In this document: positions 1 to 64,000 of the stretch, in pieces
Layout of the letters: the number at the start of each line of letters is the position of its first letter
Position numbering within the stretch: position 1 is the first letter of the stretch
Assembly: GCA_964577565.1 (NCBI GenBank)
Contig: CAZNZL010000002.1
Coordinates: 10,054 to 74,053 of the forward strand
Source: an uncultured Candidatus Saccharibacteria bacterium
GTDB lineage: Bacteria > Patescibacteriota > Saccharimonadia > Saccharimonadales > JAGQNJ01
Reading direction: 5' to 3'
Length of the DNA: 64,000 nucleotides
Notes under the pieces: model-generated
Seen by the model: only the letters and a program-made list of their open reading frames with translations
Database searches by the model: none
Told to the model about the DNA's origin: nothing
Made by a program: the position numbers and the translations under genes

Positions 1-516
1 CACCAGACCACTTATTTGGCTGTCCGCACCATTGCCAACTGCTTGTACTCCTATAGATGCTCCTGCATTGGTTCCATCAATCTCGATAAGCAAAATTCCA
101 TTAAGTGGTTCGGGTGCCGGTGCTGTATTGGCTTGTGCTCCAGGCTGGGTATAGCCATCAATAATAACCGTATCAGTTATTTGCGGTAGAGCACTAGCTG
201 GAGCTATGGTATAGCCATTTTGGCCTTGGTTCGTGAAATCGGCCGTTCCGGTTATATTGAAACGGATGGTCTGGGTACCTGCTGCGGCATTAGATTCTTC
301 AATGGCTGCCCGCAGCGTACAGTTGCCAGCACCATCATTACAGTCACTATCACCAATATTGTCGTCACCGGTATCGAGCGTGGAGTCTACGGTAATACCG
401 TTACTAAAATCACTATCGGCTGCTTGAACATTGGACGGTGCCTGAACTGCTAAGCCAACTACGAGTGCTAGTAAAGCCAGGACTGTGACAGTTATGTTTC
501 GTTTTGTTTTTGTCAT
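1..516 (-). CDS. Secreted beta-helix surface protein, N-terminal 172 codons only (the gene continues past the window start); paralog of the three genes at 11033-18611
   Basis: Hand translation from the ATG at 516: MTKTKRNITVTVLALLALVVGLAVQAPSNVQAADSDF...GNCTLRAAIEESNAAAGTQTIRFNITG...IIDGYTQPGAQANTAPAPEPLNG. It has a signal peptide, and the same GxxSLRxAI / IDGYxQxGA..ANTA motifs occur in the N-termini of the 820/823/813-aa paralogs. It is absent from the ORF track because it is truncated. Confidence 0.7.
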   Translation of the reverse strand, partial: MTKTKRNITVTVLALLALVVGLAVQAPSNVQAADSDFSNGITVDSTLDTGDDNIGDSDCNDGAGNCTLRAAIEESNAAAGTQTIRFNITGTADFTNQGQNGYTIAPASALPQITDTVIIDGYTQPGAQANTAPAPEPLNGILLIEIDGTNAGASIGVQAVGNGADSQISGLV

Positions 517-799
517 TTTTATCTATTTCCAACTGAAGTATAAACGTGCTTACGGATAGTATACCAAATATAACTGATTTAGGCGCAACCGGTTCCTACA
601 AACCCACCTTTATCAAACTTGAGCCTAGTGTAATTTGAAAACGCCCCACCCATCTAGGTTTTAAAGGTTTGATCATGAAAGCTAGTCTTTAGCTATCAGA
701 ATGTATACATCAGGGTTGTCATACAACCCGTAATCATTGTCATGAATTTATAAATATGTCAACGAGTTTAGGGCTATTTTTTACAACTCGTCCACCTTC

Positions 800-828
800 T
801 TGACAAAACTACCCCTGTACAGTACAAT
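800..828 (+). promoter_or_regulatory. Sigma70-type promoter TTGACA-17 nt-TACAAT, about 130 nt upstream of tRNA-fMet
   Basis: TTGACA at 800-805, exact 17-nt spacer, TACAAT at 823-828, in an AT-rich intergenic region. Confidence 0.55.
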
Positions 829-840
829 AAGCCCTGATAA

Positions 841-941
841 CAATTTTGTGAGAGGATTCACAAAATTGAGAGGAGACAGCTTTGTGAGGTTGTCCCTTTT
901 GCTCAGCAAACTTGTTTTGTGAGCAAATAGACTACCTCACA
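841..941 (+). other. Structured leader between the promoter and tRNA-fMet: an 11-bp perfect hairpin plus a nested two-stem hairpin
   Basis: caattttgtga (841-851) pairs with tcacaaaattg (858-868). tgtgaggt (883-890) pairs with acctcaca (934-941) and encloses tgctca (900-905)/tgagca (920-925). TTGTGAG occurs three times (846, 882, 917). Confidence 0.35.
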
Positions 942-956
942 TTTACATGTCGACGA

Positions 957-1031
957 CGCGGGGTGGAGCAGCGGCAGCTCGCGTGGCTCATAACCACGAG
1001 GTCGCAGGTTCGAGTCCTGCCCCCGCAACCA
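957..1031 (+). tRNA. tRNA-Met, initiator type (anticodon CAT)
   Basis: The cloverleaf folds by hand: cgcgggg/tg/gagc-agcggca-gctc/g/cgtgg-ctCATaa-ccacg/aggtc/gcagg-ttcgagt-cctgc/ccccgca/acca. It has the C1:A72 mismatch and CGCGGGG...CCCCGCAACCA ends seen in bacterial tRNA-fMet. CCA is encoded. Confidence 0.9.
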
Positions 1032-1180
1032 AAGAAAGAGTCCGATTTATATCGGGCTTTTTCTTTGTTCTGGCCAAGACTCGATTCTGGGACCGAAGTA
1101 GAGGTCGCAGGGGAAAACTGCCTGTGGCAGTTTGGACGGCAACCTTCTCTTGAAAACTTGTTTTCAAAGATGAAGTTGTG

Positions 1181-1218
1181 GGGTCGCGGAACGTGACCGA
1201 GTCCTGCCCCCGCAACCA
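1181..1218 (+). repeat. Partial direct duplicate of the tRNA-fMet 3' end (att-like footprint)
   Basis: gagtcctgcccccgcaacca at 1199-1218 is identical to 1012-1031. The preceding ggtcgcgga is a degenerate copy of the T-arm 5' side. No 5' half of a tRNA is present. Confidence 0.7.
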
Positions 1219-1301
1219 TAAGCACTTTAACCCTTTTTTATGGGGTCATTTTTATTTTGCTTTTGCTTGCATTCATAACTTATGAGGTATTAAATATCAA
1301 T

Positions 1302-1742
1302 ATGACAACGGCAACATTACCCCGGCATGAGGCATTGAGTGTTGAATTTACTCAAGCCGTTCAAGAAGAAAACGGAAATAATGAAAGCTTGGATCGTCTA
1401 CAGAAAATCAGGGATGCCGGGCTATTCCTTGGCTCAATTTGGGCATACGGGCTTGAAGAAGGAGAGCCACTATCCAGAGCTCCCATTTTATGGATGCCTT
1501 CGAAATTCACAATAGATAGCGGCAGGTTAGCGGTTATTATCGATGAATGGTGCGCTGTATCTATCGATGAGGAACGTTCAAGTAAAAGGTTAATAAAGGG
1601 CTCTGGCGAACTTGAAGAAACAGCTGAAGGCAAAAGTTTACTCATGGGTATTTTTCAAACCATGACAAAAAGAGGTACTGCACGTTTGGTTAGTACGCCA
1701 GTATCAACGACATTGGCTGAAGAAGCCTCACCGCCTCGTTAA
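1302..1742 (+). CDS. Hypothetical protein (146 aa from the ATG at 1302; the track ORF starts at a TTG at 1257)
   Basis: Long ORF with no motif I recognise. Confidence 0.5.
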   Translation: MTTATLPRHEALSVEFTQAVQEENGNNESLDRLQKIRDAGLFLGSIWAYGLEEGEPLSRAPILWMPSKFTIDSGRLAVIIDEWCAVSIDEERSSKRLIKGSGELEETAEGKSLLMGIFQTMTKRGTARLVSTPVSTTLAEEASPPR

Positions 1743-1765
1743 TAGCAAATGAGAATGCCTCCTAG

Positions 1766-1900
1766 CTAATTCTCATAGACGACCGGATTGCTATGCTGGC
1801 ATTCTGGGCAAAACAGCTTGCTGCTACCAAAAACAGCATGTCTTAGATATTTCTTTATTTTGGATTCACTGGGGATTTGTCTGAGGTTGTACATGTCCAT
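1766..1900 (-). CDS. Small hypothetical protein (44 aa), below the ORF-track size cut-off
   Basis: Canonical SD AAAGGAGG lies 6 nt upstream of the ATG (minus strand, 1900). Translation: MDMYNLRQIPSESKIKKYLRHAVFGSSKLFCPECQHSNPVVYEN. Confidence 0.3.
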   Translation of the reverse strand: MDMYNLRQIPSESKIKKYLRHAVFGSSKLFCPECQHSNPVVYEN

Positions 1901-2032
1901 GATTGTCCTCCTTTTCATGGGTCTGTACCAATAGGGTGTGATTACCCGTATTTATTTATGAGCTCATGGGGGACATGCTTGATTTTAAACTCATGCTTGC
2001 AACATTGTTTGAAAATTGTATTATAAGTCACT

Positions 2033-2500
2033 ATGAGACCTGTTCCAGAGGCTATTACCAGTAGAGAAACTTGTACCATCCAGCTTAATGCTACTGATGT
2101 TGGTCTTGCCGATGCGGCTTTCGATACCACTGCGGTTAGCTACGGAGACGGTGATGCATTTACTTGGCAAGCAGGTGGCGGTGAGCTGTACTATAAAATA
2201 ACGCGTTTAGCCAGGGGCTTCTGTAAAGATGAGGGCATACCGTTATCTTCATGGTTAATTGAGATGCTAGACTCGCAAGAAAACCTGACTGAATCGTATA
2301 TTTTTGATGGTCCATCACACGAAATAAAAGACCATGACGGTAGCCCGGTTAGATTTGAATTAGTAAATAAAACCGTCAATATGGTTTTAGACTTGTTTGC
2401 CGAAGACGCTGTGTTGCGCGAACAAACACCTTTTCGTATCTTGCCAGGTGATATTGTTATTGTAAACCCATGGTACGAGCACCCAGAACAAACATTCTGA
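2033..2500 (+). CDS. Hypothetical protein (155 aa)
   Basis: Long ORF with no recognisable motif. Confidence 0.5.
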   Translation: MRPVPEAITSRETCTIQLNATDVGLADAAFDTTAVSYGDGDAFTWQAGGGELYYKITRLARGFCKDEGIPLSSWLIEMLDSQENLTESYIFDGPSHEIKDHDGSPVRFELVNKTVNMVLDLFAEDAVLREQTPFRILPGDIVIVNPWYEHPEQTF

Positions 2501-2552
2501 AAAGAAGTAGTTTCATTGCGACTAGGGGCAAAGATACAAGTGTAATAATCAG

Positions 2553-3803
2553 TTATTTGGTCTCAATTAATGCCTGCTTGTCGGCGTCACTACTACCGTG
2601 ACGGCTGAGCATTAAGAACGGTATGGCAACTAGCTGAATCACACCGCCAATAACATAGGTAGTGCCGTAACTCCATACGTCAGCCGCTTTGCCAAGTAGC
2701 GGCTGCACAACAACGCCGCCTGTACTGCCAATTAACGAATCAAACGACAAAACCGTTGCTCGCTGCTTAGACGGAATCATATCGTTAATGTACGCTTGGC
2801 GAATAGGAACAAGAGCTGCAAAGACTAATCCCCACAGCACAAGCAACACCAATGCGACCATGAACATGGAAGTTAGGGCAAGCAGGAGCAGTGCGAGTGA
2901 GCTTACGAGAACGCCCGCAATAAGGTATGATGTCCGTTTTGCAAACAATAAGCGAATCTTGGGTGCAAAATATCCACCGGCAATTTGTGACCCGGCAACA
3001 ATGGCTGCTGCTAAACCAGCTATAGAATAAGCCGTGTTGTCGCCATACAATTCTAAGAGATAGGGCTGCATGGCATAAAATGCATAAAAGCCCACCCCTG
3101 CCGTAAATAACGACGCCAACATTACCCAGCGAACCGGCGGATTACGTAGCCCATACTTCATTGATAGGCTAAAGATATTACCGATCGCCTTAAATGGTTT
3201 CTGGCGAGGAGGCCGCGTATAGCCATAATCTTTCATGAGTAAGGCGGCTATTACAAACATGATTAGAAGCACCGCGACACGTAATAAGAATGGCACACCC
3301 AAGTTAGTAACTTGGGCAATAACACCGCCCGCTACTGACCCGCAAAGCATAGCAACACCACTGACTATCTGGCCATCACCAAAGACCTTCTCAAGACTAT
3401 CTTTATAGCCGGCAAATTTTAACCCATCGACTAACCAGGCCTCAACCGCGCCCGAAAAAAACGTAAAACCCAAGCCCAGCAGAACGGACACTACTGCCCA
3501 GCTGGTAAATGAAGCCTGTGTTTGCCACATTACATAGTACAGCAATGTAGACCCCGCCAATGTTACGGTGCCAAGCAAATATGAAACCCGCCTACCCCAA
3601 CCATCAGCAACAATACCAGTCGGTATTTCAAACAGCACCATACCCACCGTAAAGAAGGCATTGGCTGCAAAAGCCTCAAGGTTAGACAGGCCAGCATCCA
3701 ACAAAAATAAAGTGTTAATACCCCATATAAACGACGCGGCCAAGGTGTTACCCAGCATTAATAGCAAATATGTGCGGCGAATACGCGCTGCTAGTGGTGT
3801 CAT
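2553..3803 (-). CDS. MFS transporter
   Basis: 416 aa with about 12 predicted TM helices. The GxxADxxGRR-like motif (GIVADGWGRRVS) sits in the loop 2-3 position. Confidence 0.85.
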   Translation of the reverse strand: MTPLAARIRRTYLLLMLGNTLAASFIWGINTLFLLDAGLSNLEAFAANAFFTVGMVLFEIPTGIVADGWGRRVSYLLGTVTLAGSTLLYYVMWQTQASFTSWAVVSVLLGLGFTFFSGAVEAWLVDGLKFAGYKDSLEKVFGDGQIVSGVAMLCGSVAGGVIAQVTNLGVPFLLRVAVLLIMFVIAALLMKDYGYTRPPRQKPFKAIGNIFSLSMKYGLRNPPVRWVMLASLFTAGVGFYAFYAMQPYLLELYGDNTAYSIAGLAAAIVAGSQIAGGYFAPKIRLLFAKRTSYLIAGVLVSSLALLLLALTSMFMVALVLLVLWGLVFAALVPIRQAYINDMIPSKQRATVLSFDSLIGSTGGVVVQPLLGKAADVWSYGTTYVIGGVIQLVAIPFLMLSRHGSSDADKQALIETK

Positions 3804-4020
3804 ATACTCATTGTACGCTCAATAATGAGCTGCTGCCTATAGTTTGAGGTGTTAAATACCTAACTGTAGCCTCGCGGATTTCAGGGTACTATTAACATGC
3901 GTACACGAAAGGAGTTGTTTATGCGTGACAGAATAATTACTTTGAGCAAATTTGAAAGAGACTACATCATAAAAAATCGCAGCCCAGAAATAAAACTGTA
4001 ACATCATCTATAAATATAGA

Positions 4021-4050
4021 AAAAGGGCGTACTTTGGGAGGCGCCCTTTT
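4021..4050. terminator. Bidirectional intrinsic terminator hairpin
   Basis: aaaagggcg-N12-cgccctttt: a GC stem flanked by an A-run and a T-run. It overlaps the stop codon of the minus-strand gene 4049-4492. Confidence 0.6.
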
Positions 4051-4492
4051 ATCTTCTAAAGAAAAATCTTCCCCAAGCTTCTAGATTTTTTTGGTAGCTA
4101 GGCTTTTTTTCGTCTGCCTTTTTTTGAACTTCTTCATCAGGCTGCACAGAACTTGCAACCGTGTATTTTAGCGCTACGTCTTTAGGTATTAACACTATTG
4201 TTTCACCTGGCGCAGCCTTACCAAGCTGGCGACGAGCTGTTAGTTCAAGATATTCGTCAGTTTCAAGATATTGATTTTTAATTTTTAAGTTGTCGTTCTT
4301 TAGTTTTTGGACGGCATTTTCTTTCTCGAGCGAGGCAATTTGCTTTTGCAAGTCGTAATTAGCCTGAATCGCCTTGGTAGTACTCCAACTAACCAACAGC
4401 ACAATAATAATAAAAATAACCTGCCCTAAAAAACGCATGTCACTTAAGCGTTTAACAAACGTGACTAGTGTGTGTTTTGTGTTTTCTGGCAT
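4049..4492 (-). CDS. Septum formation initiator family protein (FtsB/DivIC-like)
   Basis: Single N-terminal TM helix, then a coiled coil (LQKQIASLEKENAVQKLKNDNLKIKNQYL) and a YLELTARRQLGKAAPGE tail typical of the family. Start taken at the ATG (MPENTKH). Confidence 0.7.
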   Translation of the reverse strand: MPENTKHTLVTFVKRLSDMRFLGQVIFIIIVLLVSWSTTKAIQANYDLQKQIASLEKENAVQKLKNDNLKIKNQYLETDEYLELTARRQLGKAAPGETIVLIPKDVALKYTVASSVQPDEEVQKKADEKKPSYQKNLEAWGRFFFRR

Positions 4493-4535
4493 GCGTAACA
4501 ACTATTATACTGGGTACGCAAAAGTTATACGAAAC

Positions 4536-5348
4536 TCAGCTCAGTAATGCACCACCATCCACCACTATTTGACTACCTGTCATATAGCTAGCCATGTCAG
4601 AGGCTAAAAACAGCGCAACCATGCCTATTTCATCTGGCTCGCCCATTCGGTGCATTGGAATAGCCGACATGAATGCTTTGGTAGTCTCGGTCATTTGCTC
4701 TGCCGAAGCGCCGCTACTCATGGCTTGTACACCGGGAGTTGAGATGCCGCCTGGCGCAATCGCGTTCACCCAAATTTTATGCTCTGCCAGTTCAAGTGCC
4801 GAGTTTTTGGTAAAACCCCACACACCATGTTTTGATGCATCATAATGCGCTAAGCCAACCATTGAAGGATGAAGCGCATCAATTGAGGTGATGTTAATAA
4901 TCCTTCCACCACCATGAGCCTTCATAACTTCTGCGGCATATTTAGTTGTTAAGAAGACGCTACGCAAATTAACGTGCATTACCCGTTCAAAATCTTCAGC
5001 TGTCATTTGCGCTACCGGCACCGGCGGAAAGATACCTGCATTATTAACCAAGATATCAACCGAGCCAAACTGTCGTTGGCACGATTCTATCATTTGTTTT
5101 ACGGCTATTTCATCAGCAACATCAACAGTGGTTGCTTGGGCGATTCGTCCTTGATCAGATAGTTTTTGTGCTGCATCTATCGCGGCCTGTTCATCTAGAT
5201 CAGCAATAAGCACTTTGGCTCCAGCTTCTATTAAGCGACCACAAATTGCAAGACCAATACCTTTAGCGCCACCCGTTACAATAGCCGCTTTGCCCGATAG
5301 GTTTAATAGCTCGTTAACTGGTTTCATAACCCCCCTTTTCTTTATCAT
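4536..5348 (-). CDS. SDR family oxidoreductase
   Basis: TGGAKGIG cofactor motif, NNAG, catalytic YDASK. An alternative start at 5327 (MKPVNE) is possible. Confidence 0.9.
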   Translation of the reverse strand: MIKKRGVMKPVNELLNLSGKAAIVTGGAKGIGLAICGRLIEAGAKVLIADLDEQAAIDAAQKLSDQGRIAQATTVDVADEIAVKQMIESCQRQFGSVDILVNNAGIFPPVPVAQMTAEDFERVMHVNLRSVFLTTKYAAEVMKAHGGGRIINITSIDALHPSMVGLAHYDASKHGVWGFTKNSALELAEHKIWVNAIAPGGISTPGVQAMSSGASAEQMTETTKAFMSAIPMHRMGEPDEIGMVALFLASDMASYMTGSQIVVDGGALLS

Positions 5349-5419
5349 ACCAAACTACCCAATATTCAATAAGCTGGTAATTTAATCCTTGAGATGGTAC
5401 CATTTCCTCTGTAACACCA

Positions 5420-5842
5420 TTATTGGTGTCGTTCACTGAGGGGGTGTAGCTCAGTGGTTAGAGCAGTCGGCTCAATTGACAATTTGGCTAAGTCTAGGCT
5501 GGGATTATGCGTCTCGGCATGGCAGTTATGGCATAACAAGACACATTTTGCTATTTCGCTTAAGATAGGTTTTAGTTTGCGGTTTGATAACGCCCTGACA
5601 TCTAACTGAAATTCCTTTCCATTTAAATGGTGGAATGCTAACGCAGAAAGATTCTTGGCATAACCACACTGTGAACATTTTCCGCCAAGCTTATTTACAA
5701 AATAAAGCTTTCGTTCTAACCCTCTTTTTTTCTGGGCAGGATATGATTGATGGGCGGCATTTTTACACTTAACCGAGCAAAATAATACCTGTTTGCCGCT
5801 AAGTACTTTGTGGCAAATGCTGCAGTTAGACCCAGCTTTCAT
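5420..5842 (-). CDS. HNH homing endonuclease (140 aa), antisense to the intron and tRNA
   Basis: CxxC...CxxC zinc-finger pairs, AFHHLNG, and LLCHNCHAETH (HNH motif). About 123 of 140 codons lie inside the intron. The last 17 codons read antisense through the tRNA 5' exon. Confidence 0.8.
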   Translation of the reverse strand: MKAGSNCSICHKVLSGKQVLFCSVKCKNAAHQSYPAQKKRGLERKLYFVNKLGGKCSQCGYAKNLSALAFHHLNGKEFQLDVRALSNRKLKPILSEIAKCVLLCHNCHAETHNPSLDLAKLSIEPTALTTELHPLSERHQ

Positions 5843-6122
5843 AACTGTATATTATATTAGATACGTCAAAATGTTTAGGGCTGCTTACATGGGTAACCTG
5901 TAAGTATATCTTGTCAAATTCGGGGAAGCCTCTGGCATTTCACCGTGGTAATCCCGAGCCAAGTCCGCCCTGTGGCGGAAAGGTGTAGAGACTGTATGGC
6001 AGGCACCCGTCGGCTGACGGGTGAAGAGACAGTCCAGACCATCAAACCCGAAAGGGGCAACGAAAGTTGTAGTGGTACGCATAACCGATTGGTCGCTGGT
6101 TCAATTCCAGCCACCCCCACCA
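5440..6122 (+). tRNA. tRNA with anticodon CAT (probably tRNA-Ile2/lysidine type, possibly elongator Met), interrupted in the anticodon loop by a 607-nt group I intron
   Basis: 5' exon 5440-5472: gggggtg/ta/gctc-agtggtta-gagc/a/gtcgg/ct. 3' exon 6080-6122: CATaa/ccgat/tggtc/gctgg-ttcaatt-ccagc/caccccc/a/cca. Joined, they give a canonical 76-nt cloverleaf. The D-arm, variable loop and T-arm closely match the E. coli ileX sequence as I recall it. Confidence 0.8.
5473..6079 (+). mobile_element. Group I self-splicing intron (IC3-like core) with an antisense homing-endonuclease gene
   Basis: The 3' third (about 5905-6079) contains gtcaaattcgggGAAgcc, cccgagccaagtccgcc and gaaaggtgtagagactgtatggcaggcaccc. 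These align with the Azoarcus tRNA-Ile intron core (GUCAAAUUCGGCGAAACC, GCCGAGCCAAGC, GAAGGUGUAGAGACUAGACGGCACCC), recalled from memory. GAAA-tetraloop hairpins are present (cccgaaaggg, caacgaaagttg). The last 5'-exon base is U and the last intron base is G. Splice sites are predicted only. Confidence 0.8.
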
Positions 6123-6127
6123 ACCAT

Positions 6128-6152
6128 AAGCACTTTGAGAGAAGTGCTTTTT
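6128..6152 (+). terminator. Intrinsic terminator after tRNA(CAU); copy 1 of a 25-nt repeated hairpin
   Basis: aagcactt-tgagag-aagtgctt followed by ttttt. A near-identical copy is at 7007-7031. Confidence 0.7.
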
Positions 6153-6185
6153 GTTATCGTTGTGACATGAATTTAATTCACACTT

Positions 6186-6584
6186 CTAAGATGCTCTAAT
6201 AGGCTGTGCCTGGATAGCCACCAGCTCATTTCCATTATCATAAGCGGTAATGTCGCTGAGTGCTCGGTCAAGATCTGGTTCTGATCCTGCAGACCCCCTC
6301 ACTGCTAAAGCACCAGTTTTGCTAAAAACCACCAATTCCACTGACTTATCTATTTCACCCACAGACATACCAACTCGACCAGCACCACTTACCGCAACTG
6401 CCATTAACAATGCTTCATCATAATCGTCTTCGCTAAGCTCGGCTATTTCGTTTGCGTCCCGACAAGGAGGTCTGACTGCGAGCATACTACATGCTCGCTC
6501 CACACCCCTACCTACCACAGTTGCAACTTCGACTCCATGACCAAAGCTTCGAAATTCACCAATCCTTAGTTCTTCTAGTGACAT
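6186..6584 (-). CDS. Hypothetical protein (132 aa from MSLEEL), cargo of cassette 1
   Basis: SD AAAGGAG lies 6-7 nt upstream of the ATG at 6584. No recognisable motif. Confidence 0.55.
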   Translation of the reverse strand: MSLEELRIGEFRSFGHGVEVATVVGRGVERACSMLAVRPPCRDANEIAELSEDDYDEALLMAVAVSGAGRVGMSVGEIDKSVELVVFSKTGALAVRGSAGSEPDLDRALSDITAYDNGNELVAIQAQPIRAS

Positions 6585-6658
6585 TACGTTCTCCTTTAGA
6601 TACAATTTTCCTCTTAAACAATGTCATTTGCAAGCACAAGAAGCTAGATAGTGTACTC

Positions 6659-6915
6659 GGTTCAAAAGTATTCTCGCTATAGTTAATACAACGAATCACT
6701 AGAGTAAATATGGCTCTGGAAACCTGGAATTAGTCGCCTGATTGAGTTCACTCTGCCAAGCTATATCTGGATTATCAAGAAGCCAATCTATAATGAACTG
6801 TAGTGGTTCAGAAGTTTTCGCTTCTGCTCCACCACGTCAGAATTTATTCCAACCAAATACCAAAAAGGCGCAATCAAGTGACGCCTTTTTTATTTGGTCT
6901 AGTATACTTCTTCCT
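6659..6915. repeat. Direct repeat unit A (~257 bp), paralogous to 8695-8956
   Basis: Hand alignment with unit B. The core (ccaa.ctatatctgg...agccaatctataatgaac.gtagtggttcagaagtttt.gc.tctgctccaccacgtc) is roughly 87% identical, with weaker homology on both flanks. Confidence 0.75.
6699..6836 (-). pseudogene. Copy A of the small conserved ORF (45 codons, RGGAEAKTSEPLQFIIDWLLDNPDIAWQSELNQATNSRFPEPYLL), apparently inactivated
   Basis: Same frame as ORF 8735-8959. TGA at 6837-6839 sits where copy B has CGA, and there is no in-frame ATG/GTG/TTG downstream of it. Confidence 0.5.
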
Positions 6916-7006
6916 TTTCAGATTCAAGATTCCTCTCTTGAATCTGGCGATAGCAGTGTTACGCTTCACCCTACAAAAAATCCTCCTTTTGCGGAGATCC
7001 CAAGAA

Positions 7007-7031
7007 AAGCACTTTGAGAGAGGTGCTTTTT
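7007..7031 (+). repeat. Copy 2 of the terminator hairpin seen at 6128-6152
   Basis: aagcactt-tgagag-aggtgctt-ttt: one substitution relative to copy 1, which keeps a G.U pair. Confidence 0.6.
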
Positions 7032-7084
7032 ATGTACCTCGACTCATATAAGGTTTTCAATAGCCTGGAGTCATTACGAGAGTA

Positions 7085-7113
7085 TTGAATTTATAGTGTT
7101 TATATTGTATACT
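7085..7113 (+). promoter_or_regulatory. Near-consensus sigma70 promoter TTGAAT-17 nt-TATACT, 27 nt upstream of the GC-rich ORF
   Basis: TTGAAT at 7085-7090 and TATACT at 7108-7113, in an AT-rich stretch directly abutting the GC-rich coding region. No SD lies before the ATG at 7140. Confidence 0.6.
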
Positions 7114-7139
7114 ACCGTTGTTCTTTCGAACACGTCAGA

Positions 7140-8501
7140 ATGTCCTTCTACAAATCAGGATGGTCACAGCAAATGTCTATCGAAGCGGATACCAAGGCGG
7201 GCGACAAGACGTCTCCTGCTCCCAAGATGCTGGAGCTGTACGGGAACACTAACCCGGACGGCCACAGCGATGCCGTCATCACCGTGAGGTGGTGTGGCAG
7301 CCCTGCGCTCATCGCGGAACTGAAGAAGGAGCAGGTCACCAAGCCCTACGTTCTTTTGGTCGTGAGGCCGTTCACCTGGGTCCAGGAAAGCGGCAAACGA
7401 TTCAAGCAGTACCATGGGCAGAGCCTGCGACGGTTGGTTCCGCTTACCAGTGAGCTGGCCTACATCAGCCTCTCCCGGCCCGGACTGAACGAGATCATGG
7501 CCACGGTGGTCTATAACAAGCATGGCTACGGTCACTTGCTGGAGCTCAATCCCCTGTTCTTGAGTGGTGGCCCCTTCAGCTACTCCACGCACATCTTCGA
7601 CTGGGGAAACCCCAATGGCAGACCCGAGGATCTGTTGACCAAAGTTCGGCGAACAACTCGCAGCAGCAGCGAGTACACGGCCAGGATCGTGACCGCTGCG
7701 ACGGACACGATCGACGTTGAGGTCCCGAAGGAGCTCTTCGCCAAGGAATACCCCAACTGGGTCAAGGCCTTCGTGGGCAAGTTCTTCACGAAGCCGGCAG
7801 TCGACCAGTGTCACATGCGTCGGCGTTTTCTCTGGAGCATGGCCTTCGCCCTGCCGTATTTCATTTTCGCCTACTTTGCCAGGCTGGTACAGCTGGGAGT
7901 GGGCGGTTGGCTCGGGCTACGCAAGATGCATGTCCGAAGCTTCTTTCACCCACTCAAATACGGGTTCAACGACGTCACTACCGACCAGGACAAGCCCATC
8001 TGGTTCTTCAAGGATGACGGTACACCCAGACCCTTCTGGGCCATGTGCCTGAACCCTGTTACGCCGGTGGTGCTTGGTCTCATCTTGTGGGGGATCGGCA
8101 CGATCCACATGACCCGCAACGGGGAGATCGTCGGCATCATCGGCTGGGACTGGTGGCAGTACTTTGTGCTTGCCGCTGTACTTCACGTAGGCTTGGCCTG
8201 TGTGGCGTTGGTCCTGCTCGGTGTGCTTGTGGTCGTTTCTTTCGTGGTGGGCATGTCGCTCACTGCTGCGCTCAAAAGGCAAGCCTCAAGGCGCCTCGAA
8301 AAGCACCGAGCACTTGCGAAGCAGCAGCGGGAGGAACGCAAGCAAGCTGACCTGAAGGCACTCGAGAGGGAGCTGACGGGCATGGCTTGTCAGCCTACGC
8401 CTTCGATGGTTTCGCTCGACGCCCTGCCGAAGGAGAAGCGCACTCTGCGGCTCTACCTCCAGGATACCAAGCGAAAGGTGTGTAGACCCATCGCCCGGTA
8501 A
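7140..8501 (+). CDS. Hypothetical polytopic membrane protein (453 aa), compositionally foreign
   Basis: Longest ORF in a locally GC-rich block, with strong G/C third-position bias and antisense shadow ORFs. About 210-aa soluble N-terminal domain, roughly 4-5 TM helices (aa ~225-375), a charged coiled coil (KRQASRRLEKHRALAKQQREERKQADLKALERE), and a tail ending KRKVCRPIAR. Confidence 0.8.
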   Translation: MSFYKSGWSQQMSIEADTKAGDKTSPAPKMLELYGNTNPDGHSDAVITVRWCGSPALIAELKKEQVTKPYVLLVVRPFTWVQESGKRFKQYHGQSLRRLVPLTSELAYISLSRPGLNEIMATVVYNKHGYGHLLELNPLFLSGGPFSYSTHIFDWGNPNGRPEDLLTKVRRTTRSSSEYTARIVTAATDTIDVEVPKELFAKEYPNWVKAFVGKFFTKPAVDQCHMRRRFLWSMAFALPYFIFAYFARLVQLGVGGWLGLRKMHVRSFFHPLKYGFNDVTTDQDKPIWFFKDDGTPRPFWAMCLNPVTPVVLGLILWGIGTIHMTRNGEIVGIIGWDWWQYFVLAAVLHVGLACVALVLLGVLVVVSFVVGMSLTAALKRQASRRLEKHRALAKQQREERKQADLKALERELTGMACQPTPSMVSLDALPKEKRTLRLYLQDTKRKVCRPIAR

Positions 8502-8694
8502 GAACCCATCGGCTGAGATAGAAGGAGCATTCGGCTCAACCCTATGATCAAGACATGCAGACATAAAAGATCTGCGTGAGAAGCACCCCACCTCGTGCTC
8601 TCATAGGGAATAGACCTGAAAACACTAAGAGTGTTGGCAAATGTCGACACTTCTCACAATTTGTGAGTTTGTGTTACTAGGGTCTTTTTTAATT

Positions 8695-8956
8695 GGTTCA
8701 AAGTAATTTACGCAATACAATAACATCACATTTATCAGAGTAAATAAGGTTCAGGAAGTTGTTGCCTAGCTGCTTCTTGTAACCTACGTTTCCAAACTAT
8801 ATCTGGGTTTTCCATTAGCCAATCTATAATGAACCGTAGTGGTTCAGAAGTTTTAGCCTCTGCTCCACCACGTCGGACGTGAGTCCGACCAAACCAAAAA
8901 CATGCAAATAAATAGCATGTTTTTTTATTTGATCTTCCAGACATCCTCCTCTTCCG
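8695..8956. repeat. Direct repeat unit B (~262 bp), paralogous to 6659-6915
   Basis: See unit A; same orientation. Confidence 0.75.
8735..8944 (-). CDS. Small conserved protein, copy B (69 aa from the ATG at 8944; the track ORF starts at a TTG at 8959)
   Basis: The C-terminal 45 codons align with copy A and show many synonymous differences. GGAGG abuts the ATG at an atypical spacing, so the start is uncertain. Confidence 0.5.
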   Translation of the reverse strand: MSGRSNKKTCYLFACFWFGRTHVRRGGAEAKTSEPLRFIIDWLMENPDIVWKRRLQEAARQQLPEPYLL

Positions 8957-9031
8957 CAAAAACCATTCCCGCTTTTTGCGGAATTATTCATAAAATTATG
9001 CTTTTAGGTTGGGCGCTTGTGCTTTACGCTG

Positions 9032-9472
9032 CTAGCGTTTACGCAGCTGGAAGGTTAGCATAAAGCGATGGGTTGTGCCGTGAGGATCATCCGCAAGATC
9101 CCGGCTTGTAAAGGCGTAATGCTCGTACAGCTTTCTTGCCCTTCTGCCCTCTACGGGCCGTTCTAGTTCTATTTTCCAACCGTTATTAAGGTCACTGTAT
9201 GCTGATTCGTTATAGTAAAACGGCGCAAGCAAGCCACGCTGTTCTAAAAATAATATGATGGCTGTGTGCCTAATATAACTGGTCTGAGCATAGAGGTTAT
9301 TCTCTATAACCGTCAACGTTTTAGGGGAATAATCTCTTTGTTGAACAGTACTGTCAACATAGTCGCTCAAACTGGCCGCTAATTCATGCGCCAGCTTGTC
9401 TAACGCTGCCTCTTCAGCCTCTGGATTAAACGTCGGCTCTTCGGGCAGTGGATACCGTTCTATTGTTCTCAT
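9032..9472 (-). CDS. Hypothetical protein (146 aa)
   Basis: Long ORF with no recognisable motif. A 9-bp hairpin (8954-8981) lies downstream. Confidence 0.6.
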   Translation of the reverse strand: MRTIERYPLPEEPTFNPEAEEAALDKLAHELAASLSDYVDSTVQQRDYSPKTLTVIENNLYAQTSYIRHTAIILFLEQRGLLAPFYYNESAYSDLNNGWKIELERPVEGRRARKLYEHYAFTSRDLADDPHGTTHRFMLTFQLRKR

Positions 9473-9513
9473 ACCCGCATCTTATCGCGTAACCCGGCAC
9501 GGACGCAAGACAC

Positions 9514-9542
9514 AAAAAAGCGCCCCGCCTTAAACGGGGCGC
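9514..9542 (-). terminator. Intrinsic terminator of the YggT-like gene
   Basis: gcgccccg-ccttaaa-cggggcgc 8-bp GC stem. The A-run at 9514-9519 gives a U-run on the minus strand. Confidence 0.75.
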
Positions 9543-9561
9543 ATATGAAAGAAAATAGAAC

Positions 9562-9942
9562 TTAAACTTCGGGGTGGCGGTTACCAATGGTCACCAGCCG
9601 TGCCAATGCCCATGTTATTAATCCGTAAAACAAGATGGCAATTAAGGTCTCGAACTCAAAGCGGGAAACGCCAAACTGTTCTTGGTAATTAAAGATGCCA
9701 AAGAAGGGGGCAGCAAACGGATAGCTTGCCGAATAAATAAAGTCAACGAAGCCATTGCCCCTATTGGCTCCGAGTAACATAAGAATAAAACGCAAGGCCA
9801 ACAGCGCCATTATGACGCCGCCAATAAATGAAATGATTCGTGCCGCAACGTTGGTACTATGCTCGACTGGTGTCGTTTCGTCATCAATTTCATTAACGGT
9901 GTGTAATCTGCCGGTTCGGGTATCTCGAAAGGTCTGTGCCAT
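9562..9942 (-). CDS. YggT-family-like small membrane protein
   Basis: Two TM helices with RFILMLLGAN...FVDFIYSASYPFAAPFFGIF, which resembles YggT/Ycf19. Assignment is from memory only. Confidence 0.55.
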   Translation of the reverse strand: MAQTFRDTRTGRLHTVNEIDDETTPVEHSTNVAARIISFIGGVIMALLALRFILMLLGANRGNGFVDFIYSASYPFAAPFFGIFNYQEQFGVSRFEFETLIAILFYGLITWALARLVTIGNRHPEV

Positions 9943-10019
9943 AAAAAGCTCCTTGTTTAGGTACCTTTACAGTAGCAAGCAGCTGCAGCTTACGCTGTTA
10001 GAAATTGTACAAGCGTATC

Positions 10020-10589
10020 TTAGGCTTTGTTTTTGGCAGCTTTTAAGGCGTTAGCCCACCACAGTAGGTTATCAATCATGCCATCGATATTACCCATCAC
10101 GAGCGATTCATCGACGGTGCCATCTGGTTTAATAGCATCCCAGTTTTTGATAATGCCAACCGGCGTTTTATTAAGCGGAACCATGCCCATTTTAGACGTA
10201 ATATTACCGAGGTGTTCCAGGGCTCGAGCGGCACCATACGAGCCATACCCTACAAACGCTGCCGGCTTTCGATCCCATTCGTGATAAACCGTGTCGAGCG
10301 CATTTTTGAGCGGCGCTGGTATGCTGTTGTTATACTCAGCCGTTATAAAAATAAAGCCGTCGTAGCTTTTGACTTTTTTGCTCCACTGTTTGGTTGATGC
10401 TTGTTGATATTCTTGGCTCGAGGGTGATTTTGGCTCGCTTAAAAACGGCAAGTTCTCGTCTTTAAGGTCAATCAAGTCAAACTGGACACCCGGCTTATCA
10501 GAAATCTTACCCATAAACCAATCTGCCACCTGCCGACCGACTCTCGTTGGCCGGGTAGTACTTACAATTACGGCAATGTTTACACTCAT
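10020..10589 (-). CDS. NAD(P)H-dependent FMN reductase family oxidoreductase
   Basis: The flavodoxin-like N-terminus MSVNIAVIVSTTRPTRVGRQVADWF and the ITAEYNNSIP motif are typical of the FMN_red family. Confidence 0.8.
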   Translation of the reverse strand: MSVNIAVIVSTTRPTRVGRQVADWFMGKISDKPGVQFDLIDLKDENLPFLSEPKSPSSQEYQQASTKQWSKKVKSYDGFIFITAEYNNSIPAPLKNALDTVYHEWDRKPAAFVGYGSYGAARALEHLGNITSKMGMVPLNKTPVGIIKNWDAIKPDGTVDESLVMGNIDGMIDNLLWWANALKAAKNKA

Positions 10590-10671
10590 ACTGTCTCCTT
10601 ATACTATTTTTATATTACTATACTTAGTATAGTCACTAACTATATTTTGTAAAGTGTATTATAATAAAACT

Positions 10672-11007
10672 ATGCACCGGCAGACTACACGGCATCTTAT
10701 AAAGGATAGGTCTGATTGTATACAAGAAACGCTTCGTATTTTGGGTGACAAATGGACAGCCCTGATTCTGTTTCAGTTACGCAATGCAGACGCCACCTTT
10801 TCGCAACTTGAGGTGTCACTTGAGGGCATTAGCCCCCGTACCCTCAGCCAACGGCTTGACAAGTTAGAGGCTGAAAAAATTATTGTTAAGCGCCGCTACT
10901 GCGAACATCCGCCGCGTTTTCGTTATCACATTACTGACAAAGGCCAAGAATTACAATCGGTTTTACGTAAAATGGCCGACTGGGGCGATAAATATACAAC
11001 CAACTGA
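10672..11007 (+). CDS. HxlR family transcriptional regulator
   Basis: CIQETLRILGDKWTALILFQL...PPRFRYHITDKG winged-helix signature. Divergent from the FMN reductase gene. TATAAT at 10660-10665 lies 6 nt before the ATG, so the mRNA may be leaderless. Confidence 0.85.
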   Translation: MHRQTTRHLIKDRSDCIQETLRILGDKWTALILFQLRNADATFSQLEVSLEGISPRTLSQRLDKLEAEKIIVKRRYCEHPPRFRYHITDKGQELQSVLRKMADWGDKYTTN

Positions 11008-11032
11008 ACCTAAGGCTATACCGCTTACCGAT

Positions 11033-13495
11033 TTATAAACGAGGACTCAGCCCCACCGACGTAGCGCCCTTCTTTTCGACAATGACACTGACGCGGTAGC
11101 GCACCAGAGGAATGGTGACCATTTTTAAGTGATGCCAATAGGTGTAGCCGTTAGCAAGAAGCGGATCAGCCTCTAGCAGCGGTTTTTTATGTTTTCGGTA
11201 GTCTGCATAGGTATAAACAGCACCCACTATTAACAATGATCCGATGATACTAAGCAAAGCTGCAATAACGCCGGTATTGGCAAGCATGCCGGAGTTTTCT
11301 GTTGCAAAGCCCACCGGGTCAACAATTATGCCGTTTGGAGTTGCATCGGCATCAAGAGACGAGCCGTCTTGTATGCTATAGGTTAACTTTAAAGCAGTTG
11401 AGGCACCGAGAACCTCTTTGCTTACAGTAGAGCCGTTAATATCCGTATATGTTTTAGTAGTAGCATTGTATTTACGTGGTACGAATTTTTCTGGGTTAGC
11501 ATCAGTTTGATGATGCATGTACATCGTAACGGTAGCGGTATCACCTTGTGAACAGTAAAGCGTGAAGTCGGTGAGTCCGTATGGATAGTCATAGCCAGTA
11601 TCTTTTTGTGGTAGGGTTGTCGCCTTATGGTGCGTTACGGTTCCATTCTCAACACAACCAGCAGTCACTAACGTAGCATAGCTGGCCGTACCGTTTGTAG
11701 TTGTTACCGCAAACGACGTAACCGTGGGTTGAAGTTTGTCGGGCGTGCCGTCGTTATTACCATCACCGTTATTAGGCGCAGCGTCTTCTATTGCATCGGA
11801 TAGGCCATCGGCATCAAAATCATCAGCAGCGCCAACGGAAATATTTCTAGCAAATTCGCTGGTAGCACCAAAGCCAGAACTCGTCGTGTTGTCTATCGCC
11901 GTGGTAGTTGCCGAAAGAAATTTGTTACTAAAGTCACCGCTTACGGTAAGCGTGGCGGTTTTATTGCTACCCGGCGCAACAGCCGTTGCTGCTCCGAGAT
12001 AGGTTTCACCAGGCCCATAGCCAGACATAGAGCGATTATTGCTGGCAAAAAACTCTACACGGTAGGTGTTGCTTGGCGAGTCTGCAGCATCAAGATCATA
12101 CGTAACTGTTAGCTGGTTGCCAACTTGCTGGGCAGTTTTAAGTACCGGGGTGTTAATATAGCCATTGGGACCAGTATCAACGTCACCCGGATCGTTCGGG
12201 GTAGGACCCTTAGAGGTATACTCGTTTGGCCAAAAATCGGGCGGAAAGTCTGTATCCTTACCGTGCACAAGTTCTATGCCAATATCCTTAATAAGTACAC
12301 CGGCAATTTCTTTAGTCTTCATTTTAAATATTGAATTACCCAGGATCGCATTTTTTTGAGGAGTCGCCCCACCACCAATTTGCACAATATCCAAAGAGTT
12401 AACGACAACCCCGCCGGCTACATCGGCAATGACATTAGCCTCATTTTCACCGGTGCCACCAATAAGGTTTTCAGCTGCAAATAATTGCAGAACAACACCC
12501 GGACCCTGGACTATATCGCTGTCATCAATTAACTCACCCTTATAATCAGTTCCAATAAAATTGCCTTGAACCGTATTATGGGTGGTAAATATAACAATAG
12601 CAGCCTCGAGCCCTCCGTTATACACATTAGCCTGGCCAGGCTCTCCGCCGCCTATTGTAATGTTTTGAGCAACCGGGTCATTGCCGAGCAAACTTGAACC
12701 AATCACTGTACCGACAGAGTTTGTCAGCTGCGTTGCGCCGTCTTTACCAATGCCAATATAGTTACCATACATAGTAGATTGGGTGCAGTCCATTGACACT
12801 GCCGAATTATTTTTATTTTGCGAAGCAGTAATAATATTGCGATTTTCAGGGCTACTACCCCCGATAGCCAGGTTTGAACAGCCAGGTGTAGTATTAATGC
12901 CACCCCCATTACCACTGCCCGCCTCTACGCCCGATGGCTTGACGCCAATATAATTACCCTCCAACGTTATATCATTTGAATTTATGACTATTTGGGTGGT
13001 TGTGTAGCTATGGATTGATATACCCCTAACAGTACTGCCGTCAACACCCTGCAAAATTAACCCTGACATAGGCGCCCCGGCATTAGCACCATTAATTTCA
13101 ATAGTGATGGTGCCGTTAAACGGTTCGGGGCTGATGGCGGTATTTGCCTGAGAGCCAGGTTGCGAGTAACCGTCAATAAGCAGGGGCTCGGTTGGCACAG
13201 GCAAAATTCCTGTCGGAGCTATGGTATGAACCCCTGTCCCCGGAATATTAAATTCAATGATATCCACGTCGCCGGAATTGCCATTGCTATTTGCGTCTTC
13301 CATTGCTTTAAACAGCGAGCCTTCGCCCGAATTCGCGGTCGTTGTTACGGTAAATACTTCTGGTGCTGCAGAAGCGTGGCCTCTAAAAAGCAGCAACACT
13401 AGGCAATAAAAAAGTACCATTGCAGCTATAAACAACAACGTAGACGTATCTCGACGTAATGTGTCTAGGTAATTTTTTGCTCCATACATACCCAT
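11033..13495 (-). CDS. Large surface protein paralog 1 (820 aa): signal peptide, beta-helix region, TSP3-like Ca-binding repeats, beta-sandwich region, LANTG sorting signal, TM helix, conserved tail
   Basis: Motifs: APEVFTVTTTANSGEGSL, IDGYSQPGSQANTA, DADGLSDAIEDAAPNNGDGNNDGTPD, then LANTG + hydrophobic segment + YRKHKK + a 48-aa tail. Confidence 0.85.
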   Translation of the reverse strand: MGMYGAKNYLDTLRRDTSTLLFIAAMVLFYCLVLLLFRGHASAAPEVFTVTTTANSGEGSLFKAMEDANSNGNSGDVDIIEFNIPGTGVHTIAPTGILPVPTEPLLIDGYSQPGSQANTAISPEPFNGTITIEINGANAGAPMSGLILQGVDGSTVRGISIHSYTTTQIVINSNDITLEGNYIGVKPSGVEAGSGNGGGINTTPGCSNLAIGGSSPENRNIITASQNKNNSAVSMDCTQSTMYGNYIGIGKDGATQLTNSVGTVIGSSLLGNDPVAQNITIGGGEPGQANVYNGGLEAAIVIFTTHNTVQGNFIGTDYKGELIDDSDIVQGPGVVLQLFAAENLIGGTGENEANVIADVAGGVVVNSLDIVQIGGGATPQKNAILGNSIFKMKTKEIAGVLIKDIGIELVHGKDTDFPPDFWPNEYTSKGPTPNDPGDVDTGPNGYINTPVLKTAQQVGNQLTVTYDLDAADSPSNTYRVEFFASNNRSMSGYGPGETYLGAATAVAPGSNKTATLTVSGDFSNKFLSATTTAIDNTTSSGFGATSEFARNISVGAADDFDADGLSDAIEDAAPNNGDGNNDGTPDKLQPTVTSFAVTTTNGTASYATLVTAGCVENGTVTHHKATTLPQKDTGYDYPYGLTDFTLYCSQGDTATVTMYMHHQTDANPEKFVPRKYNATTKTYTDINGSTVSKEVLGASTALKLTYSIQDGSSLDADATPNGIIVDPVGFATENSGMLANTGVIAALLSIIGSLLIVGAVYTYADYRKHKKPLLEADPLLANGYTYWHHLKMVTIPLVRYRVSVIVEKKGATSVGLSPRL

Positions 13496-13497
13496 GC

Positions 13498-15969
13498 CTA
13501 CCCCAGTTGCGGCGGTGATGCAAGCTTTTCTTTCTTTTCAATACTTATACTAAACCTATACTTGGCCAGCGGAATTGTCACCACCCGTAAATGGTGCCAG
13601 TAAGTGTAGGTACTAGCTAAGAATGGGTCAGCTTCTTGCAAAGGTTTTTTGTGTTTGCGGTAATCAACGTAGGTATAGATAGTGCCGAGTATGATCAGGA
13701 AGCCAGCTGCCACTGCTAACCCTGTTAAGAAGCCGGTATTGGCTAGCACGCCGGTTTGTTCACTAGCCAAACCTACCGGGTCTACAATAATACCGTTTTC
13801 TTCACCGTCGTCGTCTAGGTCGCCACCGTCAGTAAGGCTATAGGTGAGCTTAAGCGCCGTGGAAGCCCCCAAGACTTGACTGGTGAGCGTAGAACCCGGT
13901 ATATCCGAGAACGTATTGGTATGGGCATTAAACTTGCGTGGAATGTAGCGCTGTGGTTCATCTTGGGTATGTACGTACATAGTAACGTTCACGGTATCAC
14001 CCCGTGAGCAGTAAAGGGTGAAGTCGGTTAAACCATAGGGGTACTCGTAACCATTATCTTTAACCTGCAAAGAATTAGCAGCCAGCGATGAAACGGTACC
14101 ATTTTCTGAACAACCTTCAGTCAGGAGGGTTGCGTAGACGGCTGCGCCGTTAACTGTAGCCGTAACGTAGGATGTTACAGTTGGTTGGTTTTTGTCGGGT
14201 ATACCGTCGTTGTTACCATCGCCGTTGTTGGGTGCGGCATCTTCAATAGCGTCTGGTACACCGTCGGCATCAAAGTCGTCGGCTGAACCAACACTGATGT
14301 TTTGGGCAAATTCGCTTGTCGAGCCAAAACCAGAAGGAGTGTCGCCATCAATTGCAGTGGTCGTAGCAGAGAGAGCTTTACCGGTGAAATCACCATTAAC
14401 GGTTAGGGTAGCAGTTTTATTAGTACCAGGCTCAACGCTCGTAGCGGCACCAAGATAGGTCTCGCCCGGACCATAGCCAAAGATAGAGCGTTCATTATTG
14501 GCAAAAAACTCAATTCTATATGTATCGCTAGGCGAATCAGCCGCATCAAGGTCATAGGTGATGGTTAACTGATTGCCAACTTGTTGGGCAGTTTTGAGGA
14601 CGGGGTAATTGATAAAGCCGTTGGGACCATCATCGGTATCGCCGGAGTCATTAGGATTGGGGCCGCGGTTTTCGAAACCGTCTGGCAAGAAATCGCCATT
14701 GCTATCAGTATACATCGCGTGATCTATGCCTAGGTTGGAGTTGCCAATGCCAAGTAAGTTAAATGGTGAGATGCTATGAATAGCATTTCCGAGCACAGCT
14801 ATGTTGGATGATAACGCAGCGATTTCAATTCCAGACCCCTTAACGCCAGCGATGAGGTTACCTTCACCTTCTCCTGTGCCGCCGACTAAACTTGATGGGC
14901 TAATTACAGAGACTATCCCCATGCCGTTAGTTATAGTAGAACGAACTTTGCCAGTATAGTCAGTGCCTATATAATTACCCTGAATGACAGCTGAGTTACC
15001 AGAGATAGATACATTTGCGGTGCCACCAGAAATGAGATTTCTCATACCGGCTTGCGGGCCCCCAACAATCACTTCATTGCTAATAATTTGTATGCCGAAG
15101 CTAAATGGAGCTGTCAAACCATTAGCATCTGCTGCATCTGGTGTTAGATCAGTAACGCCATCTTTGGCGACACCAATATAGTTTCCATAAATAGTAACCC
15201 CGTTGCCTGGCCATATTGCAGCACTTATATGGTTTTGTGAGAAACTGTATACAATATTGCGGTCACTCGGGTCTGTTCCTCCGACAGCACTGTTTTCGCC
15301 AATGGCTAATACCCCGAAGTCATTCCTGCTACTACCCGGTGTTTTGCCATCTGATCGTACTCCTAGGTAGTTTCCGCTTGACTTGGTGTTGCTGCCTACG
15401 AGGACTAGATTGCCGTTAGAGGGATTGCCGTTCGTCAACGTACTGAAGTTATATATTGATAACCCCTTAACTATACTCTCGGAAGCCATTATCGCTATCC
15501 CGCTAGCCTGCTGGGGAGTATCTGGATTGGCAAGCTCAGAGCCGTCAATCTCTATCTTCACTACGCTATTAATTGGTTCGGGACTAGGAGCGGTATTAGC
15601 AGCTGCCCCCGGCTGACTGTAACCGTCTATGGTAACTTTCTCTTCAATAGCTGGAAGGAATGTTTGTGGTTTTATGATATGTGGTCCGTCGCCGGGAATA
15701 TCAAATTCTATGACATCCATGTCAGATCCGTTGCCGTTACTGTTGGCATCGGTAATGGCCTGGCGTAAACTGCCTTCGCCTAAATCATTCGTATTAGTAA
15801 CCGTAAAGGTTTCGGGAGCAGCGTAAAGCGGCTTACTCAAATATAATGCAGTACCCATAGTAAGCAATACGGCTAGAAGCCATAAAAAAACTAGTGAGGA
15901 TGAGTATTTTAGACGTTGTTGTGCTATCATGCAGTCCTGCTTTAAACTTCTTACGTATAAGTATACCAT
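13498..15969 (-). CDS. Large surface protein paralog 2 (823 aa; the true start is probably MIAQQ at about 15930)
   Basis: Same architecture. The 3' ~1.1 kb is about 90-100% identical at the DNA level to paralog 3. Its stop codon lies 2 nt from the start of paralog 1. Confidence 0.85.
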   Translation of the reverse strand: MVYLYVRSLKQDCMIAQQRLKYSSSLVFLWLLAVLLTMGTALYLSKPLYAAPETFTVTNTNDLGEGSLRQAITDANSNGNGSDMDVIEFDIPGDGPHIIKPQTFLPAIEEKVTIDGYSQPGAAANTAPSPEPINSVVKIEIDGSELANPDTPQQASGIAIMASESIVKGLSIYNFSTLTNGNPSNGNLVLVGSNTKSSGNYLGVRSDGKTPGSSRNDFGVLAIGENSAVGGTDPSDRNIVYSFSQNHISAAIWPGNGVTIYGNYIGVAKDGVTDLTPDAADANGLTAPFSFGIQIISNEVIVGGPQAGMRNLISGGTANVSISGNSAVIQGNYIGTDYTGKVRSTITNGMGIVSVISPSSLVGGTGEGEGNLIAGVKGSGIEIAALSSNIAVLGNAIHSISPFNLLGIGNSNLGIDHAMYTDSNGDFLPDGFENRGPNPNDSGDTDDGPNGFINYPVLKTAQQVGNQLTITYDLDAADSPSDTYRIEFFANNERSIFGYGPGETYLGAATSVEPGTNKTATLTVNGDFTGKALSATTTAIDGDTPSGFGSTSEFAQNISVGSADDFDADGVPDAIEDAAPNNGDGNNDGIPDKNQPTVTSYVTATVNGAAVYATLLTEGCSENGTVSSLAANSLQVKDNGYEYPYGLTDFTLYCSRGDTVNVTMYVHTQDEPQRYIPRKFNAHTNTFSDIPGSTLTSQVLGASTALKLTYSLTDGGDLDDDGEENGIIVDPVGLASEQTGVLANTGFLTGLAVAAGFLIILGTIYTYVDYRKHKKPLQEADPFLASTYTYWHHLRVVTIPLAKYRFSISIEKKEKLASPPQLG

Positions 15970-16100
15970 AGCTATAAATCCATTTTATATGTTGACACTA
16001 TCATGGCAGCTGTTTACGTATGTTGTTTAGCGTTTATGATTCAGTTAACCAAAACCCCACTAACCACCACTCTGTCTTTATATTGATTAGTGCCGGTATA

Positions 16101-16167
16101 GCTATAAACAAAAACGTAGATCTATCTAAACCTAATGTAGAAAGACGTTTTTTTCATATCCACCCAT
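16101..16167 (-). pseudogene. Relic of the 5' end of a lost array member
   Basis: 16101-16169 aligns with 13425-13497, the start region of paralog 1 (gctataaaca.aaacgtaga...tttttt...cat.c..cccat.cctacccc). It reads MGGYEKNVFLH-stop versus MGMYGAKNYLD. Confidence 0.55.
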
Positions 16168-16169
16168 AC

Positions 16170-18611
16170 CTACCCCAGTTGCGGCGGTGATGCAAGCTTT
16201 TCTTTCTTTTCTATGCTTATACTAAACCGGTACTTTGCCAACGGAACTGTCACCACCCGTAAATGGTGCCAGTAAGTGTAGTTACTAGCTAAGAATGGGT
16301 CAGCTTCTTGTAAGGGTTTTTTGTGTTTGCGGTAATCGGTATAGGTATATATGACGCCAACTAAAAGCAGAAAACCAACCGCAACTGCTAAACCGGTCAT
16401 GAAACCCGTGTTAGCGAGCACCCCAGAGCTTTCGCTGGCCAAGCCAACGGGGTCAACAATCACGCCATTTTCGGTAGCGTCATCATCAAGGTCACCTCCA
16501 TCAGTAACGCTATAGGTTAGCTTCAACGCGGTTGAAGCACCAAGCACTTGGCTCGTTAGATTTGAGCCAGGAATGTCGGTAAAGGTATTGGTACCAAGGT
16601 TAAACTTACGAGGAATAAAGCGCCGTGGTTCATCTTGGGTATGTACGTACATAGTAACGTTCACGGTATCACCCCGTGAGCAGTAAAGGGTGAAGTCGGT
16701 TAAACCATAGGGGTACTCGTAGCCGTTATCTTTAACTTGCAATGAATTAGCAGCCAGCGACGAAACAGTGCCGTTTTCAGAACAGCCCTCAGTCAAGAAC
16801 GTAGCATAGACGGCCGAACCATTAACCGCGGCTGTAACGTAAGATGTTACGGTTGGTTGGACTTTGTCTGGGATGCCGTCATTGTTGCCGTCGCCATTGT
16901 TAGGTGCGGCATCCTCAACTTCATCAGGCACGCCGTCAGCGTCAAAGTCCTCAACAGAACCAATACTGATATTCTGAGCAAATTCGCTGGTTGAGCCAAA
17001 ACCGCTGTCTGTTGTGTTGTCAATTGCGGTAGTGGTGGCAGACAGGGCTTTATTTGAAAGGTCGCTGCCCACCGTTAGCGTAACGGTCTTATCGGTACCG
17101 GGCGCAACGCTATCAGCTGCACCCAGATATATTTCACCAGGACCATTACCAAAAATTGTCCTACTGTTACTTGCAAAGAACTCTACCCGATACGTATCAC
17201 TCGGCGAATCTGCGGCATCAAGATCATACGTTATGGTTAGCTGGTTGCCAACTTGCTGGGCGGTTTTAAGAACGGGTGTGTTAATAAAGCCATTAGGGCC
17301 AGTGTCAGTATCGCCTTCGTCGTTTTGGGTAGGACCAGCCGACTCAATAGTATTGGGCACGCTATCTGGCGGGTTGTCACTATCATCGGTTTTTAATAAA
17401 TCGATTCCAAGATTGACCTCACCCAAATCGAGATAGCCATACACGGCAACATCTCTAATAGAGTTTCTAAGCATTGTATTTTTTGTAATTGGCGCGGTAA
17501 TGTCTAGGGCGGATAGACTATTTTCTATAACACTAATACCAAAGCCCCCGATTCCAGCAATGGTGTTACCCTCGTTGTCGCTTGTTCCACCAATAAGGTT
17601 ATTTGAAGCTCCCAGCAACATGGTTACACCTCCGCCTTTTGAAAAATTGTCGTGAGCGTTACCTTGGTAATCGGATGCAATGAAATTACCCTGAACTATA
17701 TTATTGTTTTCAAAAATTACAATATTTACAGCTTTAGCATTTGCAATAACATTGGCTTCTCCGGTATCAGGACCACCAATGACATTATTGGTACTTCGGC
17801 TCTGGCCAGGGCTTCCAACAGAAATAGTAGTATCATAATTACCTATCTTTGTAACACCATCTGGTGCAACACCTATAAAGTTACCCTTCACGAAACTATC
17901 AGTACAAGCAAGCATAACAGCCGAACGCCCCGTTGTTTGTTCGCCGGCAATTACGTTTCTGTCCCGAGGATCGGTGCCTCCAATTTGTGCACCCGAAGCA
18001 GTATTTTGGCAGTTTATACCACTGTCAGTACCCTCTAGAGGCTGAAATGTACCTTGAGCATCAATCTGCAAGTAATTACCACTTATCTTTACATCATTGG
18101 CCCCTATAAAAATCTGAGCAAATTTTGCCCCCCTAATAGATAGACCCGAGATTACGCTTTCATCAGCAGAAATCTCCAGTGCGCTTTCTTCAGATGTGGT
18201 CGCGACAATTTCAATACGTATTGTTCCGTTTAAGGGGCTAGGCGCAATTGCAGTATTGGCAGCGGCACCTGTCTGAGAATAGCCATCTATAGTAACCTTT
18301 TCTGTAATGGCGGGGAGCCCTGACTCGAGCGATATGGTGTGTACGCCGTCGCCAGGAATATCAAATTCTATGACATCCATGTCATCCGGGTTATTATTAT
18401 CGTTCGCGGCAAGAATTGCAGCCCGCAATGATCCATCACCTGAGTCATTCGTGTTAGTAACCGTAAAGGTTTCGGGAGCAGCTAAAGCGGTATCGCGGGT
18501 TAGTAGCAAAAAACTAAAAGTTATTAAAAGTACCACATAAAACCACGTCAAAATAGATGGCGTAAGGTGAGCTGCTTGTGATCTTTTTTTCATATCCCTA
18601 AATTTAAGCAT
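16170..18611 (-). CDS. Large surface protein paralog 3 (813 aa)
   Basis: Same architecture: GDGSLRAAILAANDN, IDGYSQTGAAANTA, TSP3-like repeat, LANTG + TM + YRKHKK + tail. Confidence 0.85.
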   Translation of the reverse strand: MLKFRDMKKRSQAAHLTPSILTWFYVVLLITFSFLLLTRDTALAAPETFTVTNTNDSGDGSLRAAILAANDNNNPDDMDVIEFDIPGDGVHTISLESGLPAITEKVTIDGYSQTGAAANTAIAPSPLNGTIRIEIVATTSEESALEISADESVISGLSIRGAKFAQIFIGANDVKISGNYLQIDAQGTFQPLEGTDSGINCQNTASGAQIGGTDPRDRNVIAGEQTTGRSAVMLACTDSFVKGNFIGVAPDGVTKIGNYDTTISVGSPGQSRSTNNVIGGPDTGEANVIANAKAVNIVIFENNNIVQGNFIASDYQGNAHDNFSKGGGVTMLLGASNNLIGGTSDNEGNTIAGIGGFGISVIENSLSALDITAPITKNTMLRNSIRDVAVYGYLDLGEVNLGIDLLKTDDSDNPPDSVPNTIESAGPTQNDEGDTDTGPNGFINTPVLKTAQQVGNQLTITYDLDAADSPSDTYRVEFFASNSRTIFGNGPGEIYLGAADSVAPGTDKTVTLTVGSDLSNKALSATTTAIDNTTDSGFGSTSEFAQNISIGSVEDFDADGVPDEVEDAAPNNGDGNNDGIPDKVQPTVTSYVTAAVNGSAVYATFLTEGCSENGTVSSLAANSLQVKDNGYEYPYGLTDFTLYCSRGDTVNVTMYVHTQDEPRRFIPRKFNLGTNTFTDIPGSNLTSQVLGASTALKLTYSVTDGGDLDDDATENGVIVDPVGLASESSGVLANTGFMTGLAVAVGFLLLVGVIYTYTDYRKHKKPLQEADPFLASNYTYWHHLRVVTVPLAKYRFSISIEKKEKLASPPQLG

Positions 18612-18757
18612 CTTGTATGTAAGTATAGCATAAGAGGTTAGCCTGCAGCCCTATATTACAAAAAGCCAGATATATTTTACATCTAAAATTAAAAAATAAG
18701 GACTTACTGAGCCTGGTAATTATTCTTGTATTTACACCCCACCATACCCATACTCCA

Positions 18758-19981
18758 CTATATTGCCTTGCCCAGAAGCAACTGTAGCTCATCGGTACTT
18801 TTAGCGTTCATGAGCTGTTCACGCAGTTCTTTGGCACTGTCAAAACCCTGGATATAGGTTTTACAAAATTTATTTAGAGTTGGCACGCGACGCTCATTGT
18901 TAGTCCACGTTTCTGCAAATAGTTCGACATGTTTTTTATATAACGCAATCTTTTTGCTTTTTGAAATAGCCGGCCAGGGCGAATCTTTGGCAAACACAAA
19001 CGGATCATGAAAAACGCCGCGGCCAATCATCACTCCATCAAGACCATACTGTTTTGCCACTTCTTCACCTTGTTGCCGTGATAAAACATCGCCGTTTCCA
19101 ACTAACAACGTAGTGGGGGATATGCGGTCGCGCAGCGCCTTAATCTCACGCATCAGCTCCCAATGAGCTGGCACTTTAGACATTTCTTTAGTTGTTCTCA
19201 GATGAATAGTTAACATGTTAAGTTTTTTTGTTAACAAAAACTCAATCCACGATAGATCAATTGTTGTAAACCCTACACGCGTTTTAACCGAGACAGGGAA
19301 GTGTTCCCCCGCTGCCTCCTGACAGGCTTGGATTATCTCCCCCGCGAGTTCCCTATTGTTTATCAACGCACTGCAACAACCGTTTTTAACCACGGTCTTG
19401 TCAGGACACCCCATGTTTATATCTACCCCTGCAAAGTTATGGATCGTGCCCAGCTGCCCAACAGCCAAGTTGTTGGCGCTGTCGCCACTTATGGCACTGT
19501 GCTCTGTTGCAAATTGTGCTGTTCCTTCATCGTATGACCTATACGAATCAGTCTGCTGATCACTTGCGCCTTGCACAGCACTCATATCCATATTTTGCAA
19601 GTTACTTTCTTTACTTGCTTCTATTGCCAGCGTACCGTCGGCTAGTTCTTTGACGGTTTTGTAGTAATTTTCGGGGTTTTTGCCCCAAATCTGTGCAATT
19701 ACTGGCACGGGCTTACGCACCGTTTTGCCCTGAAAATTGACCAAATCAACATTGTGGTCAAAACGGTGCGTAAGCCGTGCAGCACCTTCAAATGAGCCTA
19801 GTCTTAACTTAGGTAGGAGTTTTTCCCTGCCCGGGCTTTGCAAACCGTCTACGTTAACAAACTCGGTAAAGAACAGATCGGGTGGCGCAGTTTCTGCCAC
19901 GATTTGCCGAAAAACAGTATCGGTTACATCGTCCATCGGCGCCAGCACAAAGAACGGACTAGGCAGCCTTTTGATGTTCAC
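18758..19981 (-). CDS. dus: tRNA-dihydrouridine synthase
   Basis: LAPMDDVTDTVFRQ, GVDINMGCP, and HLRT...NGDV motifs of the Dus TIM barrel. There is a ~60-aa low-complexity insertion. Confidence 0.85.
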   Translation of the reverse strand: MNIKRLPSPFFVLAPMDDVTDTVFRQIVAETAPPDLFFTEFVNVDGLQSPGREKLLPKLRLGSFEGAARLTHRFDHNVDLVNFQGKTVRKPVPVIAQIWGKNPENYYKTVKELADGTLAIEASKESNLQNMDMSAVQGASDQQTDSYRSYDEGTAQFATEHSAISGDSANNLAVGQLGTIHNFAGVDINMGCPDKTVVKNGCCSALINNRELAGEIIQACQEAAGEHFPVSVKTRVGFTTIDLSWIEFLLTKKLNMLTIHLRTTKEMSKVPAHWELMREIKALRDRISPTTLLVGNGDVLSRQQGEEVAKQYGLDGVMIGRGVFHDPFVFAKDSPWPAISKSKKIALYKKHVELFAETWTNNERRVPTLNKFCKTYIQGFDSAKELREQLMNAKSTDELQLLLGKAI

Positions 19982-21248
19982 CTACGATTTCCTCTGCTAC
20001 CTCAACAAGTGACGCAAATACACGGCTAATACCCTGTAATGCGCGAACTTCTTTAAGCCGTGTTAAGAAAAATTCAGCGCGGCGTTCTTCATTAGTAAGC
20101 GCGTCCATAACCAACGTTCGTACGTCGCGTATCGTTGTATTGGATGCAAAATGGGCAATTTCTTGTGCTACCTCTTCTGATTGATTAGGTGTTGTGTACT
20201 TACTGTGAAGACTCTTGTGTTTGCCCTCGCCCTCTTTAGCCCACCTATCCTCCACCGTTCGCATAGGGTCGGTCGCCGGTGCACTAACTTCAGGATTTTT
20301 TGATTCATACAGTTTTTTAAGTGCTTCATAACGACGTAAGGCCGCATATGCCGGGTGTGCATTGCCAAACACAACTTCTAAACGCAATTGTGGATTTAGT
20401 ACTCCTGCCAGCTCTGCCTGGAATGCGGCTAGTATCTCATGCGAGCGTGTCGCGTCGCTAGCAAAATCGCCCATTTCATAGATAACACTCTCTACCGCAC
20501 GTTTACCCTCTGAAGCTCCGGCAGTACGAACTGTATCACCTTTCCTAATAAAACCCTGCGAGTGCCTGAATACCTCTATGAGCTGCTGAGCAGTACCTAC
20601 AGGTTTGCCCACATAATCGAGTAATGTTAAAGTCATGGTTTTTTCACGATTTGTGGCAGGCAAAAAGCCTGCGCGCTCATCATTTCTGATTGCTTCTAGT
20701 TTTTCATGGTTATTTAGTTTTTGTTCTGCAAGCAGCGGTTGTTCAGGCGTTGGCGCCTCTGCTACTTCAATGAGTTGCTGAGATGATGCATCCAGGCTTT
20801 CAGCTAAGCTTCTTCGGAACGCTTGCGCCTTTTTGTAGTTAACCGAACCATAAAATTCAGCAACAAACGCTGCATATAACCCTCTTGTTAGCGCTTTCGT
20901 TTCATCTGTGTCGTAACCCGCCTCAAGCATGCTGTTAAGTCCGGAGGCATGTGCAAAAGCATACTTTGCCTCTCTATCAAGTCTATGAATTTTGTCTTGT
21001 GCTTGAGCACGTACCTGGCTCGCTCGTTCGCCATAGCTCTCGTCTGCTGGTGTGTCAAACGACACAAAACCTTCAAGCATACTTTTTTGAGCAAGTATTG
21101 TTATAACATTTTGTAGGTGAATACTTCTCTCGGCTAAGTGCACGCTTGGATGTTGCGTGTCATGAGTAAAATCAACCGGCGTTATTTGGCCGGTTTGCTC
21201 TGCTACAAGAAAAAGCGCCTCTTGCTGGCCCGGTGATTTGGGGGGCAT
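19959..21248 (-). CDS. Hypothetical protein (429 aa)
   Basis: Long ORF, overlapping the dus start by 23 nt and the upstream ORF by 1 nt. No recognisable motif. Confidence 0.6.
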   Translation of the reverse strand: MPPKSPGQQEALFLVAEQTGQITPVDFTHDTQHPSVHLAERSIHLQNVITILAQKSMLEGFVSFDTPADESYGERASQVRAQAQDKIHRLDREAKYAFAHASGLNSMLEAGYDTDETKALTRGLYAAFVAEFYGSVNYKKAQAFRRSLAESLDASSQQLIEVAEAPTPEQPLLAEQKLNNHEKLEAIRNDERAGFLPATNREKTMTLTLLDYVGKPVGTAQQLIEVFRHSQGFIRKGDTVRTAGASEGKRAVESVIYEMGDFASDATRSHEILAAFQAELAGVLNPQLRLEVVFGNAHPAYAALRRYEALKKLYESKNPEVSAPATDPMRTVEDRWAKEGEGKHKSLHSKYTTPNQSEEVAQEIAHFASNTTIRDVRTLVMDALTNEERRAEFFLTRLKEVRALQGISRVFASLVEVAEEIVGEHQKAA

Positions 21249-21643
21249 TACTTCTCCTCCGGGTGCAACATCTTTCGCGCAGCATTAATACCTCTTTTGG
21301 CTGCTTCTACACGCTCTGTATCTGGATCAAACCGAACTTTTGGCTGGTTGTTTGCTCCTTGGCGTGGCATTTCACGCAAGGGGTGAGGTTGCATTGAAGG
21401 GTGGGTGCCGCGACGCCGCGCCGCTGTTCGTTCTGCATCTGTTCCTGCAACTTCTTCTATGCCAATAACTGTTTGGGGGCCATGTCCTTGATCGCGTGCA
21501 GCTTCTGAGGTTCTATCTGGATACTCATGCTTGCCTGCATGCTTACCAATATGTTCTGCAACCACCGAAGCATCAAATTCAGGCGCTGGTTGGTCAGCCT
21601 TAAACAATTGACCTTGTTCATTATCTTTAGGAGTTTCGCTCAT
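21248..21643 (-). CDS. Hypothetical protein (131 aa), charged and likely disordered
   Basis: ORF contiguous with the 429-aa gene. Low-complexity composition. Confidence 0.5.
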   Translation of the reverse strand: MSETPKDNEQGQLFKADQPAPEFDASVVAEHIGKHAGKHEYPDRTSEAARDQGHGPQTVIGIEEVAGTDAERTAARRRGTHPSMQPHPLREMPRQGANNQPKVRFDPDTERVEAAKRGINAARKMLHPEEK

Positions 21644-21668
21644 ATTAGTATTATATCACACTTATGCT

Positions 21669-22187
21669 TTATGTGCAAGGCTGTCTTTTGTCAATTTTCA
21701 GTGAATCATATTTCTGCTTACGTTCTTTTTTGGGCATGGATAAAGCCCATTCCCATGCCAATTTGTATTCCTTGCTATAAGTACTTTCTTCTTGAACATT
21801 AGCATCAGCTATTTTTTTACCATATAGGTCGACCAATATATCATATAAGATCAAAAATATTATCTTGTGGACTTCTGTTAGTTGTTGGCCTTTTGGGTAG
21901 TCAAAATTCATTCTGCCTTTTCTAGAAATTCTATGGCAAAGCTCATGTACTAAAGCACATTTCTTGGTTTCTAGAGGGTAACTAGCTCTGATTTGTCATG
22001 GGTGTGAAAAACTTTTGCCTTCAAACACTATCGCGTTTATTATGTTTTCATCAAATTTAAACCCACTCGCGCTTTCAATTGTGGCCGTTATTTTTGCTCC
22101 CTCTTGTTTCCAAATTTCTGCATATTCACTCGCTGCATCTTCAAGCGCCCGATCATCATGTTCAGGATAAAAATTAATCTTCAACAT
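21669..22187 (-). pseudogene. HExxH-motif protein (putative metallopeptidase-like) interrupted by one in-frame TGA
   Basis: Track ORFs 21996-22229 and 21669-21911 are in the same frame. Hand translation across the junction gives ...GKSFSHP-TGA-QIRASYPLETKKCALVHELCHRISRKGRMNFDYP... with the TGA at 21996-21998. Confidence 0.6.
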
Positions 22188-22200
22188 GCCGTAATTATCT

Positions 22201-23304
22201 TTATTCCCAGCGGAAGACACGGAAGGCAATGACGTAAATGACTACCGCCCAAACGGCCATCAAACCCAGCTGCGGCACTATGTCTACAAGCGTTTTACCC
22301 TCGGTAATAATAAAGCGAATACCGTCAACTAACGGCGTCAGCGGTAAGATACTTGAGATGTTTTGTAGCCACTCTGGCATCAAAAAGCGCGGAAAAAACA
22401 CCCCACTCAAAAACATCATCGGAAAGGCTACCAAGTTAGTTAGCGGTGCCGCTTGGTTTTCGTTCTTGGCCCAGCCACCAACGGCTAAACCAAAACCAAA
22501 CATCATCAAAATACCAAGCGCAGAAATAGCTGCAAATGCCAGGTAATTACCTTGCATTTTAAAGTCAAACAGCAACACGCCAACAATGAACAAAAGCGCT
22601 ACCGTAATAATGCCCACAAACAGATAGTTAAGCGCACTGCCTAAAACAAACTGCGAAACACGCAACGGCGTGGCACGCAAACGGCGCAAAATGCCCTCTT
22701 TCTTCATGCTTGGAATACCGTTGGTCGGACCAAAAAAGCCCAAAGACAGAATTGAGAAGCCAAGCAAACCGGCAAAGATGTAGTCAAAGCTACTTAAGCC
22801 TTTTACATCGGTAGATTTTTGTGCAACACTAAACAGTGGTGAAGTTTGGGTGATTTCTTGGTTTATGTCTGTAAGGATACTATCCACAATCGACGCAAAG
22901 GTTTGACCTGTCTGAGCACTGGAAGGACTAAAGTAAACTTCTGCATTGCCGGTTGGTTGACCTTTTTCATTCGGCTCACCAAAAGCTTCGGGCAAGACCA
23001 AAATTGTGTCCGCCTCACCACGGCTCATCTTCTCTTTGGCATCATCGAGCGAATCCGCTTTGGTCTCTTTGACAACGTTACTTTCTTTTAGCTCGTCAAT
23101 AAACTGATTTGAAAACGCAGTTTTTGATTGATTGATAACCACCACATCAAACGACACGCCATTGTTGTTGCGGTTCAGCGAACCAAAGACCAGCAAGAAA
23201 ATCAGCGGAAAGATAAAGGTAAAAAACATGGCCACTTTGTCTCGGAAAAACTGCCGTGTAAGCATTTGTGCCAATCGTCCAATGATTGAAAAATAGCGTT
23301 TCAT
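22201..23304 (-). CDS. ABC-2 type transporter permease
   Basis: 367 aa. One N-terminal TM helix, a large extracytoplasmic loop, then 5 C-terminal TM helices. Adjacent to the ATPase gene. Confidence 0.85.
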   Translation of the reverse strand: MKRYFSIIGRLAQMLTRQFFRDKVAMFFTFIFPLIFLLVFGSLNRNNNGVSFDVVVINQSKTAFSNQFIDELKESNVVKETKADSLDDAKEKMSRGEADTILVLPEAFGEPNEKGQPTGNAEVYFSPSSAQTGQTFASIVDSILTDINQEITQTSPLFSVAQKSTDVKGLSSFDYIFAGLLGFSILSLGFFGPTNGIPSMKKEGILRRLRATPLRVSQFVLGSALNYLFVGIITVALLFIVGVLLFDFKMQGNYLAFAAISALGILMMFGFGLAVGGWAKNENQAAPLTNLVAFPMMFLSGVFFPRFLMPEWLQNISSILPLTPLVDGIRFIITEGKTLVDIVPQLGLMAVWAVVIYVIAFRVFRWE

Positions 23305-24065
23305 TAGTCGCGCAGCTCCTTACCCGTTAAGTCAATAAACACATCCTCAAGGTCAGCTTGTTCTACATGAACTTCTTTTTTAAAGCCTTTATCAAGCAAA
23401 TTCTTGATAAGTTTGCGTGGTGAATCAAGGGCAATTATCTTACCGCCGTCCATTATGGCAACACGGTCACATAGCAGCTGTGCTTCTTCCATATAATGCG
23501 TCGTTAAAATAACCGTGATACCCTTTTCACGAATTTTCTTAATCAAATCCCATAAGTTACGACGAGCTTGTGGGTCAAGGCCCGTTGTCGGCTCGTCTAA
23601 AAATAATACTTTTGGCTTATTAACCAGCGCACTAGCAATGCTAAAACGCTGTTTTTGGCCACCCGACAGCGTATTGACGGTGCTGTTTGCCTTATCAGTT
23701 AGTTGCACTTGTTTAAGAAGTGACAGCGGCGAAACGCGTTGACCGTAAAAAGACCCGAATAATGATAGTAGCTCGACGAGTGTCAACTTATCCATAAATG
23801 CCGAGCTTTGTAGTTGCACACCAATAATCTGTTTGACCTTCTCTTGATCTTTTTTGACGTCTAGCCCCTCGAGCGCTACACTACCGCCATCGATAGGCCG
23901 CATGGCCTCAATCATCTCAAGGGTTGTTGTTTTACCGGCACCGTTAGGACCCAAAATACCGAATATTTCGCCTTTATAGACTTCAAAGCTGATTGATTTA
24001 ACCACGGTTTTACGACCGTAGGTCTTCTTAAGTTGATCAACTTCAACAATAATTTCTTTAGCCAT
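23304..24065 (-). CDS. ABC transporter ATP-binding protein
   Basis: Walker A GPNGAGKTT, signature LSGGQKQR, Walker B LFLDEPTTGLD. Confidence 0.95.
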   Translation of the reverse strand: MAKEIIVEVDQLKKTYGRKTVVKSISFEVYKGEIFGILGPNGAGKTTTLEMIEAMRPIDGGSVALEGLDVKKDQEKVKQIIGVQLQSSAFMDKLTLVELLSLFGSFYGQRVSPLSLLKQVQLTDKANSTVNTLSGGQKQRFSIASALVNKPKVLFLDEPTTGLDPQARRNLWDLIKKIREKGITVILTTHYMEEAQLLCDRVAIMDGGKIIALDSPRKLIKNLLDKGFKKEVHVEQADLEDVFIDLTGKELRD

Positions 24066-24087
24066 TTGCGATTATTATAAACGAAGA

Positions 24088-24109
24088 AGCCCGCTTGTAA
24101 CAGCGGGCT
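24088..24109 (-). terminator. Hairpin downstream of the small gene 24130-24324
   Basis: agcccgct-tgtaac-agcgggct 8-bp stem. The trailing sequence on the minus strand is T-rich rather than a clean T-run. Confidence 0.45.
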
Positions 24110-24129
24110 GTTCTATGCGTTTTTGGTTA

Positions 24130-24324
24130 TTAACCTTTCTTAACAGTCAAAAATCCGTTGCGTGGGTTTTCGTTTACTGTGTAGCCAGCTGGAAGATCAG
24201 TACCTTCTGGTCGCTCGTCTTTGCTGAAGTAGTAAATTCGCTGTTGCTTGCCGCCTCGAAGCGTAACTTCTTTGCTGTTTAGGTAGTATGTAACACCCTT
24301 ACTGTTTGTGTGCTTGTATGCCAT
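24130..24324 (-). CDS. Small basic hypothetical protein (64 aa)
   Basis: SD GAGGGAG lies 7 nt upstream of the ATG at 24324. MAYKHTNSKGVTYYLNSKEVTLRGGKQQRIYYFSKD... Confidence 0.55.
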   Translation of the reverse strand: MAYKHTNSKGVTYYLNSKEVTLRGGKQQRIYYFSKDERPEGTDLPAGYTVNENPRNGFLTVKKG

Positions 24325-24557
24325 CTGACATCTCCCTCTCTTTAGGTTAACGTTAGTACCCCTAACATACTCTGGCAAGCTTTTTATTGTCAACTGTTTT
24401 TTGGGTAGTTTACAGAGTAAAGATGTGGATTACCTGTAGTCCTAGCGCAACAAAAACCTTCATGCAACAGGGGTCAGAAGAAGCTTTTACCATTTAAGAT
24501 TATCTACCCCTATTCAAGCCCAAGCAGATGCATAAAATACAACGTTATAGCTTATGC

Positions 24558-25169
24558 TTACAGAAGTTCTTTGAGCTCTGACTTAAACCAGCGCTCTGTT
24601 AAAAACCTAATCAAAAACAATGCTAAAAAGACACCGGCAAGCAAGAGGCTAAAACCGGCGAGGTCAGGCGACCAGCGCGGACTAACAAAGTCAAACTTAT
24701 ATAAAGCATCAGGGATGGCCGGCAGCTCTGCCTGGCCGCCGCGGGCGCTCACGTACTGCTGCACACAGGGCACGCGGCCTTCTCGTAGAGTACCGCCTTG
24801 GCTTTCGCAGTAATTTTGTGCCTCTTCATACAACGTCTGACTGCCGGCTGCCTGGCGTTGCTGCTCTGCTACCAAGCGTTCATAGGTGTATTTAAGTTGA
24901 ATGGGTTGTTGTAAGCTGCCGCTGGAGAGCCCTGCATTCATATGGGCGTGCATATGTTCGCGTAACCGCTGCAGGGCCGCTTCTGCATCACCGTTTTGCT
25001 CATCGGCTTTTAGCACTTCTTCACGCAAACGAAGTGAGGTGATGTTATTTTGCCGCACCGCAAACACGCCAATCACCAAAAAAACTACAAACGCAGCGAA
25101 AAAATACCACGTGTTGATTGGCTTTAGACGCTTCCAGGCATGCTTTAGCGCACGTTTACTCATAGACAC
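24558..25169 (-). CDS. Hypothetical membrane protein (203 aa, N- and C-terminal TM helices)
   Basis: Long ORF with a TM helix at each end. Confidence 0.6.
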   Translation of the reverse strand: MSMSKRALKHAWKRLKPINTWYFFAAFVVFLVIGVFAVRQNNITSLRLREEVLKADEQNGDAEAALQRLREHMHAHMNAGLSSGSLQQPIQLKYTYERLVAEQQRQAAGSQTLYEEAQNYCESQGGTLREGRVPCVQQYVSARGGQAELPAIPDALYKFDFVSPRWSPDLAGFSLLLAGVFLALFLIRFLTERWFKSELKELL

Positions 25170-25244
25170 AGTATAGCTCTTTGCTGCTTACTTTTACTAG
25201 TTAGGTTGCTTTATCATTTAGGAATTTACCTCTACAATACAATC

Positions 25245-25508
25245 ATGCAAACCCTCTTACTCTTGACACACATAGTAGTGGCCCTAGTGGCGATTCTCTT
25301 TTCAATAGCCGTGATTATTGCTCCACACTTGGCCAAAAGACGGATCATGCTGGCTACAAACACCGTGACCATATTAACTGGAGTAGTGCTCGTTTTATAT
25401 ACGGGGGGAGGTCTAGCTAAGATCTGCTTCGTCGGGTTTTTGTTGGGGGCTATGACATTACTCGCTGAGTTACGTCTATATAGAGCAAAACAGTCAGGAG
25501 CTTTGTGA
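25245..25508 (+). CDS. Small hypothetical membrane protein (87 aa, 3 TM helices)
   Basis: Hydrophobic ORF whose stop codon overlaps the murC-like ATG (TGATG). Confidence 0.45.
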   Translation: MQTLLLLTHIVVALVAILFSIAVIIAPHLAKRRIMLATNTVTILTGVVLVLYTGGGLAKICFVGFLLGAMTLLAELRLYRAKQSGAL

Positions 25509-26818
25509 TGCATATTTTCTTTTCTGGGATTGGCGGCACCGCAATCGGCCCGCTGGCTTTAATTGCCAAACAAGCCGGCTTCACTGTGTCTGGCTCTGAT
25601 AAACAAGATTCGCAGTACATCGAATATCTAAAGAAAAAGGGCATAACCGCTATTCATATTGGTCAAACTAAAGACGCTATTGCCGCCGCTCATGAACAAC
25701 AGCCGATTGACTGGTACGTGTACTCCTCGGCAATTGAGAAAGAAAACCCTCATGCGCCCGAGCTTCAGTTTGTAGCCGAACAAGGTATAAAAAAAAGCAA
25801 ACGCAGTGAGCTACTTAACCTCATCCTTGCAGAGAAAAAGCTTAAACTGATTGCGATTGCTGGCACGCACGGCAAAACTACCACTACCGCAATGGCAATT
25901 TGGTTATTTAAAGAATTAGATATTCCGGTTAGCTATTCAGTAGGTGCCAAAATTAGCTTTGGTGATATGGGGCAGTATCAAAAAGACTCTGAGTATTTTG
26001 TGTATGAAGCCGATGAATTTGACCGAAACTTTTTGGCCTTTGAGCCGCACCTAAGCCTTATTACCGGCGTAACCTGGGACCACCACGAAATTTTTGTTAC
26101 CAGAGAAGATTACCAAGAGGCATTTAAGGACTTTATTAGCCAATCAGATCATACCTTTTTATGGGAGAACGACGCAAATTACCTTGCTTTGCAGGCAGGC
26201 CCCTCGATCACGGTAATGGAACCAGGCACTCATAAACTTAACAAGTTAACTATTAACATGTTAAGTATTCTTGGTTACTTTAATCGTCTTGATGCATGGC
26301 TTGTTATTAACGGCGTACATAAGTTAACAAATGTTGAGCCTGACAAACTAGTTGCTATTATGAACCGCTTCCCCGGCTTGCAACGGCGCATGGAGCAAAT
26401 TATCCCTAACTTGTATAGCGATTACGCCCATACCCCAGAGAAAATCCGGGGCGCCATGAGTGTAGCACTTGAAATAGCAGAAGAAAAAGGCCAACGCGTG
26501 GTGGTCGTATACGAACCGTTAACCAATCGCCGCCAACACTATATGATGGACGATTACAAGGATTGTTTTGAGGGCGCCGCAAAAGTGTACTGGATCCCAA
26601 GTTATCTAGCACGTGAAGACCCAAACCAGCGCATTATTCCGCCAGCCGAGCTCATTGCCCATTTAAGCGACCCGTCAATTGCCGTGCCAATGGAACGTTC
26701 TAACATTCTTAAGAATGTTATCCTGAAACACCTTGAACAGGGCGATATGGTGGTTTGCATGGCTGGTGGCGGTGGCGATAGCCTAGACGAATGGCTCCGC
26801 CAGGAATTTGCATCATGA
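25508..26818 (+). CDS. murC: Mur ligase family protein, UDP-N-acetylmuramate--L-alanine ligase-like (MurC/Mpl)
   Basis: N-terminal Rossmann motif FFSGIGGTAIGPLA, P-loop IAIAGTHGKTTTTAM, and a C-terminal Mur ligase domain. Confidence 0.7.
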   Translation: MHIFFSGIGGTAIGPLALIAKQAGFTVSGSDKQDSQYIEYLKKKGITAIHIGQTKDAIAAAHEQQPIDWYVYSSAIEKENPHAPELQFVAEQGIKKSKRSELLNLILAEKKLKLIAIAGTHGKTTTTAMAIWLFKELDIPVSYSVGAKISFGDMGQYQKDSEYFVYEADEFDRNFLAFEPHLSLITGVTWDHHEIFVTREDYQEAFKDFISQSDHTFLWENDANYLALQAGPSITVMEPGTHKLNKLTINMLSILGYFNRLDAWLVINGVHKLTNVEPDKLVAIMNRFPGLQRRMEQIIPNLYSDYAHTPEKIRGAMSVALEIAEEKGQRVVVVYEPLTNRRQHYMMDDYKDCFEGAAKVYWIPSYLAREDPNQRIIPPAELIAHLSDPSIAVPMERSNILKNVILKHLEQGDMVVCMAGGGGDSLDEWLRQEFAS

Positions 26819-27558
26819 AGATAATACAAGTCAATGCCTGGATGGGTAACCTACTCTATCCCTTGTTAGACTTCGTTAAAGAGCAAGCCCCTGATATTGT
26901 CTGCATGCAAGAGGTCTTTAGCTCAGATTTAACAGTGGGCTTTGACGCTGCAAGATTTAAGGTACTAGAGGCATTTCAAGAACTATTCCCCTATAGTTTT
27001 TTTGCACCAACTTCATCTTTTGAGTATGTCAGTCAGAGCGTAAAGCATGGTAATGCAATTTTTTCTAAACATAGAATCGGCGGAAAACAGACTACATTTG
27101 TAAATGGCACCTACACCGATCTTACAAAAGACAGCTTTGATTATAACATTCGTAACCTGCAGTCCTGTACTGTTGAACTAGCGGGTCGTCCTGTATCAAT
27201 TGTTAATCATCACGGCTATCATCAACTTAGTGATACGGGCAATGCCAAAAGTGTTGAGTGCATGCGAATTGTAGTGGACCACCTCAAAACAATTAAAAAC
27301 CCTCTCATACTTTGTGGTGATTTAAACGTAGCGCCACACAGCGAACCAATACGCTTAATCGAACAAGCACTTGATTTAAATAATCATGTCACTCTGAATG
27401 ATGTAAAGACAACACTTAGTGACGTATTTAGAGTCAAAGACCTGAAGGTCGTTTGCGATTACATTTTTACAAGCAAAGATATTACAATAAACCGCTTTAC
27501 TGTTTCAGACCAAATCGTGTCTGATCATAAAGCCCTCATACTAGAGTTTGATGTCTGA
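26815..27558 (+). CDS. Endonuclease/exonuclease/phosphatase (EEP) family protein
   Basis: MQEV, GDLN and SDHKAL motifs. ATGA overlap with the murC-like stop codon. Confidence 0.8.
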   Translation: MKIIQVNAWMGNLLYPLLDFVKEQAPDIVCMQEVFSSDLTVGFDAARFKVLEAFQELFPYSFFAPTSSFEYVSQSVKHGNAIFSKHRIGGKQTTFVNGTYTDLTKDSFDYNIRNLQSCTVELAGRPVSIVNHHGYHQLSDTGNAKSVECMRIVVDHLKTIKNPLILCGDLNVAPHSEPIRLIEQALDLNNHVTLNDVKTTLSDVFRVKDLKVVCDYIFTSKDITINRFTVSDQIVSDHKALILEFDV

Positions 27559-27559
27559 T

Positions 27560-27985
27560 ATGAAAAAAGTTTATTTTGCATGCTCGATTAGGGGTGGACG
27601 CAATGATGCAGCTGTTTATGCAGAGCTAGTTGATTACCTAAAAGCCCGCTGTACCTTGCTAACTGAGATCTTTGCCGACCAAAAACTGACTGCCAAGGGC
27701 ATGAATAAACCTAGTCACAAAATCTGGAAAATTGATACCGATTGGGTAAAAGAAGTTGACGCGCTCATTGCAGAAGTGAGTAACCCAAGCCTTGGCGTCG
27801 GTTATGAAATCGCCAAAGCCGAAGAATGGCATAAGCCGGTGCTTTGCTTGTATCGCCCGCAACCAGACAAAAGACTATCTGCCATGATTGAGGGTAGTCC
27901 TCATCTTACGCTTGTTACATACTCGCACATTAACGAAGCATTAGCTGCAATCGACAGCTTTTTAAAAGTATTAGCACAAAGATAA
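27560..27985 (+). CDS. 2'-deoxynucleoside 5'-phosphate N-hydrolase (DNPH1/Rcl-like, nucleoside deoxyribosyltransferase fold)
   Basis: YFACSIRGGRNDAAVY...LLTEIF...GVGYEIAKAE resembles the DNPH1 signature. Confidence 0.7.
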   Translation: MKKVYFACSIRGGRNDAAVYAELVDYLKARCTLLTEIFADQKLTAKGMNKPSHKIWKIDTDWVKEVDALIAEVSNPSLGVGYEIAKAEEWHKPVLCLYRPQPDKRLSAMIEGSPHLTLVTYSHINEALAAIDSFLKVLAQR

Positions 27986-28010
27986 CAATTAAAAAGATAA
28001 CAATTAAAAA

Positions 28011-28038
28011 GACCGCGACGCATCGGCCGCGGCCTTTT
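28011..28038. terminator. Convergent-gene terminator hairpin
   Basis: gaccgcg-N10-cgcggcc followed by tttt. It is a perfect stem (with one G.U pair) on the minus strand. It is preceded by a 15-bp tandem duplication, gataacaattaaaaa x2 (27981-28010). Confidence 0.55.
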
Positions 28039-28051
28039 GTTGTTAACGACT

Positions 28052-29950
28052 TTATTTCTTTACTTGCTCAGAAACCTGGCACCATATAAAGGTACACTGA
28101 GTCTTGATGACGTTTGTCAAAGCGCCAGACTTGTTACCAGCCGCATCAACCGCGTAAACAGTATAGACATAGGGTTGGCCTGCTGTCAGTTCTGCCGTGT
28201 CGGTAAAGCCTGAGGTAGTTGGGGTTCCGATCTGGTTGCCATCACGCGTTACGATGTAGTTTGCTACACCAACGTTGTCTGTTGAGGCGGTCCAGCGTAG
28301 GTCAAGTACGTATTTGAGGGTACCCCAGTTCATACGCAAGCTTGATAGCAAGTTAGAAGGTGCAGACGGAGCTTGCGTGTCGGCGCCACCACCGCCACCC
28401 GTACTGCCACCTGAGCTCACGGTAAAGGTTTGGGTCTCGGTAGTGGTGGTGTTACCAGCATTGTCAGTAACACGAACATATATCTTATAGGTACCAGCCG
28501 ATAGGTTAGACATTGTATGTGAGTATGGTGCAGTCGTGTCGGTACCAAGCCAATTATCACCATCATAGAACGATGCGCGGTGCACACCATCAGCGTCGCT
28601 TGCGCTGACGCTAAGCGTTACACTACTACCAACGCTATAGTTGCTTTGTAGTTTTGCGAAGGTCACGGTTGGACCGCCGTTACTCGTAGAAGGCTCTTGT
28701 GGAGTTGGAGTTGGGGTCGTGCTGGTACCATTTACCGTAAAGGTTCGTGCACTGCTCGAAGCGGCAACGCCTTTTGTATCATAGGCTTTGGCGGTTACTG
28801 AGTAATTACCCGCACCTACATTAGACCAGCTGTAGCTATACGGAGAAGTTGTATCTTCACCGAGCTTAGTTGAGCCATTATAGAACTCTACCTTAGCAAT
28901 ACCATCACTGTCACTTGCCGTTGCAGTGAGGTTAATAGTTGCAGGCGCGGTATAGCTTGAGTTAAGACTGCCGAGTGAAACAGATGGTGGATTATTGACG
29001 GTTGGGGTTGTGCCCGTGCCACTGCCGAGCTCCCAGAAACGGAAGTAATCAACTTCCATAGTAGCTGGCACCACTTGTGGTCCGCCATGATCTCTAGATA
29101 TACCGTTATTAAAGATTACGAAGTGTGGTGAATCTACTACGCCATTTGTGTGAGTCCAGATTTGACGCCCATCGTAGTAAAATGTCACGCGGCCTTTTTC
29201 ACGCTTCATACCGTATACATGCCAACCGGTTGCATCAGGCATCCATGATGGGTTCCTGTCGGGTGAGCCGGCGCTACCATTTGGTCCGTGATAGTGCGCA
29301 CGAACGATACCGCCCAAACCTTCTACAATGTCAATTTCACCATTTGCAGGCCAGGTTGGCTGACCATTCGTCCAAAAAGCAGGGAAGTTACTAACCCTGC
29401 CGCCTGAACCGGGGAAGTAAACACGTGCTTCGTAGTAGCCGTACTTATAATCATCAATGTCAGCATCTGTTTGAACCATTCCTGATTTAAACTTGGCTTG
29501 TGAGCCACTTCTTGTTTTACAGCTAGATGAAGAATTTGACTCTGCTTTTAGCTTTAGTGTTCCGCCACCAACCGAAACCTGCTTGGGGTCATAACAGCTT
29601 TCTTCGCCGGAGTTGATAGGAGGTGTAACCGTTGTGTCACTCCCCGCTAGCCAGTTTGGGCGCCATTTTGAAAGGTCAAGACTGGTCCCGTTAAATTCGT
29701 CGCTTTTTGCAGCCACCAAATTGCCTACGCCAGTAACTTCTGCCCCAACAGGACGGACATCGGCTTTAGCGCTGTTATAAATTGCGTAACCAATTAAAGC
29801 AAAGACTACTATTGATAGGAGCGCCATGGCCCGCCGGTTATTTCTTAGACGGACGAGCAGATTATTGCTGCCGCGACTCGAGCGTGCTGGCCGCTTAGCA
29901 GCACGACTTTTAGCTGTTGTTCTAGTTGATTTCTTTTTTGTGTATGCCAT
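28052..29950 (-). CDS. Secreted glycoside hydrolase family 16 protein with two Ig-like domains and a C-terminal FN3 domain
   Basis: N-terminal TM/signal anchor, the GH16 catalytic motif EIDIVE, two ~90-aa repeats (VSL..LNSSYTAPATINLTATASDSDGIAKVEFY / VTFAKLQSNYSVGSSVTLSVSASDADGVHRASFY), and an FN3-like tail. Confidence 0.85.
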   Translation of the reverse strand: MAYTKKKSTRTTAKSRAAKRPARSSRGSNNLLVRLRNNRRAMALLSIVVFALIGYAIYNSAKADVRPVGAEVTGVGNLVAAKSDEFNGTSLDLSKWRPNWLAGSDTTVTPPINSGEESCYDPKQVSVGGGTLKLKAESNSSSSCKTRSGSQAKFKSGMVQTDADIDDYKYGYYEARVYFPGSGGRVSNFPAFWTNGQPTWPANGEIDIVEGLGGIVRAHYHGPNGSAGSPDRNPSWMPDATGWHVYGMKREKGRVTFYYDGRQIWTHTNGVVDSPHFVIFNNGISRDHGGPQVVPATMEVDYFRFWELGSGTGTTPTVNNPPSVSLGSLNSSYTAPATINLTATASDSDGIAKVEFYNGSTKLGEDTTSPYSYSWSNVGAGNYSVTAKAYDTKGVAASSSARTFTVNGTSTTPTPTPQEPSTSNGGPTVTFAKLQSNYSVGSSVTLSVSASDADGVHRASFYDGDNWLGTDTTAPYSHTMSNLSAGTYKIYVRVTDNAGNTTTTETQTFTVSSGGSTGGGGGADTQAPSAPSNLLSSLRMNWGTLKYVLDLRWTASTDNVGVANYIVTRDGNQIGTPTTSGFTDTAELTAGQPYVYTVYAVDAAGNKSGALTNVIKTQCTFIWCQVSEQVKK

Positions 29951-30024
29951 ATTTTGTCTTTTAGCTTATGTTTATATGTCGCCATAATATGACAAGTTTA
30001 AGCTAAATGCAAATATTTTTTACA

Positions 30025-30348
30025 TCACCGGTTATCCCCCGAACCGCTAATCTTGCCCCTGACTTTTCGGTCAGCCATTTTAGTAACATTAATTTGGCCA
30101 ACCATCTCTAAACTGATCCCCAAGTAATCTGCAAGCGTGGCGACGTACCATAAAACATCCCCTAGCTCTTTGGTCATGTCTTTTTTATCAAGCTTTGTAA
30201 CATCTGAGTTGTGATCACGCACAATTTTTTTAACCTTTTCTGCAATCTCGCCGGCTTCACCAACCAAACCAAGCACGCGGTGAAATAACTCATTAGGCTG
30301 ATCGCTCGCTGTTCTGAGTGCTTTTTGCTGGTATTCATCTAGTGTCAT
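30025..30348 (-). CDS. MazG-like nucleotide pyrophosphohydrolase
   Basis: LDEYQ...[15 protein letters not shown]...ELGDVLWY: EExxE and ELxD motifs. Confidence 0.8.
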
Positions 30349-30935
30349 AGAACCCTCCCTGTTGCTTCATCTATTGTTACGCTTCCTTGCCGTAGCACCT
30401 CAACCGCATCATCAACAACGCGTATTATGGTTGAAGGCAGTCCTTTTAACTCCCCGCCATCAACATAAAAATCCACCATATCATTAAAGTACACTTGTGC
30501 CTGTCTAATGGTTGTTGCGGGCGCTTCTCCTGGTGGGTTAGCGCTAGAGGTTATAAGCGGCCCTGTTATATTAAGTAAGGTGCGCAGACCTTCATTGTTG
30601 GGCACCCTTACTGCTATCGTATACGTTCCCTTATGTAAGTAGTCCAAAACTGGGCCGGTAGGTATCTCTATACTAATTGCACCTGGCCAGTAGTGTTCAA
30701 CTGCCACCAAGTAACGCTTCTTCAGGCCAAGCTCCACCAACTGATCAATAGAGGCAGCAATAAGTGTACCGGATTTAGTCACGCGTTTTTTATGCGCATA
30801 AAGTCGCGAGGCAGCCGGTTCGTTGCTGGCACACGCAACTACACCATACAACGTATCGGTTGGGATTATACCAACCTTACCTGATGTAAGCTCATCGGCG
30901 GATTGCAATAATGTTTTATAAACTGGCGAATTCAT
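30345..30935 (-). CDS. tsaC: L-threonylcarbamoyladenylate synthase (TsaC/YwlC/Sua5 family)
   Basis: PTDTLYG, SANPPG and STIIRV motifs. ATGA overlap with the mazG-like gene. Confidence 0.85.
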
Positions 30936-30966
30936 GTCGTTACCGTGTATTATACCTATATACGTA

Positions 30967-31860
30967 ATGTGGGAATCGCTTTTAATTAGTCTTGAGTCGC
31001 GTTTTAACGAAGTTTGGCATCTATTTGTAGATTGGGCAGCCGCTCATTTACTACAAATTATCATTATCATCATTGGCGCTGAGCTTGTTTATCGACTGGG
31101 TACCAAGACGATTAACCGTATAGTGCATCGCGCCACACACCGGCCAGATCTCTTTCCTACCGCCGTTGATCGCCGTAAGCGCTTAAAAACCCTAGACAGC
31201 CTTGTTAATGCTACGCTTCGTTTATTTGTATTTATCATTGCAACCATTATGGTTATTAATGAACTTGGCGTTAACACCGGGCCGTTGATTGCCAGCGCCG
31301 GTATTATTGGCGTAGCTCTGGGTTTTGGTGCGCAAAGCCTGATTAAAGATTTTATGAGCGGCTTTTTCATCATCACCGAGAACCAGTACCGGGTTGGTGA
31401 CGTTATTGAGCTCTCCACACAGCTTGGTGGCTTTCGAGTAACCGGAACGGTTGAAGCCATTACCATCCGCACGACGGTACTGCGCGACTTAAGCGGTCAG
31501 CTTCATCATATTCCAAACGGCAATATAGCCGTTACTACCAATATGACCATGAACTTTGCTAACCTCAACGAAGATGTATTAGTTGATAAAGCTACCGATA
31601 TTGATAAGCTAGAACACGTCATTAACCATGTAGGAGAAGAACTCGCCGAAAACCCAGACTATAAACGGCACATTATAGAAGCGCCGCATTTTGAACGAAT
31701 CGAAGTTGTCAGCGATGATGGCTTGGTAGTAAAAGTGCTTGGCAAAACCACACCTGGCGACCAATGGTTAATAAAAGGTGCTTTTTACCGCCAGCTTATG
31801 AAAGCGTTTGCTAAAAACCACATTAAATTAGCTAAAGCTCAAGCTATGATCAACTCTTAA
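30967..31860 (+). CDS. Mechanosensitive ion channel (MscS family)
   Basis: Three TM helices, then the GFGAQSLIKDFMSGFFIITENQYRVGDVI signature. Start taken at MWESLL to avoid a divergent overlap with tsaC. Confidence 0.85.
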   Translation: MWESLLISLESRFNEVWHLFVDWAAAHLLQIIIIIIGAELVYRLGTKTINRIVHRATHRPDLFPTAVDRRKRLKTLDSLVNATLRLFVFIIATIMVINELGVNTGPLIASAGIIGVALGFGAQSLIKDFMSGFFIITENQYRVGDVIELSTQLGGFRVTGTVEAITIRTTVLRDLSGQLHHIPNGNIAVTTNMTMNFANLNEDVLVDKATDIDKLEHVINHVGEELAENPDYKRHIIEAPHFERIEVVSDDGLVVKVLGKTTPGDQWLIKGAFYRQLMKAFAKNHIKLAKAQAMINS

Positions 31861-31874
31861 AGTCTATAAAGTAA

Positions 31875-32369
31875 CTAGAGCCCCAGCGCGTCATCGCTGA
31901 CATCATTTGGCTTAAAATCTTCAGCGTCATTAACGCTATTCATGCTTTCATCAATTTGTTGAATAACTTTATCGACGCCTTCTGGAGTTGCCTCAACCGT
32001 ATTTGCATCTTCTTTGGGTGCCGCTGGTTCAGGTTGCGGTGTAACTACCGGGGCAGCCTCTTTGTTCATTACCATAAAGTAGTAATATGCACCACCACCT
32101 GCCGCTAACAGTAAGATTATAAGTAAAACAATGAGCGGTTTTTTAGAGCGCTTAGGCTTAGAAACAATCGGCTGCTGGGGCGCAGGTTCAGCTGGGGCTG
32201 GTACGGGCGTGAGCGAAGGCGGTTGTGTATCATTGTCGAGTCGAGGTCGCGTGTATTCCATGGTTGCCGGGCGGCCAAGCGAGCTACCGGGCTTAATGAC
32301 CGTTGGTTGACTCGGCCGCTGAATATCCATTACGGGTGACCCTGGATTATTTTCTTTATTGGGTTGCAT
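31875..32369 (-). CDS. Proline-rich single-pass membrane protein (164 aa)
   Basis: Pro-rich N-terminus and a central TM helix (LIVLLIILLLAAGGGAYYYFMV). Confidence 0.55.
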   Translation of the reverse strand: MQPNKENNPGSPVMDIQRPSQPTVIKPGSSLGRPATMEYTRPRLDNDTQPPSLTPVPAPAEPAPQQPIVSKPKRSKKPLIVLLIILLLAAGGGAYYYFMVMNKEAAPVVTPQPEPAAPKEDANTVEATPEGVDKVIQQIDESMNSVNDAEDFKPNDVSDDALGL

Positions 32370-33003
32370 CGGTTGCTCCTTCGGTGGTTGCTGGTGCTTG
32401 GCTTTGAGCGGTTAGGTCTTGCTTAACCTGGGTTAGGGTCGGTTTAATGACGTTGTTTACGTAGCTCCGAATTTCAGCTACTTCTGTTATGAGTTTGGCA
32501 TTTTGCGTGCGAGCTTCTTGCAAGCCAGCTTTAAGAGCAAGCGGGTCTGTAGCACATTCTACCTCTGCCGAATCTTCAACAGCTTGTTTATAGGTTGCGA
32601 CATCTGCATTAAAGGCTTTGATTTTGGCATCGAGTTCTTTAATTTGCCCTTCGAGTTTCTCTGTACTAATACTCTTTTCTTTTAAGGCAGCGTCAAGTTT
32701 GTTCAAACGATCAAGTACATTTTCATAAGCTTTGGTGCGCTTTTCTTGAGCCGCAGTAATACGAGCCTGTAGCCCTTTTAGTACCGTTTGCGATACGCTA
32801 CAGCGCAGCTTCAAGCGGTTTAACTCCGCCTGGCTTGGCGGCGTGCTTACCTTGTTTTTATAACCCTCAACACGTTGTTGCAACGTGCTTTGCTGAGCAT
32901 ATACCTGGCTATCTAAACTAACGGTTTGCGCCAAAAAAACAGGAACAATAATACTTAGTGGAAGCAGGAGCGCAATGATCAGTACTTTTACTTTTTTATT
33001 CAT
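32356..33003 (-). CDS. Secreted coiled-coil protein (215 aa)
   Basis: Signal peptide and heptad-rich sequence. Confidence 0.6.
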   Translation of the reverse strand: MNKKVKVLIIALLLPLSIIVPVFLAQTVSLDSQVYAQQSTLQQRVEGYKNKVSTPPSQAELNRLKLRCSVSQTVLKGLQARITAAQEKRTKAYENVLDRLNKLDAALKEKSISTEKLEGQIKELDAKIKAFNADVATYKQAVEDSAEVECATDPLALKAGLQEARTQNAKLITEVAEIRSYVNNVIKPTLTQVKQDLTAQSQAPATTEGATDATQ

Positions 33004-33042
33004 ATCAAAACAAAAACTACCTTAAGCACTATTGTAGCACAA

Positions 33043-33852
33043 TCATGCAAGTTGGTAGTACTGATTTTTCTTTATAATAAGCCCCTCTTTTTGAAGGTCG
33101 GCCAGCACTACTGTCAGCCTTTCATCATTAAACAGTTGTTTCATCTGGTTAAGTGTTGTGCCGCCGTCAAGCAACAAACGCAACACCGTGGCGCGCAATT
33201 GGCGGCGCGAGCCATGAAAAGCTGTCTGCTTAACATAGTGGCGGCTGCGCCTACTAATGTTGCCATGCCGAGCCTTCAGTTGCGTGCCGTAATCCATTAA
33301 CCGCCAGTACCACCTGCGCGGGTTACGCTGATCTATAGTTAGTTCAAGCAGGGGAATCAACTGCTTATCTTCAATGCCTGTTTGATCGTTGAAAAAGTGG
33401 TGAATGTAAACTGTTCTAATGTTTGTTTCAATAAAAACCTCTGGTAGGTTATAAGCGTACACGCAAATTGCAGCCGCCGTATTGTGGCCAATGCCCGGCA
33501 GGGTTTGCAACTCTTGAACTGTCCGAGGCAGCACACCGCTCATCGTACTGGCGACTACTTTTGCAGTATCAAGTATAAATTTTGCCCGACGGTTATAGCC
33601 CAAGCCATTCCACACCGCCAAGACGTCACTAAACGTAGCTGCTGCCAAACGCTCAATAGTAGGAAAGGCCGCCAGAAATTGCTCGTATTTTGGAATCACC
33701 CGCGGCACCTGCGTTTGCTGCAGCATAATCTCTGATATCCAAATTTTATACGGGTTAAACGAGCCACCTACTTCAGGACGACGCCACGGCAAGTCTCGCA
33801 AAGGCGTTTCTTGCACTGTTTTAATAAAATCCGTCACACCAGCTTCGGTCAC
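33043..33852 (-). CDS. HhH-GPD DNA glycosylase, MutY-like, lacking the Fe-S cysteine cluster
   Basis: LPWRR...PYKIWISEIMLQQTQV...WNGLGYNRRAKF...LPGIGHNTAAAI. No CX6CX2CX5C motif is visible. Confidence 0.75.
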   Translation of the reverse strand: MTEAGVTDFIKTVQETPLRDLPWRRPEVGGSFNPYKIWISEIMLQQTQVPRVIPKYEQFLAAFPTIERLAAATFSDVLAVWNGLGYNRRAKFILDTAKVVASTMSGVLPRTVQELQTLPGIGHNTAAAICVYAYNLPEVFIETNIRTVYIHHFFNDQTGIEDKQLIPLLELTIDQRNPRRWYWRLMDYGTQLKARHGNISRRSRHYVKQTAFHGSRRQLRATVLRLLLDGGTTLNQMKQLFNDERLTVVLADLQKEGLIIKKNQYYQLA

Positions 33853-33884
33853 ATAACTACAGTAGCACGCCCTACCTTAGTATT

Positions 33885-34115
33885 TTAGGGCTGCAGTTTA
33901 TCAATCTCGGCGGCCAAGGCCCGATCTTTATCGCTTACGCCGCCTTGGTCATGTGTTGTTAGCGTTACGACTACCTTGCCCCACGCTAAAAAGATGTCGG
34001 GGTGGTGATTATGCGCCTCGGCCAGCTCACCAATCTTGTTTACAAACGCCAAGGCAGACGAAAAATCAGCGAACTTAAACTCTTTAACTAGACTATCATT
34101 CTCTTCTCGCCACAT
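33885..34115 (-). CDS. 4a-hydroxytetrahydrobiopterin dehydratase (PCD/DCoH)
   Basis: The HHPDI...W.KV...LTTHD.GGVS motif is typical of the family. Confidence 0.85.
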   Translation of the reverse strand: MWREENDSLVKEFKFADFSSALAFVNKIGELAEAHNHHPDIFLAWGKVVVTLTTHDQGGVSDKDRALAAEIDKLQP

Positions 34116-34138
34116 ATCTAATCCCCCTATGTCATTTA

Positions 34139-34723
34139 TTATAGCTGCTCAAGCCTATAAGATATCATCGGAAACGCCCCGCTGCCGTGAAATATATTAA
34201 TTGCATCCTTGAGCCCAGACAGGCACAACGGTCCGCTATCTCCGAGTTTATGTAGGTACTGCGCTCCTTCTGTGGTATGTGCCGGCACAGCTGAATGAAC
34301 AACTCTAAACTCCATATCGTGATAACCTCTACCTATATTGACTATATGATCCTGGCTCGTATCGCTTGGATCAACCGGGCGGTCGCCCGATTCGTCAACT
34401 ACTTTATAATGACCCGTCGCCAGCCGCTCTGCTAAGCTGGCATCATCCATAAGTACTGCAAACCATGTGCAATCAAAGGGGAGTTTACTTCTGGCGATTT
34501 GTTTGCCACCCCGTAATGCTTGATGTACTTTGTCAGGTAGCTCTTCGTCTAAAAATGCTACAACCTCACCATTAACCCTGATACCCTCAATTGAAAAAAT
34601 ACCTGCAGGAACCCTACCATTGTGTACGGGGTTACCAAACACCTGAGACGAATGTTTGCGGTCATGCCCAAATTCTAAATACCTTTTTGGCATAGCACCA
34701 CTGTACCGTTTTTCTGTTTCCAT
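34139..34723 (-). CDS. Hypothetical protein (194 aa)
   Basis: Long ORF with no recognisable motif. Confidence 0.6.
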   Translation of the reverse strand: METEKRYSGAMPKRYLEFGHDRKHSSQVFGNPVHNGRVPAGIFSIEGIRVNGEVVAFLDEELPDKVHQALRGGKQIARSKLPFDCTWFAVLMDDASLAERLATGHYKVVDESGDRPVDPSDTSQDHIVNIGRGYHDMEFRVVHSAVPAHTTEGAQYLHKLGDSGPLCLSGLKDAINIFHGSGAFPMISYRLEQL

Positions 34724-34927
34724 GCAAGCATAAGAATCATATACTTAACTTGTTAACTATTAACATGTTAAGTATTTAATATGATAATAAGGGAGAGCAG
34801 CCCGAGCAAACTTAAAAACAGCTAGCCTTTTGTGTTTTGTATTCTACTAGGCGCTAGCGAAGCACGGAAAGAAACGTATGGCATAATACGTTGACTGAGT
34901 ACTAGAGCTAGCAACGACGTAGAATGC

Positions 34928-34975
34928 AAAAAGTGATGACAGAGCGATGAGCTTTGCTCAACGGCAGGTCATCAC
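34928..34975 (-). terminator. Probable intrinsic terminator of gene 34987-36672
   Basis: gtgatgac (34933-34940) pairs with gtcatcac (34968-34975) and encloses an inner tgagc/gctca stem. Five A at 34928-34932 give a U-run on the minus strand. Confidence 0.5.
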
Positions 34976-34986
34976 GGCACAAATGG

Positions 34987-36672
34987 CTAGTAATAGTACC
35001 AGCGGTCAACGCTGCCCACATTGGTTACATCGGTAATCTTCTTCGGCTCGCCACCCTCTAAACTTACCGCATAATCGGCTGTTTCTTGGGGACTATTAAT
35101 ACGATATACTACCGTGTTTTTACTCATCCAGCGTATTGGGTAGGTTAAGCCGCTTTGGCTTTGAATAACCTTTTCTTCTTTAGCCTCGGTGTCATATGCA
35201 ACGAGCGCCCCTTTGCCGTCTCGCTGATCAACCCACAGGCTTTGCTTGTTTTCTGGACCGTTGGCGTAAACACGGGTCATCTGCACGGGTGGCGGCCCGC
35301 CAGCAGCCAAAACCCGGCTCTCATTCATGAGAAACTCATACCAGTCGTTTTGCACAGCAAAGCTTAATTTGTCGTAGCCGGTCCTATAAATACTCCAAAC
35401 CTCTTGGTCAATAATTTCTTTGTGGTTCTCGCCATTAGCTGCCACCTTATAAAAACCAACCGGTCCATCTTGGTACGCTGCTGACGGCGCGTAATAGATG
35501 TCGTTGTTTATCATTTGCACATCATTAAAGTAGTTGCTTTTGGCAATTTCTTTTGATTGATCTGTTTCGTAGTTGTAGGTTATAAGGCGGTGTCGATCAG
35601 GCTTAGAAGCGCTGGCGCCAGCCGCAATTTTAACGTACACGAGCTGATCACCCGACCAACCGATAATCTGTACGCGCTCTGACTTATCTAGCGGCGTGGT
35701 AATCACCTCGTCGGTCGAGACATCAATGATGGTTAAGGTACTGAGTAAAAAGCCGTCGCTATTGCGAACATTCTCTCTGGTAGAAACCAATGCTGCCAGA
35801 TTACGTTCTGGGTGCGATACGAGCACCATATCTTCGCGCTCATTGCCTGTACCGCTCAAGACAAGTTCTTCATTCTTGCCGTCAACGTCGATTTTATAAA
35901 CGTCAAATTTGCCAGACCGTTTACTGACAAACAGGTGCTTGCGCTCAGGTGCCATTGCCACGTTTTGTGTCTCTTTGTTTTCGGTTAATTGGTCGATTTT
36001 TTCTTCACGGTAACCGTCTGCTTTAATAAAAACTTCTATGCTGTCCTCGCCCGGCTCGTCGATAGTCAAAACCACGCGCCCCTCCTGGTTTGAGAAAGCG
36101 CTGTATTCACCGCTGTACGCCTCGGCTTTATCTATGGGCTTGCCAGACAGAAAATCTTTAACATCAAAGCTGTATTGAACACCCACGGGTTTTAGCTTTA
36201 CCTCGCCCAGCGGATTGCTGCCCCAGCCCAACGTAACGTTTTGTGTAAACTCTGCAAACGCCCGCTTATTAATTTTTAGCTGGGTTGAGCCCAGTTTAAT
36301 GTGCTCGATTGTAGCTACACCGTCGTCATCAGTTTTAGCTTCTATGCCGCGTAAAGAAACGTTAACATTTTTTAGCGGCTGCCCCGTGCTTTCGTCTATA
36401 ACCTTAAGGCTGGTCGAGCTCCTAACGCCTACGTTATTCAAAATGAAGTAGCGCGAATACGGAATAGTCATCAGTAACACTAAAACAGCAACGGTACTTG
36501 CCAGCAGCATTTTACGCTTTTTGGGGTTTTGCCATAAAGCTTTGATTTTATCTTTAAAGCCTTTTGGTTTTTCGCGCACAGGAATAACTTTTCGTGGCGA
36601 TTCATCCATACTATTTCCGACATCTTCAAGCAGGTTATCGTCTGTATCTAGGTTTTTATTATCTTCTGGCAT
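34987..36672 (-). CDS. Membrane-anchored extracytoplasmic protein with carboxypeptidase-regulatory-like and TolB-like beta-propeller regions (561 aa)
   Basis: N-terminal TM helix. LKVIDESTGQPLKNVNVSL resembles a CarboxypepD_reg domain. The C-terminal half has PD40/WD40-like repeat character. The assignment is tentative. Confidence 0.65.
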   Translation of the reverse strand: MPEDNKNLDTDDNLLEDVGNSMDESPRKVIPVREKPKGFKDKIKALWQNPKKRKMLLASTVAVLVLLMTIPYSRYFILNNVGVRSSTSLKVIDESTGQPLKNVNVSLRGIEAKTDDDGVATIEHIKLGSTQLKINKRAFAEFTQNVTLGWGSNPLGEVKLKPVGVQYSFDVKDFLSGKPIDKAEAYSGEYSAFSNQEGRVVLTIDEPGEDSIEVFIKADGYREEKIDQLTENKETQNVAMAPERKHLFVSKRSGKFDVYKIDVDGKNEELVLSGTGNEREDMVLVSHPERNLAALVSTRENVRNSDGFLLSTLTIIDVSTDEVITTPLDKSERVQIIGWSGDQLVYVKIAAGASASKPDRHRLITYNYETDQSKEIAKSNYFNDVQMINNDIYYAPSAAYQDGPVGFYKVAANGENHKEIIDQEVWSIYRTGYDKLSFAVQNDWYEFLMNESRVLAAGGPPPVQMTRVYANGPENKQSLWVDQRDGKGALVAYDTEAKEEKVIQSQSGLTYPIRWMSKNTVVYRINSPQETADYAVSLEGGEPKKITDVTNVGSVDRWYYY

Positions 36673-36922
36673 GATTCCTCTAGCGGTTATTATACCCTAT
36701 GTGTTATGAAGTCATAGCTAACGAATATCCTCCTGAGGATATTGATCTATAAATCTGCCTCGTCAATACCGGGCAGAACACCTGGCAGGTTATTTTTATT
36801 AGGATCACTAGACCCCAACGTGAGTGCAACAATGCATAGAGCCGTAATTACTATAGGTATGAACCGCAGAGATATGTATACTATTACTGTAAAAGTTAAC
36901 ATAATCGGGAAGAAAAATTTTC

Positions 36923-39907
36923 ATGGGTAGGAAATTCAAAAAGAAACAGATCCTCTTGATTTTAGTGATTTCATTTTTGTTTTCTAGTAGCTTATTTAAC
37001 CTCGGGAGCCCGAAAGTACATGCTGCCAGTGGTATTGTCATCAACGAAATTATGTATAATCCTCTCTCTGATAATGGCGATGATGAATTTTTAGAATTAC
37101 ATAACCCGACCGACTCTAGTGTAGATATTAGCGGTTGGTGTTTTACTGAAGGTATAACGGTGTGTTTTGACGATAACACCAGTATTGAGGCAAATGGATA
37201 TCTTGTTATATCACCTAACGCCGACCAAACCCAAATATCATATGGAGTAACCCCTTCAGCTATTTATACCGGCAGCCTGTCTAATGGTGGCGAGACTCTA
37301 ACGCTGCGTAACACCGCAAATGAGATAGAGGATTCGGTTACGTACGATGACGCTAGTCCTTGGCCGCTTTCACCCGATGGTTCAGGCCCCTCGCTCGAAC
37401 TTAAAGAGGCAGCTCTAGACAATTCGCAGGCCGCTTCTTGGGGCGCAAGCCTTTCAAACGGTGGTACGCCTGGTGAGATTAACAGTTTGACCGGCACAGA
37501 ATTGCCCACTATTTCAACTATGTCGAAACCATCTAATGTCCAGGCAAGTGATTCGCCGACAATAACAGTAATGGTAGATAATGCAACATCTGTGAGTCTC
37601 GTGTATCGCGTAGGGTTTGAGGCAGAAACAACACTTGATATGTATGATGATGGCTTGCACGGGGATGGTATATCAGGTGATGGAATATATGGTGCCGAGA
37701 TCCCTGCTCAAACTGCGAGGAGCTTGGTTCGCTATAAAGTAACCGCTACAAATGATGATGGAGTGGTCTCAAAGCCCAGTGCAGATGAGTCGATCAACTA
37801 TGAAGGCTATATTATCAAAGACCCCTCCCTTACCAGTTCTGCTCCAATTCTAGAGTGGTTCATTACGGACGATGATTATGATGACCTTATCGCAACCCCT
37901 GATGATCAAAAAATTTATTTTCCCGCTGTAGTCGCATATGGTGATCAAGTATTTGATAACTCTGAAATCCGTCTAAAGGGGGAGTATTCACGTACTTTTC
38001 CTAAAAAACCATTTAAAGTAAAGCTACCGTCTGGCCACAAGGTTGAGATACCAGGTTCTTTTGATGTTCCGGTTAGTGAGTTTCACTTAAATTCTGAGCT
38101 TGCGAGCAACGAATACATTCTATCGCTTATAAGTTGGCGAGCATTCGAATATGCTGGCTTTCCCGTGCCACAACGTACTAAGATACAGCTTCAGCGTAAC
38201 GGCCAATTCGAGGGTGCATATACGATGACTGAAAAATATGATACCGAATGGTTTGCTCGCCACGAAGATTATCAGAATGATGAAGTGTACGAAGACTGGG
38301 GCGAGAAGGTTCAACCTGAAGACGGCAACACAGCCAACCGTGACGACTGGAAGACTAATTTAACCACCTTAACCGGTGATGCAAAACGCAACTATCTTCT
38401 AGATAACCAAGACATTGCTAACACCATTAACTATATGGCGGTATCAGCTGCGATTCGGAGCCACGACTGGAGCGCTGAGTCTAATCACTTCTCGTTTAAG
38501 GATGTAGATGGTACCGGCAGGTGGCGCTTCTTGCCATGGGATCTTGATTTGACATTCACAAACATTGGGATGACCTTAGATCCACCAGTACAAGGCTACG
38601 GATATATGATTGACCCCTATGATACGGTGTCGTATATCACACCAGAAAGTCGCTTTCATGTTACGGCTATATGGGATGATCCAATACTTAAGCAAATGTA
38701 TTTGCGGCGTGTTCGAACATTGATAGATGCATTTTACACTCAAGGTAGACTTGAGCAATGGATTGATGAAGAATTTGCAATCGCAGAAGATCCTGCAAAT
38801 TTAGATTACGAATTATGGTTTGATTATGAAAATGGTCCAGGCAGCGTTTATGATCAAGTACGATCATTTATGCCAGGCTTAGGACTCGACCCAGATAATC
38901 CTGCTGATTGTGTAACTGTTTTTCAATCATTTTTACCATTCATTGACTTCAGTGAGCTTCCCGACCCGATAACTGCAATTGAGCCTCTTACCCCCGCAAA
39001 TAGAGCGTACATTCTTAAACAGAAATTGCTGATACAGCTCGAAAAATACAATACTATCTATTTGCAAAATAACTTACTTGTACCCTCGGCTACAAAGAAT
39101 ACCGTTGTAATTAACGAGATTATGTATAATCCAGCAGGTGGCAGTGAACATGAATTCATAGAACTCCACAACCCTCACGATGAAGCAATTGACATGTCGG
39201 GCTGGAAACTTAACACTGGTAGCGATTTTATCTTCCCTGGTGGTAGCGTAGTACCTGCAAACGGTTATGCCTTAGTCGTGAAGAACGACCCAGCATTTAG
39301 AAGCCATTATGGTGGCGGAAAGCTGATTTTCGGGCAGTTTAATGATACCTTATCAAATACCGGAGAGACCATCACCTTAAAGCGAGCCGATAACTCGACT
39401 GTAAGCAACGTATCGTACGGTATCAGCGGATCTTGGCCAGCCTCCGCGGCCAACCAAGGCCGAAGCCTCAATCTACGCAATAGCGACAAAAATCAATCTG
39501 AAGCATGCTCCTGGGCGCCAAGCAGCAGCAATGACGGCTCGCCCGGTGCTACAAATAGCATTGACGATACGTGGAGCCCGGTGGCCTGCAACCCAGCAAC
39601 TGAGACGATCACCAATCCAGTTGGCACTGTAATAAGTACCCTTAAGCGAACCAGTCTCGCGTTTGCACATATAGTAACGTCTGCGGGGATGTCGGAAGAA
39701 ACGCCAACAACGGAAGAAACTATTTCATTTGATAAGCGTACAGGGAACACAATACCCAAACCACATGAAGATACTACACACGCAATCGATCAGAAGAAAA
39801 AGAACTCTATCTTAAAGCCCATCGTAATCATCTGTGGGTCAATCGGTGGTATAGGATTGTTGTTGTTTATTAGTAGTAAAGCAGCCATGTTCCGTAAACC
39901 CGGATAA
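36923..39907 (+). CDS. CotH kinase family protein flanked by two lamin-tail domains, with a C-terminal TM anchor (994 aa)
   Basis: LTD signature twice (IVINEIMYNP...DEFLELHNPTDSSVDISGW and VVINEIMYNPAGGSEHEFIELHNPHDEAIDMSGW). CotH-like core (SEIRLKGEYSRTFPKKPFKVKLP). Signal peptide and terminal TM helix. Confidence 0.85.
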   Translation: MGRKFKKKQILLILVISFLFSSSLFNLGSPKVHAASGIVINEIMYNPLSDNGDDEFLELHNPTDSSVDISGWCFTEGITVCFDDNTSIEANGYLVISPNADQTQISYGVTPSAIYTGSLSNGGETLTLRNTANEIEDSVTYDDASPWPLSPDGSGPSLELKEAALDNSQAASWGASLSNGGTPGEINSLTGTELPTISTMSKPSNVQASDSPTITVMVDNATSVSLVYRVGFEAETTLDMYDDGLHGDGISGDGIYGAEIPAQTARSLVRYKVTATNDDGVVSKPSADESINYEGYIIKDPSLTSSAPILEWFITDDDYDDLIATPDDQKIYFPAVVAYGDQVFDNSEIRLKGEYSRTFPKKPFKVKLPSGHKVEIPGSFDVPVSEFHLNSELASNEYILSLISWRAFEYAGFPVPQRTKIQLQRNGQFEGAYTMTEKYDTEWFARHEDYQNDEVYEDWGEKVQPEDGNTANRDDWKTNLTTLTGDAKRNYLLDNQDIANTINYMAVSAAIRSHDWSAESNHFSFKDVDGTGRWRFLPWDLDLTFTNIGMTLDPPVQGYGYMIDPYDTVSYITPESRFHVTAIWDDPILKQMYLRRVRTLIDAFYTQGRLEQWIDEEFAIAEDPANLDYELWFDYENGPGSVYDQVRSFMPGLGLDPDNPADCVTVFQSFLPFIDFSELPDPITAIEPLTPANRAYILKQKLLIQLEKYNTIYLQNNLLVPSATKNTVVINEIMYNPAGGSEHEFIELHNPHDEAIDMSGWKLNTGSDFIFPGGSVVPANGYALVVKNDPAFRSHYGGGKLIFGQFNDTLSNTGETITLKRADNSTVSNVSYGISGSWPASAANQGRSLNLRNSDKNQSEACSWAPSSSNDGSPGATNSIDDTWSPVACNPATETITNPVGTVISTLKRTSLAFAHIVTSAGMSEETPTTEETISFDKRTGNTIPKPHEDTTHAIDQKKKNSILKPIVIICGSIGGIGLLLFISSKAAMFRKPG

Positions 39908-40003
39908 ATTGACCAGGTAGACGTATCGAGTATAGTTTATACAATTCGTAATAAAACAGTGAGCTCCTTACTGCTTCGGTATGGAAACTACGAGAGGCTG
40001 ACG

Positions 40004-40141
40004 TTAAGAATTAACGGGACTTTTTACCGCGCTTCGCTGCTTTGATACTCGTTTTTCAACAAGCGAGTCTAGTTGCTGCCAATATGAGCTATCGAATGCC
40101 GAGTCTTCAATCTCAATTAATACTGCTTTTTTGAATTTCAT
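40004..40141 (-). CDS. Small hypothetical protein (45 aa), below the ORF-track cut-off
   Basis: AAGGAGG lies 5 nt upstream of the ATG at 40141, which is 10 nt after the aspS stop codon. MKFKKAVLIEIEDSAFDSSYWQQLDSLVEKRVSKQRSAVKSPVNS. Confidence 0.35.
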   Translation of the reverse strand: MKFKKAVLIEIEDSAFDSSYWQQLDSLVEKRVSKQRSAVKSPVNS

Positions 40142-40150
40142 ACTGCCTCC

Positions 40151-41461
40151 TTATGGCGCTAACCTGTTAATATCGCGGGGGAATAGGCTTGCTTCTTTGA
40201 CGTTATTAAACCCGATTAGCTTTTGCGTTAATCGTTCGAGGCCCAAGCCAAAGCCACCGTGTGGCGGCATGCCATATTTCATAGCGGTCAAAATGGGCAT
40301 AAACCCGGGGTCATTCGGGTCACCGCCGGCAAGCTCTTTAAGCTGCCTTACCACGACATCATAGTTATGCTCGCGCATACTAGCAGTCACAATTTCGACA
40401 CCGCGGAACAGCAAATCAACCCGGTCTGCCAGTTGTGGATTTTTGTCGTTTGCTTTGTGATAAAACTTCATCTCACCCGCTGGCCACTCGCTCACAAACA
40501 CGGCTTCACTGCCCAAATTTTTCTTGGCGTATTCACAAATCCATCGTTCTTCGTCAGGACGAAGGTCTTTTTCACCTAGCGTGTTTTCATTCATGGCTTT
40601 TGAATATTTCTCATGAATTTCTGCCATGGTTAATACGGGAATGTTTTTAGGCAACACCGGCTTGGTTGCATTCCAGCGCTTTAGGTCAGCCTCATGTTTA
40701 CCCCAAGCGTCATCCACTACCGCATTAAGTAAGCCGCTTAAAAAGTTTTGTAAGTCTTCGAGCGTAATAAAGCCCAGCTCACCATCAACCGAAATATATT
40801 CAGTCATGTGACGTGTCGTAGCACTTGGCTCGGCACGGTACACGGGTGCAATCTCAAACACACGTTCAAAAACCCCCACCATAATTTGCTTATAAAACTG
40901 AGGGCTCTGCGCCATCGTTGCTGTTTTACCAAAATAGTCCATCTTAAAGACTTCTGCCCCGCCCTCGGTTGGCTCGGCAAGCAATTTTGGAGTGCGGATT
41001 TCAGTAAAATTATGCTCGTTAAAGTACGCCCTCATAGCGGTAACAATGCTTGACTGAATCTTAAAGACAGCTTGTTCTTGCAAATTGCGCAGCCCAATAA
41101 CTCGGTTATCAAACAACGTGTCAAGATGTTCCGATTTGTGGCTGAGCGGCTTATCAATCTCTATTGGAGGCTCCTCGGTCACCGGTACCAAAACGGTTAC
41201 CTTGGGGTCATGAATTTCTGCCCCGCCTGGGGCACGTTCTTCCTTTACGACCTTACCGTGCACTTCAAGCACCGTGCCAATTTGCAGCCCGCGTAATTTT
41301 TCTACCTCGTTTTTGTCTTCTACTACTACCTGCGTCAGGCCCCCGCGGTCACGAACATTAATAAAATTTATGGCACCTAATTGTCGTTTTTTATGAAGCC
41401 AGCCTTTAATGGTTGCTTCTTTGCCAATTTGTTTTGTGATTTCGCCACTTAAAATCCTCAC
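40151..41461 (-). CDS. aspS: Aspartate--tRNA ligase, archaeal/type-2 form
   Basis: 436 aa. N-terminal OB fold, QSPQFYKQ motif, YRAEPSATTRH (motif 2) and GGFGLGLERL (motif 3). Confidence 0.9.
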   Translation of the reverse strand: MRILSGEITKQIGKEATIKGWLHKKRQLGAINFINVRDRGGLTQVVVEDKNEVEKLRGLQIGTVLEVHGKVVKEERAPGGAEIHDPKVTVLVPVTEEPPIEIDKPLSHKSEHLDTLFDNRVIGLRNLQEQAVFKIQSSIVTAMRAYFNEHNFTEIRTPKLLAEPTEGGAEVFKMDYFGKTATMAQSPQFYKQIMVGVFERVFEIAPVYRAEPSATTRHMTEYISVDGELGFITLEDLQNFLSGLLNAVVDDAWGKHEADLKRWNATKPVLPKNIPVLTMAEIHEKYSKAMNENTLGEKDLRPDEERWICEYAKKNLGSEAVFVSEWPAGEMKFYHKANDKNPQLADRVDLLFRGVEIVTASMREHNYDVVVRQLKELAGGDPNDPGFMPILTAMKYGMPPHGGFGLGLERLTQKLIGFNNVKEASLFPRDINRLAP

Positions 41462-41546
41462 GCTGTCTCCTGACTACCTACTGCAATTACTAAAAACTAT
41501 GGTACCTATTGTAACATTTACCCTGTTATGAACATACTTGTTATGG

Positions 41547-42608
41547 CTAGTTTTTATTATGTTTTGCTTCGTTATTGACGGGCGTCGGTTCACCGATATG
41601 CTGCTTAGTATGCTCTTTATTGGCCGCTTTCCGTGCCACTGCACGCATGTCATCGTATTGGTCAAACTCATCTAAGATTGGTTTACCAATAATCTTCTCT
41701 AGTACATCTTCCATGGTGACAAGGCCAACAACTTCTTCAAAATCGTTGACAACCAAAAACATATGATGGTGCGTTTTTAAAAAGGCTTGCAAGGCTTCAC
41801 TCAGCAAGCTTTCTTCATGGATAAAAAATATGTTTTTCTCCATGTTGTTTTTAACAAGACCACTGGCTCTCTTTTTTATTATGTTACGCAAATGTAGGAT
41901 GCCAACAAAGTTATCTTTTTTGCCCTCAAATACCGGAAAGCGCGAATGGCCACTCTTATGCAGCTCTTCCAGCAGCACAGGACCAACCGAGTCGCTGGCT
42001 GAAACGGTTTTCATGATTCGCTTTGGCGTATATATATCGCGCACCGTTAAATCACCAAAGGTTAAGGCGTTGCGCGCAATCAGTAGCTCGTCTTTTGAAA
42101 TTCGATTATCCAACTGGCCTTTCTGTTGACGCAGCAGATCTAATAAATCTTCTTTTGTATACAAACCGGTATGAATAGTAATTGGCCTATGCCTGTACAC
42201 GCTTTGTTCAATTTTGTGAAGAATTGGATAAAGCGTCTCTAACACAATATGTAAGGGGCGAGCGGTATACCTGGCTAATTGCTTTCCAAAATGTGTACCG
42301 TGTGTGTTGGGCAGCCAGGCAAAACCAAACCAAATAATTGAGGCAATGCCAAATATCGTTAGAAACATTGGGGTTACACGGGCAAGTAACGTAAACAAAA
42401 ATGCGGCGCTAAGCCCCACAAAAAACCACAGAAAAATATCTAAGCTTTTATTGTAGGCCACAACACGGTATAAGGCGTCTGCCAGCGTATCGCCCTCTCG
42501 TGCTCGGCGCTTTAGTTCTTTTGAAGAAATCTGTCTATACGTCTTTAATAACACAATACTAAAAAGCAGCACCGAAGCACTGAACAGAATAAGCAGCAAC
42601 ATGAGCAT
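41547..42608 (-). CDS. CNNM/DUF21 plus CBS-pair domain protein (hemolysin/CorC-like transporter)
   Basis: Four N-terminal TM helices (DUF21) followed by tandem CBS domains. Confidence 0.85.
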   Translation of the reverse strand: MLMLLLILFSASVLLFSIVLLKTYRQISSKELKRRAREGDTLADALYRVVAYNKSLDIFLWFFVGLSAAFLFTLLARVTPMFLTIFGIASIIWFGFAWLPNTHGTHFGKQLARYTARPLHIVLETLYPILHKIEQSVYRHRPITIHTGLYTKEDLLDLLRQQKGQLDNRISKDELLIARNALTFGDLTVRDIYTPKRIMKTVSASDSVGPVLLEELHKSGHSRFPVFEGKKDNFVGILHLRNIIKKRASGLVKNNMEKNIFFIHEESLLSEALQAFLKTHHHMFLVVNDFEEVVGLVTMEDVLEKIIGKPILDEFDQYDDMRAVARKAANKEHTKQHIGEPTPVNNEAKHNKN

Positions 42609-42700
42609 AGTTATATCTTACGTTTGTTGCAAAGAATTTTCAAAGCGGTGTATCGTCAGGTATCATATAGGTACAACCTAAAGGAGTATTAGATCTAACC

Positions 42701-43354
42701 ATGAGTAAGCGATTTTTAATCATTTTGGCCATATTAGTGCTTGGCTTTGTCGGCTTTGTTGTGTTTCAGGGCAACAAAAATGATAGTAACGGTAGCGGCA
42801 ATGGCGGTGACAGCGCTCAGGCAAGCGAGCACACCCTAGGCGCGGGTAATAAAAACGTTACCTTGGTAGAATATGGCGACTTTCAATGCCCGTCTTGCGC
42901 TGCTTACTTTCCGATTTTAAAAGAAGTGAAAGAAAAGTATGGTGATGATATTACGTTTCAGTTTAGGCATTTTCCCTTAACGCAAATTCACCCTAATGCC
43001 ATGGTAGCTCACCGTGCCGCCGAAGCAGCTTCTAAACAAAATAAGTTCTGGGAGATGCATGATGTACTCTACGAACGCCAACAAGCATGGGCCAGCTCCA
43101 ATAACGCCAACCAAATAGTAGAAGATTACGCTGCTGAACTGGGGCTTAACATCGATCAATTTAAGGCAGACTATCAAAGCAGTGACGTTAACGGCGTTAT
43201 CAACGCTGATATTGCTGCCGGCAATGCAAATAAAGTTTCTGGAACGCCAACCTTCATTCTCAACGGAGAAAAGATTGACAGCCCCGACCCATCAGTAGAG
43301 GCTTTTTCTAAGCTCATTGACGAAGCCATCAAAAAACAAGCAGAAAATAACTAA
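42701..43354 (+). CDS. DsbA family thiol:disulfide oxidoreductase
   Basis: Signal anchor and a CPSC active site in a thioredoxin fold. Confidence 0.85.
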   Translation: MSKRFLIILAILVLGFVGFVVFQGNKNDSNGSGNGGDSAQASEHTLGAGNKNVTLVEYGDFQCPSCAAYFPILKEVKEKYGDDITFQFRHFPLTQIHPNAMVAHRAAEAASKQNKFWEMHDVLYERQQAWASSNNANQIVEDYAAELGLNIDQFKADYQSSDVNGVINADIAAGNANKVSGTPTFILNGEKIDSPDPSVEAFSKLIDEAIKKQAENN

Positions 43355-43357
43355 TCG

Positions 43358-43873
43358 TTATTTTTTATCTGGCTTTTTGTTATTGCCAAGCGGGTTAGGG
43401 ACGGCTATTTCTGTATTTAAAATTGACTTTATGGCCGAGCCCGCCCTTCTAACACTGACGCGTCGAGATTTTTCTTCTTCAATCTTCTTTCTTAAACGCC
43501 TAATTGTAGCGTTATCTTGCAGATCTTCATGCATTTCTCGCGACTCTCTGTCAAGCAGGTCAAGGTCTTCATCTGAGAAGTTTTCTAAATCAATAAAAGC
43601 TTTGCGTGCAGATTTTGTTGAGCGAATCAGCTCATCGAGTTTCAGGTGCAAAGCTTTAGAATCACGATTTTGTGTATTCTGAATTAAGAACACCATTAAA
43701 AACGTGACGATGGTGGTGCCCGTATTAATAACCAGCTGCCAGGTATCAGAATAGCCAAAGGCAGGCCCTGATAACGCCCAAATAATAACTACACCAATTG
43801 CTAATAAGAAGGCGTTTGCCGTACCAGTGGCATACGAAATTTTGGCTGCAATTTTGCGAAAAAGTTCTTTCAT
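43358..43873 (-). CDS. Low-affinity iron permease family protein
   Basis: TFLMVFLIQNTQNRDSKALHLKLDELIR matches my memory of the PF04120-type signature. Confidence 0.65.
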   Translation of the reverse strand: MKELFRKIAAKISYATGTANAFLLAIGVVIIWALSGPAFGYSDTWQLVINTGTTIVTFLMVFLIQNTQNRDSKALHLKLDELIRSTKSARKAFIDLENFSDEDLDLLDRESREMHEDLQDNATIRRLRKKIEEEKSRRVSVRRAGSAIKSILNTEIAVPNPLGNNKKPDKK

Positions 43874-43946
43874 TTTGTTCTTTCTATTCCTTAATGTCTC
43901 GTTTCATTGTACAATAACCATGACCATAAAGAAAAATAAATAATCT

Positions 43947-45644
43947 ATGCACTCGAATGTCTTTACCGAAATCAGTATTGTTATAGCCCTAGGGGCACTC
44001 ATAGCGCTTGTTATGCGGGCATTGCGACAGCCTCTTATTATTGGACACATCATAACGGGCGTTATCGCCGGGCCGGCAATTGCAAACATTATTCATGCCG
44101 ATACTGCCTTTTTTGGGCTAAGTAATATTGGCGTTGCCCTGCTACTCTTTATTATTGGGTTAGATCTCAGTATGCGTGTCTTTTCGCGGCTGGGCAAAAC
44201 TGTCTTTATTACCTCTGTCGTGCAAATAGGTGTAGTTACGCTTATTGGCTACATTACGGCCTTGTCGATTGGATTTGGACGCCTCGAGTCAGCAATTCTT
44301 GGTCTCTCGCTTGCTATGAGCAGCACCATTATTATTGTTAAGTTATTAAATGACAAAAAAGAAACCACCCGCTTGTATGCTCAAATTGCCGTTGGTATCT
44401 TATTGGTACAAGACTTTGTTGCAACCGCTGCTAAAATTGGCCTTGCCCTTAAGTCGTCGGGTGAAAGCTCGTTTGATGACTTAATAACCCTGGGCATAAA
44501 AGGTATCGCGGTAACGCTATTTTTAATTTTGGGCTCGAAGCTTTTGGTGCCAAAAATTACCCGCGCCCTCGAAAGCTCTAAAGAATTGCTCCTTATATTC
44601 TCGCTTGGGTGGGGCCTCGGCTTTGCCGCGTTGTTTGAACAAGCTGGCTTTTCAATTGAAATTGGGGCTTTATTTGCTGGCGTCAGTCTGGCTAGCTTCC
44701 CCTTTAGTAGTGAAATGGCATCACGACTGAAACCACTGCGAGATTTCTTTATTGTGATTTTCTTTATAACGCTTGGCCAGGCCATGACGCCGGACACCAT
44801 AATGAACATCTTGCCATTGGCGCTCGTCCTTAGTTTTGTCGTCATTATTATCAAGCCCTTAAGCATCCTGGCAACGATGGGCGGTATTGGCTACACCAAA
44901 CGTGCCAGCTTTAAGGCGGCTATTTCAATGAGTCAAATTAGCGAACTCTCGCTTGTCTTTATGGCAGCAGCATTAACCTCTGGGTATGTATCACAAACCG
45001 CTGCCGCCACCTTAAGTCTGGTGGCTCTCTTAACCTTTGCAGCCTCAACCTACCTTATTAAATATGACAATAAGCTTTATAGCGTACTCGAACACAAGCT
45101 CCGATTTTTTGAGCGCAAAAAAACTACGTTCGAGCAAGAATCTACCTTAAAAAGCCACTCTATTATCTTATTCGGGTACCGCAAGGGCGGGCACGAATTT
45201 CTTAAAACCTTCAAATCAATGGGCAAACGATACTTGGTTGTTGATTACGACCCTGATGTTATTGACACCCTCGAGCGCAAGCAAGAGCCGTATCTCTATG
45301 GTGATGCCACTGACCCCGAGTTGCTTGAGGAGATGTGTCTTGATCGAGCCAAGTTAGTAGTTTCAACCGTTACCGACTACAACACAAATCTGTTTTTAGC
45401 TCATTGGTTGGCAAATCATAACCCGCAAGCCGTGTTTGTTTGTTCGGCCGATAATGCTCAGGCTGCCTCCGACCTTTACACCGATGGCGCTTCATACGTC
45501 ATGATGCCCCATTATATCGGGAGTGAAAAAATCAGTTCATTTATTAAGCGCAATGGCTTTAGTAAGACTGAATTTAAACACTATCGTGAGAAACATCTTT
45601 TATATCTACAAAGCCACTTTGAGATGCCAGAAACAGAGAGTTAG
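43947..45644 (+). CDS. Cation:proton antiporter (CPA2/Kef type) with a C-terminal RCK/TrkA-N domain
   Basis: About 12 TM helices followed by the Rossmann-like segment ILFGYRKGGHEF...VVDYDPD. Confidence 0.85.
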   Translation: MHSNVFTEISIVIALGALIALVMRALRQPLIIGHIITGVIAGPAIANIIHADTAFFGLSNIGVALLLFIIGLDLSMRVFSRLGKTVFITSVVQIGVVTLIGYITALSIGFGRLESAILGLSLAMSSTIIIVKLLNDKKETTRLYAQIAVGILLVQDFVATAAKIGLALKSSGESSFDDLITLGIKGIAVTLFLILGSKLLVPKITRALESSKELLLIFSLGWGLGFAALFEQAGFSIEIGALFAGVSLASFPFSSEMASRLKPLRDFFIVIFFITLGQAMTPDTIMNILPLALVLSFVVIIIKPLSILATMGGIGYTKRASFKAAISMSQISELSLVFMAAALTSGYVSQTAAATLSLVALLTFAASTYLIKYDNKLYSVLEHKLRFFERKKTTFEQESTLKSHSIILFGYRKGGHEFLKTFKSMGKRYLVVDYDPDVIDTLERKQEPYLYGDATDPELLEEMCLDRAKLVVSTVTDYNTNLFLAHWLANHNPQAVFVCSADNAQAASDLYTDGASYVMMPHYIGSEKISSFIKRNGFSKTEFKHYREKHLLYLQSHFEMPETES

Positions 45645-46996
45645 CTCTTTTTATATTTTTTACCCAAGTACAACCCGACACCAAGCCAAAACAGCGTAAT
45701 AATTGCGGCCGTAATAAACGCAAAGCGATTGCCAAATTCATGAATAATAATGAGTGAGGTTGCGGTTACAATACCGCCGCCCATAAATGGTTCAAAAATT
45801 AACTGTTTATAAGAAAATGCCTCGCGGGCGCGGGCACCATTGCCAGGGTCGGCCAAGCGCTGCATGAGCAATCCGGTAGCGGTCATACCCATTGACTGAC
45901 CGGTATTGGTAATCCCTTTTTCAAACCAATGGTCAGCAAACATCCGTGGTGCCAAAAAGATAAAGACGCTCAGTATCCAAACCACCCCGGCAATTGCAAA
46001 CGTAAAAAATAGTGCCAGATTATTGTTAATGGCGTTGAGTGACACCGTTGCAATAGAGCTTACAATTAAAACATCGAGCGCTAGGGTGCTAAAAATCTCT
46101 GCTGTCCGTCTTTGGATAAGCGTTTGCTTATTAAGCTTGCGGAGGATCAGCTGAACGACAAGACCACCCAACATAGCTAATGGAAAGAGCGGAAGATACT
46201 TGAAGAAACGGAGATCAGTATAATTAGCAAGTACAGCATTTTCCAGCCCAATTAATGATCGTAACATTACCCAGCCTAAGCCGATTGAAACTGCAAAGGC
46301 CAGCGAGTTTATAACGACGGCTTTGGGGTTAGTTTCTATTTTTCTGGCAAGCGTAACAAGGTTATAGCCGCTTCTAATAAGTTTGCGACGCTGTTCATCG
46401 CGCGTTTCTTTGTCAACTGTGTGACCTGTAATCTTATGATGCCAGTTTATTAAAAACATACCACTTAAGACGGCAGCAATAATGCTAAAGGTGGCGAGCG
46501 CCAAGGCAACATCCTTGCCCTCACTCCAGCCAAGCTCTTCAAAAACCGGTGTCAAACCAGCCACGGTACCATGTCCGCCCTCAAAGCTAATTTCAATCAA
46601 TGCTCCGGCAAGAGGGTTCGTTCCAAACACGGGCGCAAGGAACAGGACAGTCAGACCAATACCAAGTACATACTGGCCCCACGCTAAAGTATTACCAAAC
46701 GCAATCATTGGCCCACCTTGTCTCCATATATCTTTAAGTGGCGGTATGACTCTACCTAAAAATAGTCCCGCAAAAACAATATTAATAAGAAACTTAGGGA
46801 ATGTTGCCCAGTGTTCAGTAATGCCGCTTGGAATCGTTTCTAACACCTGCGGGCCAAGCACCAACCCCATCACTCCTGCCACCAAACAACTCGGTATGAA
46901 GAGGTTTTGCAAGACGTCAGAGCCGCGCTTAATAAAACGGGCAAATACCAACAATATGGCCAGCACAACAATACTTTCCAAAAACGAACCCTGCAT
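45641..46996 (-). CDS. Sodium/glutamate symporter-like polytopic membrane protein
   Basis: 451 aa with about 12 TM helices and a GltS-like N-terminus. Weak assignment. Confidence 0.5.
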   Translation of the reverse strand: MQGSFLESIVVLAILLVFARFIKRGSDVLQNLFIPSCLVAGVMGLVLGPQVLETIPSGITEHWATFPKFLINIVFAGLFLGRVIPPLKDIWRQGGPMIAFGNTLAWGQYVLGIGLTVLFLAPVFGTNPLAGALIEISFEGGHGTVAGLTPVFEELGWSEGKDVALALATFSIIAAVLSGMFLINWHHKITGHTVDKETRDEQRRKLIRSGYNLVTLARKIETNPKAVVINSLAFAVSIGLGWVMLRSLIGLENAVLANYTDLRFFKYLPLFPLAMLGGLVVQLILRKLNKQTLIQRRTAEIFSTLALDVLIVSSIATVSLNAINNNLALFFTFAIAGVVWILSVFIFLAPRMFADHWFEKGITNTGQSMGMTATGLLMQRLADPGNGARAREAFSYKQLIFEPFMGGGIVTATSLIIIHEFGNRFAFITAAIITLFWLGVGLYLGKKYKKS

Positions 46997-47029
46997 CCTT
47001 ACTAGTATAAAGAATTAGCACTTTGGTTG

Positions 47030-47614
47030 CTAATAGATTTGGTTTTTGAGAATGTACTTCAACGTATCTCGATGCACGTATTCGCTGTAGCCAGTATTGG
47101 CAATTTCAGTTCTGATTTTTGATGACGAAATGGGCGACCACACTGCCGGTAGCAATTTGTAGCGCAGCTCTTTATGTTCTTTTTGAAGCTCTTTAAGGTG
47201 CTTACGCGCCGTTTGTTCGTCTTCATTATTTCTAAGAACGACGCAAAAGCTAAAGTTTTTAATAAGCACACTAACATGCGGCCAATCTTTAATGTGCTCT
47301 AACACGTCTGAGCCAAGCATGTAGTAATAGTCGCTTTCGGGGAACTGTTGCCGTAGTACCGTCAGGGCGCTATTAGCAGTAATACGCTCGGCCTCAGTAT
47401 CAATAAGACGAATACTCGGGTGATGCTGCAGGGCCAGGTCAACCATAGCCAATCGTTGTTTATATGAAGTAACGCCTGTTTTTCTTCGTGGCTTCTTCTC
47501 AATCATGACCGTAACAACGTCCAGCTCGCACGCTGCCCGACCTACCAGACAAACCTCGAGATGAGCTATATGAAACGGGTCGAACGTCCCGCTAAAAACA
47601 CCGACTCGTTTCAT
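47030..47614 (-). CDS. nadD: Nicotinate-nucleotide adenylyltransferase
   Basis: GVFSGTFDPFHIAHL (HxGH-type motif) and ISSSKIR. Confidence 0.85.
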   Translation of the reverse strand: MKRVGVFSGTFDPFHIAHLEVCLVGRAACELDVVTVMIEKKPRRKTGVTSYKQRLAMVDLALQHHPSIRLIDTEAERITANSALTVLRQQFPESDYYYMLGSDVLEHIKDWPHVSVLIKNFSFCVVLRNNEDEQTARKHLKELQKEHKELRYKLLPAVWSPISSSKIRTEIANTGYSEYVHRDTLKYILKNQIY

Positions 47615-48333
47615 TTGCTATACGGCACGTTAAGCAAGCGCAGAAGCTCTTTGGTTTCGGTACGGTGATTACGATTGATGTAATCAGTGGTTGCAAAGAC
47701 CAATAAAGCGCTCCCTATCATTTCAAGACCTTCTTCAAAAGCGGTCACAAGCGTAGTGTACGTCCAGCTATTGGGGTTCATACCACTACTCAGGATTTCA
47801 ATCCCGACTGAACCTGCAAAATAAACGACACCGGCAATACACATTAAACGAAATGTTCGTTGCGGCAGGGTTTTATAAATATAGGCAAGTAACGTCAATG
47901 CCCCGGCAGCAATAAAGGGCAGAATGACAAGCCAGGCATTCTTGCCCACACTTGTCCCAGCAGCCCCCCACAACTTAACGTGTATGGTTTGAATAACAAA
48001 CTCGTGCAAGCGAGCCACCTCGTCAAGTGATACTAGTACGGTGCCTGCACTCAAAAGATACCAAACACGCTTTAACTTTTTTGTTTCTGATAGTCGGGCC
48101 GCAACAAACGCAAAAATACTACCAAGAATAAGAATAAACTGCGAGTACCACGTGGGCACGCTGGCTTCATCGTCTACGTCAAGCCGATTCGAAAACTCTA
48201 AAAAGGTTGGCATGTTTGGCCAGGTTACAAAATTGATCGTTTGCACAACCATGTGAACTACTAATAAAATGGCAATGATGTAGGATAGGTTTTTTAGGAG
48301 TCGGTAGGTCCAAAGTGTTTTAAATTTATTCAT
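47611..48333 (-). CDS. Hypothetical polytopic membrane protein (240 aa)
   Basis: Six or seven hydrophobic segments. Overlaps nadD by 4 nt. Confidence 0.6.
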   Translation of the reverse strand: MNKFKTLWTYRLLKNLSYIIAILLVVHMVVQTINFVTWPNMPTFLEFSNRLDVDDEASVPTWYSQFILILGSIFAFVAARLSETKKLKRVWYLLSAGTVLVSLDEVARLHEFVIQTIHVKLWGAAGTSVGKNAWLVILPFIAAGALTLLAYIYKTLPQRTFRLMCIAGVVYFAGSVGIEILSSGMNPNSWTYTTLVTAFEEGLEMIGSALLVFATTDYINRNHRTETKELLRLLNVPYSK

Positions 48334-48371
48334 CGAGGGCTGCTCTTTTTTCTTTTATGATACTACGCATC

Positions 48372-48542
48372 TTAGTCATCCAAGGCTATTCCCTCACAGC
48401 ATTTGGTGGGCAGTTTGCATTCAGGGCACATGAAGTGCCCGTGAACTGGCTCTATTGGGTAGTGACCGCAATTGTCACAAAAAAATTCTGGCGCCCGCTC
48501 TTTGGCAAGCGATTCGTATAGTTCATCTTTTTGTGCCGCCAT
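48372..48542 (-). CDS. Small zinc-ribbon protein (56 aa), below the ORF-track cut-off
   Basis: Hand translation: MAAQKDELYESLAKERAPEFFCDNCGHYPIEPVHGHFMCPECKLPTKCCEGIALDD (CxxC...CxxC). It lies 22 nt downstream of the 48564-49943 gene. Confidence 0.4.
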   Translation of the reverse strand: MAAQKDELYESLAKERAPEFFCDNCGHYPIEPVHGHFMCPECKLPTKCCEGIALDD

Positions 48543-48563
48543 AGTAAACCATTATACTGCAAG

Positions 48564-49943
48564 TTAGCACTTAACACTTACCCCACACGTTGTGCAGTGT
48601 GATATTAGTTTGTTTCGGGGTCGCCTATTGGTATGACCCTTTGGGCATTTAAACGTTAAGGATCCGTATTTATCTTCGCCCGCTTTAGACTCAGTTGAAT
48701 CTGTTTGATTAAAAGCCGTGCTATCAATTTCGCTTTGGCGGCTTACGCCAGACGGGCATGAGCTAGAGTCAGCTGTTCTGATGGCATTAGCTTCTGCCTG
48801 GTTAGCTAGCTGCTCGTTGCCCTGCTTGTGATAAAAACGCGCTTGCTCAATGTAGCTTGCAGCCACATCCCCAAACACGTTTGCATCAATTGTTTTATCC
48901 TTGACTGCGCGTTGTACCATTTGCCGCTCCGACAACACTGCCAGCCGCTCAATCGCTTGCAACTGGGTCGAAAAACTGACAGCTTCTTGGATGAGTTGCC
49001 GGGTTACTGCTTGAACATCGCTACTAAAACTTTTGCGCCGTTCATCGCAAAACGCTCTATAGGCAAGATAGTCTTGCTGGGGTTTCGCTTCACCAAAGAA
49101 CGTGCCTCCAGCGCAATCATCAAACAGCTTCACTAAATCAATCACACCGTTCGACATCAACGATTTAGGAATCAGCAGGGGCCTGTCTAATATTTCTGCG
49201 GCCGTCATGCCGTGATAGTCAATCCCTAAAACGGCCGCTAATTTAACAATTGTTTGTACATCGTGGCGCTGCGCGTTTGGTTCTGCCCTCCCGGCTAAAA
49301 AGGCCGACTCAATTGACACCGAATCCCTTTCAGAAGTTGTTGCCTGAATGGCCATTGTTTTAGTCTCTGCAAAAAAACCCGCATTTTTCAGTTCTTCATC
49401 AGTCATATCGTCTGGTGCTAATGAAAACACCACCATAAAGTTATCTCTCAACTTGCCTTGAGAATCTAAAAACGTAATGCGGTCAGCGTTTCGTGTTTCT
49501 GCCTCAGCGCGCGGACGCATTTTTGACCCTTGATTAGTTAGCCGTAAGGTGTTTGCATAAATATCGCTATACAATTGGCCATGCTGAATTAGCTCACCAT
49601 CTTTACGCTTACGCAGATAGTATTTACTGACCTCGCCGGTCTTAAGTACACGCTCAGAAAAATCTGAGCCTACATTAACAGCCACCATCGCCACAGCTTC
49701 TTTATCACCCTTCTCAGCGCGTTTGATTGCACTCAAAAGGCTATCGTTAGAAACCGGCTCATCAACAACTTCACTATTCAGCGCAACACAGCCAATAGAG
49801 CGAATTTGTAGTTCTGTCTTTTGTCGCAGGATTTCATCTTCTGCCAGCTCAGAAATAACAATCGCATTAGCGCTATGTACTAAACGCAAACGAGCGCTTT
49901 GCGCTTGTTCAATCTCATAGCCTTCCGCTATCTGTACTGACAT
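48564..49943 (-). CDS. Hypothetical protein with a C-terminal zinc ribbon (459 aa from MSVQIAEG)
   Basis: SD GAGGG lies 7 nt upstream of the ATG at 49943. The C-terminus is KCPKGHTNRRPRNKLISHCTTCGVSVKC. Confidence 0.65.
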   Translation of the reverse strand: MSVQIAEGYEIEQAQSARLRLVHSANAIVISELAEDEILRQKTELQIRSIGCVALNSEVVDEPVSNDSLLSAIKRAEKGDKEAVAMVAVNVGSDFSERVLKTGEVSKYYLRKRKDGELIQHGQLYSDIYANTLRLTNQGSKMRPRAEAETRNADRITFLDSQGKLRDNFMVVFSLAPDDMTDEELKNAGFFAETKTMAIQATTSERDSVSIESAFLAGRAEPNAQRHDVQTIVKLAAVLGIDYHGMTAAEILDRPLLIPKSLMSNGVIDLVKLFDDCAGGTFFGEAKPQQDYLAYRAFCDERRKSFSSDVQAVTRQLIQEAVSFSTQLQAIERLAVLSERQMVQRAVKDKTIDANVFGDVAASYIEQARFYHKQGNEQLANQAEANAIRTADSSSCPSGVSRQSEIDSTAFNQTDSTESKAGEDKYGSLTFKCPKGHTNRRPRNKLISHCTTCGVSVKC

Positions 49944-50316
49944 TAAAATACCCTCGCTTGTAAGTCTCAAGCAGGGTATACATATCACGTTTGTTGCTCC
50001 TGCTCGGGAGACCCCGCAGTACAAAATACTTTGGGGCATGCTTATAACTGTATCGGGCTTAGCATTTTTTCACTCTTAAGAAAAGAGCAGCGAGCTTGTT
50101 TTTACTTTGCAAAAATCTGCTTCTGCTGACGAGCGATGAGAAAAACCGTAATGGGGTTCCAAAAAATTGAAGATTTTTTGGGGTATGTAGGTTTGTCTCA
50201 TTACATTACCGTTGCGGCACAGCATAGGAATTTCACCTATTTCCAGTTTCTTATTGTTAAGTACTAGTAGTTTACCATAACCACGCTACACCACATGTAG
50301 TAGTATTATCACCAAT

Positions 50317-51114
50317 TTAATGCAGTAGAGCTGCCAGCAAAATGCCAATCCCTAAAACAATCCGGTAATAGGCAAATAAACGTAGCCCGTGTTTACTTAA
50401 AAAGCTAATAAGAAACGTAATGGCAACGATGCCGCTTATAAGCGCAGCGCCGATTCCAAACAAAAAAACTACGGTGTCATCCTTAATCTGTGACAAACCT
50501 TCACTACTTGTCATGGTTTTTAGTAGGGCCCCAAACGTTATGGGAATACCAAGCAAAAACGAAAACCGTGTTGCCGCTACGCGATCCATACCACCTAATA
50601 AGCCGGCCGTTATGGTGCTGCCCGAGCGTGATATGCCAGGAATAATGGCCAGTGCTTGCGCAAAACCCATGAGCATGGCTTGTTTGGGCTGCACCTTTTC
50701 AAACGCCGTCGACTCTTGACGGCGTCTATACTGCCGCTCAGCTATAAGCATAATAATGGCAATGACGATTAAATTAAACGCTACGAGTGTAGTAGAGCGG
50801 AACGTGTCTTTGGCAAAATCTTCAAGTAGCGCTCCAACAACGATTGCAGGCATAGTCGCTACGGCCAATAAACGGGTAAGACGTGCTTCGTCAGTGTCGG
50901 TTATCGCTGCTCGAATAAGCCGTACAATGTCTCGCCAAAAAAATATAACCAGCGCAAGTAGCGTGCCCGCGTGTAGCGCCACATCAAAGGCCAATGTACC
51001 GGTGCCCATCCCAAACAATTTTTCAGTCAAGATTAAATGGCCCGAACTTGATACGGGCAAAAACTCTGTTAAACCCTGCACAATGCCCAGTACGATTGCC
51101 TCAAGTATGCTCAC
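50317..51114 (-). CDS. uppP: Undecaprenyl-diphosphate phosphatase
   Basis: GLTEFLPVSSSGHL and PGISRSGSTI motifs. Confidence 0.9.
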   Translation of the reverse strand: MSILEAIVLGIVQGLTEFLPVSSSGHLILTEKLFGMGTGTLAFDVALHAGTLLALVIFFWRDIVRLIRAAITDTDEARLTRLLAVATMPAIVVGALLEDFAKDTFRSTTLVAFNLIVIAIIMLIAERQYRRRQESTAFEKVQPKQAMLMGFAQALAIIPGISRSGSTITAGLLGGMDRVAATRFSFLLGIPITFGALLKTMTSSEGLSQIKDDTVVFLFGIGAALISGIVAITFLISFLSKHGLRLFAYYRIVLGIGILLAALLH

Positions 51115-51566
51115 TTAGCCTTGCCCTTCAGCTGGGTGAGGCGTGGAATAAAACTGTTAGCCGCTCCATCAAAACCCATAATTTTTAATGCGCCTACCAA
51201 AACATATAGGCGATCAATGTCTTGTTGGCTTGGTGCCTGATCTTGCTCGACGTTTACAAAGTAAAACTCTACTTTTTTAACAAGCCACTTCTCTTCTTTG
51301 GCGGTTACTTCGTTAGATTTTATCGGCTCAATTTGCGCATCAACCGGCTCAAGCGACCGGGCAGCGTGGTCCCGCTTTACTAAGTGGCCGCGCTTTACCA
51401 AATTATTAATATGGAGCGCCACCGTTGCCACAGAGTTATAATTCATACCATCTTTGATTTCACGGTAACTGGGGCTATAACCGTGTTGAGCAATAAAACC
51501 GGCAATAAAATCAAGTAGTGCTTTCTGTTTTTTGGTAGGCCTGGTTGCGGAAGGTTGTTGATCCAT
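51111..51566 (-). CDS. LexA-type winged-helix DNA-binding protein without an S24 peptidase domain
   Basis: KKQKALLDFIAGFIAQHGYSPSYREIKDGMNYNSVATVALHINNLVKRGHL matches the LexA N-terminal domain. The C-terminal 70 aa are unrelated to S24. Confidence 0.7.
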   Translation of the reverse strand: MDQQPSATRPTKKQKALLDFIAGFIAQHGYSPSYREIKDGMNYNSVATVALHINNLVKRGHLVKRDHAARSLEPVDAQIEPIKSNEVTAKEEKWLVKKVEFYFVNVEQDQAPSQQDIDRLYVLVGALKIMGFDGAANSFIPRLTQLKGKAK

Positions 51567-52045
51567 TAGCGGCTCCTCTTTACGGGTTTACGGCGCACCG
51601 AGCGTGGGCGCTTTAAAGCCGGAGCGGCGGCGCGGCGCGGCTTGGGTGAAGCGTGGCGTGCAAAGACCCATAATCGGTACCATGCATAATTCCACACCGT
51701 AAAAAAGCCGGCAGAAATAAATTGCCCAATATAGGGCGTGATGCCCAGCCTGCTTAAGCCCCAGACAATAGCAGTGTCAATTGCTAAGTTAACTACCGAA
51801 AGCAGTACATAGCGCGTGGTAACTTTATCGAGTGATTTTCGTGCGTCTTTACTGTCAAATACCCAAAAGCGCTCTAAAATAAAGTTAACGGCTAGTCCAA
51901 AACTATACGAGATGATCTTGGCCGGCACAATGTCCAAACCAAACACGCTATAACAAAGCGCAAACATGGCATATCCCGACCAAAACCACGCCCCGCCCGT
52001 AACAAGGTATTCAAAAATTCGTTTTAGTTCTTTTTTCTTTTTCAT
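51566..52045 (-). CDS. GtrA family membrane protein
   Basis: Four TM helices with YLVTGGAWFWSGYAMF...WVF motifs and a basic tail. Confidence 0.8.
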   Translation of the reverse strand: MKKKKELKRIFEYLVTGGAWFWSGYAMFALCYSVFGLDIVPAKIISYSFGLAVNFILERFWVFDSKDARKSLDKVTTRYVLLSVVNLAIDTAIVWGLSRLGITPYIGQFISAGFFTVWNYAWYRLWVFARHASPKPRRAAAPALKRPRSVRRKPVKRSR

Positions 52046-52141
52046 GTATCTTTTACTAAGTATAACACTCGTTCGCAAAATGTTTATGCCTAATCTGGAC
52101 TCCAAAAACAGATAGAAACTGCTATACTTAGCGTATACCTT

Positions 52142-53569
52142 ATGAAAAATAACGCCTCATTTGTATACGGCTTTTTTCTCATCATTGGCGATTTTCTAGC
52201 TCTGTTGGCAGCGTTTGTGGCTGCCTACATTTTGCGCGTTCGGATTGACGACCGCCCGCTTATAGAATTTGTGTCAGCGCGTACGTATTTTACGGTTTTT
52301 GTGGTGTTAACGGTGTTTTGGATTGGCATTTTTGCCCTGCTCGGCCTGTATAATAACTCCATTTATGAAAAACGCTTTAAGGAGTTTGGGCGCCTGCTGG
52401 TTGGCTCGTTTGTTGGGCTGCTATTTGTGTTAAGTGTCGCGTACCTTAGCAAGCAAGCTATCTTTCCGGCTCGTTTGGTACCGTTTTATGGCTTTATCTT
52501 TGCCTTCTCGTTGCTGGTTATTTTTCGTAACATTGCCCGCTTTATTCGCGGACGACTTTACCATTACGGCATTGGTGTTAATAATTTGTTAATTGTTGGC
52601 AATAGCAGGGTCGTTGACGAGCTAGTAGACCTGTTTGGTGATAAAAGCTCTGGTTACAACATTGTAGGCATTGTTGGCCATAAGCACAAACATGGCCGCT
52701 TTCGTTCTTTTGCAACCTTTGAAGAGGCCGTTGAGCACCTTAACGCCCACAACGTGCATGCCATTATTCAAACCGAGCTCTATGCCAGCGCCACCAAAAA
52801 CAACGCCATTCTTGATTACGCCCAAAATAACCACATATCGTACCGCTTTATTCCGGGTAACACCGAGTTGTTTGTTGGCAACATTGATGTAGAGCTCTTT
52901 CGCTCGTCTATACCGGTTATTGCCGTTAACCAAACTGCGCTCAACGGTTGGGGGCGAATCGTGAAACGGGTGTTCGATATCGTCGTAACGTTTCCGCTAA
53001 TCATTATATTAAGCCCGCTATATATTTTGCTGTCATTGCTAATTTTTCTGTCAGATTTGGGAGCCCCGTTTTACACCCAAAAGCGCGTGACACGGTATAA
53101 CCGTATTTTTAAGATCTATAAATTTCGCAGTCTTAAACGCAAATATAACGGCCTTACCCCAGAAGAAGCATTTATTAAAATGGAAAGGCCCGAGCTCATC
53201 AAACAATACCGCGAAAACGGGGATCAGATTCCTAACGATCCTCGGTTTTCTATTATTGGCCGCGTTATTAGACGATTCAGCCTTGATGAACTACCTCAGT
53301 TATTTAATATCATAAAAGGTGACATCAGTTTGGTGGGCCCAAGAGCCTTGGTTCCAGAAGAAATTAGTCTAGCTGACTCTAAGCACCATATTGTCAGCGT
53401 TAAGTCAGGGCTAACCGGCTTAGCTCAGGTGTCGGGTCGCCGTGACATAAGCTTTAGCGAACGCCGAAAGCTCGATTTATACTATGTACAAAATTGGAGT
53501 TTTTGGATGGATCTCACAATTCTAACAAAGACGATCAGTGTTGTGGTGAGGCGTTTGGGCGCTCAATAA
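52142..53569 (+). CDS. Polyprenyl-phosphate sugar phosphotransferase (WbaP/EpsB-type initiating transferase)
   Basis: Multi-TM N-terminus and a C-terminal bacterial sugar-transferase domain (KRVFDIV...LDELPQLFNIIKGDISLVGPRA). Confidence 0.9.
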   Translation: MKNNASFVYGFFLIIGDFLALLAAFVAAYILRVRIDDRPLIEFVSARTYFTVFVVLTVFWIGIFALLGLYNNSIYEKRFKEFGRLLVGSFVGLLFVLSVAYLSKQAIFPARLVPFYGFIFAFSLLVIFRNIARFIRGRLYHYGIGVNNLLIVGNSRVVDELVDLFGDKSSGYNIVGIVGHKHKHGRFRSFATFEEAVEHLNAHNVHAIIQTELYASATKNNAILDYAQNNHISYRFIPGNTELFVGNIDVELFRSSIPVIAVNQTALNGWGRIVKRVFDIVVTFPLIIILSPLYILLSLLIFLSDLGAPFYTQKRVTRYNRIFKIYKFRSLKRKYNGLTPEEAFIKMERPELIKQYRENGDQIPNDPRFSIIGRVIRRFSLDELPQLFNIIKGDISLVGPRALVPEEISLADSKHHIVSVKSGLTGLAQVSGRRDISFSERRKLDLYYVQNWSFWMDLTILTKTISVVVRRLGAQ

Positions 53570-53801
53570 CAAATTGTTGTTTCATTTTACAACATTAACG
53601 ATATGCCGCCATATACTACTGTAAAATGAACTTGCCAAAGCGTCTACAGTCGTTCGAAGCTTGACATTATTTCTGCAGCCGGTATCATTACTCCTTGTGT
53701 CTTTTAAACGTGAGGTGAGAAAGTCACAAACTTGGAGATGAATAAGTTATGTCCAAGCTATTAATTATGAATCTAAACACAATTTAGGAGGGTTTTAGAT
53801 A

Positions 53802-54626
53802 ATGCGTAAAACCGCACTTTTTGCGGGCGTATTTGCTGCTGCCGTGATTTTTCAGGCAGAAGCTACACCAGCAAAGGCGATGTCGTTAGACTATAACGCC
53901 GATACTCCAGCCTCAATAATAGAGCTGGCCACTATTAACATCGAAAAAGAAGAAGCTTCAGCTTCAAACATACCAGAAGAGAAACCAGAAGAGCACCGTA
54001 CAACGGTACAAGCTGAACCAACACCACAACCCGAGGTGCACACTGTCGGCAAGGGGGATTCCCTTTCAAAAATCGCAAAAGCCCACGGAACAACTTGGCA
54101 ACGGTTATTTAATAAGAATACCCAGATACAACACCCTGACATCATCAACCCAAATGATCAAGTTACCATTCCGCGCCCAGACGAGGTGCTAGTAGACCGG
54201 CCACTACCGGCAGCGCCGCAGGTTAATCCGCAACCAGCTGCACAAACCACCGAATCAGCAGCGCGTAAACCGGTGCGTAAAACCGAAACGCGTACTACGA
54301 GACCAACTGCCCGGGTCAGTCGTGGTTCTTCTAGCGGCAACCTATATGTACGAGGCTACTGTACGTGGTATGCAAAAAACCGCCGGCCTGACTTGCCTAA
54401 TAACTTAGGCAATGCCAATACTTGGGTTGCTCGAGCAAGGGCACAAGGTATCCCAACAGGATCAGCACCCCGTGTTGGTGCTATTGGGCAACAGGGTATG
54501 CACGTCGTGTATGTTGAACAAGTACATGGTAATGACACGGTGACAGTGAGTGAAATGAACTTTAAGGGCTTCGGCATCGTTAGCAGCCGTACCGTCCCCG
54601 CCAGCTACTTTCAGTACATATATTGA
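53802..54626 (+). CDS. Secreted LysM and CHAP domain peptidoglycan hydrolase
   Basis: Signal peptide, LysM (HTVGKGDSLSKIAKAHGTTWQRLFNKN...VTIP), Pro-rich linker, CHAP (GYCTWYAKNRR...MHVVYVEQV). Confidence 0.85.
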   Translation: MRKTALFAGVFAAAVIFQAEATPAKAMSLDYNADTPASIIELATINIEKEEASASNIPEEKPEEHRTTVQAEPTPQPEVHTVGKGDSLSKIAKAHGTTWQRLFNKNTQIQHPDIINPNDQVTIPRPDEVLVDRPLPAAPQVNPQPAAQTTESAARKPVRKTETRTTRPTARVSRGSSSGNLYVRGYCTWYAKNRRPDLPNNLGNANTWVARARAQGIPTGSAPRVGAIGQQGMHVVYVEQVHGNDTVTVSEMNFKGFGIVSSRTVPASYFQYIY

Positions 54627-54827
54627 TATATACTAGATATCAGTTTGAAGTACTCCCCGATCACAAACCACACACTTGAGCGTCTAGTACATTTTCTTCT
54701 TGAGAAACGGACCAAATCGTACATATGGTACGAAGAGGGAGAATCGCAAAGAAAAATTGCGCTAGGCGCCAAGAACACTTCACAAAGTTGGACTTTGTTC
54801 AACTTTATGAAAGGTGGTGTATAGGTT

Positions 54828-55889
54828 GTGAAGGTGGCGATCGTCCATGATTGGCTAATCGGCGGGGGTGCCGAACGCGTTGTCGAGGCACTGCATCAAA
54901 TGTACCCCGATGCGCCAATTTATACGTCGTATTGCAGCGATGAATGGCGGCAGCGTCTCGATAATAAAGTTGTTACTGGTCCTCTTCAAAGATGGCCGTT
55001 TTCACGGTTGCGTAAGTATATTCCGTTTTTGCGGATATGGTGGTTTACATCACTCAAATTTGATGAGTTTGACCTGGTTATTTCTTCTAGCGGGGCCGAA
55101 GCCAAGGGTATAAAAACTGGCCCTAATACTTTACATGTTAACTATTGTCATGCTCCAACTCATTATTACTGGAGTAGGTATGACGAATACCTAAAAAATC
55201 CGGGCTTTGGCATTTTTGACCCGTTAGCTCGATTGGGCTTGCGTATGTTGGTGGGCCCCTTAAGACGCTGGGACTACAAAGCCGCCCAACGACCCGACCG
55301 AATCATTGCAAACTCTTCGTACACTCAGGCACAAATAAAAAAATATTACAATCGTGACAGTGAGGTAGTCTTTCCTCCTGTTGATGTTGAAAAATTTAAG
55401 TCGCACAATAACCGCACACGAAGCGGTTTTGTGATTGCTGGCAGACAAACACCCTACAAACGTTTTGACTTGGCTGTTACGGCTTGCACTAAACTACAGC
55501 TGCCGTTGCTAGTTATCGGTAACGGGCCTGAGCATAAAACGCTCCGCCAACTTGCTGGCCCTACCGTTTCTTTTTTGCCAAACGCCAGCGATGAAGAGGT
55601 CGTAAAGGCTTTTCAACATGCTGAGGGCTTTATCTTTCCTGGGGTTGATGATTTCGGTATTGTTGCAGTTGAGGCAATTGCTGCTGGCTGTCCTGTTATT
55701 GCCTACAAAGACGGCGGCGCCTTAGATTATGTCGTCCCTGAAAAAACTGGCATATTTTTTGAAAAACAAACCGTAAACAGTTTGGTAGAGGCTCTGTCTC
55801 GATTTAAGTTCTTTGCTGTTAAAAAGATACCTATCCCCGTAGACTCTGAAAGCTTTAAAACTAATTTACAAAAACACCTACGTCCCTAA
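54828..55889 (+). CDS. Glycosyltransferase family 4
   Basis: GTG start, VKVAIVHDW. GT-B fold with an E..G....EA-type C-terminal motif (GVDDFGIVAVEAIAAGCPVIA). Confidence 0.85.
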   Translation: MKVAIVHDWLIGGGAERVVEALHQMYPDAPIYTSYCSDEWRQRLDNKVVTGPLQRWPFSRLRKYIPFLRIWWFTSLKFDEFDLVISSSGAEAKGIKTGPNTLHVNYCHAPTHYYWSRYDEYLKNPGFGIFDPLARLGLRMLVGPLRRWDYKAAQRPDRIIANSSYTQAQIKKYYNRDSEVVFPPVDVEKFKSHNNRTRSGFVIAGRQTPYKRFDLAVTACTKLQLPLLVIGNGPEHKTLRQLAGPTVSFLPNASDEEVVKAFQHAEGFIFPGVDDFGIVAVEAIAAGCPVIAYKDGGALDYVVPEKTGIFFEKQTVNSLVEALSRFKFFAVKKIPIPVDSESFKTNLQKHLRP

Positions 55890-57184
55890 ATTTGACCATG
55901 GGTTACGGTATGCCAAAGCGGTTGAGCGTACCTATTGTATTCGACTAGATTACCGTCGTTCTGCATGATGAGATACGCCGGGTTCGGGCTCACACCCGAC
56001 CACCATAAGGGACGACCGCTAGATGAGTACACAACGAGGTTGCCGTCTGTCTGAACCGCCAAGAAAGCGCCCGGTTTGCCATAGGTATAGCTATGCCACA
56101 GCGGTTTATAGCCTGGTGCATACAACACCAAATTGCCATCTGGCTGCATAATCAGACTGTAACGCCGATCGCTTGATCGAATATACTGATTTGTGCGCAT
56201 AATTTGGCCAGGCCACAAGACGTTCGTTCCAACAAACACCGAGTAGTCCGGAATAACAACGCTGCTACTCCATAACGGTCCCCCACTTGAATTGTAGGTT
56301 ACAAGATTTCCATCAGTCTGCAAAACGAGTGAAGCAGCACCGTAACGCACCCCGCTATTCCATAACGGCCTACCATTGACGGCATATATGACTAGGTTAC
56401 CATCACTCTGAAAGGCAGCATACGCGCCCGGATTGCCATGCGTATGCGTATGCCACAGTGGACGATACCCACTACCATAATGCACCAGGTTGCCATCTGG
56501 TTGCATCATAAGCACGTGTCTCGTGTTTACCGACTCAATATATTGGTTTGAACGAATTACCTGGTTTGGTCTAAGCCAGTCTGTTCCTAAAAACTGAGCG
56601 TCTCTTACGCCGGCAGGCAGCACACCTGCAGGTTGTAATGATGACAAGCCAAAATCTATAAACGCACTTAACCCAAGCTGGCTTGGCGTACCAGTTCGGG
56701 TACCAAAACTACCCGTACTGCCCCAATTATATTCAGAAATTGTAACTACCCCATTGTTTACGCTCTCTACAAAGACAACGTGGCCATATCGGTTATCTAC
56801 TCCAACCGTCTTTGGTGCTGGCGAAGCACTGACACTTAATCCTCTTGCTGGTGCATTATTATCCCACGCGCCTGCATTACCTAAACCAGTTACTTTTGAA
56901 GCAGCAACGCCCTGGTTTAGTAGCTTCCAAGCAACATAATCGGTACAGTTCCGGTAATAATAATTGCCCGTTGCCGGGTTGCGCACGCGCCCCTCATGCG
57001 ACCATTCATAGTTCGGACATTTACCACTTACCTTCCCAGTCGCAACACAAACTGCTCCACTCCACGGATAGCCGCCGCTGGCGTACGCTTTTGCTCGCAC
57101 CACAAGAGGTGACAGCATACTAATTATAGTAGCACCCGCCAAGACAAGACGCACACCGCGCCGAACAGGCATTGCAAGCACCAT
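55886..57184 (-). CDS. Secreted CHAP amidase fused to two bulb-type (GNA-like) mannose-binding lectin domains
   Basis: CHAP residues NCTDYVAWKL / GHVVFVESV. Six QxDGNLVxY subdomain motifs (QPDGNLVHY, QSDGNLVIY, QTDGNLVTY, QPDGNLVLY, QTDGNLVVY, QNDGNLVEY). Confidence 0.85.
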   Translation of the reverse strand: MVLAMPVRRGVRLVLAGATIISMLSPLVVRAKAYASGGYPWSGAVCVATGKVSGKCPNYEWSHEGRVRNPATGNYYYRNCTDYVAWKLLNQGVAASKVTGLGNAGAWDNNAPARGLSVSASPAPKTVGVDNRYGHVVFVESVNNGVVTISEYNWGSTGSFGTRTGTPSQLGLSAFIDFGLSSLQPAGVLPAGVRDAQFLGTDWLRPNQVIRSNQYIESVNTRHVLMMQPDGNLVHYGSGYRPLWHTHTHGNPGAYAAFQSDGNLVIYAVNGRPLWNSGVRYGAASLVLQTDGNLVTYNSSGGPLWSSSVVIPDYSVFVGTNVLWPGQIMRTNQYIRSSDRRYSLIMQPDGNLVLYAPGYKPLWHSYTYGKPGAFLAVQTDGNLVVYSSSGRPLWWSGVSPNPAYLIMQNDGNLVEYNRYAQPLWHTVTHGQI

Positions 57185-57410
57185 TCCGTTACCCCCAATA
57201 TTAAATTGTGAGCACAATATAGACCTGGTTACGCATTAATAAAACTGCTCGCGCTTAAATTTTTGAAACGTAAGAATTTTTTTGATCAAGTTTTCTCTTT
57301 TGGTCGTTATAAAATCTACAATCTGTAAAAAATACAGCTAATTCCCTGCTCTGGTTATGCTAATAACTTCAAAGTTGGTATATTAAGTCATGTTGAGAAG
57401 TACTATCATG

Positions 57411-58436
57411 ATGAAAAAAATCTTGGTTACAGGCGGCGCTGGTTTTATTGGATCTCACACTGTAGTTGAGTTAATAAATGCTGGCTATGAGCCAGTTATC
57501 ATTGATAATCTACACAACTCAGATAAGCAAGTTATTGAGCAGATTAGTGAAATTACTGGAGTGCTGCCAAAGTTTTATGAAGTCGACTATACTAACAGAG
57601 ATAAACTTTTACAAATCATCACAAACGAGAAGATAGAGGGGATTATTCATTTTGCAGCCCATAAGGCTGTCGATGAATCAATAAAAGAGCCTCTGAAGTA
57701 CTATCAGAATAATATTGGTGGCCTGGTAACACTGTTGAGTTGTGTGCAAAGCCCGGGTATTCGGGCATTAATTTTTTCATCTTCCTGTACTGTGTATGGC
57801 GAGCCAGATGAGTTGCCTATCACTGAAGAATCACCCCTTAAGTCACCCATCTCACCATACGGAGCAACCAAACAAATGGGTGAGCAAATTATTCATGACT
57901 ACGTACGCGCCAACAATCACTTATCAGCTCTTTCACTACGTTACTTCAACCCTATTGGCGCACATCCAAGCGGGCTTATCGGTGAATTGCCGCGCGGTGT
58001 CCCGGCTAATTTAGTACCGTTTGTCACACAAACTGCTGCTGGCCTTCGTGCCAGCTTAACTATTTACGGCAATGATTATCCTACACCAGACGGAACCTGT
58101 ATTCGTGACTACATCCATGTTGTTGACCTTGCACAGGCTCATATCAAAGCCTTGGAGCTTGCCATAGCAAAACCAGCAGGTTTTTATGATGCCATCAATA
58201 TAGGAACGGGGAGGGGCTACAGCGTGCTTGAAATAATAAAAACTTTTGAAAAAGTAAATAAATTATCGGTGCCGTACGAGTTTGGACCGAGGCGCTTAGG
58301 AGATATTGTAAGCATTTATGCCAATGCTGATAAAGCCGAAAGGCTCTTGAACTGGAAGGCAAGGCACACATTAGAAAATGCCCTAAAGGACGCTTGGCGT
58401 TGGCAACAAAATATATCCTTACTTATAGAACATTGA
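57411..58436 (+). CDS. galE: UDP-glucose 4-epimerase
   Basis: KILVTGGAGFIGSH, SSSCTVYG, YGATK. Confidence 0.9.
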   Translation: MKKILVTGGAGFIGSHTVVELINAGYEPVIIDNLHNSDKQVIEQISEITGVLPKFYEVDYTNRDKLLQIITNEKIEGIIHFAAHKAVDESIKEPLKYYQNNIGGLVTLLSCVQSPGIRALIFSSSCTVYGEPDELPITEESPLKSPISPYGATKQMGEQIIHDYVRANNHLSALSLRYFNPIGAHPSGLIGELPRGVPANLVPFVTQTAAGLRASLTIYGNDYPTPDGTCIRDYIHVVDLAQAHIKALELAIAKPAGFYDAINIGTGRGYSVLEIIKTFEKVNKLSVPYEFGPRRLGDIVSIYANADKAERLLNWKARHTLENALKDAWRWQQNISLLIEH

Positions 58437-58450
58437 TTAAACTGGTCATG

Positions 58451-59554
58451 CTACCCTAAAAGACAGCGTTGCCGACGAAGCAAAAAGTCGATTGTGTATA
58501 CCAAGAGGCCGCCAGCTATGAAGAATTCGATATATTCTGTGTACAACCAAAACCTTATTCCATGTAATTCATATGGAAAAGTTAAAAATGTATATACAGC
58601 CGCATGTTGGAGAATAGCGGCTACTATATAGACAGCCGTGAGCTCATATCTTCTTGTTTGAACTGTAGTGAAGATACCATGGATAAGTATCGTGTGAATA
58701 AATATCGTTACAAACAATATGCTCGGGCGCATGGCTGTACCCAACCCCATTAAACCAAAAATTGTCGAAAAAGGTATTAATAACCACCGACTCGGCAAAA
58801 AGGATATAAATTGTGGGAGCTTGAGCCGTGCAAGAATCCTTGACACATGGTCCCGATAGAACGGCATAATCACTAGCATAATAGCACCTCCAACATAAAA
58901 GAGCGTCTCGCTGAGTGTTGTATTAATATTATGCAGGTTAGTCTCACCTTGTGAATTCCTGGCAAGAAATAACCCGAATGTTTCAAAACCCAAAACTCTT
59001 TGCATCCAAGAAATTTCTTCCATACCAATTATGAAAAAAATACTAGCAAGACCAAGTGCTATGAGAAGATTGAAAAATTGCCGACGAATAATTTGGGCAA
59101 TGGCATATAGAATCCAAATAATTGATGCCGCAAATAGAAAAAAAGCTGAGAGGGTTTCTATGGCACCATCTTCAAACGACAACCAATCAACCCAAACAGG
59201 CTGATAATACATCCCCACAATAAGTAATGTCATCGTTAAAAAGACACCGACAGTTATCACGCTCTTAAATAGCGCGTAATATTGTGTACTCTTAAATACG
59301 ATCACAACGGCAGTAAAGACATGAAGCAACACCCTAACTATAGTAATAACTATGCTTTGTCTTCCGATATTAGCAACCAGTATAAAAATTTCTGTCAAGA
59401 AAGTTACTGTAAGACAAGAGAGTGGCAATAAATAACGATGCTTTGGTTGTAGCCAAGAAATTTTTTTCTGCATTGGTTTTATTATATAGGATATATACCG
59501 TGTGGATATGTCTAATGTGCACGTAATTAGCTTAGCTAGCTTTACCGCTTTCAT
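58451..59554 (-). CDS. Hypothetical polytopic membrane protein (up to 367 aa; start uncertain)
   Basis: About 10 hydrophobic segments, located within the glycan locus. Confidence 0.55.
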   Translation of the reverse strand: MKAVKLAKLITCTLDISTRYISYIIKPMQKKISWLQPKHRYLLPLSCLTVTFLTEIFILVANIGRQSIVITIVRVLLHVFTAVVIVFKSTQYYALFKSVITVGVFLTMTLLIVGMYYQPVWVDWLSFEDGAIETLSAFFLFAASIIWILYAIAQIIRRQFFNLLIALGLASIFFIIGMEEISWMQRVLGFETFGLFLARNSQGETNLHNINTTLSETLFYVGGAIMLVIMPFYRDHVSRILARLKLPQFISFLPSRWLLIPFSTIFGLMGLGTAMRPSILFVTIFIHTILIHGIFTTVQTRRYELTAVYIVAAILQHAAVYTFLTFPYELHGIRFWLYTEYIEFFIAGGLLVYTIDFLLRRQRCLLG

Positions 59555-61583
59555 TCTTTAAATACTCGATGCATGCGGGATATACATACTTATCCGTGGT
59601 ATTCTGTAACTTTTCGCTGTCTTTATTAAACTTATAGACCGTCAAATCAGCTACTGTTGCGACAGTTTGCAGATACGGCCTATTAGCTACTAATTCATTC
59701 ATTTTATCTATGTTGGAATCAAATTTCGATATGATAACAAAATCTACTCCTATAAAATCTAGGTCTTCGTATCGAAGACTTTCGTAAACCTCTTCCCTGC
59801 AAATAAGTCTATGTTTTGTATCTGCTGCCATAGGGGAGTGCCCCTGTGTTACCGCAACAACATTCACGGGTAGAATCGCTGGTAGTTCATAACTTAACCG
59901 TCCGTCTGTTAATAGTCTTGATTTGGGAGGAATAATTGCTGTCAGGCCATCTCTAATTGTATCAGTATACTCATACGCAAAATGATTGCCCGCTCTTAAA
60001 GAAAACAATTGTCTGTAGGTATCCGGCGCGACAGTTACCACGAAAACTAAAGAAGCCATGGTCATGACAATTATGTTTATTTTGTACGCAGTTTTAATTT
60101 TTAACTTTCGTTTCTGAAGATGACGAACCAATGTAATCAAACCCGAACTTAATGCAGCTAAGCCAGTAAACGGCAATATAAATTTAAGAACATTCATGGC
60201 TACAAAACGCTCAATAACCCAAATTGGTAAAATTATTCTCAACAAAGTAAAGATTGGGGGTATCCAGTATATGACAGCCACGAAACTTACAAGTGCAATT
60301 AATATGCTCGCCCTATCTTCATTGCGCCACCGCCATTTGTTAGCCAAATATATAAATCCACCGGTAGAAAGTATTAAGCTAAACCATCCAAAACTGCTTC
60401 GCGGTAACAGTCTTTGTGGATGCTGAACAGAAAGAAACAAGAAGTCTACGGTTGCGGGAGCCCCTAATATTTGCTGTTCGGCAGTAAGGCGTGATGGTAA
60501 TAACGCCGTGATGACGGGTCCAATCATAAGTACCAACACTCCGCACAACAAAGGCCATGTTTTTTTAACCTCTTGGGTAATCTGCCCCCGCTTGTATAGA
60601 AGCAGCCTTACTACATACCAGTAACTAAGAAATAGTGCCGTCATAAGCGCATACGTGGGGTGTGTATTGGTAATCAGGAACGCGATTGCAAACAATCCAA
60701 CAAGCACGCCCGGCCTAGGACGCTCGAGATAGCTAATTAAGGTAATTATAAAAGCTACGATCCACACAGTTGCCACTGTATTTGGATATGGAGCAGTATA
60801 GAAGAAGTAACTATATAGAGGAATCGCTATGATGGTAGCCAGGCTCGCCCATAGTGTGGCATTTTTTGCGGTAAGCCACCTTCGAAAAATTGCATAACTA
60901 AGAGTAAATATGGATAGCCATTGGATAAGACGAAAGTATCCGAATGAGTGCTCCCATACACTTAGAGGTGGATAATTAAATAACTTTGCGGGAATAGCAT
61001 AAAGAGCATATACAAAATTCATGTGATAAGACGAGTCGGGCACATCTGCAAAAAACCCACTGGTAATTGTAAAATGCCCGTCTGTTAGCATAGTTAATAT
61101 GCGAGTTATGTGATAATAAGTATCGACATCGCTTAGTGCAAGCGACCTTATATAGGACGCTATAATAAAATCACCCGCCAAAAATATTATCAGAATTATC
61201 AATACGTATTTAACTATATTTAGCTGATTAAGAAGTCGAAATGGATCATGGTGTGTGGTATGAAAAAGAGAACGGCAAAAAATATAAAGAGAGTATCCAA
61301 GACTTAGTAAAAGCAGCGTGAGATAGATTATTACAGCTACCAGAAGTGGGGCACGAATTATATAAAAAACAAAGAAAATAGGCGCGACAAATACGCAACA
61401 GAGAACGAACGACACAATAAAGACTATAAAGATATGCTGATTTTTAAGTACTCGAGCTAATGTCCCTACCGAGCTCGGAATCTTAGAAAAACTAGCAAGA
61501 AAGTGCAACAACCCATATCCAATAAATACTAACGAAAACCAGTATAAATTTGTAAGTATAAAGGGCGTTAATGTGTTGAGCAT
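59532..61583 (-). CDS. Large polytopic membrane protein (683 aa), possibly a GT-C-type glycosyltransferase or polymerase
   Basis: More than 12 TM helices followed by a ~150-aa soluble C-terminal domain. The function is inferred from genomic context only. Confidence 0.6.
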   Translation of the reverse strand: MLNTLTPFILTNLYWFSLVFIGYGLLHFLASFSKIPSSVGTLARVLKNQHIFIVFIVSFVLCCVFVAPIFFVFYIIRAPLLVAVIIYLTLLLLSLGYSLYIFCRSLFHTTHHDPFRLLNQLNIVKYVLIILIIFLAGDFIIASYIRSLALSDVDTYYHITRILTMLTDGHFTITSGFFADVPDSSYHMNFVYALYAIPAKLFNYPPLSVWEHSFGYFRLIQWLSIFTLSYAIFRRWLTAKNATLWASLATIIAIPLYSYFFYTAPYPNTVATVWIVAFIITLISYLERPRPGVLVGLFAIAFLITNTHPTYALMTALFLSYWYVVRLLLYKRGQITQEVKKTWPLLCGVLVLMIGPVITALLPSRLTAEQQILGAPATVDFLFLSVQHPQRLLPRSSFGWFSLILSTGGFIYLANKWRWRNEDRASILIALVSFVAVIYWIPPIFTLLRIILPIWVIERFVAMNVLKFILPFTGLAALSSGLITLVRHLQKRKLKIKTAYKINIIVMTMASLVFVVTVAPDTYRQLFSLRAGNHFAYEYTDTIRDGLTAIIPPKSRLLTDGRLSYELPAILPVNVVAVTQGHSPMAADTKHRLICREEVYESLRYEDLDFIGVDFVIISKFDSNIDKMNELVANRPYLQTVATVADLTVYKFNKDSEKLQNTTDKYVYPACIEYLKNESGKAS

Positions 61584-61596
61584 ATAGTATAGTAAA

Positions 61597-61953
61597 TTAT
61601 TCTTTTTTTCGTCGGTTCATGCGACTTTCCGCCTCATGCAATGCCAATCTGCGTGCCAACAGATTCATGACCTCTTTTTCTCTTTGCTGGTGTAGATAGT
61701 TATTAATCGTGTACCCGATAAATGCAAGTGTTAATATATATAAAAGCAAGTCTGCGCCTCTTCCTACACCAAAAACATTTGCAATACTGTTAGTGACTTC
61801 TGGCAGAAGTACTGCGACAATCATCGCTAAGGCAAGTACACAAAGCGCTAGCTTCTTCCATGCTTTTGCAGCATGTGTCTGACGCCCAGCAAGCACACTA
61901 ATAATAATACTAATGGACACCAGTATCACTATTGCTTGAATAGCTGAGATCAC
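61597..61953 (-). CDS. DUF2304-like small membrane protein
   Basis: Three or four TM helices and GVGRGADLLLY. It is the typical downstream partner of a GT2 gene. Confidence 0.6.
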   Translation of the reverse strand: MISAIQAIVILVSISIIISVLAGRQTHAAKAWKKLALCVLALAMIVAVLLPEVTNSIANVFGVGRGADLLLYILTLAFIGYTINNYLHQQREKEVMNLLARRLALHEAESRMNRRKKE

Positions 61954-62630
61954 CTACTTACCTTTCTTAGCAACGTATCAAAGGCTATATTTATAGCATT
62001 GATTATTGACTGTCCTTTGGTTTTAGAATAACTTGTATACTCTATTGTAACGGGCACTTCCTTATATCTATATTCTTTTTGCGCAATTATCTCTAGAATT
62101 TCGGATGCATGCGACATATCAGGAAGGGTGATCTGGATTTCATTGGCAACTTTTCTATTAAATACCCTTAGACCATTGTGTGTATCTGTTAAACGTAAAC
62201 CCGTGGTCAGCCTTGTAAACACGACCGCAAGCTTAAGAACCGTTCGCTTCAAACCTGTTATACCATGCGCATCACCAAGAAAGCGCGACCCGAGTACAAC
62301 ATCTACTTTACCGCCCCTGAGTATCTTTACCATTTTTTTCACATCGGCTATTTTATGCTGTCCGTCAGAATCGAATGTCACGAAGTAGTCAACAGGAAGG
62401 TTACGAGCAAACTCTATGCCAGTCTGCAATGCCGCTCCTTGCCCCATATTTATTGGGTGATTCACTAGATAGGCTTTGGTTTTTGCAATCTCATCAACAG
62501 AGTCATCTTGGCTGCCATCATCAACACAAACTATATATTTAAAATGCTTGAGTGCCTCATTAACAACACCCCGTACGACCTTGCCTTCATTATAAACAGG
62601 AATAATAAGTACTGTGTCATTGTCTTTCAT
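61950..62630 (-). CDS. Glycosyltransferase family 2 (polyprenyl-phosphate sugar synthase-like)
   Basis: LIIPVYNE, VDDGSQD and FDSDGQH (DxD) motifs. Start taken at MKDNDT. Confidence 0.85.
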   Translation of the reverse strand: MKDNDTVLIIPVYNEGKVVRGVVNEALKHFKYIVCVDDGSQDDSVDEIAKTKAYLVNHPINMGQGAALQTGIEFARNLPVDYFVTFDSDGQHKIADVKKMVKILRGGKVDVVLGSRFLGDAHGITGLKRTVLKLAVVFTRLTTGLRLTDTHNGLRVFNRKVANEIQITLPDMSHASEILEIIAQKEYRYKEVPVTIEYTSYSKTKGQSIINAINIAFDTLLRKVSR

Positions 62631-62694
62631 TAACCTAATCATAACAATTAACCTAGTGCACTTAAAGAGATTAATATCTGATAAAATAACTGGT

Positions 62695-63495
62695 ATGCTC
62701 AAAACACAACACAAGCCTCAGGTTTTGATCGTCCTCCCTACCCTTGGTAAGCGCATTTCATTTCTTCGCCAGACCCTTGAGTCTATTTCCCGACAGCAAA
62801 CAGGTTTATATGATCTCGTCTTTATCTATCCCCTAAACAACAATGAGGTATCGAAACTTGCAAAACAATATGGGGCAGCATCTGTAGCAGATCCGGGTGG
62901 GCTATCGGCAGCTATAAATGCAGGCATCGCAACAGCAAAACCACACCACAAATATATAAGCTGGATAGGTGATGATGACCTCTTGACAGAATCTTCGTTA
63001 ACTCTGGCTGTGCAAGCACTTAATAAAAATCCTCATGCGCCTGTGGCTTTCGGTAACTGTGAGTATATCAACGACAACAACAAGATTCTCTTTGTCAGCA
63101 AGGCTGGCAGAATTGCTCCTTGGCTTATGACCTGGGGTCCAAATTTATTACCGTGCCCAGGATCGCTTTTTCGTAAATCAAGCCTGCTGTCAGTAGGTGG
63201 TTTTGATGAGTCCAACAAGTATTCTATGGACTTGGATATGTTTCTACGCCTTAAAAAACTTGGTAAATTCATTTATATTAATCAAATTCTTGCTGCCTTT
63301 CGCTGGCACCCCGACTCACTTTCTGTCGCCAGTAGAGATGCCGCTACTAAAGAAGCTGAGATAGTCAAAACGCGCTATATCAACCCCATCTTAAGACCCT
63401 TCTCCCCCCTTTGGTACTATCCGGTGCGGATTTTCTCAAAGTTTGCCGCTCAAAGACTAAATAAAAAAGCGAGTCGCTCCGCAACTTTATTTTAA
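62695..63495 (+). CDS. Glycosyltransferase family 2
   Basis: VLIVLPTLGKR...GDDD motifs. Divergent from the other GT2 gene. Confidence 0.8.
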   Translation: MLKTQHKPQVLIVLPTLGKRISFLRQTLESISRQQTGLYDLVFIYPLNNNEVSKLAKQYGAASVADPGGLSAAINAGIATAKPHHKYISWIGDDDLLTESSLTLAVQALNKNPHAPVAFGNCEYINDNNKILFVSKAGRIAPWLMTWGPNLLPCPGSLFRKSSLLSVGGFDESNKYSMDLDMFLRLKKLGKFIYINQILAAFRWHPDSLSVASRDAATKEAEIVKTRYINPILRPFSPLWYYPVRIFSKFAAQRLNKKASRSATLF

Positions 63496-63551
63496 TAATT
63501 TGATCATCTATCATACAATGGTTCTGATCAAATAAAATCAAGGAGGGGACA

Positions 63552-64000
63552 TTGAAAAAAGCTCTGATTACAGGCATAACCGGACAAGATGGGTCATATT
63601 TAGCAGAATTGCTCCTCGAAAAAGGTTATGAAGTTCATGGCATTGTTCGCCGTTCATCCACATTTAACACAAGTCGCATTGACCACCTATTCAAAGACAT
63701 ACATAAAAAGGACGTAAGGTTATTGCTCCACTTTGGAGATCTTTCTGATGCTAGTAATATTTCGAGATTACTAGAAAGTATACAGCCTGATGAGATCTAC
63801 CACTTAGGCGCACAAAGCCATGTTCGAGTTAGTTTTGATATTCCGGAGTATACTGCAGACGTGACCGGAATTGGCACCTTACGCATACTCGACGCAATTC
63901 GTGAATCTGGTATAAAAACTAAATTCTATCAAGCATCATCATCTGAAATGTTTGGCCTCGTACAGCAAGTTCCGCAAACAGAGAATACGCCATTTTATCC
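63552..64000 (+). CDS. gmd: GDP-mannose 4,6-dehydratase, 5' part (runs off the window end)
   Basis: GGAGGGG SD followed by a TTG start. [35 protein letters not shown] matches the Gmd N-terminus. Confidence 0.9.

Follow-up and report, generated by a model that had tools for sequence, protein, structure and literature searches.

A probably mobile group I intron with a putative antisense HNH endonuclease gene in a tRNA-Ile2-like gene of Candidatus Saccharibacteria

Introduction

tRNA-Ile2 (CAU) is a lysidine tRNA: TilS converts its C34 to lysidine and the tRNA is charged with isoleucine. AUA codons in bacteria are normally decoded by this tRNA. In the Azoarcus pre-tRNA-Ile, a group I intron sits after the anticodon, with the 5' exon ending in CAU and pairing with the guide GUG. 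The Azoarcus intron is 205 nt long and has no open reading frame (ORF) (PMC13168695).

The position between tRNA residues 33 and 34 is a well-known intron site in cyanobacterial tRNA-fMet, and IC3 introns at 33/34 of tRNA-Ile2 were catalogued in 2026 (PMC13011429). For Patescibacteria, that survey, which covers complete genomes, reported no IC-type tRNA intron. In nuclear rDNA, antisense His-Cys box genes use their own promoter (PMC3073962; PMC9548176).

Here we describe a locus in a 64,000-nt stretch of DNA (hereafter, the window) from an uncultured Candidatus Saccharibacteria bacterium (contig CAZNZL010000002.1). Relatives of the AspRS encoded in the window are named Candidatus Saccharibacteria / Saccharimonadales, and AspRS-bearing contigs in runs SRR7082966 and SRR7082976 have a protein identical to that of the window. 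The locus is very probably a Saccharibacteria-like tRNA-Ile2 gene split at U33/C34 by a group I intron that is mobile and self-splicing and has an antisense HNH gene inside.

Results

A tRNA gene interrupted between U33 and C34

The gene and its boundaries comprise the following features.

5440..5472, plus strand: 5' exon of tRNA-Ile2(CAU), positions 1-33, last base U33 (ARAGORN on spliced and genomic sequence; recurs in 54 related loci)
5473..6079, plus strand: the 607-nt group I intron, which separates tRNA positions 33 and 34 (ARAGORN i(34,607); RF00028, 68.6 bits; covariation)
6079..6079, plus strand: omega-G, the guanosine that ends the intron (window sequence, ARAGORN, related loci)
6080..6122, plus strand: tRNA-Ile2 3' exon, anticodon C34-A35-U36 first and encoded CCA last (ARAGORN; uninterrupted ligated genes in relatives)
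6128..6149, plus strand: terminator-like hairpin, then a T run, 6 nt past the CCA end of the tRNA (consensus scan only)

A sequence-only reading of the window had proposed that removing 5473-6079 leaves a 76-nt cloverleaf with anticodon CAT. Indeed, 5440-5472 (33 nt) and 6080-6122 (43 nt) join into such a cloverleaf with CCA encoded, and ARAGORN detects a tRNA on the spliced sequence. Run on the genomic sequence with introns allowed, the program returns 'tRNA(cat) i(34,607)', which agrees with the proposed insertion between positions 33 and 34 and places it at the U33/C34 junction. By default ARAGORN and by the Rfam tRNA model, the split gene was not detected. Since default tRNA finders miss the gene, tRNA-Ile2 would seem to be lacking from many genomes of Saccharibacteria and Peregrinibacteria.

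The expected U before the removed segment and G at its end are both in place, with U5472 preceding and G6079 terminating the 607-nt insert. A CA dinucleotide repeat permits two further splice registers, both of which are disfavoured because neither gives a preceding U together with a terminal G; in homologues with U-initial introns the register is unambiguous. Omega-G was demanded by the search pattern for related loci, where its presence is not an independent test, and its independent support comes from the window and the tRNA reading frame only.

The insert folds as a group I ribozyme

Scanning with the Rfam group I intron model RF00028, a check that had been suggested along with the intron, gave a plus-strand match to the full model at 5857-6060 (68.6 bits, E 2.7e-15; gathering score 50). 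In six of six related loci tested, the match lies on the strand opposite the ORF. The helices below were assigned by Rfam alignment, pair counts, or both.

5468..5472, plus strand: CGGCU, the 5' strand of P1 (pairs with 5879-5883); U5472 immediately precedes the 5' splice site
5484..5496, plus strand: P1-extension 5' strands, UUGGC 5484-5488 and GUCUA 5492-5496 (pair counts)
5858..5869, plus strand: P1-extension 3' strands, UAGAU 5858-5862 and GUCAA 5865-5869, which close off the endonuclease insert
5878..5883, plus strand: GGGCUG, the internal guide sequence, which supplies the 3' strand of P1 (5879-5883) and, with G5878, the P10 partner of C6080
5884..6079, plus strand: ribozyme body (Rfam alignment and pair counts on 41 sequences), which contains the next nine entries, all on the plus strand and all but P7 assigned by Rfam alignment and pair counts
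5884-5904: P2
5910-5916 with 5997-6003: P3
5920-5925 with 5952-5957: P4
5929-5930 with 5947-5948: P5
5958-5959 with 5983-5984: P6; 5964-5979: P6a
5990..5994: P7 5' strand, GACUG (pairs with 6030-6034, CAGUC, 100% paired)
6004-6023: P8
6038-6041 with 6073-6076: P9.0-like
6047-6056: P9; 6057-6070: P9a

Pairs were counted in an alignment of 41 distinct sequences made after removal of the ORF. Standard pairs fill 94.2% of the 2,798 pair cells, a figure that is favoured somewhat by drawing the structure on the window sequence, as against 29-42% when the partners are slid by 1-3 columns. Both sides change in 43 of the 69 pairs, and the observed values were reached in 0 of 500 shuffles. Across these sequences the core helices are 91-100% paired, with compensatory changes present. 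P7, which is pseudoknotted with P3 and should include the guanosine-binding helix, has its G5994-C6030 pair replaced by A-U in 11 sequences.

Similar support exists for the substrate helix. P1 is 96% paired over the 41 sequences, and the U5472.G5879 wobble is U.G in every one of them. In the Acidobacteriota copy, a P1 G-C pair becomes A-U, the G-to-A change in the exon being matched by C-to-U in the guide. The G5878-C6080 pair of P10 is kept in 40 of 41 sequences; the remaining P10 cells are just 68% paired and weak. The P1-extension stems are 86-94% paired and vary on both sides in 8 of 10 pairs; on the minus strand the bases of 5484-5496 encode the peptide LDLAKL. Guides nearer the 5' splice site, at GGCU 5486-5489 or at 5497-5502, were considered and rejected, since their bases vary without pairing being kept: synonymous codon changes break the pairing, whereas the conserved GGGCUG directly before P2 covaries with the exon.

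Taken together, these data confirm the inserted segment as a group I intron with the P3-P7 pseudoknot and the P4-P6 and P3-P9 domains. Earlier descriptions of the core fared well in the main. Thus, the GAAA tetraloops are present, at 6050-6053 and 6062-6065, and the quoted blocks are found as GUCAAAUUCGGGGAAGCC (5913-5930), CGAGCCAAG (5955-5963) and GGCACCC (6002-6008), except that the third block reads GAAAGGUGUAGAGACU where GAAGG had been written. The blocks AAAUUCGG.GAA.CC, CGAGCCAAG and GGUGUAGAGACU may be common to the Azoarcus core and the window intron.

An antisense ORF of the HNH type

An inserted endonuclease gene had been invoked to explain about 400 nt of extra length. A gene is present there, in the loop of the extended P1 helix, but it had gone unnoticed that it is antisense to the intron.

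5420..5842, minus strand: HNH homing-endonuclease ORF, 140 aa (ORF list, homologues, PHROG, dN/dS)
about 5765-5824, minus strand: Zn ribbon, residues 7-26 of the endonuclease ORF
about 5504-5686, minus strand: HNH domain, residues 53-113 of the endonuclease ORF
5849..5854, minus strand: -10-like box TAATAT (family consensus TAtaaT), -12 to -7 from the ATG, at a fixed position in 46 sequences

The predicted product has 203 homologous protein clusters at 65-85% identity, each about 137-140 aa long. PHROG HNH families match it at E 9e-21 and 4e-19, and its phage homologues carry HNH endonuclease annotation. Nine residues, C56, C59, H71, H72, N87, C104, C107, H108 and H112, do not vary across 22 sequences, in the order CxxC / HH / N / CxxC..H. 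Together with the family matches, this pattern marks the minus-strand ORF as a predicted HNH endonuclease with a beta-beta-alpha metal motif and two CxxC zinc ligand pairs. Pfam gave weak zinc-finger matches, with HNH (PF01844) below significance for the single protein and for 22 family members. A PDB profile search with the endonuclease returned nothing meaningful; an AlphaFold2 model from the 22-sequence alignment was poor (mean pLDDT 59, C-terminal tail <50), and its Foldseek comparison with PDB gave noise. Exact-sequence look-up of the ORF and of the adjacent SDR protein found no match.

Coding constraint is clear. pN is below pS in 561 of 561 pairs, with saturated synonymous sites and a median dN/dS of about 0.11, which indicates strong purifying selection on the ORF. 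Its final ~17 codons run antisense across the 5' exon, with the stop at 5420-5422. A functional role for this exon-overlapping tail, IEPTALTTEL, was rejected because the ends and frames of the ORF across the exon differ between lineages, others stopping at or before the intron boundary or differing in frame.

The -10-like box lies 6 nt before the endonuclease ATG. Of the 46 sequences (the window and 45 distinct related introns), 41 have T at -12, 43 have A at -11 and 44 have T at -7. Presumably, the box drives transcription of an antisense mRNA that has no leader or almost none. A sigma-70 scan reported no minus-strand promoter, with no canonical -35 element at 16-18 nt, and an upstream TTGACG is only 9 nt from the -10 box.

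Family distribution and mobility

Related loci were defined by an exon pattern search and anticodon-stem pairing. The split-gene architecture recurs in 54 fetched loci, equal to 45 distinct introns, all 45 of which have an ORF in the P1 loop; ARAGORN with introns recovers the split tRNA in 7 of the 54 loci, five of them with the correct CAU anticodon. The 46 distinct copies, counting the window, are mostly from Saccharibacteria and Peregrinibacteria/Gracilibacteria, with one Krumholzibacteriia and one Acidobacteriota genome besides (at least four phyla in all).

Several states of the locus coexist. Three copies have in-frame stops or frameshifts. An Acidobacteriota intron without the endonuclease has, flanking the ORF position, short blocks in common with the endonuclease-bearing Acidobacteriota copy L054. 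Intron-less alleles with the same exon junction number at least 120, and one of them equals the spliced product of loci L032 and L036 at 76 of 76 nt. Patchy spread, empty target sites and decayed copies are thus all found, which are the marks of a mobile intron. A blastn search of phage genomes with the ribozyme gave no match.

These observations bear on whether the intron, while splicing, has ceased to move. Long vertical inheritance would then account for its distribution, the HNH protein being kept for another task, for instance help in splicing (as a maturase), nuclease activity in the host or control of how much tRNA-Ile2 is supplied. The proteins are 67-85% identical inside Saccharibacteria but 55-63% between classes, a difference expected under vertical descent; synonymous saturation at 65-85% protein identity points to an old divergence under selection; and reduced genomes tend to shed useless DNA. 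The element is, however, also found in Krumholzibacteriia and Acidobacteriota, and the three decaying copies together with the endonuclease-less and intron-less alleles form the invade-decay-loss pattern of homing endonuclease genes. There is also scant precedent for HNH maturase activity. We therefore consider a non-mobile intron unlikely. With synonymous sites saturated between copies, recent homing and long vertical persistence are equally compatible with the data.

A related proposal concerns regulation. The antisense layout may do more than allow the endonuclease to be expressed. Over about 420 nt the putative HNH mRNA would be fully complementary to the pre-tRNA, and its transcription in the window would have to run across the 5' exon and the region of the tRNA promoter; endonuclease transcription and tRNA-Ile2 maturation could therefore be mutually repressive. 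The locus might then be a semi-domesticated switch of AUA decoding, long retained in genome-reduced Patescibacteria, with which the saturated synonymous sites and strong protein conservation would fit. We regard this as improbable and favour an intron that is real and probably active and mobile.

Identity of the interrupted tRNA

The claimed resemblance to E. coli tRNA-Ile2 is borne out: in 5,426 E. coli genomes, the top matches are tRNA-Ile genes (named so by PGAP) with the anticodon CAT, at 87% identity over positions 8-76. In the split tRNA G1-C72 is paired, unlike in the initiator tRNA at 957-1031, and this pair together with the anticodon stem excludes initiator identity. Sequence comparison thus supports an Ile2-type tRNA(CAU) with a non-initiator body.

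An elongator tRNA-Met is suggested by ARAGORN's label, but Met is what the program calls every CAU tRNA; the E. coli best matches just described, and the classification of a close Acidobacteriota relative as Ile2 in PMC13011429, make this identity very unlikely.

The notion of a dead tRNA gene with a defunct intron and a minus-strand ORF that is a chance frame, to which the lack of a called-gene record for the ORF in the protein collection might lend colour, can be dismissed almost entirely, as all core helices are intact and covarying, the ORF combines strong purifying selection with HNH family matches, and the architecture is kept in 45 distinct related introns.

Discussion

Based on the fold and the gene arrangement, we propose how the preferred mobile, self-splicing intron would work. 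Transcription of the plus strand would yield a pre-tRNA of about 683 nt, in which CGGCU (5468-5472) would pair with the guide GGCUG (5879-5883), some 400 nt downstream, the wobble pair U5472.G5879 marking the 5' splice site. The two covarying extension stems (5484-5496 with 5858-5869) would span the gap and loop out the insert. The P3-P9 core (5884-6079) would then carry out two transesterifications, attack by free guanosine being followed by attack at the bond after omega-G6079. The product would be a 76-nt tRNA, and only the joining of the exons would place C34 in a normal anticodon loop and so make it available for conversion to lysidine.

As for the insert, the -10 box at 5849-5854 probably serves transcription of its gene for a 140-aa zinc-ribbon and HNH endonuclease. 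With an antisense promoter of its own, the gene would not depend on translation from within a pre-tRNA. Its product presumably nicks or cleaves tRNA-Ile2 genes that are free of the intron (GAGCAGTCGGCT^CATAACCGATTGG), near the anticodon arm, whereupon repair would copy the intron in (homing).

The locus thus bears on the route by which an endonuclease inside an untranslated RNA gene may be expressed. In addition, the ribozyme appears to tolerate a 400-nt insert in the P1 loop by means of covarying clamp helices, which may help the engineering of Azoarcus-type ribozymes. Finally, an IC3-like family in more than 40 species-level Patescibacteria genomes contrasts with the survey of complete genomes, which reported no IC-type tRNA intron there (PMC13011429).

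As for the comparison with Azoarcus made in the first description of this locus, the host tRNA species is the same and the core appears similarly compact. The window intron differs in its position before the anticodon, its extended P1, an extra P9a hairpin and the endonuclease gene.

The IC3 introns at 33/34 of cyanobacterial tRNA-fMet and Acidobacteriota tRNA-Ile2 (Nakagawa et al. 2026, PMC13011429 Table S5) are closer relatives than the Azoarcus intron. They occupy the same U33/C34 site and have the guide GGGCUG or GGGUUG in common with the window intron. From guide to omega-G, two introns classed there as IC3, at 33/34 of tRNA-Ile2 and tRNA-fMet, share 86-87% identity with the window ribozyme, which indirectly suggests that its core belongs with the IC3 tRNA introns, the label being taken from others' classification of these relatives. 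Those introns, however, are mostly 240-285 nt long and without an ORF, compared with 607 nt and an ORF in the window, and the ORF-bearing tRNA-fMet introns of that survey encode PD-(D/E)XK enzymes of the I-Ssp6803I type, not an antisense HNH protein. The hosts also differ, being mainly Patescibacteria for the window intron family. Thus, the insertion site and the probable subgroup are already known.

The HNH protein itself has kin in the same phylum. The HNH genes that Nakagawa et al. (2026) describe from Patescibacteria, in group IA introns at 35/36 of tRNA-Asn, belong to the same HNH subfamily, with 48% identity over 63 aa of the catalytic domain (E 4e-17). Those introns also sit in the anticodon loop, but with a sense-strand ORF, at another site and in another tRNA; their HNH proteins lack the N-terminal zinc ribbon that the window protein has.

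For the arrangement of the gene, literature searches did not find a bacterial antisense intron endonuclease described. The nearest parallels are I-DirII and other antisense His-Cys box genes that group I introns of nuclear rDNA carry (Didymium; L2066), and which likewise lie antisense to a non-translated host RNA gene. These systems are eukaryotic, with a Pol II promoter, a spliceosomal intron, polyadenylation and another nuclease family, and their host is an rRNA rather than a tRNA. By analogy, the window element looks like a bacterial counterpart of these self-promoted antisense endonuclease genes.

A tRNA-Ile2 gene split by a group I intron

The tRNA(CAU) gene of the Ile2 type is split by a group I intron, and the sequence-only reading that proposed this was essentially right. 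The intron's insertion site and subgroup have already been catalogued. Four features appear to be new: an HNH gene that lies antisense within the P1 loop, the conserved -10 box of that gene, the covarying clamp helices, and the prevalence of the arrangement in Saccharibacteria and related lineages.

The sequence of 5440-6122 agrees with the sequence-only description. With default settings, ARAGORN detects a single tRNA gene in the 64-kb window; this initiator-type tRNA(CAU) at 957-1031 (+) has a C1xA72 mismatch and is also the sole match of the Rfam tRNA model. When 5440-5472 and 6080-6122 are joined, they form a perfect cloverleaf of 76 nt, whose anticodon is CAT and whose CCA is encoded. ARAGORN, run on the genomic sequence with introns allowed, returns 'tRNA(cat) i(34,607)', confirming the cloverleaf that the sequence-only reading obtained on removal of 5473-6079. 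The intron is 607 nt long and lies directly 5' of C34, the base modified by TilS. Because both borders carry a CA repeat, two alternative registers are possible; 5473-6079 is the single one with a U before the intron (U5472) and a G at its end (G6079, omega-G), the borders originally proposed. In homologues with an intron-initial U, the register is unambiguous.

Across 5,426 complete E. coli genomes, the top matches to the spliced tRNA are annotated tRNA-Ile (87% identity, positions 8-76), bearing out the suspected resemblance to ileX; the retrieved gene has the anticodon CAT and is therefore tRNA-Ile2, the lysidine tRNA. The G1-C72 pair and the anticodon stem exclude an initiator tRNA. A metagenome scan found at least 120 uninterrupted genes with the predicted ligated junction. 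One of these equals the spliced product of the related loci L032/L036 at 76/76 positions, and another matches the spliced tRNA of L052 over the compared core positions 8-69; such matches lend independent support to the predicted junction.

Two observations concern the surroundings. In a Saccharibacteria MAG (loci L005 and L007), a second CAU tRNA occupies 4153-4227 of the locus, some 1.2 kb away from the split tRNA-Ile2 gene and encoded on the other strand. In the window, a 139-aa ORF with no Pfam match (6186-6605, minus strand) adjoins the tRNA downstream.

Ribozyme structure

The Rfam group I intron model (RF00028), suggested as a check by the sequence-only reading, matches 5857-6060 (+) end to end and significantly (68.6 bits, E 2.7e-15; gathering score 50), and the match fell on the strand opposite the ORF in 6/6 loci tested. 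Three elements define the 5' part of the structure:

5878-5883, plus strand: internal guide, the conserved GGGCUG, directly before P2 and about 400 nt downstream of the 5' splice site
5484-5488 with 5865-5869, plus strand: clamp stem 1, UUGGC with GUCAA, at the base of the insert
5492-5496 with 5858-5862, plus strand: clamp stem 2, GUCUA with UAGAU, at the base of the insert

From the remote guide and the clamp stems, it follows that the endonuclease gene occupies the terminal loop of an extended P1. The guide bases GGCUG pair with exon CGGCU, placing U5472.G5879 at the splice site, and a P10 pair is possible between G5878 and C6080, where the 3' exon begins. Both Acidobacteriota sequences combine the exon GGACU with the guide GGGUUG, a compensatory change.

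Pairing was counted in 41 distinct mini-introns, aligned with the ORF interior removed, over a structure of 69 pairs in 17 helices. Standard pairs occupy 94.2% of cells, dropping to 29-42% when the 3' partners are slid by 1-3 columns, and both sides change in 43 of the 69 pairs. Since the window itself served as the template for the structure, the counts are somewhat biased in its favour; the effect size and double-change count go well beyond that bias. None of 500 shuffles reached any observed pairing measure. Support extends to all helices from P1 through P9a, among them the P3/P7 pseudoknot, the P1 clamp stems and a P9.0-like pairing right before omega-G; P10 is weak beyond its first pair (68% paired). 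Four loci (L040, L051, L052 and L053) have longer introns (632-684 nt), owing to extra P8 or P6a insertions besides the endonuclease gene.

The antisense HNH gene

The sole long ORF of the intron is a 140-aa frame on the minus strand (5420-5842). The inserted endonuclease gene of the sequence-only reading is upheld by HNH family matches, with its strand now placed antisense to the tRNA and intron. HNH was not detected in Pfam searches of the protein and of 22 family members; two PHROG families of HNH endonucleases match it (E 9e-21 and 4e-19), and tblastn recovers phage genes that carry an HNH endonuclease annotation. A collection of 5.8 billion proteins holds 203 homologous clusters (E <= 0.001), mostly of 65-85% identity and 135-145 aa, several of them named Candidatus Saccharibacteria. 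The alignment of 22 members has a zinc ribbon, CxxC...CSxxC, at the N-terminus and nine invariant residues (C56, C59, H71, H72, N87, C104, C107, H108 and H112), which read as the HNH signature with two CxxC pairs. Loci L014 and L033-L036 carry CNNCH, CGNCH or CSNCH instead of CHNCH as the second zinc motif in intact ORFs, and the His at that position is therefore dispensable.

In codon comparisons of 34 intact copies, pN was below pS in 561/561 pairs. Synonymous sites were saturated, with pS averaging 0.85, and dN/dS in the unsaturated pairs had a median of 0.11. These values mark the ORF as a genuine protein-coding gene under selection rather than an open frame arisen by chance.

Alignment of the 45 nt before the start codon in 46 sequences (the window and 45 distinct introns) reveals a fixed hexamer at -12 to -7. 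It reads T (41/46), A (43/46), t, a, a, T (44/46), conservation that follows the pattern of a -10 box, and nnnGTT separates it from the ATG. This upstream region lacks both a Shine-Dalgarno sequence and, at 16-18 nt, a canonical -35; a generic sigma-70 scan returned nothing on the minus strand. We infer that a leaderless or near-leaderless mRNA would arise from an intron-internal promoter.

Among Saccharibacteria, the window included, the ORF runs antisense through the 5' exon as IEPTALTTEL (stop at 5420-5422 in the window). This overlap looks incidental, since in other lineages the ORF ends where the intron meets the exon or enters the exon in another frame, and the tail has pLDDT < 50 in the AlphaFold model. 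The bases encoding a conserved peptide, LDLAKL, are also the 5' strands of the P1 clamp stems, and these shared bases are under double constraint. In L032 and L034-L036, one extra base close to the start of the intron changes the reading frame of the ORF, and the stop TGA is then built from two intron bases and the complement of exon base U33.

Distribution, decay and age

Two peptide patterns, run against one genome per GTDB species, gave 54 loci: some 35 from Candidatus Saccharibacteria/Saccharimonadales, roughly a dozen from Peregrinibacteria, Gracilibacteria or Peribacteria, one each from Krumholzibacteriia and Aridibacter (Acidobacteriota), and a few distant HNH relatives in other contexts. 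These loci and those from look-ups of three homologous proteins (together L001-L064) were searched by exon pattern and anticodon-stem pairing. The same architecture, an Ile2-type tRNA(CAU) split at 33/34 by an intron of 594-684 nt with an HNH ORF on the opposite strand, was found in 54 of them, representing 45 distinct introns.

In L012, L043 and L052, where the ribozyme is intact, in-frame stops or a frameshift interrupt the ORF; these look like decaying endonuclease genes. A survey of bacterial tRNA introns (Nakagawa et al. 2026, PMC13011429) includes a 244-nt endonuclease-less intron in an Acidobacteriota tRNA-Ile2, which shares short blocks on both flanks of the ORF position with L054, the Acidobacteriota copy with an endonuclease; by eye, this is as expected after clean gene loss or gain. 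Since synonymous sites are saturated between copies, much of the distribution could be old and vertical, and such saturation counts against very recent spread.

The host is a relative of named Saccharibacteria by AspRS comparison, and the window's gene content is typical of their genomes. Three tandem ORFs of 813-823 aa (11033-18611, minus strand) are probably surface proteins. The two tested have no Pfam domain, and the first two are 52% identical paralogues with a hydrophobic segment at the N-terminus and another near the C-terminus. A 994-aa protein (36923-39907, plus strand) has CotH-kinase and lamin-tail domains. The ORF at 55886-57217 (minus strand) combines several putidacin-L1-type lectin modules with an amidase-like segment, at scores under the NCBIfam cutoff, and may encode a lectin-like bacteriocin or a cell-wall hydrolase.

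Comparison with known introns

Group I introns in the anticodon loops of bacterial tRNAs have been known since about 1990. The Azoarcus intron is positioned after the anticodon, whereas the present one sits at 33/34. The former is 205 nt long (PMC13168695). In the survey (PMC13011429), 33/34 is a well-characterised site of tRNA-fMet introns, and its Table S5 places IC3 introns there in Acidobacteriota tRNA-Ile2. The window ribozyme (5878-6079) is 86% and 87% identical to the survey's Acidobacteriota Ile2 and Nitrospirota fMet introns, respectively. These 33/34 introns are the nearest described relatives, rather than the Azoarcus intron.

The survey records introns above 500 bp in just 12 of 333 cases, HNH genes only in tRNA-Asn (Patescibacteria) and tRNA-Leu (Bacteroidota) introns, PD-(D/E)XK genes in tRNA-fMet introns, and IC type in none of the Patescibacteria tRNA introns. 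The catalytic domain of our ORF is 48% identical (E 4e-17) to the HNH ORF of its Paceibacteria tRNA-Asn intron, which, unlike ours, lies on the sense strand. No bacterial antisense intron endonuclease gene occurred in the literature searched, whose coverage is incomplete, or in a list of intron endonucleases from bacteria and phages compiled in 2007 (PMC1995217). The likeness is to nuclear rDNA introns, where I-DirII (PMC3073962) and the L2066 introns (PMC9548176) also have an antisense endonuclease gene, with its own promoter. Since the survey lacks IC-type Patescibacteria and Ile2 HNH cases, the IC3-like, HNH-bearing tRNA-Ile2 intron, widespread in Patescibacteria MAGs, is an addition to the known bacterial tRNA introns.

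Follow-up and report, generated by a model that had tools for sequence, protein, structure and literature searches.

Why should two unrelated genes, placed on opposite strands directly behind a single tRNA gene, be enclosed by the same pair of boundaries? The question arises in a Saccharibacteria (TM7) bacterium, in the window analysed here (the whole 64-kb stretch of DNA, 44.7% GC), where the initial annotation had described two tandem cassettes, each with a hairpin at its left end and a repeated unit at its right. All of the features listed in that annotation were recovered where it had placed them. Further, two independent Logan contigs (assemblies of public reads) from SRR7082976 are 100% identical to window positions 6067-8974 and 8952-10623, and the tandem arrangement is thus not an assembly artefact. 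We consider the region to be, probably, the end of a hypervariable island that lies nearest the tRNA, with two decayed integrative elements stacked 3' of tRNA(CAU). Its features are as follows, with LSR standing for large serine recombinase and int(N) and int(C) for the two fragments of a split LSR gene.

5440 to 6122, plus strand: tRNA(CAU), read directly from the sequence
6128 to 6152, plus strand: T1, a predicted terminator hairpin 5 nt past the tRNA end, with a 9-bp stem, a GAGA loop and a U-run
6186 to 6584, minus strand: cargo 1, a 132-aa protein, function not assigned, with its own RBS (AGGAG)
6659 to 6834, minus strand: unit A, an int(C) relic (the 3' end of an LSR gene)
6835 to 7000, plus strand: tail A, a chromosomal-looking flank (B') of the attachment site, which begins cgtcagaatt and ends ..aatcctccttttgcgga
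7007 to 7031, plus strand: T2, the second copy of the predicted terminator hairpin (-13.6 kcal/mol), upstream of the cargo 2 promoter
7102 to 8694, plus strand: the cargo 2 module (promoter, gene and 3' spacer)
8695 to 8870, minus strand: unit B, a second int(C) relic
8871 to 8982, plus strand: tail B, homologous to tail A, with hairpins hp1 (8896-8926) and hp2 (8952-8983)
9032 to 9472, minus strand: a 146-aa gene, function not assigned, the first past the array and given for context only

The repeated unit is indeed present twice (roughly 290-340 bp each) around unrelated genes, and its copies align in a single register of +2036. Their core stretch (6756-6857 against 8792-8893) is 85% identical and includes an exact 37-mer, of which none is expected by chance. 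Each copy is a composite, in which a 176-bp block that recurs across species is followed by a lineage-specific tail with hairpins. Specifically, the block of unit A consists of 44 codons (6833 down to 6702), a stop (6701-6699) and a conserved 3'UTR (6698-6659), with the attachment core CCACCA at 6829-6834; it lacks a start codon and is closely preceded by a TGA. In unit B, the codons run from 8869 down to 8738, with the stop at 8737-8735 and the core at 8865-8870. Tail A holds a bidirectional terminator hairpin, hp1 (6862-6891), and a further hairpin, hp2 (6918-6947), and its start resembles the flank of an old tRNA-end scar in L004 and that of the L003 tRNA; an anchor-gene fragment proposed within it was not supported. 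Past CCACCA, the tails show homology only between A and B and to no other genome.

Six copies of the block, A and B together with those of the related loci L002-L005, allowed its character to be judged. Conservation stops precisely at CCACCA in all six, variable columns fall 19/13/32 at codon positions 1/2/3, and pairwise pN/pS ranges from 0.23 to 0.48. The position of the stop codon is kept, but not its identity (TAG versus TGA). Judged from these substitutions, the units are minus-strand coding sequence. Over the 176 bp, unit A is 68% identical to unit B, compared with 78% to the L004 unit and 72% to each of those in L002 and L003; since unit A is closer to the units of other species than to its neighbour, the pair is not a recent duplication.

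The proposal of a tRNA-adjacent hot spot with variable cargo was borne out among relatives. L002-L005, four further Saccharibacteria loci, share tRNA(CAU) and the unit, and the genes between the two are wholly unrelated (genes of 185, 193 and 184 aa, a four-gene block and a 6.2-kb element). Wherever the orientation was compared (the window, L002-L005, L008, L011 and L013), the units lie 3' of the target tRNA, with their coding strand directed toward it. An LSR occupies the corresponding place in L004 and L008. The 6.2-kb island of L004, which adjoins the same tRNA(CAU), encodes a 521-aa LSR with Resolvase and Recombinase domains, the ORF of which continues into the tRNA (..ELSSGGGGKN, then stop), and the string tctggtggg is common, in the same frame, to the end of this LSR and to the unit at the opposite end of the island.

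In the Saccharimonadales there is a family of small elements (~5-9 kb) driven by an LSR. The layout shown by its members places attP inside the 3' end of the LSR ORF, at codons S-G-G (tct ggt gg, which contains CCACCA on the opposite strand). On the excised circle, this ORF is predicted to span ~560 aa and to end in a conserved tail of 44-45 aa. Integration at the CCACCA end of a tRNA splits the ORF at that point, leaving int(N), of ~520 aa, beside the tRNA, where it stops a few codons into the reverse-read tRNA, and sending the int(C) tail fragment and its 3'UTR to the far end of the element, where they abut the chromosomal flank as attR.

Both forms of the ORF, unsplit and split, are represented in the databases. 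A search with the reconstituted protein revealed a large family (653 matches), in which P0055 (563 aa) is unsplit, ends in ..GGTEDKTLEPLNSIAEWLMDNPGIAW.. and matches an HMM of the unit peptide (E = 4e-13); the tails of P0061 and P0062 (559 aa) are related. The two ends of the P0055 contig overlap by 30 nt, as do those of the P0061 contig, and both contigs are on that ground taken to be circular. An nhmmer search with the unit alignment matched the 3' ends of LSR genes on contigs L006 (9e-16) and L007 (4e-4), the circularity of which was judged solely from k-1 terminal overlaps. As for the integrated state, ~110 of 118 family members end 4-20 residues past ..E[LIM]SSG, in residues read from the reverse strand of a tRNA end (GGGGWT, GADERT and GRGDRT among them), and four integrated elements (L004, L008, L011 and L013) retain int(N) at the tRNA. 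In L008 (tRNA-Met) and in L011 and L013 (tRNA-Leu), int(C) is found on the strand of int(N), 4.9-7.1 kb upstream of the int(N) stop, and its frame continues that of int(N) through the core that they share; over the four integrated elements together, the distance likewise falls within 4.9-7.1 kb. All 11 tails compared share a mini-domain, in that they are 44-45 aa long and conserve G1, E9, W17, W26 and Y42. Small ORFs of 47-77 aa in the databases have unrelated N-termini and become homologous exactly at GG/GA. The half-site on the unit side, which should be the P arm of the LSR attP, is invariant at 25 of the 30 positions next to the core; an attempt to map the crossover by dyad symmetry yielded no more than a weak peak, within the core, and was set aside.

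The enzyme of the relatives fits the domain make-up of an LSR (N-terminal Resolvase catalytic domain, Recombinase domain, zinc ribbon and coiled coil). It matches Pfam PF00239 and PF07508 and, by sequence in the PDB, the catalytic domain of the TP901-1 integrase. An AF2 model of P0055 places a beta region resembling a zinc ribbon at 304-346 and long helices at 365-450; its tail is of low confidence (pLDDT ~50-58), and we make no docking claim. The unit was not found in viral contigs, and in IMG/VR even the nearest relatives of the LSR reach only 28% identity. A metagenome scan with the unit pattern returned one locus, L005. One reading of the unit, as the C-terminus of a surface protein (a 762-aa ORF in L002), was discarded, as that ORF merely runs through an attP-like 19-mer into the relic.

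Returning to the window, each unit is an int(C) plus attR relic, behind which lies a terminator-bearing flank of chromosomal type. The connection of the window itself to an LSR element is one of homology and position, rather than of an intact element. The initial annotation had noted no recombinase in the window, and this holds as far as it was probed, by tblastn with the LSR, which returned no int(N) or LSR remnant, and by Pfam scans of ~40 ORFs. Because the int(N) body is missing at the tRNA, the window copies are relics rather than complete elements; of the four relatives to which the unit led, three likewise lack int(N). With both int(N) bodies lost, the islets would now be fixed. Units A and B probably derive from two different element lineages, gained in separate acquisitions, and the cargo genes may be leftovers of those elements or products of later recombination. 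However, two LSR integrations in simple succession at one attB would not be expected to leave the flank in duplicate. Since both units carry a chromosome-type tail, we propose that either attB was regenerated between integrations or a variant allele of the locus was imported, in the latter case by homologous plus illegitimate recombination. The model of two relics also leaves unexplained why T1 and T2 are 24/25 identical, compared with 68% for the units.

The hairpin at the left boundaries does occur twice, with no further copy in the 64-kb window (none expected), but T2 is not T1 with a compensated change, as had been stated: the A to G substitution at 7022 turns a U-A pair into a U-G wobble. 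T1 has a folding energy of -10.4 kcal/mol (z = -4.65). T1, T2 and hp1 each combine a G+C-containing stem-loop with a U-run, as in intrinsic (Rho-independent) terminators, and from sequence and predicted fold the T hairpins are such terminators. T1 may end the tRNA transcript and T2 may insulate the promoter of cargo 2. T showed no similarity to a P' arm or to recombinase coding sequence, and both readings were rejected. A supposed pseudo-tRNA 3' exon upstream of T2 (a 13/16 match) was equalled in 12 of 300 shuffles and is probably due to chance; that stretch is homologous to the flank of L017 instead.

Cargo 1 has a promoter-like site just beyond the edge of unit A, has no match in Pfam, NCBIfam or PHROG and is missing from all other loci compared. 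It is not the orphan that it had been called, in that 24 distant relatives of ~130 aa place it in a small family of 25 representatives. Cargo 2 (7140-8501) encodes a membrane protein of 453 aa (or 442 aa) and is GC-rich, as described before (58.5% against 44.7% for the window), with a promoter-like site, TTGAAT-17-TATACT, at 7085-7113 and a terminator-like hairpin (8653-8667) in the 3' spacer. Only 10 homologues were found, and in other genomes none adjoins a tRNA or a unit; the gene may have been acquired horizontally. In L017, from another strain, the homologue is 70% identical and the whole module 75% identical at the nucleotide level, with a tail-like left flank, a different right-hand context and no unit B, and a different hairpin occupies the position of T2.

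Other histories could be imagined for these boundaries. An in-place segmental duplication of the run from T through gene and unit to tail, followed by divergence and the replacement of one gene, would sit well with the single register of the copies, with tails that are homologous only to one another, and with the near-identity of T1 and T2. We nevertheless think it unlikely, as the units are only 68% identical and unit A is nearer those of three other species (72-78%), as their differences bear a signature of protein-level selection that a dead duplicate would not gather, and as L017 has the cargo 2 module and tail-like left flank without unit B. The initial annotation had named a single segmental duplication as the outcome that would overturn its own proposal; the tails and T1/T2 do agree with such an event, but the six-sequence comparison suggests that A and B are not sisters. 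More doubtful still is that the unit is an independent, duplicated small gene, either for a 45-70-aa protein or for a small RNA ending in CCACCA, which we regard as highly improbable. Start codons are missing from unit A and from the L005 unit, the L003 unit is interrupted by a stop, and full-length LSRs carry the peptide in frame as their C-terminus. Substitutions are coding-like, gene callers have called 13 such small ORFs, and start codons do lie upstream in unit B and in the L004 unit, but the N-terminal extensions are unrelated and that of unit B reads through a terminator hairpin. A small RNA was rejected, with no match in Rfam and with variation that is 3-periodic rather than pair-covarying.

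A live cassette system, in which T, the unit or both would be the recombination sites of an enzyme whose gene lies elsewhere in the genome, with insertion and excision as in integrons or cis-mobilisable elements, also strikes us as improbable, if less so than a small gene. Its appeal lies in the 25-nt palindrome (an 8-bp inverted repeat with a 6-nt spacer) at the left end of both cassettes, in the presumed P half-site within the unit, and in the abundance of LSR elements of the split family in related bacteria. Yet no recombinase was found in the 64 kb, there is no third T past unit B, and attL is not intact, as the tRNA-side junction (accat and T1, to the right of the core) is unlike the P' arm of intact elements. 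T itself did not stand as a cassette boundary site: it has the U-run and fold of a terminator, it occurs in this genome only, among the loci fetched by that stage, and L017 has another hairpin at the homologous position. An integron-like array bounded by recombination sites was likewise not supported, the right boundary being a recombinase-gene relic and an attR junction. The locus is thus best regarded, with good though not complete confidence, as a stack of decayed insertions with different cargo rather than as an active cassette system.

The split family has a close parallel among archaeal viruses and plasmids (SSV1, pTN3, pT26-2), in the SSV-type (“suicidal”) tyrosine integrases. In these, attP lies inside the integrase ORF, and integration at a tRNA gene leaves int(N) at one end of the element and int(C) at the other, with orphan fragments accumulating in genomes (PMC7253208, PMC8371274). 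The attP within the ORF, the tRNA target, the split and the orphan fragments are common to both. However, a large serine recombinase here takes the place of the tyrosine recombinase, in a CPR bacterium rather than an archaeon; the family thus works like the SSV-type system without being a member of it. Further, the cut takes off only the 44-45-aa C-terminal tail, and the ~520-aa body, which keeps its Resolvase and Recombinase Pfam domains, need not be inactivated by the split. Integration-dependent immunity of mycobacteriophages, reportedly described by Broussard et al. 2013, is comparable in that integration alters the C-terminus of a product and writes the state of the element into a protein. 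In BPs, Brujita and others, attP lies in the 3' end of a gene (PMC4557955). There, the split gene is a repressor and the integrase is of the tyrosine type, whereas here the split gene is the recombinase itself.

The stacking has counterparts as well. Accretion of ICEs and CIMEs in streptococci yields tRNA-linked islands in tandem arrays. Prochlorococcus tycheposons are likewise tRNA-linked genomic islands in tandem arrays (bioRxiv 10.1101/2020.12.28.424599). As in both, variable cargo is stacked 3' of a tRNA, degraded elements lack a recombinase, and repeats derived from attachment sites mark the boundaries. In contrast to both, the boundary in the window is a recombinase coding relic with only 6 nt of tRNA identity and no partial tRNA copy, and the recombinase of the family is a serine recombinase. 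With integron cassettes, the locus shares promoter-poor single-gene units with recurrent boundaries beside a fixed site, but the window has no IntI, attI or attC, no recombinase appears among the ~40 ORFs scanned, a terminator and a gene relic form the boundaries, and cargo genes are found in both orientations.

LSRs are prized tools for genome engineering, and their directionality normally needs a separate factor. It is possible, and we put this forward tentatively, that Saccharibacteria carry a widespread LSR family with its att site in a flexible linker of its own ORF, such that integration at a tRNA trades a conserved C-terminal helical module of 44-45 aa for a few tRNA-encoded residues. 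The two forms would report the free and the integrated state, and this may be enough, with no separate directionality factor, to decide which way recombination runs; orphan tails such as those in the window would be a reservoir from which newly arriving elements could assemble hybrid recombinases. We found no description in the literature searched of such self-splitting for serine recombinases or for bacteria. If true, an integration that edits the C-terminus of its own enzyme would be a new regulatory layout for LSRs. Among bacteria and serine recombinases, the family is a counterpart of the “suicidal” integrases of SSV type in archaea. For annotation, the result accounts for a class of start-less “hypothetical small proteins” and for repeated boundaries beside tRNA genes in CPR genomes, and it points to tRNA(CAU) as a hot spot of insertion at which cargo differs between species.

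The tRNA itself, whose 3' end (CCACCA, 6117-6122) is the attachment-site core, is interrupted between positions 33 and 34 by a group I intron (5473-6079; Rfam RF00028 match at 5857-6060). An ORF for an HNH homing endonuclease (5420-5842; PHROG HNH family, E = 9e-21) lies on the strand opposite the tRNA, and the orthologues of the tRNA in L003, L005 and L008 are intron-free by ARAGORN.

The array beside tRNA(CAU) reads as the initial annotation described it, with two boundary repeats around different cargo, and is laid out as follows:

5440-6122, tRNA(CAU), with a group I intron at 5473-6079 between positions 33 and 34
5420-5842, minus strand, HNH homing-endonuclease ORF opposite tRNA(CAU)
6128-6152, left-boundary hairpin T1
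6186-6584, minus strand, cargo 1 (132 aa)
6659-6834, right-boundary repeat, unit A
6835-7000, tail A, the segment following unit A
7007-7031, left-boundary hairpin T2
7140-8501, plus strand, cargo 2, a membrane-protein gene (453 aa)
8695-8870, right-boundary repeat, unit B
8871-8982, tail B, the segment following unit B

Aligned in register at +2036, the units have a core that is 85% identical and an exact 37-mer in common (chance expectation 0), and the minus strand of both specifies a near-identical 44-residue peptide (GGAEAKTSEPL[QR]FIIDWL..NPDI.W....PEPYLL), with many synonymous differences and a stop codon equal in position but not in identity (TAG vs TGA). In unit A the reading frame lacks a start codon and is immediately preceded by a TGA. 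When one genome per species was scanned with a peptide pattern, three Saccharibacteria MAGs (L002-L004) proved to carry the unit; a DNA-pattern scan of metagenomes added locus L005. The six copies share a conserved 176-nt block from GGTTCAA to CCACCA, past which conservation ends exactly. Their variable columns (19/13/32 at codon positions 1/2/3) and pN/pS of 0.23-0.48 indicate that this block evolved as coding sequence; it is not, however, a free-standing gene, as the start codon is missing from the L005 unit as well as from unit A, and an internal stop interrupts the L003 unit.

What the unit belongs to is evident from L004, where a 6.2-kb island delimited by tRNA-end copies follows the same tRNA(CAU). 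Its tRNA-proximal gene encodes a 521-aa large serine recombinase (LSR) with Resolvase and Recombinase domains, and the ORF continues into the opposite-strand tRNA (..ATELSSGGGGKN*), where its codons tct-ggt-ggg are the identical, same-frame opening of the unit peptide at the island's far end. Three further integrated elements have the same layout, one at tRNA-Met (L008) and two at tRNA-Leu(TAG) (L011 and L013), with the tail fragment lying 4.9-7.1 kb upstream of the stop of the recombinase body, int(N); the two fragments share a strand, and the reading frame is kept across their common core. The unit is therefore int(C), the end of an LSR gene that encodes the tail; the gene carries attP inside its own ORF, and integration leaves int(C) at the distal element end as attR. 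The non-coding part of the unit right after the int(C) stop (6659-6698 and 8695-8734; GGTTCAA..CGCTATAGTTAA) is conserved across species, and partially so in two circular elements, L006 and L007.

Searching a protein database with the joined L004 recombinase halves (body plus tail) returned 653 relatives, most of them ~520 aa long and covering 92% of the query. Unsplit forms were among them: P0055 (563 aa) reads on as ..GGTEDKTLEPLNSIAEWLMDNPGIAW.. and is matched by the unit-peptide HMM (E = 4e-13), and its tail has relatives in P0061 and P0062 (559 aa). The contigs of P0055 and P0061 (5,204 and 9,352 bp) each have a 30-nt end overlap, equal to k-1 for these assemblies, from which we infer that they are circles. 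Only six of the 118 members of the family have long tails; about 110 terminate 4-20 residues past a conserved ..EPFASLVKxxE[LIM]SSG, in reverse-read tRNA ends (GGGGWT, GGGGWNRTNYQAVMSRLL, GADERT, GRGDRT). Among integrated recombinases (P0001-P0120), the last residues spell the target tRNA: GGGGW(T/S) in L004 and L008, adjoining tRNA(CAU), and, adjoining tRNA-Leu(TAG), GA[DR]ERT (L011) and GGDERT (L013); for GRGDRT or GRGGRI, the target is probably the initiator tRNA. These differing endings mean that one recombinase family has several tRNA targets. All eleven tails are 44-45 aa long with conserved G1, E9, W17, W26, and Y42; small ORFs annotated in other assemblies are unrelated at the N-terminus, with homology beginning exactly at GG/GA; and in the AF2 model of P0055 the core falls within a linker of low confidence (518-531), after which come short helices. 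Together, these features support the view that the tail is a genuine protein module.

In the window itself, we found no LSR remnant, and no recombinase among ~40 ORFs scanned, as initially noted. Each unit is followed by a tail containing a bidirectional terminator and a second hairpin (hp2), homologous only between A and B; since the tail start (CCACCAcgtcagaatt) resembles the flanks of the oldest L004 tRNA-end scar and of the L003 tRNA, the tails look like B', the attachment site's chromosomal side. Unit A is closer to the units of L004, L002, and L003 (78, 72, and 72% identical) than to unit B (68%), which argues against a recent in-place duplication and for two element lineages. The tandem of attR and B' might have arisen if attB was regenerated between two integrations, or if a variant whole-locus allele was imported by homologous plus illegitimate recombination. 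Window positions 6067-8974 and 8952-10623 are each matched at 100% identity by one of two Logan-collection contigs from sample SRR7082976, and the tandem layout has thus been assembled independently. The contigs break at 6067 (the tRNA 3' exon start) and at 8952-8974 (inside hp2 of tail B), which could reflect strain-level variation at exactly those junctions.

We conclude that the array comprises two fixed relic islets. It is not an integron, and the cassette system proposed initially is not supported; the units are int(C) relics, and T1 and T2 are intrinsic terminators. The proposal of a tRNA-adjacent variable-cargo hot spot is supported, with unit-adjoining cargo genes mutually unrelated in all loci. 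T1 and T2, the only copies of this hairpin in the window (expected 0), differ by a single base (24/25 identical), as had been noted, but the change makes a U-G wobble and is not compensated. A 14-mer (ACCATAAGCACTTT) at 6123-6136, forming the left arm of T1, recurs exactly at 1215-1228, in the flank of a second tRNA-Met(CAT) (957-1031). A 187-bp scar follows that tRNA and ends in an exact 21-nt copy of its 3' end (1198-1218); a further partial copy (GAGGTCGCAGG) lies at 1101.

The layout works like that of archaeal SSV-type "suicidal" integrases (PMC7253208, PMC8371274) and of integration-dependent immunity in mycobacteriophages (PMC4557955), although here the enzyme is a serine recombinase, the host is a CPR bacterium, and the C-terminal tail alone is removed. 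The stacked recombinase-less islets resemble tRNA island arrays, of which tycheposons are an example (10.1101/2020.12.28.424599). In the literature searched, we found no account of an LSR split in this way in Saccharibacteria, which is absence of evidence only. The window itself contains relics; the interest lies in the LSR element family that they reveal.

The intron and HNH ORF arrangement also occurs in L002 and L004, and the orthologous tRNA is intron-less in L003, L005, and L008. A 2026 survey described tRNA-Asn introns with HNH genes in Patescibacteria (PMC13011429), in which we found no mention of the tRNA(CAU) case. L002 (~10795-10920) and L004 (~9826-9930) share a ~100-nt element (ending ..CCCCCACCA) in which the tRNA 3' half is present as two decayed copies; it looks like the scarring left when earlier elements inserted at this same tRNA. 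In L002, a 762-aa fn3/GLUG-like surface-protein ORF (7847-10135, plus strand) contains an attP-like 19-mer (CCACCAATTTGAGAGACCT; repeats at 9987-10005 and 10948-10966) that the tRNA end carries too, and continues beyond it, without a change of frame, into the int(C) tail, so that a recombinase relic supplies the last 44 residues of the ORF.

Cargo 2 has 58.5% GC (window, 44.7%), and its module (7102-8694) is 75% identical to L017, where a tail-like segment flanks it on the left, another hairpin occupies the T2 position, and a peptidase gene stands where unit B would be. In genomes of 53-60% GC, consistent with a higher-GC origin of cargo 2, its homologues have as neighbours proteins of 860-876 aa that carry MVP-shoulder, Vault_3, and Band_7 domains, which could be a functional pairing:

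L015, 4349-6931, vault-domain neighbour region
L016, 5146-7776, vault-domain neighbour region

Three tandem paralogous ORFs of 813-823 aa (11033-18611, minus strand), with no Pfam match, lie within the ~12.5-kb stretch from the tRNA to the conserved Dus/ABC-transporter genes, a stretch that is far shorter in L002 and L008. In L005 (148-3358 and 11242-11360), the island separating tRNA and unit carries CYTH-domain, 481-aa, AAA-kinase-like, and GreA-C-like genes that may form a defence-type module. The unit there abuts the DivIC/FtsB gene, whose place in the window is across the tRNA, and L005 also contains a LOOT RNA.

Follow-up and report, generated by a model that had tools for sequence, protein, structure and literature searches.

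The closest precedents for an integrase gene that spans its own attachment site, IntP of phage Mx8 and the SSV-type integrases of archaea, are tyrosine integrases. In Mx8, attP lies in the 3′ part of int, so that on integration the prophage copy of the gene gains a new, shorter C-terminus and the original 3′ end of int is left at the other prophage border (PMC6070905; Tojo et al. 1996, as cited in PMC4383910). The altered C-terminus changes the behaviour of the integrase. In SSV-type integrases of archaeal viruses and plasmids attP is inside the ORF; when the element integrates into a tRNA gene, its integrase gene is divided in two, with one piece at each border. The gene pieces last as relics beside tRNA genes, and this disruption has been proposed as a directionality control (PMC7253208). 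The suicidal type, made up of tyrosine recombinases, is said to be ‘so far restricted to archaea’ (PMC7253208). In the integration-dependent immunity of mycobacteriophage BPs and its relatives, attP lies in a phage gene from which integration removes a C-terminal segment, with a shift in the stability or activity of the protein (PMC4557955). As to serine integrases, targeting of tRNA genes was stated as not known in 2014 (PMC4383910).

The window considered here, the whole stretch of 64,000 nucleotides that was analysed, comes from a Saccharibacteria genome and contains two direct repeats, units A and B, downstream of a tRNA(CAU) gene (Table 1). They are very probably attR-type relics of two elements whose large serine recombinase (LSR) had attP inside its own gene and which inserted at the tRNA 3′ end. 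The apparent cutting of an integrase gene on insertion is unusual both for bacteria and for the serine class of enzymes.

Table 1. Features of the window (names of integrase-derived parts follow the preferred reading)
Feature	Position	Strand	Details
tRNA(CAU), putative integration target (attB side)	5440..6122	+	5′ exon 5440-5474, 3′ exon 6082-6122
Group I intron in tRNA(CAU)	5475-6081	+	Rfam match 5857-6060, 68.6 bits
Terminator hairpin Tx′, directly 3′ of tRNA	6128..6152	+	24/25-identical copy at 7007-7031
132-aa ORF, good Shine-Dalgarno (AAAGGAGAACGTAATG), no known family	6186..6584	-	
Unit A, conserved non-coding box after double stop (..TTAACTATAGCGAGAATACTTTTGAACC)	6659..6698	-	Putative integrase gene 3′ UTR
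Relic A, putative last 45 codons and stop of serine-integrase gene (RGGAEAKTSEPLQFIIDWLLDNPDIAWQSELNQATNSRFPEPYLL, then stop)	6699..6836	-	
Relic A, putative recombination core CCACCA on tRNA strand (TGGTGG in integrase frame)	6829..6834	+	
Unit A, putative displaced tRNA trailer T0′ (CGTCAGAATTT..)	6837..6997	+	Terminator 6862-6891, hairpins 6920-6945, 6982-6997
Tx, second copy of tRNA-proximal terminator	7007..7031	+	Start of second tandem unit
GC-rich cargo cassette	7102..8694	+	Promoter-like site 7085-7113, ORF 7140-8501, terminator 8653-8667
Unit B, non-coding box (..TTATTGTATTGCGTAAATTACTTTGAACC), more diverged than that of A	8695..8734	-	
Relic B, putative last 45 codons and stop of second, diverged integrase gene (RGGAEAKTSEPLRFIIDWLMENPDIVWKRRLQEAARQQLPEPYLL, then stop)	8735..8872	-	
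Relic B, putative recombination core CCACCA on tRNA strand	8865..8870	+	
Unit B, putative displaced tRNA trailer T0 (CGTCGGACG..)	8873..8985	+	Terminator 8896-8926, hairpin 8953-8982

The two units lie at the coordinates given in the initial annotation (6659-6915 and 8695-8956) and are the sole copies within the 64-kb window by tblastn and blastn. A repeat search pairs 6756-6857 with 8792-8893 (102 nt, 85% identity, spacing 2036), blastn aligns A and B at 84.7% over 111 nt, and MAFFT gives 81% column identity over ~320 nt. The identity of 87% first given holds only for the core of ~100 nt. Similarity between A and B reaches further than first delimited, to ~6997 and ~8985. Between them lies, as had been remarked, a compositionally foreign gene (GC 58% versus about 40-45% in the flanks), which encodes a membrane protein of 453 aa (or 442 aa if the second ATG is used) that belongs to no family. 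The 132-aa ORF is presumed to be cargo of a decayed element, since it is the sole content between the tRNA and relic A. No integrase body was found in the window, so that the identification of the two units comes from homology and geometry. The 5′ exon of the tRNA, located at 5440, reads GGGGGTGTAGCTCAGTGGTTAGAGCAGTCGGCTCA and the 3′ exon ends in ..CACCCCCACCA; ARAGORN missed this copy in the window and called its intron-less orthologue tRNA-Met(CAU) in loci L006 and L010. The core of relic A matches the tRNA 3′ end at 6117-6122, and cross-genome homology of the unit A box stops at TTGAACC. On the far side, the unit B trailer adjoins the end of a 146-aa flank gene (9032-9472, minus strand).

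The minus-strand translations of A and B are exactly those quoted at the outset, and the protein-coding signature then proposed for the repeats is genuine, as judged from dN/dS and codon-position bias. A and B agree at 74% of nucleotides and 69% of amino acids across the 45 codons. The earlier counts were reproduced, with 24 differing codons including the stop, 10 of them synonymous, and with all changes in the last seven codons at third positions. Differences fall at codon positions 1, 2 and 3 in the proportion 11/6/18, and Fisher's test on synonymous versus non-synonymous changes gives p = 0.004. The dN/dS calculation that the initial annotation had proposed, done by the Nei-Gojobori method, yields dS 0.77, dN 0.23 and omega 0.29, a divergence as large as that from copies in other species. 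Among eight full copies, all 27 computable pairwise dN/dS values lie between 0.05 and 0.47, one further pair having saturated dS, and variable sites are distributed 26/17/36 over the three codon positions. The tail peptide is not hydrophobic and is predicted to form two amphipathic helices, in a two-helix model of moderate confidence (pLDDT 69). Neither the peptide nor the family alignment matched anything in Pfam, NCBIfam, PHROGs or PDB sequences, and a protein search with the 74-aa ORF of B was equally without match; an Ntox34 match for one family member (E 0.16) is weak and was taken as chance.

Judged by homology, the 45 codons are the detached C-terminal tail of an LSR found in Saccharibacteria. 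The decisive arrangement is that of locus L003, where an ORF with Resolvase (5e-22) and Recombinase (5e-5) domains (14509-16074) runs antisense into the 3′ end of tRNA(CAU) and stops five codons past the expected start of the tail. This ORF ends in ..FASLVKATELSSGGGGKN, its final codons being the antisense of the tRNA 3′ end ..TTCCACCCCCACCAGA. The tail itself, oriented like the integrase ORF, is located 6 kb upstream of where that ORF ends. Both junctions contain a 9-bp core, TCTGGTGGG, which corresponds to the tRNA end CCCACCAGA in reverse complement. When the two pieces are joined at this core, an uninterrupted in-frame integrase of 559 aa results, against 521 aa for the integrated form; the reconstructed protein aligns over its residues 16-462 with the SPbeta integrase, and it also aligns with phage serine integrases. 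The reciprocal join places a canonical intrinsic terminator after the tRNA 3′ end and restores the empty target. Both joins together indicate that attP is inside the integrase ORF and, consequently, that integration splits the tail off. The predicted attP junction of L003-type elements, which occur in the LacPavin_0818_WC45 metagenome and in SRR25046534, reads ..GAATTATCGTCTGGTGGGACAGAAGCG.. (GCCACTGAATTATCGTCTGGTGGGACAGAAGCGAAAAGTTCTGAACC), and their predicted empty attB TTCAATTCTTTCCACCCCCACCAGAAAAGTAGAAGCCACTC. Continuity of integrase and tail is also seen directly. In L011, residues 1-109 of a contiguous fragment resemble positions 401-518 of the L003 integrase (46% identity, E 8e-30), and the fragment runs on in frame into the 45-aa module (HMM E 2e-6). 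The same continuity occurs in L012, in which the module is followed, after 7.3 kb, by an integrase 5′ part 70% identical to that of L003.

Purifying selection in all copies and a common stop position would also suit a stand-alone small gene of about 47-51 aa, functional in B and freshly turned into a pseudogene in A. An ATG or TTG does lie 3-6 codons upstream in P0001, P0003, P0012 and P0013, and the ATG of copy B stands beside a GAGGAGG motif. However, no conserved start codon and ribosome-binding site were found for the module copies, in a genome that uses a Shine-Dalgarno before the 132-aa ORF, and no start is possible in A or L010. Copy A indeed carries, as had been noted, a TGA where B has CGA, immediately upstream of the relic, and has no in-frame start. 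As for copy B, the distant TTG/ATG once proposed as its start is present, but that frame crosses the terminator hairpin and the start codon is fortuitous. Such a hairpin stands 9-40 nt upstream of the copies and in L006 even includes the ATG, while the N-terminal extensions are mutually unrelated. Given in addition the contiguity with the LSR C-terminus in L011 and L012, and a module that completes the L003 integrase in frame, a small resident gene, as the initial annotation had it, is very unlikely.

A different reading sees in the module the conserved terminal part of a gene for a variable surface protein, the orphan copies serving as homology anchors for gene swapping. Its basis is L002, where the module forms the C-terminus of a 762-aa fn3/IgA-protease-like ORF, together with the large surface-protein genes upstream in the window, L003 and L004. 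Yet an exhaustive profile search of 1.84 billion representative proteins found the tail on short, spuriously started ORFs and in one fusion only, so that L002 is the sole long protein bearing it, and other large proteins lack it. The near-confinement of the tail to short ORFs is what would be expected if assembled copies are nearly always split and integrated. In L002 itself, the residues that precede the tail (VEVSQIGG) are similar to the integrase TELSSGG, and perfect direct repeats of 19 bp, 961 bp from one another, mark the edge of the module and the end of the tRNA, the junction being one arm of this att repeat. A surface-protein origin is thus highly improbable.

The hairpins described at equivalent positions of the two units do exist and differ in their stems (GGCGC..GACGCC at 6867-6885 in A, CATGC..GCATG at 8901-8919 in B), and a second pair stands further out. 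They do not belong to the gene but correspond to displaced tRNA trailer terminators. Natural trailers of the unit A type come after the tRNA in L004 and L008, and a GCCGATC..GATCGGC terminator lies directly 3′ of the tRNA in L008. After the module, hairpins of this last type occur in L009a and L009b, and L006 has a degenerate form (GCCCATC..GATCGGC) there. The occurrence, in most copies, of a hairpin and T-run after the antisense strand, with a conserved box before, and a weak Rfam STnc40 match (6823-6891, E 0.03, under threshold) might also suggest a plus-strand non-coding RNA or antisense regulator, its periodicity surviving from an old coding origin. RNAalifold, applied to either strand, speaks against this with ~-10 kcal/mol over 190 nt, a covariation term close to zero and one compensated pair, and promoter prediction gives nothing at either unit. 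Since the terminators are accounted for as tRNA trailers and the third-position bias points to protein-level selection, an RNA function of the unit deserves no more credence than a surface-protein origin.

The direct repeats around a compositionally foreign gene could suggest an att duplication produced by insertion of the GC-rich gene, with the island as the mobile unit, but this is extremely unlikely and the least probable of the alternatives, because A and B differ by 26% in the coding part, with a dS resembling that between copies of different species, because no recombinase lies between them, and because a homologous cassette in L015 (76% identical) ends exactly at the same 8694/8695 boundary, with no module on the side matching unit B. 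Hence, of the two models initially offered, an element carrying a homolog of a resident small gene does not hold, the module being an LSR gene end and A/B not having been made by the GC-rich gene insertion; the other, in which a cargo hot spot reuses a boundary module, comes close to the data.

Several further candidates were tried and rejected. A start-less frame with a double stop, together with the CCACCA, raised the possibility of tagging of the tmRNA type; there is no tmRNA or tRNA at the module according to ARAGORN and Rfam, and the CCACCA, on the strand opposite to the ORF, is the att core. A template/variable pair of a DGR is contradicted by A/B mismatches that involve all bases, and no RT was seen among the neighbours scanned. 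An antisense ORF in the module has the wrong codon-position bias and internal stops, and a type I toxin-antitoxin repeat or structured sRNA does not agree with the lack of covarying structure and a peptide that is not hydrophobic. A tyrosine-recombinase core, GGAGCAGAAG-CGAAAA-CTTCTGAACC, loses its palindrome in the distant L011 and L012 and has no tyrosine recombinase nearby, and a detached domain of the upstream gene is excluded by upstream neighbours that are mutually unrelated.

The geometry recurs across loci. In seven of nine distinct loci (the window, L002, L003, L004, L006, L008 and L010), the same tRNA 3′ end is encoded on the other strand, 0.7-6 kb downstream of the module; no tRNA was found in the sequence examined of L009, L011 and L012/L013. 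Seemingly inverted modules in L006 and L010 are explained by a second, intron-less tRNA(CAU) copy in the expected convergent position.

According to the preferred reading, that of an LSR gene split by its own integration, attP would lie ~45 codons before the stop of the LSR reading frame, and recombination with the tRNA end at the TGGTGG/CCACCA core would cut the gene in two. The integrase body would remain beside the tRNA, ending in a few codons antisense to it, and the last 45 codons with the 3′ UTR box would be moved to the far end of the element, abutting the former tRNA trailer and terminator. The tail would have no start codon because it is translated only within the intact gene of the excised circle, and it would appear purified because A and B diverged while they belonged to two functional integrase genes. 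The bodies of both genes would since have been lost from the window, leaving the 132-aa ORF, the GC-rich cassette and the two relics with their own trailers. Scans of viral contigs for the module or the integrase returned nothing, neither an excised circle nor a contig with an intact full-length integrase, so that the case for mobility is built on reconstruction, from which we infer that the elements excise and re-integrate. In L011, L012 and L002 some codons of the integrase persist on the upstream side of the usual break point; thus, not every relic is a clean attR.

If elements had simply integrated one after another at one tRNA, a single displaced trailer would be expected; A and B have a trailer apiece, and the two are diverged. 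A near-identical terminator precedes each cargo (6128-6152 and 7007-7031). Two trailers and a duplicated terminator call for an extra event, such as the loss of a second tRNA copy or the import of a whole unit from a relative. On the first of these views, two tRNA copies may each have been targeted, giving the units 6126-6836 and 6998-8872.

On balance, the evidence leans slightly towards a broader proposal, namely a family of small Saccharibacteria elements whose LSR targets the tRNA(CAU) 3′ end and spans its own attP, each integration clipping a two-helix tail of 45 aa and thereby providing a built-in switch. The excised circle would be the only source of full-length integrase, and the integrated copy the only source of the clipped form. 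Loss of the tail would presumably change the activity or stability of the integrase, and the switch would set activity, stability or directionality, without or beside a separate RDF. A further extension, in which orphan tails (copy B, for instance) would be expressed and hinder integrases that arrive later, is less likely.

The split gene accounts for a puzzling kind of sequence, mini-ORFs that lack a start yet look purified and lie where variable regions end. Gene callers annotate such relics as hypothetical small proteins, and their recognition prevents false ‘new peptide families’. The split gene also gives precise borders to a hot spot of gene exchange linked to a tRNA in Saccharibacteria, a lineage about whose mobile elements little is known. 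Should the split be functional, regulation by an integrase gene that spans attP would extend beyond tyrosine recombinases, archaea and Mx8 to serine recombinases and the candidate phyla radiation, and serine integrases with a tRNA gene as attB would be added to those known. Since serine integrases are genome-engineering tools, a tail variant toggled by integration bears on directionality control. If true, the family would be for serine recombinases what Mx8 IntP/IntX and the archaeal ‘suicidal’ integrases are for tyrosine recombinases.

Comparison with these systems brings out what is shared and what differs. The Mx8 target site also overlaps a tRNA gene. Mx8 IntP is, however, a tyrosine recombinase from a tailed phage of a deltaproteobacterium, whereas an LSR of small Saccharibacteria elements is concerned here, and removal would be limited to a 45-aa tail beyond the canonical LSR fold. 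With the SSV type, the family shares a predicted attP within the ORF and a tRNA target; the Pfam matches are to serine Resolvase and Recombinase domains instead of a tyrosine domain, and the large fragment retains all catalytic and DNA-binding domains, whereas both SSV-type fragments are inactive. The gene that is truncated in BPs encodes the repressor, and the BPs integrase is a tyrosine recombinase. Phage LSRs (SPbeta SprA, phiC31, Bxb1, TP901-1) have in common with the family the order of resolvase, recombinase and zinc ribbon with coiled coil, as well as a short common att core. Their attP is outside the gene, their attB normally in protein-coding genes and their directionality set by a separate RDF protein, in contrast with an attP in the gene and a tRNA target here. 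A serine integrase that combines a tRNA-gene target with attP within its own gene is new.

Units A (6659-6915) and B (8695-8956) had been described in the initial annotation as direct repeats sharing a minus-strand frame of 45 residues, and both points are borne out. A repeat search of the window pairs 6756-6857 with 8792-8893 (102 nt, 85% identity, spacing 2036), blastn aligns 111 nt at 84.7%, and in a gapped alignment ~320 nt are similar at 81%; with indels allowed, the similarity reaches ~6997 in A and ~8985 in B. The 45-codon frame (the module) is recovered in both units and occurs in the window only in these two copies. The earlier codon counts are exact: 24 codons differ, 10 of them synonymously, and the last seven show third-position changes only. 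Differences by codon position are 11/6/18, and a dN/dS analysis of the 45 codons, as suggested earlier, gives dS 0.77, dN 0.23 and omega 0.29 (Fisher's test, p = 0.004). Copy A, already reported to lack a start codon, indeed has none and carries TGA directly upstream; the TTG/ATG frame of copy B passes through a terminator hairpin. The reading as a small gene is replaced by another one: A and B are leftover 3′ ends of integrase genes, situated at a tRNA hot spot. The distance between them is that between copies from different species, A being nearer L003 (a locus from a Saccharibacteria MAG) than B. Judging from sequence comparison, each probably stems from a separate integrase gene, and the divergence between them, rich in synonymous changes, accrued while both source genes were active.

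Conservation of the peptide elsewhere is established by pattern, profile and HMM searches, with copies in MAGs, a metagenome and protein databases. A degenerate-pattern scan with one genome per species yields three copies (L002, L003 and L004), all from Saccharibacteria MAGs; one metagenome copy was found (L010), and none in the viral contigs scanned. When 5.8 billion proteins are searched with a profile, four short ORFs with the module are retrieved, and an HMM run exhaustively against 1.84 billion representative proteins gives 15 matches, 13 of them of 47-96 aa with the domain C-terminal, the others being a 762-aa protein of L002 and a spurious repeat protein. In all copies, homology starts at TGGTGG(A/G)GCAGAAGC, continues past the double stop and ends ~45 nt further at TTGAACC. 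Across eight full copies, the three codon positions have 26/17/36 variable sites and pairwise omega is 0.05-0.47 in 27 computable pairs (dS is saturated in one pair), so the coding signature is general. No conserved start codon or Shine-Dalgarno sequence is found among the copies; a start is impossible in A and L010, and the frame is interrupted by a TAA in L004 and truncated in L008. RNAalifold detects no covarying RNA structure at the module on either strand. Upstream of most orphan copies lies a hairpin flanked on the 5′ side by an A-run; on the other strand it reads as an intrinsic terminator. The Saccharibacteria-type metagenome contig L010 also bears an Rfam LOOT RNA match (259-377, 81.5 bits).

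Two more distant members, L011 and L012, have ~60 extra conserved codons upstream of the module. Residues 401-518 of an L003 ORF (14509-16074) with Resolvase and Recombinase domains match the L011 fragment (46% identity, E 8e-30), and the match stops at ..ELSSGG, the exact start of the module in L011; L012 shows the same pattern. This ORF ends in GGT GGG GGT GGA AAG AAT TGA, which is the tRNA 3′ end TTCAATTCTTTCCACCCCCACC read in antisense, and the L003 module is located 6 kb upstream of that end in the same orientation. Both L003 junctions share TCTGGTGGG. Joined at this core, integrase body and module form an uninterrupted 559-aa ORF, while the reciprocal join, which is a normal empty site, comprises the tRNA 3′ end, then GAAAAGTAGAAG, then a CCACTC/GAGTGG-TTTTT terminator. 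The reconstructed protein aligns with the SPbeta integrase over residues 16-462 and is 21-23% identical to phage serine integrases, whose matches never cover the tail; the latter is predicted, with moderate confidence, to form two helices. In L012, the 5′ part of an integrase, 70% identical to that of L003, lies 7.3 kb downstream of the module. In L002, perfect 19-bp direct repeats occur at the module boundary (9987-10005) and the tRNA end (10948-10966), so the 762-aa ‘fusion’ arises by read-through from a neighbouring ORF into the 3′ fragment of an integrase gene. Integrated copies are always split and gene callers thus miss the long form, which accounts for the outcome of the 1.84-billion search. 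The elements would be mobile, and the tail may have a regulatory role. An AAA_33 kinase-like ORF, a single in-frame TAA and a 108-codon integrase 3′ fragment including the module follow one another in L012 (7374-8264) and, in a second sample, in L013.

The probable target is a tRNA(CAU) gene containing an Rfam group I intron match (5857-6060), just left of A. This intron-split gene was missed by ARAGORN; such genes are known in Patescibacteria (PMC13011429). The window, L002, L003, L004, L006, L008 and L010 all have the same tRNA 3′ end (..CCACCCCCACCA) on the strand opposite to the module and 0.7-6 kb downstream of it; no tRNA is seen in the short or partial sequence available for L009, L011 and L012/L013. 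The hairpins reported upstream of the coding core exist but are not part of the module. The trailer CAAATTTGCCGATC..GATCGGCTTTTT directly follows the tRNA itself in L008; a trailer of the same type comes after the module in L009a and L009b, and a degenerate version after that of L006. This speaks for the hairpins being tRNA trailers that have been displaced. A neighbouring protein of 260 aa is 97% identical between L006 and L008. The tRNA/HNH segment and the module differ in order and orientation between these two loci, and the L008 module is truncated at ~codon 25, at the start of the 260-aa gene; this suggests a rearrangement whose breakpoint lies within the relic. The HNH-type ORF (5420-5842, minus strand), antisense within the intron, is 75-81% identical in L002, L003 and L008, and ends in 13 codons that are antisense to the tRNA 5′ exon.

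Features of the tRNA(CAU) hot spot in plus-strand order
Feature	Position	Remark
tRNA(CAU) 5′ exon	5440-5474	
Group I intron	5475-6081	~607 nt
tRNA(CAU) 3′ exon	6082-6122	ends CACCCCCACCA
Terminator Tx′	6128-6152	
132-aa ORF		minus strand
Box and relic A		ends CCACCA at 6829-6834
Trailer T0′	6837-6997	
Terminator Tx	7007-7031	
GC-rich cassette	7102-8694	
Box and relic B		ends CCACCA at 8865-8870
Trailer T0	8873-8985	
146-aa flank gene		after T0

No integrase body is present in the whole 64-kb window. The ORF between the units (7140-8501) has 58-60% GC versus ~40-45% in the flanks. Homology to the L015 cassette (70% aa, 76% nt, 58.5% GC) covers the full cassette, breaks off precisely where unit B starts and gives way to a different neighbour; the cassette is independent cargo. 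Its 453-aa membrane-protein gene (178-1509 in L015) keeps ~58% GC in two Saccharibacteria lineages whose proteins are only 70% identical, against 41-48% in the flanks, and has only 10 relatives in 5.8 billion proteins, none with a Pfam family. The module-gene-module layout is repeated in L009 (1137-2221) with unrelated cargo, a 247-aa ORF with a PD-(D/E)xK-like GDVDL..QVKAS motif, orthologous to an L003 gene (9058-9813); both L009 modules carry a GCCGATC trailer hairpin, and the contig stops within the second. The A-island-B order is reproduced by Logan contigs from one sample. Two Logan contigs from one sample (L001 and L014, SRR7082976) overlap only at 8952-8974, within the second hairpin of B's trailer, which could be a strain-variation graph branch or an assembly break at a palindrome. 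The neighbours (DivIC homologue, SDR, FMN reductase, HxlR regulator, Dus, Mur ligase and three ~820-aa paralogues) indicate a Saccharibacteria-type genome. The tandem paralogues, located between Dus and the hot spot (11033-18611, minus strand; 813-823 aa, 52-63% identical, one matching a choice-of-anchor U domain), probably encode variable surface proteins.

Had elements integrated serially at one tRNA, a single displaced trailer would be expected, whereas each relic of the window has its own, the two being homologous with compensated stems. The 25-nt terminator hairpin after the tRNA recurs before the GC-rich cassette at 24/25 identity, these being its only copies in the window, one ahead of each cargo; this recurrence suggests tandem units of the form [terminator-cargo-relic-trailer]. 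Each of two tandem tRNA(CAU) copies may have been targeted, the second tRNA being lost later, and two related tRNA(CAU) copies are present in L006. Alternatively, a whole unit may have been imported from a relative.

Integrase genes that span attP, the recombination site of the element, have been described in other systems. In phage Mx8, int gains a new 3′ end on integration (PMC6070905; PMC4383910), and the archaeal SSV-type ‘suicidal’ integrases are reported to be known only from archaea to date (PMC7253208). The two systems rely on tyrosine recombinases, whereas the Saccharibacteria elements use a serine recombinase. Serine integrases are stated as not known to target tRNA genes (PMC4383910), and none with attP inside its own ORF was found in the literature searched, an absence that is not proof of novelty. 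The element family represents a serine-integrase variant of the attP-spanning systems known with tyrosine recombinases.
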